The notes below the pieces were generated by a model. That model searched no databases and had not been told where the DNA came from. It was given only the letters and a program-made list of their open reading frames with translations. A program made the translations under genes and the position numbers. Positions 1 to 15,804 of a stretch of DNA of 15,804 nucleotides are shown in pieces; the stretch's first letter is position 1, and each line of letters opens with the position of its first letter. This DNA is from Anaerohalosphaeraceae bacterium. GTDB taxonomy: Bacteria > Planctomycetota > Phycisphaerae > Sedimentisphaerales > Anaerohalosphaeraceae. The stretch covers positions 1 to 15,804 of the forward strand of contig CAXXSL010000003.1 of NCBI GenBank assembly GCA_963675525.2, given 5' to 3'.

Positions 1-462
1 AATTCTTTCAAGATCGAAGGCCGGATGAAAACTATTCATTACCTGGCAACTGTTGTGTCATTCTATCGCCAGGTCATCGACGGCAAAATAGTCTCGCACG
101 AAGAGGCCCTGAAACTGCTCAACCGGGTTCCCAATCGCGGTTATTCCACCGGTTTTATCAAAGGAATGGTTCAGCCCGACGACTATTCCGTCGGCAAAAG
201 TCTGTCCGGCGCCAATGCTACGTTTGTCGGCAATGTCACCGACTGCGACAACGGCGTGTCAACCGTCGAAGTCCGCAACAAGATTCACGCCGGCGACACG
301 CTCGAAGTCCTCAAACCCGACGGCAGTTTATCCGAAATCACGCTACCTGCGGAACTGACAACCTCTCACGGCGACCATGTTGATTTTGCCAATAATAGCC
401 AGTATATTATGCTGACCGAAACACTCCCGGAATATGCCATTCTGCGAAGAGTGAAATCATAA
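1..462 (+). CDS. trhP: U32 family peptidase-like protein (TrhP/YegQ-like tRNA hydroxylation protein), C-terminal part; 5' end lies outside the window
   Basis: Frame 1 is open from base 1 (NSFKIEGRMKT), which is the U32 SxKIEGRxK motif, so ATG 25 is internal. NRGYSTGF and the C-terminal FVG...VEVRNKIHAGDTLEVLKP...YAILR domain resemble YegQ/TrhP. Confidence 0.8.
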   Translation, partial: NSFKIEGRMKTIHYLATVVSFYRQVIDGKIVSHEEALKLLNRVPNRGYSTGFIKGMVQPDDYSVGKSLSGANATFVGNVTDCDNGVSTVEVRNKIHAGDTLEVLKPDGSLSEITLPAELTTSHGDHVDFANNSQYIMLTETLPEYAILRRVKS

Positions 463-479
463 ACCCTTTGTAAACGAAG

Positions 480-2201
480 ATGATGCTGAAACGATTTATC
501 AAATATTATAAACCGCATCGCGGCTTATTTACTGTAACAATGGCCGCGGCTGTCTTGGGAGCCGTTTTAACGGTCTTTATCCCTGCGGTCACTCGCCATC
601 TTCTGGATAAGTCGATTCCCAATGAAGATCTGGCCGGGATCATCCGCAATCTGATGATAATGCTGATATTGATTCTGCTGACAACCGCGATGAGCTATAT
701 CCGTGTCAAATGGGGACACATCCTCGGCGTGCGGATCGAATTCGACATGCGGGCCGAATTCTTCAGCCATCTCCAAAAACTCAGCTTCAACTACTTCGAC
801 AATGTCAAGACCGGCCACCTGATGAGCCGCATCTCCAACGACCTCGGCCAAATCGCTGAAGTCGCCCATCATGCACCCGAAGATTTGCTCATTTCACTGT
901 CACTGCTCATTGGGGCGTTTATCGCCATGTTCAGCTTCAATGCCCCGCTGGCCATCATTGCCATGATTCCGATACCATTTATGGTCGGCTGGGGTGTTTT
1001 TTACGGCGGCAGTATGCGGCGCGGGTTTCGCAACGTCCGCAAAAAGATTGCCGACATTAACAGCCGGGTCGAAAACTCGGTTCAGGGCGTGCGCGAGGTC
1101 AAATCCTATGCCAACGAAGATGAGGAAATCGACAAATTCGATATCGTCAATGTCAGCTTTCGTTCGGCGAAGGAAAAAATGTACGGCATCATGGCGGTCT
1201 TCTTTTCCGTCATGAGCCTTTTGATTGAAAGCTATTTTCTAATCGTCATCGCCGGCGGCGTCATCCTGATTCATCTGGGTCAAAATGTAACATCCGGCGA
1301 TCTGCTGGCATTTGTATTGTATGTCTATTTTATTCTTAACCCGATTCGCCGACTGGTCAATTTTGCCGAGCAGTTTCAGCAGGGAGCCGCCTGCTTCGAA
1401 CGCTTTACCGAGATCATGGATATCGAGCCGGACATCGTGGACAAAAAAGACGCCCGCACATTTAGCCCCGTCAACGGCGAGATCACGTTTGACAAGGTCA
1501 GCTTCAAATACAACCAATCGCATGACTGGATATTAAAAGACATCACCCTGACAATCCCCGCACACAAAACCATCGCCATCGTCGGCGAATCCGGCGCGGG
1601 AAAGTCCACCATCGTCTCGCTCATCCCCCGCTTCTACGAACCTGAGAAAGGAACCATTCGCATCGATGCCCATGACATCATGGATTTGAAGCAAAAGTTC
1701 CTGCGCGAAAACATCGGCATCGTTCAACAGAATGTTTTCCTGTTCGACTCGACCATTCGCGACAACATCATGTACGGCAACCCCGCCGCAACCGAGGAAC
1801 AGTTGATCGACGCCGCCCAAAAAGCCAACATCTACGACTATATTCAATCGCTGCCGGAAGGCTTCGATACGCTGGTCGGCGAGCGCGGCGTCAAACTGTC
1901 CGGCGGGCAGAAACAGCGCATTTCCATCGCGCGGGTTTTCCTGAAAAATCCGCCTGTCTTTATCTTCGACGAGGCCACCAGTTCACTCGACAGCGAATCC
2001 GAAACGCTCATTCAGCAGTCACTGACACTGCTGTGCCAAAACCGCACGACCATCATCATCGCACACCGTCTGAGCACAGTCAAAAACGCAGACTACCTGT
2101 ACGTGATGAACCACGGCCAAATGGTCGAGCACGGCACCCACAACGAACTGCTCGAAAAGAAAAACTATTACCACAAGCTCTATACCATGAATTTATTTTA
2201 A
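480..2201 (+). CDS. Type IV ABC transporter, fused permease/ATP-binding protein (MsbA/Sav1866-like half-transporter)
   Basis: Hydrophobic N-terminal TM domain; Walker A GESGAGKS; Q-loop VQQ; signature LSGGQKQR; Walker B FIFDEATSSLD; H-loop IAHRL. Confidence 0.95.
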   Translation: MMLKRFIKYYKPHRGLFTVTMAAAVLGAVLTVFIPAVTRHLLDKSIPNEDLAGIIRNLMIMLILILLTTAMSYIRVKWGHILGVRIEFDMRAEFFSHLQKLSFNYFDNVKTGHLMSRISNDLGQIAEVAHHAPEDLLISLSLLIGAFIAMFSFNAPLAIIAMIPIPFMVGWGVFYGGSMRRGFRNVRKKIADINSRVENSVQGVREVKSYANEDEEIDKFDIVNVSFRSAKEKMYGIMAVFFSVMSLLIESYFLIVIAGGVILIHLGQNVTSGDLLAFVLYVYFILNPIRRLVNFAEQFQQGAACFERFTEIMDIEPDIVDKKDARTFSPVNGEITFDKVSFKYNQSHDWILKDITLTIPAHKTIAIVGESGAGKSTIVSLIPRFYEPEKGTIRIDAHDIMDLKQKFLRENIGIVQQNVFLFDSTIRDNIMYGNPAATEEQLIDAAQKANIYDYIQSLPEGFDTLVGERGVKLSGGQKQRISIARVFLKNPPVFIFDEATSSLDSESETLIQQSLTLLCQNRTTIIIAHRLSTVKNADYLYVMNHGQMVEHGTHNELLEKKNYYHKLYTMNLF

Positions 2202-2233
2202 CCAATCTTTTCGTTTGGATTGATAGAATTTCA

Positions 2234-2274
2234 ATGGAAGAAAAAGTCGATAGCGATTATAAAACCTGCTATCG
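2234..2274 (+). promoter_or_regulatory. Possible promoter/operator upstream of the first S41 gene
   Basis: ATGGAA-N18-TATAAA (2234-2263) shares CGATTATAAA with the murC upstream region. The -10 box is flanked by a 7-bp inverted repeat CGATAGC (2248-2254) / GCTATCG (2268-2274). Confidence 0.35.
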
Positions 2275-2313
2275 CATTGAAGGACTAAAAAGCTCAAGAT
2301 TGAAGGAAACAGA

Positions 2314-4557
2314 ATGAGCCATCTGATAAACCACCGGAATATAGTGTTATGGATTGTTATTGTTGGTTTAATTAACATTTCGTTTGCTGAAAAATCAACC
2401 AACCGCTGGAAGTGTACCGGCTTGCTGGATCCGCAAACGCAATCCCAACTCGCAGGAAGAGAAAAATTTTTCGATGAATTGTTTCAATTCCCCTCGGAAT
2501 ACAAAAATGCTTCGGCCTCAGAGAAGAAAAAGCTGGAAAAGCAGTGGGTCAAAGAGTTGAACGATTCGGACCGGGAAAAAGCAACTTTAGCCGCCGCTAA
2601 TCTTGGAATTGTCAAATCAAAACCTGCAGCTCGGTATATTGAAAAAGCGGTGATCGAAAAAGGGGGACGGTTTCGCTGGGTTTGCACGCGGTCACTTGGG
2701 CAAATCGGAGCGAAAAGTTCGATCCCCGTCCTCATCGACCTGCTGGACAACCAGCAAAAAGATTCTCAAATTTACGCCAGAGTATCGCTTGCGGAAATTG
2801 CCGGCATCTACTTCGGAGACGACAAACGAGAATGGCAGGAATGGGCGGGCCTGCCCGTCGATTCGACTGTAACGGCGGAAACTTCTGATTCCAACGGTCC
2901 CAACGCAAATGAGAAACTCCAAACTGCCCGGGAAATGTTAAGGGGAACAGATAAGAATACAGTTGAGGCGCAGCGAATTTTGCTTGAACTGGCCGACAAT
3001 CCCGGTTCACTGTCACCGGCCCCACTCTGCTATGTCTATGTTTACCTGGGGTATATTGAGGATTTGGCGAATAACAGGCAAGCCGCAATGGATTGGTTCA
3101 AAAAAGCGGTTGAACTCGAAACGGTAAAACAAAACGGCATTTACAGCGTTGCCGAGCAGGGTCTGACTGCACCGGTCACCCACCTGAATCATCTCGACGG
3201 CCAAACAGGCAATTCATGGACGGGTACTGTGCGAACAGTTAGAAAAGCATCGGTCTCCAAAAACCGGCCGGAAGAATTCGGTACCCCCAAAATGAACCTG
3301 TCTGCGACAGAACGGTTGGAGAACTTCGAGGCCTTGGCCGAAGCGATCGATCAGTATTATTCATTTTTCGATTACAAAAACATTGACTGGCTCCAAATTA
3401 CAACAGAATATCGTCAAAAAATCGAAAGGGCAAAAACGAGTACAGAATTCTACCGCATATTGTATCAATTCGTAAGGGAATTACAGGACGCCCACTCCCG
3501 GCTGTGCAGTTACGACAATATTCCCAAACTCGGTCCTTATACTCCGCCAGTCGTCACTCGGCTTATCGAAGGACAGCTGACCGTCACGAACGTATTGCCG
3601 AATTCCGAAGCGTATGATAATGGCCTGCGTCCCGGTGTCATCATTACGGGAATCGACGGGAAGGACGTGCCTGAAAAGATCGAACAGATTCGCCCTTTCA
3701 TCAAAATGGTCTCGTCCGAACGAAGTTTTCGTGAAGAAGCGTATCGGCGCATCCTTTGCGGTCCAAAAGGCAGTGACGTTACTGTGCGTTTTTTCATGCT
3801 GGATGGCCAGACCAAAATCGTCCGACTTGAAAGAACGGTTTCATACAAAAAGATGGCCCCAAAACCTGATTTTCCGGTTACAAAACAGGAATATATTTGG
3901 GATGGTATCCATCCCAGCGGCTGCGGCTACATTCGCATTGTGTCGTTCGGGGGAAAACAGCAGGGCGCTGAGGAATTTGATAAGGCCCTTGAACGGCTGA
4001 AAAACACATCGGGGTTGATTCTGGATGTCCGCGACAATCCCGGCGGCTTCGGAGCAGGTCAAGAGCAAATTATTGGCCGATTTATTACGGAATCCACCAA
4101 TGTCAATATTGTCTACAAAAAGAACGGTCCCGGTCATAATGATTTCGCCGAACGTCACACGTATTATGAACCAAAAGGTACCTGGCAGTATACCAAACCG
4201 GTCATATTATTAATGGACTCCTTCACAGGCAGTGCCTCCGACTTATTCGTCTGCAGTCTGGCAAGTACCGGCCGAGTCGTCACCATGGGCACCTCCACTC
4301 ATGGCAACCTGTCCGGTACCAGTGTGTACGTTCACCTGCCCTGCGATCTGGTAGTCCGCGTGTCGGCTGGCTATATCTGCGATGCCGCCGGCAATATCAT
4401 CGAGCGAAACGGGAACGTACCGATGATACACGCCGCCTTGACCATCGCCGACATCCGCAATGGTACCGACTCAGTCATCGACCGCGCCGCCGAACAATTA
4501 CAACTTCAGGAAACAATCCTAAACAAAGAAAATTTGAAAATTAAATCCTCACATTAG
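2314..4557 (+). CDS. Secreted S41 family peptidase with HEAT-like repeats, TPR-like helix pair, tricorn C1-like helical domain and PDZ domain
   Basis: N-terminal signal peptide. HEAT-like RSLGQIGAKSSIPVLIDLL. TPR-like YVYLGYIEDLANNRQAAMDWFKKAVEL. C1-like IDQYYSFFDYKNIDW...LQDAH. PDZ SEAYDNGLRPGVIITGIDG. S41 core GYIRIVSF, LILDVRDNPGG, TGSASD, GTSTHG. Confidence 0.9.
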   Translation: MSHLINHRNIVLWIVIVGLINISFAEKSTNRWKCTGLLDPQTQSQLAGREKFFDELFQFPSEYKNASASEKKKLEKQWVKELNDSDREKATLAAANLGIVKSKPAARYIEKAVIEKGGRFRWVCTRSLGQIGAKSSIPVLIDLLDNQQKDSQIYARVSLAEIAGIYFGDDKREWQEWAGLPVDSTVTAETSDSNGPNANEKLQTAREMLRGTDKNTVEAQRILLELADNPGSLSPAPLCYVYVYLGYIEDLANNRQAAMDWFKKAVELETVKQNGIYSVAEQGLTAPVTHLNHLDGQTGNSWTGTVRTVRKASVSKNRPEEFGTPKMNLSATERLENFEALAEAIDQYYSFFDYKNIDWLQITTEYRQKIERAKTSTEFYRILYQFVRELQDAHSRLCSYDNIPKLGPYTPPVVTRLIEGQLTVTNVLPNSEAYDNGLRPGVIITGIDGKDVPEKIEQIRPFIKMVSSERSFREEAYRRILCGPKGSDVTVRFFMLDGQTKIVRLERTVSYKKMAPKPDFPVTKQEYIWDGIHPSGCGYIRIVSFGGKQQGAEEFDKALERLKNTSGLILDVRDNPGGFGAGQEQIIGRFITESTNVNIVYKKNGPGHNDFAERHTYYEPKGTWQYTKPVILLMDSFTGSASDLFVCSLASTGRVVTMGTSTHGNLSGTSVYVHLPCDLVVRVSAGYICDAAGNIIERNGNVPMIHAALTIADIRNGTDSVIDRAAEQLQLQETILNKENLKIKSSH

Positions 4558-4587
4558 TAAATATTTTACATCCGCCGAAAAGATATC

Positions 4588-4616
4588 TTGAACACCGGGG
4601 CTGATTGGATTATATA
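4588..4616 (+). promoter_or_regulatory. Sigma70-like promoter, apparently that of the murC remnant; now upstream of the second S41 gene
   Basis: TTGAAC-N17-TATATA, in the same ATCTTGAA...GATTATA context seen upstream of intact murC (7689-7719). Confidence 0.55.
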
Positions 4617-4658
4617 GGGATCCTGTTGAAAACATTTTAAAACCAGCAGGAAATTACA

Positions 4659-4710
4659 ATGACGGGTGTTTCAGGAAAAGAAATTTCATTTTTCGGCATT
4701 GGTGGGATTG
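4659..4710 (+). pseudogene. Remnant of the 5' end of a diverged murC allele
   Basis: AGGA RBS then ATG, reading MTGVSGKEISFFGIGGI (GKKFHFxGIGGI if a +1/-1 indel pair is allowed) versus MurC MNIKGKKYHFIGIGGIG. 4674-4710 vs 7766-7802 is 25/37 nt identical, and all differences within GIGGI are synonymous third positions. Confidence 0.65.
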
Positions 4711-4714
4711 CCCT

Positions 4715-4777
4715 CATACCGAACTGCTGAAAAAGAAAGAGTATTACCACAAACTCTATACGATGAATTTATTTTAA
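4715..4777 (+). repeat. Diverged direct copy of the last 63 nt of the ABC transporter gene (2139-2201), including its stop codon
   Basis: 55/63 nt identical with no gaps. Encodes HTELLKKKEYYHKLYTMNLF* versus HNELLEKKNYYHKLYTMNLF*. 4 of the 8 differences are synonymous. Confidence 0.95.
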
Positions 4778-4805
4778 CACAAGTTACAAGATAAAGAGGT
4801 CTCAT

Positions 4806-6143
4806 ATGAAATCCAAAATCGCCATCCTGTTATTTTTTGTCGGTCTTCTGTCAGCCAATACTTTCGCCAGACCGCCGAAAGCCATTAAGATATACCCTGA
4901 AAATGGTGCCACCGATGTCAAACCGGGACCGACCAAAATACGGATTCTTTTCGATCAGGATATGAGTTCCGGCGGTTACTCTCTTTGCGGCGGCGGGGAA
5001 AATTATCCGGAAATCGTCGGCCGACCCAGATGGTCGGGCAAACGGGCCTTCGTTTTTTCGGCCAACCTGAAACCGGACCATGAATATTCCTTCGGCATCA
5101 ATTGCCCTTCCGCACAAAACTTTAAAAGCGTCACCGGGGAATCCGCCGAAGTCTTGTTCGTGACATTCTATACCGCCGGCGAAGACGGAGCACCTAACCA
5201 TCAGGATACGTTGACAACCGAAGAGAACCAGGCGGCTTTTGATGCGCTGAAAGTCGCCGTGACAAAAAACTATTCTTATCGTGACTTAAAAGGACTGGAT
5301 TGGCAGGCCGTGCTGGAAGAATATAAACCGCAATTGCTGCAGGCCTCCAGTCCCGAAAAATTCGTATCCGTCGCCAAACTGGTCCTCAGCAAGGCTAAAG
5401 ACAAGCACATCTGGTTCAAGATCGGTGACAAAACGATTCCCTGTTATACCAGTCCCGTCACCCTGAACGCAAATTTCAAAATTCTAAATGAACTTGTCCC
5501 GAATCTCAAAAAAGAAAGCAACACTATTTACAGCGGCCGATTCGACGACGGCATTGGTTATATCCTCATTAATAGTTGGGCCGTTCACACAGAGAAAGAA
5601 CTGGAAGGATTTTTTGCCGCATTGAATCATTTTTCCAACGCATCCGGTCTTATCATCGACGTTCGCAGCAACGGAGGCGGAAGTGAACCCTTGGCCCGGC
5701 AGGTTGCCGGATGCTTCATCGACAAGCCAAAACTGTACGCAAAAAACATCAATGTTGACCCCCACAACCCGGGGCAATTTACGCCGGTCTATGAACGTTT
5801 TGTCCGGCCGAACAAAACAAGACCGAAATACCGCGGCAAAGTAGCCGTACTCATCGGCCCGGTCGTCATGAGCAGTTGTGAAGCGTTTGTATTGATGATG
5901 AAACAGGTACCCGGATGCACGATTATCGGTGAGCCGACACAAGGCAGTTCCGGCAATCCGCAGCCGTACGATCTGGGTAATGGAGTCACGGTATTCCTCC
6001 CGTCATGGCAGACCCTGCTGCCGGATGGGACCTGCTTTGAAGGCAAAGGCATCATGCCCGATATACCGGTTAAAGCCGGGCCTGAGCAATTTAAAAACGA
6101 CGATCCCATTATTGCTGAGGCATTAAAGCAATTACGAAAATAA
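4806..6143 (+). CDS. Secreted S41 family peptidase with N-terminal Ig-like (Big_5-type) domain, no PDZ
   Basis: GAGGT RBS. Signal peptide ending TFA. Ig-like IYPENGATDVKP...ILFDQDMS...LKPDHEY. C1-like NYSYRDLKGLDW...KDKH. S41 core GYILINSW, LIIDVRSNGGG, VMSSCE, GEPTQG, EGKGIMPD. Confidence 0.9.
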   Translation: MKSKIAILLFFVGLLSANTFARPPKAIKIYPENGATDVKPGPTKIRILFDQDMSSGGYSLCGGGENYPEIVGRPRWSGKRAFVFSANLKPDHEYSFGINCPSAQNFKSVTGESAEVLFVTFYTAGEDGAPNHQDTLTTEENQAAFDALKVAVTKNYSYRDLKGLDWQAVLEEYKPQLLQASSPEKFVSVAKLVLSKAKDKHIWFKIGDKTIPCYTSPVTLNANFKILNELVPNLKKESNTIYSGRFDDGIGYILINSWAVHTEKELEGFFAALNHFSNASGLIIDVRSNGGGSEPLARQVAGCFIDKPKLYAKNINVDPHNPGQFTPVYERFVRPNKTRPKYRGKVAVLIGPVVMSSCEAFVLMMKQVPGCTIIGEPTQGSSGNPQPYDLGNGVTVFLPSWQTLLPDGTCFEGKGIMPDIPVKAGPEQFKNDDPIIAEALKQLRK

Positions 6144-6160
6144 CTGAAAGTTCATTCGTG

Positions 6161-6189
6161 AAACAGTAAATTCCTTCCATTTACTGTTT
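6161..6189. terminator. Hairpin between convergent genes, possible bidirectional terminator
   Basis: Perfect 11-bp stem AAACAGTAAAT / ATTTACTGTTT with a 7-nt loop, overlapping the stop codon of the minus-strand gene. The stem is AT-rich, so it is not a textbook terminator. Confidence 0.45.
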
Positions 6190-7518
6190 TGCAATGCAAT
6201 ATAAATTCTTCGAACCTTTAAGATAAAGCTCATCACCGACAATGATCGGTGAGGCGTCAAAACCGTCATCCAGTTTATTTGTGGCCAGTACCTCTAAGGT
6301 ATCGGACACTTTGATAACTTTCGTTGTTCCCTTCCGGCCTACGAAATAAACACGATCCTTCACACCCACCGGTGAGGCATAAATGCCCGACAGACCCTCG
6401 AGCATCTGTTTCACATAGTTCTCTTTACCATCCTTGGCGTCGTAACAGGAGATCTCCGCTTTATTTCCTGAACAGACGTAGATCTTGTCACCCGCCAAAA
6501 CAGGAGAGGGAACATACGGGGTGTCCCGTGTTACTTTCCACACGATTGCATCTGAATTAGTCAGGTCACCCGTTTGTCCCAGCTTGATCGCATACAAAGC
6601 CGCACCGCGAAAGCCGCTGGTTAAGTAGACATTTCCAAATCCTGCCACCGATGTCGGAATCACATTATCTGTCTGACCGCCGCATGTCCAAATGACATCG
6701 CCCGTGTGCAAATCATAAGCCCGGGCAAGATTGGCGCCATTCACGATAATCTGGATCTTCCCGTCAACTTCAACCGCAATCGGAGTGGTCCAGCTTGTCC
6801 GCTCATCCCGTTCCTTTTTCCACAGCTCCTCGCCTGTCTCTTTATTAAACGCAACAATAAATGAATCTCCTTCATGATCACAAACAACAATCACCGCATT
6901 GTCGGCCACACAGGGAGAAGTGCCTTCCCCGAATCCTGCCCGTATATCCATTTTAACAAGATCTTGACTCCATTTGATATTACCCTCCATATCCAGGCAG
7001 TAGAAACCGCGAGAGCCAAAATTTGCCCAGATATGCTTGCCGTCTGTGACCGGAGAATAAGATGCAAAGCTCCCATCCGCGTGATGTCCCTGATGCGGTA
7101 ATCCCTCAGTAACAGTTTTCTGCCAGATCATTTTACCGTCTTTTCGATCAAGACATACCACGTCAAACTTATACTCACTCGTAGGCCCCTGGCTCATTCT
7201 CCGCCTGCCCCCACCCTGATCAGCGGGAGTTTCAGCTTTCACTTCTTTCGTCGGAATCGCCGTGAGGAAAATAAGCTTATCCTCCCAGACAACCGGCGTC
7301 GATAAACCGCTTCCCGGAATCGCCACTTTCCACTTAATATTCTCCGTCTCGCTCCAGGTCAAAGGAGGATTTCCCTCAGGAGCAGATCCTGTATTCACAG
7401 GCCCGCGCCAACTGGGCCAATTGGCTCCGTCCGCACCAGCGGCAAATAGTGTAAATAGATAAACAATAAAACAAGATACGAAAGTCGTTTGGGTAATTTT
7501 TTCTTTCATGATAATCAT
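6181..7518 (-). CDS. PQQ-binding-like beta-propeller repeat protein (BamB-like fold, planctomycete-expanded family)
   Basis: Signal peptide, then NWPSWRGP, WSETENIKWK, STPVVW, repeated W-docking blades (TGEELWK, TGDVIW), ASP motifs and terminal LYCI. AGGAG RBS upstream. Confidence 0.9.
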   Translation of the reverse strand: MIIMKEKITQTTFVSCFIVYLFTLFAAGADGANWPSWRGPVNTGSAPEGNPPLTWSETENIKWKVAIPGSGLSTPVVWEDKLIFLTAIPTKEVKAETPADQGGGRRRMSQGPTSEYKFDVVCLDRKDGKMIWQKTVTEGLPHQGHHADGSFASYSPVTDGKHIWANFGSRGFYCLDMEGNIKWSQDLVKMDIRAGFGEGTSPCVADNAVIVVCDHEGDSFIVAFNKETGEELWKKERDERTSWTTPIAVEVDGKIQIIVNGANLARAYDLHTGDVIWTCGGQTDNVIPTSVAGFGNVYLTSGFRGAALYAIKLGQTGDLTNSDAIVWKVTRDTPYVPSPVLAGDKIYVCSGNKAEISCYDAKDGKENYVKQMLEGLSGIYASPVGVKDRVYFVGRKGTTKVIKVSDTLEVLATNKLDDGFDASPIIVGDELYLKGSKNLYCIAKQ

Positions 7519-7557
7519 CTCTCCTGTATTTGTGGCACTAATACATTTTTTGGCGAC

Positions 7558-7586
7558 ATTATAATTAAGCGCAAAGTCCTTTTCAT
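7558..7586 (-). promoter_or_regulatory. Sigma70-like promoter for the PQQ-propeller gene
   Basis: Minus strand ATGAAA-N17-TATAAT, with the -10 box about 40 nt upstream of the start codon. Confidence 0.55.
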
Positions 7587-7691
7587 AGTAAGTATACGGA
7601 GTATCGTCTAAGGTTACAGAGAATTATGGACAAAAAAATCTTTACCTCCATATCTGTCTGACAAAACTCATGTTAAATCAAAAAAATCATC

Positions 7692-7721
7692 TTGAAAAAA
7701 ACCGCATTAGTCGATTATAAA
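7692..7721 (+). promoter_or_regulatory. Sigma70-like promoter of the murC-murB-ddl-ftsQ-like operon
   Basis: TTGAAA-N18-TATAAA, ending 32 nt before the murC ATG. Confidence 0.55.
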
Positions 7722-7753
7722 TCGATGATTAGGATTATTGGAAACCCTCATTT

Positions 7754-9145
7754 ATGAATATTAAAGGTAAAAAATATCACTTTATCGGTATTGGCGGCAT
7801 CGGAACCAGTGGTTTGGCCAAGATCTTGATGAAAAACGACGCAATTGTCACCGGCTCAGACATGGAAAACAGTTCTGTCATTGAGCATCTTCGCACGCTC
7901 GGCAGCCGTATTGTAAACGGTCACAGTCCCGACAATATTGCAGTCGATACAAACGAAGTTGTCATCAGTGCCGCCGTCACTGCCGCAAATCCCGAATTGG
8001 CAAGAGCTTCTGAATTGGGTCTGCCTATCTTCAAATATGCCGAAATGCTGGGCAAAATGTTCGACAGCTATGACGGTATTGCTTTCGCCGGGACCCACGG
8101 CAAAAGCACCACCAGCGGCTGGCTGGCCTACATCCTCGAAAAAGCGGGCAAAAAGCCCAATTACATCGTCGGCGCTGAAATCGGCCAACTTCAAAGCTCC
8201 AGCGGCGTCGGTAGTAGTAAAGTCTTTATTGCTGAAGCCTGCGAATACGACCGCAGTTTTCTGAACCTGCACCCACAGATCGCGGTCCTCTTGAACATTG
8301 AACAGGACCACCTGGACTATTACCGCAACGAAGATGAAATCGTCGAAGCGTTCGCTCAGTTTGCCGCCCAAGTCAAGTCCGGCGGCATTCTCATCGCCAA
8401 CGGACAGGACAAAAACGTCGCTCGTATCCTTCGCAAGTTCGCCACCGAACCGAAGATCGTAACCTTTGGCCTCCAAACGCATTGCGACTTCAACGCTCGC
8501 AACCTCGAACGGGTTGAAGGATGCTACGAATTTGATGTTTTCCGCAATGACGCCCTCTTGGGCCGATCCCGCATCGAATTACCAGGTGAACACAATGTCC
8601 TCAACGCCTTGGCAGTCATCGCCGCGGCCGTCCATGCGGGGCTGAAGTTCGAGGAAATCGCATCGCATTTAGGCCGCTTTAGCGGTATTGACCGTCGGCT
8701 GATGTTCAAAGACGAAATCGGCGGGATCACTATTCTGGACGATTACGCTCACCATCCAACGGAAATACGGGCATCCCTGAAAGCCATCCGTGAAAAATAC
8801 GCTCCCACACGTCTTTGGTGCATTTTTCAGCCGCATCAATACAGTCGAACCCGTTTTTTACTTGATGATTTTGCGGAAAGCTTTAAGCTAGCCGATATTA
8901 CGGTGGTGCCGGAGATTTATTTTGTCCGGGATACCGCCGAAAGCCGCAACACGGTCAACGCCGAAACGCTGGTCGAACGCATCCGTCAGCATAACTGCCA
9001 GGCCGTGTTTATAAAGGATTTTTCAGGCATTTTAGAACACTTAAAAAATAATGTAACCTCCGGCGACCTGGTCGTCACCATGGGAGCCGGAACGATTTGG
9101 AAGGTGGCAGATGAGTACATTCAGTGGCTTCGAGAGCATTGTTAA
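7754..9145 (+). CDS. murC: UDP-N-acetylmuramate--L-alanine ligase
   Basis: HFIGIGGIG.SGLA, P-loop AGTHGKSTT, EACEYDRSFL, NIEQDHLDYY, DDYAHHPTE, FQPHQYSRT, TMGAG. Confidence 0.97.
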   Translation: MNIKGKKYHFIGIGGIGTSGLAKILMKNDAIVTGSDMENSSVIEHLRTLGSRIVNGHSPDNIAVDTNEVVISAAVTAANPELARASELGLPIFKYAEMLGKMFDSYDGIAFAGTHGKSTTSGWLAYILEKAGKKPNYIVGAEIGQLQSSSGVGSSKVFIAEACEYDRSFLNLHPQIAVLLNIEQDHLDYYRNEDEIVEAFAQFAAQVKSGGILIANGQDKNVARILRKFATEPKIVTFGLQTHCDFNARNLERVEGCYEFDVFRNDALLGRSRIELPGEHNVLNALAVIAAAVHAGLKFEEIASHLGRFSGIDRRLMFKDEIGGITILDDYAHHPTEIRASLKAIREKYAPTRLWCIFQPHQYSRTRFLLDDFAESFKLADITVVPEIYFVRDTAESRNTVNAETLVERIRQHNCQAVFIKDFSGILEHLKNNVTSGDLVVTMGAGTIWKVADEYIQWLREHC

Positions 9146-9992
9146 AGAAAAGTGTCCGTTGAGCGATTTCACATGGTACGGTCTGGGCGGCAGCGCCGAC
9201 TACCTGGTCCGCCCCCAAACAGTCGAGCAACTCAAAGACGTCATGCAGCGCTGTCTGGAAAAAAGCATCCCGGTACGCGTTTTGGGATTCGGATCCAACT
9301 TGCTGGTGAGCGATGAGGGAGTGCGTGGCGCTGTTCTCAAGTTAGATGCCGAAGCCTTCTGCGGCATCACGTTCGATAAAAACACCCTGACCGCCGGAGC
9401 CGGGACCAACCTGAACAAGCTCGTACTGGATTCGGTTCGTAAAGGACTCAGCGGCCTCGAAGCATTGACCGGAATTCCCGGTTCACTCGGCGGAGCGATC
9501 CGCATGAACGCCGGCGGCAATTTCGGCGATATCGGATCAAGCGTCGAAAGCGTCACGGTCATGGACAAACAGGGCAATGTCTTTAAAAAGTCAAAACCGG
9601 AACTGGTCTTTGACTATCGCTGGGTCAATATCACCGCCCCGATCATTCTGGACGCCACGCTGGAACTGACCGAATCCGATTCCGATGCGATGCTCAAAAC
9701 CATCAAGGAGGTCTGGATCTACAAAAAGAACTCCCAGCCGCTGAACACGAAAAACGCCGGCTGTATTTTCAAAAATCCCCGCGGCTTGTCAGCCGGCGCC
9801 TTGATCGACCGGGCCGGACTGAAAGGAACACAGATCGGCGGTGCCGTGGTCAGCGAAAAACACGCCAATTTCATTACAACCGAAAAAGGCTGCACCAGCA
9901 AAGATGTCAGACAGTTGATCGAATTGATCCGAACCAAAGTCAGGGAATCGTTCGATGTTATTTTGGAAATGGAAATTGAAATCTGGCAATAA
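9111..9992 (+). CDS. murB: UDP-N-acetylenolpyruvoylglucosamine reductase (short, type II-like)
   Basis: GFGSNLLVSD, GIPGSLGGAIRMNAG, FDYR, AGCIFKNP, SEKHANF, LEMEI. Overlaps the murC 3' end by 35 nt. Confidence 0.97.
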   Translation: MSTFSGFESIVKEKCPLSDFTWYGLGGSADYLVRPQTVEQLKDVMQRCLEKSIPVRVLGFGSNLLVSDEGVRGAVLKLDAEAFCGITFDKNTLTAGAGTNLNKLVLDSVRKGLSGLEALTGIPGSLGGAIRMNAGGNFGDIGSSVESVTVMDKQGNVFKKSKPELVFDYRWVNITAPIILDATLELTESDSDAMLKTIKEVWIYKKNSQPLNTKNAGCIFKNPRGLSAGALIDRAGLKGTQIGGAVVSEKHANFITTEKGCTSKDVRQLIELIRTKVRESFDVILEMEIEIWQ

Positions 9993-9995
9993 CGT

Positions 9996-10053
9996 TAAAA
10001 TCTAATATCAAAAGTTAAAGTGAAAAATTAAGGAGTCCCGATAATATCGGGAC
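9996..10053 (+). repeat. Degenerate period-7 A-rich repeats followed by a 19-bp palindrome
   Basis: TAAAATC TAATATC AAAAGTT AAAGTGA AAAATTA, then AGGA, then GTCCCGATA-A-TATCGGGAC (10035-10053). Confidence 0.65.
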
Positions 10054-10063
10054 AACTTTTTAT

Positions 10064-11014
10064 ATGGATAAGAATATAGAAAACTTAAAAATCGCGGTTC
10101 TGGCCGGCGGCAGCGGCTCAGAAAGACAGGTCAGTCTCCTGAGCGGTCAAACCGTTTATAACGCCTTGAAAGAGGCCGGTCTCGAAACCATTCTATCCGA
10201 TATCACGCCGGAAGATATGTCGATTCTTGATGACCCATCAATTGATGTCTTCTTCCCGATCCTGCACGGGCAATTCGGCGAAGACGGCCAGTTGCAGCGT
10301 GTCCTCGAAGACAAAAACCTGTGCTTTACCGGCTCCGGTTCCGAATCCAGCCGAAGATCATTTGATAAACTGCTCAGCAAACAAGCTTTTTTTCACGCAA
10401 AGCTGCCGATCGCCAGGCACCTGATCGTTCATGCCTGTGATACGCAGGAAGATTTAAAACCCATGCTGAAAAAGCTGGCCCCCAAATACGTCGTCAAACC
10501 CGTTCGAGAAGGCAGCAGTGTTGGCATTACCATTACCGACGATCTGGATACAGCCGCGGCAAACGCCATCGCCTGTTTTGCCCAATACGGCAACTGCATG
10601 GTCGAGGAATTTATCGCCGGCCGGGAGATCACCGTCGGCATCCTCAATGGAACACCCCTGCCGGTTATCGAGATTCGCAGCAAAACCGCCTTCTACGATT
10701 ATCAGGCAAAATACGAAAGCGATACCACCGAATACCTCTTCGATACGATAGAAGACGGCGAACTGGTCAAGGAAATCCAGCAGGATGCGGTCACCTGTTT
10801 CAACGAACTCGGATGCCGGCATCTGGGACGTGTGGATTTTATCTTAACAAAGGTCGGTATTCCGTATATACTGGAGATCAACACCCTCCCCGGGTTTACC
10901 AGCCATTCGCTCTTGCCGATGGCCGCGGAAAATGCGGGAATATCCAAGCCACAGCTTTGTACGCAAATTGTCGAAGCGGCCTGGAACGAACACAAAATTA
11001 AAGTAAGTGACTAA
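10064..11014 (+). CDS. ddl: D-alanine--D-alanine ligase
   Basis: GGSGSERQVSLLSG, LHGQFGEDG, VVKPVREGSSVG, EEFIAGRE, FYDYQAKY, GRVDF, LEINTLPGFT. Confidence 0.97.
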   Translation: MDKNIENLKIAVLAGGSGSERQVSLLSGQTVYNALKEAGLETILSDITPEDMSILDDPSIDVFFPILHGQFGEDGQLQRVLEDKNLCFTGSGSESSRRSFDKLLSKQAFFHAKLPIARHLIVHACDTQEDLKPMLKKLAPKYVVKPVREGSSVGITITDDLDTAAANAIACFAQYGNCMVEEFIAGREITVGILNGTPLPVIEIRSKTAFYDYQAKYESDTTEYLFDTIEDGELVKEIQQDAVTCFNELGCRHLGRVDFILTKVGIPYILEINTLPGFTSHSLLPMAAENAGISKPQLCTQIVEAAWNEHKIKVSD

Positions 11015-11049
11015 AAGAAAGCAGACGGGCCATTTAGCCCGGACTTTTA

Positions 11050-11982
11050 TTGATGGCAAAAAAAAGAAAGACAACCAAAAAAGGGGGCGGCTTATCCGGC
11101 TTCTTTTCGAAAAAGAAAAAAAGCTCCCGTTCGCGGTCTAAAAAGGCTTCCTCGTCCTGGTCCTTCAACCTGAAATTCACGCTCGCCATCCTCATCACGG
11201 TCCTTCTGCTGACCGGCATTGCCGTCAGCCTCTTCTACATGGACCGCTATATTAAACCCAACGCCTCCAGCAAACAGGCTTACGGGTCGCTGGTTCTGGC
11301 CGAACCCGGGATCTGGGTCAATGAAGACTGGAAGCAAAAGGTCCAGGAGATCACCGGAAAAGGACCGTTTCTGCTGGATGACAGATCGGCAAAAGACCTC
11401 GCACAAAAACTGCAGGTTCTGTCATGGATGGATAATATCCACGTAAAAACAACCCCGGAAAAGATCCTCGTATATGCCGATTACCGAAGACCGGTCGCCC
11501 TCGTTGATCTCGGCGGAGGAAAGAAATACTATCTGGATGCGCAAATGGTCGTCATGGATTATATCCCCGTCACGGCGATTCCGACCATCGAGATCAAGGG
11601 GATTGCCTCGCCCCGCTCGATTCCGACGCCCGGCAACCGCTGGGCCGCCGAAGACGCCCATGCAGGTGTGGATTTGCTCGATATCTTATATAAAATGGAC
11701 CTGCATTTTCAACAACAGCAGCAAATGGAAAAACCGCTGCTGGACGATATCGAAAGTGTCGATGTGTCCAACTTTGCCGCCCGAAGAAGCAATTCGGCGC
11801 CGCACCTGTTCCTGAATGTCAAAGACGGCTCAACACGGGTCTTCTGGGGAGCGGCATGGGGACAGGCCGCACGCTATCTGGAACAGGACGAAAAAGACAA
11901 GTTGGCTGATCTGTACCAGTTTTTCATGGACAACAACAGCCTGCGGGGAAAAGCCAAATACATCGAACTGCGGCAGCTATAA
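11050..11982 (+). CDS. Divergent FtsQ/DivIB-like bitopic membrane protein (start TTG 11050 or ATG 11053)
   Basis: Located directly after ddl. Basic cytoplasmic N-terminus and a single TM helix. YRRPVALV resembles FtsQ ERxPxA, and terminal YIELR resembles FtsQ YxDLR. Overall similarity to canonical FtsQ is low. Confidence 0.65.
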   Translation: MMAKKRKTTKKGGGLSGFFSKKKKSSRSRSKKASSSWSFNLKFTLAILITVLLLTGIAVSLFYMDRYIKPNASSKQAYGSLVLAEPGIWVNEDWKQKVQEITGKGPFLLDDRSAKDLAQKLQVLSWMDNIHVKTTPEKILVYADYRRPVALVDLGGGKKYYLDAQMVVMDYIPVTAIPTIEIKGIASPRSIPTPGNRWAAEDAHAGVDLLDILYKMDLHFQQQQQMEKPLLDDIESVDVSNFAARRSNSAPHLFLNVKDGSTRVFWGAAWGQAARYLEQDEKDKLADLYQFFMDNNSLRGKAKYIELRQL

Positions 11983-12033
11983 AGTTTTGAGTTCTTAGTT
12001 CTTAGTTTTAAGTTGAGGATTCGCCTTCGGTGA
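11983..12033 (+). repeat. Five period-7 repeats followed by a short hairpin
   Basis: AGTTTTG AGTTCTT AGTTCTT AGTTTTA AGTTGAG, then GAT, then TCGCC-TTC-GGTGA (12021-12033). Confidence 0.75.
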
Positions 12034-12043
12034 TGTTTCAATT

Positions 12044-12418
12044 CTAGCCAATTTCCTTATTATTCAGAATATCCAGCCCGGCTTTCAGGGACACATACCG
12101 ATAAGGGATTTGGTGTTTTGTACAGAACGCCTTGAATTTATGGATGGCTTGTTCACTGAGCAGATTTCCCTGTTCGCTCTCGCCTTCACAGGCAAAGATC
12201 CGGCAGCCCGAAAAGCGATAGGGATACACGCTGCATTTGCCATCAACGCGATAGGGGCAAACACCGGACACCATCTCTTTGATCTCCGGCCCGACAAAAT
12301 GCTGAAAATGCAATAGCTCCGGGCCCGTCACATACAGCCGGTGCCCGAACACCTCAAAATCGCAGCACTCCCCGCACGCCCGACAAGACCGGTCCATCTG
12401 CGCAACCTCCCCATCCAC
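12044..12418 (-). CDS. YkgJ-like cysteine cluster protein (CxxCxxCC, putative Fe-S/Zn); true start probably further upstream
   Basis: CRACGECC...CPY...CSVYPYRFSGCRIFAC. The frame stays open upstream to 12517 but has no ATG/GTG/TTG before GTG 12418. Confidence 0.8.
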   Translation of the reverse strand: MDGEVAQMDRSCRACGECCDFEVFGHRLYVTGPELLHFQHFVGPEIKEMVSGVCPYRVDGKCSVYPYRFSGCRIFACEGESEQGNLLSEQAIHKFKAFCTKHQIPYRYVSLKAGLDILNNKEIG

Positions 12419-12492
12419 CCACCGGTAAATAGTGTCAACCTCTTTGATGATATTGAGAGTTTGTTTTAAACAATTGAATCTATTACAGTCAT

Positions 12493-12533
12493 TTGGAATT
12501 TGTTTAGTGCTTAGAAATTAGGATTTAGGATTT
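12493..12533. repeat. Period-7 TTAGNNN repeats overlapping the 3' end of the upstream YkgJ gene
   Basis: TTAGTGC TTAGAAA TTAGGAT TTAGGAT (12504-12531), preceded by TTGGAAT TTGT. Confidence 0.7.
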
Positions 12534-12972
12534 TTCTGTTTTCCCACCAGCATTTTTGTTTCCGGATCGCCTCAATTTCCTCAAACGAATAAAACTTCCC
12601 ACGGTTAATGCCGGCGCAGCGCATCGCCGCCCAGTTCCACGCATCCGGACCGGATAGATTCGCATCCCAGAACGGCCATGTCCGGCACTGGTTCGGCCGC
12701 ACCGAATACACCGCACACCCCCGGCAGCCGGTTTTCTCACCCGTCAGGAAAATGCAGTCCTTGGAAGTTTTATCTTCCTTGATACTATGACGCAGGCCGT
12801 AACGTTTGAGATACTTTTGCTTGGTCGCGTCGACCGTTATCCCCAGATGCTCGGCCATAAACTCAATCTCCGGCTTGGAAATCCAGATATACCCCTCCTC
12901 CGGCCCCGCACAGCAGCCCCCGCAGCCGATACACTCAAAATTCAACCCACATGAATACCAATGATTACTCAC
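12511..12972 (-). CDS. YkgJ family cysteine cluster protein (putative Fe-S/Zn-chelating)
   Basis: GTG start with AGGA upstream. FECIGCGGCC...DCIFL...CAVYSVRPNQCRTWPFW...CAGI. Confidence 0.92.
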   Translation of the reverse strand: MSNHWYSCGLNFECIGCGGCCAGPEEGYIWISKPEIEFMAEHLGITVDATKQKYLKRYGLRHSIKEDKTSKDCIFLTGEKTGCRGCAVYSVRPNQCRTWPFWDANLSGPDAWNWAAMRCAGINRGKFYSFEEIEAIRKQKCWWENRKILNPNF

Positions 12973-13021
12973 AATAAATCCCTATTCCTTTTCTGTAATT
13001 CCTACGAAAGTCGAAGTCTGC

Positions 13022-13030
13022 ATTATATCA
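13022..13030 (-). promoter_or_regulatory. Extended -10 promoter for the YkgJ pair
   Basis: Minus strand TGATATAAT (TGnTATAAT), about 50 nt upstream of the GTG. No good -35. Confidence 0.5.
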
Positions 13031-13140
13031 GGTTGGCAACTTAATGAAGGCGGCTTTTTGACAAGATTCCCCCGTTTTTTCAACACCAACGGCCCAATCC
13101 CACAATAATAGCAAGAGAACTCCAAAAGAGCAAATCACGG

Positions 13141-13836
13141 CTACTTATCCCGCCAGGACTTTATGGTCATCTTTTCGGTGGGGATGTACTCGACGTGCCA
13201 ATCCAGAAACAGATAATTACATCCATCCCGATGGCGTTTTCTCGCCACACGTCGCCCGGTGGTGGGGTCAGTACTGGTCGAGTCGGGAAGATGATTCGGG
13301 TTCCATACATCAATACGCTGAATACCCGGGTCGGTTTCATCCTTTATCACAGGCCGCCACGATCCCTCTTCATTTTCAGCCATATAAACCGTTGACATGG
13401 GATACATGAATGTGTTCAGTTTGGTCGGAGACGTAATCTCGTGTCCTGTTATGTCGGTTTTACTGTCAAACGTCCATGAACTCACGACATAGCAGACAGT
13501 CTGCTCTTTGTCGGGAAAACTCAGACAACGGTAAATTTTGACGTTGCGGTAATCGGTCGTATCCTCCGTATGTCCCACATAGGGCAGAAAACACTGAAAC
13601 CATGTCCCGAACTGGCCGCCGCGAGGGATGAAGGTATCGTTATCTTCCGCGTACAAATACGCGGCAAGACCGATCTGCCCCATATTGCTGGCACAAACAG
13701 TCATCTGGGCCTGGGCTTTGGCCTTTTTCAACGCCGGCAAGAGCACAGACAAAAGCAGCGCAATGATCGCGATCACCACCAGCAACTCGATCAGCGTAAA
13801 ACCTCGAAACCGCGCGTTTGTATGGTTATAAGACAT
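13141..13836 (-). CDS. Prepilin-type N-terminal cleavage/methylation domain protein with H-X9-DG-type C-terminal motif (DUF1559-like)
   Basis: RG|FTLIELLVVIAIIALLLSVLLPAL, CASNMGQIG, C-terminal HRDGCNYLFLDWHVE. Confidence 0.92.
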   Translation of the reverse strand: MSYNHTNARFRGFTLIELLVVIAIIALLLSVLLPALKKAKAQAQMTVCASNMGQIGLAAYLYAEDNDTFIPRGGQFGTWFQCFLPYVGHTEDTTDYRNVKIYRCLSFPDKEQTVCYVVSSWTFDSKTDITGHEITSPTKLNTFMYPMSTVYMAENEEGSWRPVIKDETDPGIQRIDVWNPNHLPDSTSTDPTTGRRVARKRHRDGCNYLFLDWHVEYIPTEKMTIKSWRDK

Positions 13837-13914
13837 ATACTTTGTTGTCCCCGTTCATTACAAAGATACTGCATTCTTCAAAAATGCACAATGCTGTTTT
13901 TGACTTCACTATTT

Positions 13915-13981
13915 TTCCTGTAAATCCCGTTAATCCTGTCTAAAAAATCATTCTCTCTGAGTTCTCTCGTGGTCTCTGTGG
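13915..13981. repeat. Two adjacent triplets of period-9 repeats
   Basis: TTCCTGTAA ATCCCGTTA ATCCTGTCT (13915-13941) and TCTCTGAGT TCTCTCGTGG TCTCTGTGG (13954-13981). Confidence 0.7.
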
Positions 13982-13988
13982 CAGAAAA

Positions 13989-15664
13989 TTAATCCCATTT
14001 CAGAATGGCACCCGTATCGGCACTGGTGGCCATGGCCGCGTATTTACCGAGGCAGCCGGTTGTAATATTGGGCTTGCGGGGTTTCCAGGCCTTTTTGCGT
14101 TCGGCCAGTTCGGTATCGCTGACATTGAGCTTGATCATATTGTTGGGAATATCGACCTCGATGATGTCGCCTTCTTTGACCATTCCGATGGGTCCGCCGA
14201 CCGCTGCTTCCGGACTGACATGCCCGATGCACGCACCACGCGTGTGCCGCCCGAAAAACGCCCATCCGTGATCAGCGCCACCGATTCACCCAGCCCGGCC
14301 CCCATAATATAGCTCGTCGGCGACAGCATTTCCTGCATCCCAGGACCGCCCCGCGGCCCTTCGTAGCGAATCACCACAACATCCCCGGCCTTGACCTTGC
14401 CGCCGAGAATGCCGTCGCAAGCCTCTTCCTGACTTTCGAAGATCACTGCCGGTCCGCTGTGCGTCAGCATCGACGGCATCACACCTGCGGCCTTGACCAC
14501 ACAGCCATTGGGAGCCAGGTTGCCATGCAAAATCGCAAGCCCACCCGTCTTGGAATAGGCCTGCTCGACCGGATGAATGCACTCCGGATTTTTCGTCGTC
14601 GCCCCTTTGATCCGTTCGCCCAGCGTCACACCCGACACTGTCATGCAGTCAAGGTTCAGCAGACCATCGATCTTGCTGATCTCGCCGAGGATCGCACTGA
14701 TCCCGCCGGCCGCATCCACGTCTTCCATGTGCCAGGCACTGGATGGAGACACCTTGCAGATATTCGGGCATTTGGCGCTGATCGCGTTGATGCGTTCAAG
14801 GCTGTATTCCACGCCTGCTTCGTTAGCGATCGCCAGCGTATGCAGAACGGTATTCGTCGAGCCGCCCATCGCCATATCCAGGATGAACGCGTTATCGATC
14901 GATTTTTCGGTTACGATATCCAGCGGCCTGGGAGCTTCCGCTGCCGCCATCGCCACAATGCGAGTCGCAGCTTGTTTATACAAGTCCTGCCGTTTCGGAT
15001 CGACCGCCAGAATGGTTCCATTGCCCGGCAGCGCCATCCCGATCGCCTCGCACAGACAGTTCATGCTGTTGGCGGTAAACATCCCCGAACAGCTTCCCGG
15101 CGTCGGACAGCCGGAACATTCAAGGTCGCCCAGTTCATCTTCGGATATCTTTTTCGCATTATATTTGGCAACACCCTCGAAAATAGAGATCAGGTCCGTC
15201 GCCTTGCCGTCTTTGGCTTTGCCCGCAGCCATCGGCCCGCCGGAAACAAACAGCGTCGGAACATTCAGCCGCATCGTCGCCATCAGCATCCCCGGCACGA
15301 TCTTGTCACAGTTCGGAATGCAGATCATGCCGTCAAACATATGCGCCCGCATCATGGTTTCCACCGAGTCGGCAATGATCTCGCGCGACGGCAGCGAATA
15401 CTTCATCCCCGTATGTCCCATCGCAACCCCGTCGCAAACGGCTATCGTGTTGAACTCAAACGGCACACCGCCGGCGGCGCGGATCGCCTGCTTGATCACC
15501 CGCCCCACTTCCTGCAGGTGAACATGGCCGGCCACTACATCACAATAACTGTTGCAAACCGCGATGAATGGCTTATCCATATCCTCTGCTTTCACGCCGC
15601 AGGCATGCAGCAATCCGCGGTGAGGGGCACGCTGAAATCCCTTTTTAACCGTATCACTTCTCAT
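13989..15664 (-). pseudogene. ilvD: Dihydroxy-acid dehydratase with a 2-nt frameshift at about 14239-14242 (pseudogene or sequence error; 557 aa if corrected)
   Basis: [69 protein letters not shown]. The conserved continuation [25 protein letters not shown]...SADTGAILKWD lies in another frame. Confidence 0.93.
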
Positions 15665-15714
15665 AATTGTCTCCCGAATAAGTGGTTATGCTCTGTACAT
15701 TCGCTGCGATCGCC

Positions 15715-15732
15715 AAAATCGCCGGCGATTTT
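15715..15732. promoter_or_regulatory. Perfect 18-bp palindrome in the ilvD leader
   Basis: AAAATCGCC|GGCGATTTT, between the putative -10 box and the GGGAG RBS of ilvD. Confidence 0.55.
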
Positions 15733-15742
15733 CAAACAATTC

Positions 15743-15770
15743 ATTATAGCCAATCCAACGCCGCCCACAA
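15743..15770 (-). promoter_or_regulatory. Putative ilvD promoter
   Basis: Minus strand TATAAT (15748-15743) with a weak TTGTGG 16 nt upstream. Confidence 0.45.
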
Positions 15771-15804
15771 ACCCGAAAAATTAGATTTTACCCCACAACA
15801 ACTG

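Follow-up and report, generated by a model that had tools for sequence, protein, structure and literature searches.

The window, as we call the whole 15,804-nucleotide stretch analysed here, carries two different gene cassettes in tandem between an ABC exporter gene and murC. The order is ABC exporter, S41a, remnants of a murC start and an ABC end, S41b, PQQ propeller and murC, all on the forward strand except the propeller. The left flank of this slot is a full copy of an MsbA-like ABC exporter gene (positions 480–2201), and its outer neighbour is the 3′ part of a U32 peptidase-family gene (1–462), likewise found upstream of murC in three congeners (G002, G011 and G013). Unit 1 holds S41a (2314–4557), a 747-amino-acid S41-family protease with HEAT-like, Tricorn C1, PDZ and S41 domains. 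Unit 2 holds S41b (4806–6143), a 445-amino-acid S41-family protease with Ig-like, Tricorn C1 and S41 domains, and a PQQ/BamB-type β-propeller on the reverse strand (6181–7518). A promoter-like region (7680–7753; hexamers at 7692 and 7715) precedes the right flank, a full murC (7754–9145) that scores above the TIGR01082 cut-off. This order and these coordinates agree with the initial annotation, to which the strand of the propeller gene is an addition.

The two cargo proteases are just 26% identical. Their Peptidase_S41 domains, accompanied by Tricorn C1, score 89.7 and 97.8 bits (Pfam cut-off, 24), and neither protein reaches an NCBIfam subfamily cut-off. H394 and S640 (S41a numbering) are invariant across four aligned proteins and are presumably the catalytic His and Ser. 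Both proteases are putatively secreted, to judge by eye from their hydrophobic N-termini. Base composition gives no signal (GC3 of 0.53 in S41a and 0.55 in S41b). As first reported, the window is free of integrase, transposase and tRNA genes: none of its 13 proteins belongs to an integrase or transposase family, and tRNA/tmRNA and Rfam searches of it returned no match.

Fused remnants of both flanking genes

Remnants of both flanking genes, fused to each other, separate the S41a cassette from the S41b cassette, so that the slot consists of two units, each running from an ABC 3′ end through its own cargo to a murC 5′ end, as the initial annotation had it. The first remnant begins with a promoter-like and leader portion (4580–4658, forward strand; hexamers at 4588 and 4611 with 17-nt spacing) and continues into 17 murC codons from the ATG at 4659 (4659–4709, forward strand), with two compensating 1-nt indels. 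The second comprises the last 22 codons and the stop codon of the ABC gene (4710–4778, forward strand), free of indels. The position of the promoter-like hexamers before murC is conserved in congeners; in a consensus promoter scan both murC promoters went uncalled, and hits were no more numerous than in shuffled sequences (7 versus 7.4). The stranded, putative murC promoter may now drive S41b.

Identity between remnants and full genes ranges from 60 to 86%. The ABC remnant is 86% identical to positions 2134–2202 over 69 nt, and apart from these two the 4.12-Mb genome has no copy of that stretch at E < 0.01; homology ends with the ABC stop codon, short of the cargo. The murC remnant matches the murC profile (E = 2e-5). 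In shuffle tests it gave p = 0.0015 against the resident murC start and p = 0.0005 against that of congener G012, the resident-only comparison being the weaker one because two intergenic stretches used as controls had p = 0.05 and 0.03.

The murC remnant matches another clade. It is closest to five congeners (G012, G004, G010, G006 and G003; 92–97 of about 133 identical, versus 79/133 for the resident gene), and approximately unbiased (AU) tests reject its grouping with the resident gene and metagenome locus L114 (p = 0.002) and, marginally, with the resident gene by itself (p = 0.046); the clade of the remnant and the five genomes has support of just 46/16. By these comparisons it appears to be an allele of the type carried by those five genomes, foreign to the resident gene. 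The ABC remnant is no nearer to that clade (50–51/60) than to the resident gene and that of G001 (53/60 each). Eight sites differ between this remnant and the full gene, and at three of the eight the remnant alone has the majority state of eight relatives; at one further site remnant and full gene agree against all eight.

The joint itself (4704–4716, forward strand) lies on a Gly-Thr hexamer common to murC and ABC alleles and now eroded. At least five of its six bases are shared in 51 of 72 murC/ABC allele pairs, compared with a null expectation of 0.6% (one register) to 4.9% (nine registers). Since the present joint is eroded, the 5–6-base microhomology on which it would have formed is reconstructed from the alleles of relatives.

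The slot in relatives

For comparison we used 14 congeners, one genome per species, 11 of them with DNA upstream of murC, together with metagenome loci. An ABC gene lies upstream of murC in 4 of the 11 and on one metagenome contig, and these five relatives (G002, G005, G007, G003 and L115) have five different fillings between the two genes, from empty up to five genes. The variable slot proposed at first stands as regards cargo, but not as regards a constant left border: ABC is missing from the locus or placed elsewhere in at least six congeners, and is itself a variable neighbour of murC, not a fixed flank across the genus. Among 80 metagenome murC loci, most of them distant, 44 have at least 3 kb upstream and 1 has the ABC gene.

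A PQQ propeller also occupies the slot of G002, G005, G007 and L115, and S41b homologues occur in 6 of the 14 congeners. The present genome keeps S41b and PQQ, both typical of the slot, and lacks the PadR/HAAS genes of G001, G002 and G007. Single-cargo relatives had been predicted; those with S41b and PQQ exist, but with the genes in reversed order, and S41a was found in none of the 14 congeners. In GTDB, a scan with S41a returned 34 distant loci (28–42% identity in the best segment), mostly in Bacteroidota, and its two family-level homologues lie away from ABC and murC in the stretches examined. Neither the 14 congeners nor the GTDB scan matches included a donor, a recipient from before the insertion or a relative with S41a only. 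The slot of G001, the nearest genome by gyrB (our reference tree), cannot be closed because neither murC nor murB is in its assembly.

Crossover signals in the flanking genes

Both flanking genes carry crossover signals, for which the initial annotation had suggested looking. Between the resident murC and that of L114, identity is 0.719 over nt 1–260 and 0.876 after nt 270 (p ≤ 0.007 with 15/15 third taxa); the break falls at nt 255–277 in 11 of the 15, or about 8010–8030 in the window. Between the resident ABC gene and that of G001, identity is 0.783 versus 0.875 (p ≤ 0.0125 with 7/7 third taxa), with a break at nt ~1002–1032, about 1480–1510 in the window. These signals need not belong to the slot event, because control pairs also show them (1/4 and 2/4 tests). 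AU tests on which lineage is recombinant single out none (p = 0.14–0.37). Identities hinted at a foreign murC 5′ half from G013 or G011, which trees did not support, and an ABC 3′ half from the donor clade was rejected (AU p = 0.004 for the resident with G010 and G012).

Similar scars elsewhere in the genome

The same type of scar occurs at about twenty places in the genome, and the murC slot is not special in this respect. Diverged gene-end copies point outward in 23 cases and inward in 2, a polarity also expected from partial tandem duplication. At topA there is the same doubled slot with the same back-to-back joint, and the remnant there is closest to the genome's own topA allele. The genome carries comEC and two dprA genes; comEC/dprA also match in 10 of 14 control genomes.

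Proposed origin and alternatives

We favour, with somewhat better than even confidence, the capture of one cassette from a related species, with a homologous crossover anchoring one end, an illegitimate joint closing the other and no integrase involved. A linear donor fragment would have covered its own whole slot and the edge of the far flank. A homologous crossover in the near flank would have replaced the end of that gene, and the free end of the donor would have joined at short microhomology just inside the recipient's other flank, so that the old cargo was kept and displaced sideways. That the remnants are short would reflect the instability of longer duplicated flanks, whose recombination would collapse the pair. 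Of the anchored-and-illegitimate scheme proposed initially, the microhomology and the crossover signals in both flanks are found; homology-facilitated illegitimate recombination (HFIR) itself would be the likely route. The strains first envisaged as partners give way to species, and the exchange is old, as no sampled allele is more than 97/133 identical to the murC remnant, which also has small indels. The newcomer would be either unit 2, with its anchor in murC beyond nt ~270, or unit 1, with its anchor in ABC. As noted from the outset, the window does not single out the incoming unit; the two directions, each taking as many events as the other, are about evenly balanced.

The same tandem anatomy and the same foreign alleles would result if end-joining had first circularized a linear piece of donor DNA running from an ABC tail through cargo to a murC head, creating the joint, and a single crossover in a flank had then integrated the circle. 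Partial duplications of this kind arose in 56 of 60 clones in E. coli conjugation, about ten times more often than HFIR, according to the accessible part of PMC3240628. This route requires a duplicated flank no shorter than the crossover anchor, whereas the remnants have 51–69 coding nt and the crossover signals sit ~270 nt inside murC and ~700 nt inside ABC, counted from the gene ends. It therefore needs a later trimming deletion, and we consider it unlikely, though the strongest competitor.

Less probable still is that a tandem duplication arose long ago in a single chromosome and that ordinary double crossovers then replaced cargo and alleles, with deletions trimming the result. Deletions have left gene-end remnants at the murC locus in G003, G010 and G012, one private site is common to both ABC tails, the topA remnant is nearest to the genome's own allele, and double-crossover turnover is common at flanking core genes (PMC5635113, in the portion available). 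Against this, several extra events are required, the murC remnant belongs to another clade and homology stops at the ABC stop codon, leaving the cargo outside. With 26% identity beside remnants that are 60–86% identical, the proteases are no recent duplicate.

Integrative elements are usually marked by a displaced gene tail, and one is present here. It nevertheless seems very improbable that an element inserted at the ABC 3′ end, rebuilt the gene with a tail of its own and later lost its integrase or relied on one supplied in trans. The genome has 12 tyrosine-recombinase matches, none on the contig of the slot, and no site-specific recombinase is encoded in or adjacent to the insert, which ends in a murC promoter and start, that is, in chromosomal slot DNA. 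Moreover, 19 of 20 scar-bearing genes are at least 20 kb from a tyrosine-recombinase match or on contigs without one, and the scar hosts share no common target gene.

In each of two runs, X1 and X2, a single contig spans positions 1–8757 with flat depth (0 and 2 differences) and no joint is listed at 4710; both runs come from one metagenome-type sample, perhaps the source of the assembly itself. We disregarded the low-depth joints in the run contigs, which stem from short matches with other organisms. A two-strain chimeric misassembly is scarcely credible despite this single sample, as the longest exact run common to the repeats is 16 nt and diverged, decayed remnants are nothing an assembler creates.

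Discussion

HFIR has long been published, in S. pneumoniae, in A. baylyi, in P. stutzeri and rarely in E. coli (PMC3240628, PMC2884548, in the parts accessible), and the murC slot is a further case of it on our favoured reading. In the accessible text of PMC3240628 the joints usually show 3–10 bp of microhomology. HFIR products depend on RecA and arise from linear donor DNA, as in transformation. Like these cases, the slot would combine one homologous with one illegitimate joint at short microhomology, and it keeps foreign DNA (a murC remnant of another clade, and S41a in none of the 14 congeners) and has no dedicated recombinase. HFIR is rare in the laboratory, where, as described in the sections available of PMC3240628 and PMC5361080, recipient DNA is generally deleted, by a similar length; here both cargos survive with no evident loss, and the partners are about 12–28% diverged today.

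Sequential displacement arrays attributed to HFIR offer a close likeness in what could be consulted of the T6SS effector-immunity modules of V. cholerae (PMC5361080) and the CDI orphans of Acinetobacter (PMC6336857): a module is added behind a conserved anchor, older material moves outward and remnants are stacked. In those arrays a toxin gene serves as anchor and the orphans give immunity, whereas here the anchors are an ABC exporter gene and murC, the cargo is proteases, and a back-to-back fusion joins remnants of the two flanks. Hotspots free of mobile elements and minimal mobile elements, as outlined in PMC5635113, PMC3787668 and PMC1797815, similarly hold variable genes between conserved flanks, with no integrase or tRNA and with flank recombination, of which the present slot shows crossover signals. 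They are described as within-species, double-crossover replacements, whereas this slot was added to between species, its left flank is variable, and conserved flanks with different content hold for part of the genus only (4/11 congeners). In the S. aureus lpl cluster (PMC2568036, as far as its available text goes) the moving unit likewise runs from the 3′ part of one gene to the 5′ part of the next, but between paralogues recombining at a shared centre, not unrelated genes. Our literature searches found no report of natural transformation with homologous recombination in Phycisphaerae and, for genome-wide gene-end scars, only the known HFIR arrays.

More tentatively, and as a joint claim doubtful, the genus may routinely gain genes at housekeeping-gene borders by capturing entire slots of other species one-sidedly; apparent tandem duplicates would be stacked xenologous fillings, a donor paired at both flanks would make back-to-back joints, and a captured promoter would be kept for the displaced cargo. 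The apparent duplicates meant are the S41 pair, two TonB receptors (topA) and two β-lactamase-fold hydrolases (mutS).

On the favoured reading, the slot records integrase-free gene gain in a clean natural footprint, and since a single joint preserves the ends of both flanking genes, the parents and crossover points can be studied. Should this be typical, the tandem 'paralogues' that adjoin core genes in genomes of this kind would often be imports and not duplicates, and the first and last few hundred bases of housekeeping genes such as murC, mutS and topA would travel with cargo and can mislead phylogenies.

Anatomy of the doubled interval

The window is an entire contig (C3) of the Anaerohalosphaeraceae genome GCA_963675525.2 (G000). 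A partial U32 peptidase gene at its left end precedes a full-length MsbA-like exporter gene (480–2201; hereafter ABC) and S41a (2314–4557), the first of two S41-family protease genes. Between the proteases lie a murC promoter-like stretch, the first 17 codons of murC (ATG 4659 to 4709; E = 2e-5) and, fused to these, the last 22 codons of ABC (4710–4778; 86% identical to the full gene). The second protease gene, S41b (4806–6143), a PQQ/BamB-type propeller gene on the minus strand (PQQ; 6181–7518) and then murC, murB and ddl complete the arrangement. The initial annotation had read this order as an ABC–murC slot filled twice in tandem, S41a being unit 1 and S41b with PQQ unit 2; the order itself holds, and the window yielded neither a tRNA nor an Rfam match, and no integrase or transposase. 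By shuffling, remnant similarity gave p = 0.0005–0.0015, compared with 0.03–0.05 in two control intergenic stretches. Downstream of the cell-wall cluster, 12044–12972 and 13141–13836 hold a tandem pair of CxxCxxCC-family genes together with a prepilin N-methylation-motif gene; 11050–11982, without a Pfam or NCBIfam match, may be FtsQ, judging by its position.

Cargo between ABC and murC in relatives

We matched murC in 12 of 14 congeners, with upstream DNA available for 11; the G006 locus is truncated. In four of them ABC is found upstream of murC, and the interval is variable: it holds PQQ, a beta-helix protein, PadR, a HAAS protein and a longer S41b in G002; zinc-ribbon-like, PQQ and unknown genes in G005; PQQ, PadR, HAAS, S41b and a small ORF in G007; and, in G003, a 443-nt ABC 3′ remnant running immediately into the murC promoter. 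A metagenome locus (L115) reads ABC–PQQ–murC. Variable cargo was thus borne out, but ABC is a long-lived rather than universal flank, and a fixed slot is contradicted by U32–murC (G011), U32–S41b–murC (G013), ilvD–murC (G004), pectinesterase–murC (G008), and G010 and G012, in which ABC is at another site and just S41b 3′ remnants (261 and 65 nt) precede murC. S41b occurs in six of the 14 congeners. Relatives with S41a alone in the slot had been anticipated; S41a is absent from all 14 and present in 2 of the 69 family genomes, making it the exotic cargo of the pair.

The empty G003 slot (L035:15595–16136) has the ABC end between an M16 peptidase gene and the murC promoter, and the query used recovered no full ABC orthologue from this genome, which is 99% complete. 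The S41b remnants lie immediately before murC (L010:1162–1226, G012; L037:3069–3329, G010), and G012 also carries a full but diverged S41b behind ABC on a separate contig. In G002 and G007, S41b forms part of an operon of the order PadR–HAAS/Ig-like–S41, the start of which is also seen in G001 (L031:2006–4806; L036:6049–8498; L063:8810–9445); PadR and HAAS are missing from G000, so that S41b there follows the stranded murC promoter. In G037, of another family, the ABC orthologue directly follows murC in reversed order, with no murB behind murC (L065:8158–11306). The G008 murC matched as two pieces about 100 nt apart (L041:1072–2565), and an S41a homologue in G084 is fragmented (L105:10054–11770).

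Ancestry of the remnants and flanks

In the gyrB tree G000 groups with G001, then G002 (support 100, 99). The murC remnant is nearest to G012, G004, G010, G006 and G003 (92–97 of about 133 columns), compared with 79/133 for resident murC and 81/137 for L114, the locus with the closest murC found (87% protein identity). AU tests rejected remnant + G000 + L114 (p = 0.002) and, marginally, remnant + G000 (p = 0.046); a clade of the remnant with the five genomes had support of just 46/16, G007 being omitted from the tree. Two compensating 1-nt indels in the murC remnant indicate that the event is old. The ABC remnant (53/60 identical to G000 and to G001, 50–51/60 to G010, G012 and G007) is uninformative as to lineage: at its eight differences from the full gene it has the relatives' majority state at three, a tie at one and the minority state at four, and one site is common to both ABC copies against all eight relatives.

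The initial annotation had also suggested searching ABC and murC for a recombination breakpoint. L114 is 0.81–0.95 identical to G000 over the later part of murC, over murB and ddl, and over the gene after them, as against 0.69 over the first 200 nt of murC and just 0.57–0.75 in S41b. In triplet tests controlled for conservation, every one of 15 third taxa gave p ≤ 0.007 for murC of G000 and L114 (the row labelled G011 being L117, which matches G011 upstream and 5′ sequence), and 11 of the 15 placed the break at nt 255–277; ABC against G001 gave p ≤ 0.0125 in all seven triplets and broke near nt 1002–1032 in five. Breaks were present, but also in control pairs (1/4 and 2/4 tests), and AU tests singled out neither lineage as recombinant (p = 0.14–0.37). 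The 5′ part of G000 murC is farther than that of L114 from 13 of 15 others; the 3′ part likewise, by less.

Mechanism

The joint sits where murC and ABC alleles alike encode Gly-Thr, and 51 of 72 allele pairs agree at five or more of the six bases there (random registers, 0.6%, or 4.9% allowing nine nearby). The present joint has drifted off this hexamer, so the putative microhomology is a reconstruction from alleles. With moderate confidence, we favour a reading in which a related species supplied a linear fragment that would have recombined in one homologous flank, its free end being joined illegitimately just inside the opposite flank with both cargos retained. The short remnants are probably survivors, long repeats being prone to collapse. 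Entry of unit 2 would account for the murC break in one step; entry of unit 1 would match the exotic S41a and, given an earlier swap, the ABC break. Both scenarios need equal event counts and neither is preferred, in line with the initial annotation, which named no incoming unit. G000 has comEC and dprA, both common genes.

PMC3240628 defines homology-facilitated illegitimate recombination (HFIR), gives its microhomology as 3–10 bp, notes its rarity and describes single-crossover duplications. Circularisation of the donor followed by a single crossover is unlikely here. Old duplication with turnover is less probable still. The proteases are 26% identical, and a recent duplication does not fit. 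An integrase relic is very improbable. Misassembly is the least probable: a single contig in each of two runs covers positions 1–8757 with even depth and 0 or 2 differences, respectively, both runs coming from one sample, possibly the assembly's own source.

PMC5635113 reports mobility proteins absent from 27% of hotspots and double crossover at the flanks; PMC5361080 and PMC6336857 concern displacement arrays, and PMC2884548, PMC3787668, PMC1797815, PMC2568036 and PMC6382021 were also compared. By sequence, the locus seems to behave like HFIR at a hotspot free of mobile genetic elements, membership of that class being tested in part; the initial observation is confirmed and its interpretation supported in part.

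Gene-end copies elsewhere in the genome

A second doubled slot, of the same anatomy, lies at topA (L194, G000:C8 151187–159606): upstream gene, TonB receptor, topA head/upstream-gene tail, TonB receptor, topA. We take the upstream gene to be RdgB/HAM1-like. The receptors are 45% identical, the tail match has p = 0.001–0.003, six bases are common at the joint, and 6 of 14 relatives have nothing in the slot. The topA remnant is nearest to G000's own allele, which favours a near donor or duplication. Tails of mutS form three-deep stacks in G000 and G002 and occur singly in G009 (11 relatives examined). In G000 (L197, C13 642600–653000) mutS is followed by three diverged copies of its tail; interspersed among them are genes for two proteins of beta-lactamase fold and a pair of small genes, presumably nucleotidyltransferase/HEPN-like; L247 and L250 are similar stacks in G002 and G009. 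Tandem fillings may already have been described by Snyder in 2007.

Surveying 2,780 ORFs of at least 150 aa in G000 alone, with filters fixed after an initial pass (copies of 40–300 nt, ≤95% identical, outside ORFs, within 15 kb), we found 39 copies. Of these, 12 are 3′ ends lying downstream and 11 are 5′ ends lying upstream; a further 2 are inward, 8 internal and 6 on the opposite strand. Outward copies outnumber inward 23 to 2 (by gene 20 to 2; p = 1e-4), a polarity also expected from partial duplication; some matches are tails of paralogous secreted proteins, and the murC remnant falls below the threshold. Hosts include topA, mutS, aroA, uvrC and a NIF3 gene. Pfam matches among 56 proteins of 14 scar loci included no integrase; one transposase, of the IS110 family, lies just past the aroA remnant; an integrase match lies within 2 kb of 1 of 20 hosts.

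The deepest stack seen (L204, G000:C13 672400–692000) surrounds a 190-aa gene without Pfam match: four copies of its 5′ end lie upstream and one of its 3′ end downstream, and some ten cargo genes (radical SAM, laminin-G, beta-lactamase fold, unknowns) separate them. Glycosidase cargo behind a CDP-alcohol phosphatidyltransferase scar (L201) is broken into several ORFs. Separately, rpoB of G000 matched as two pieces (L085/L086, C19 10681–14398), and its frames are about 200 aa longer in G008, G010, G012 and G014 than in others (L077, L082–L084), possibly through an insertion such as an intein.

That apparent tandem paralogues routinely arise as stacked xenologous slot fillings is a tentative and rather doubtful generalization.
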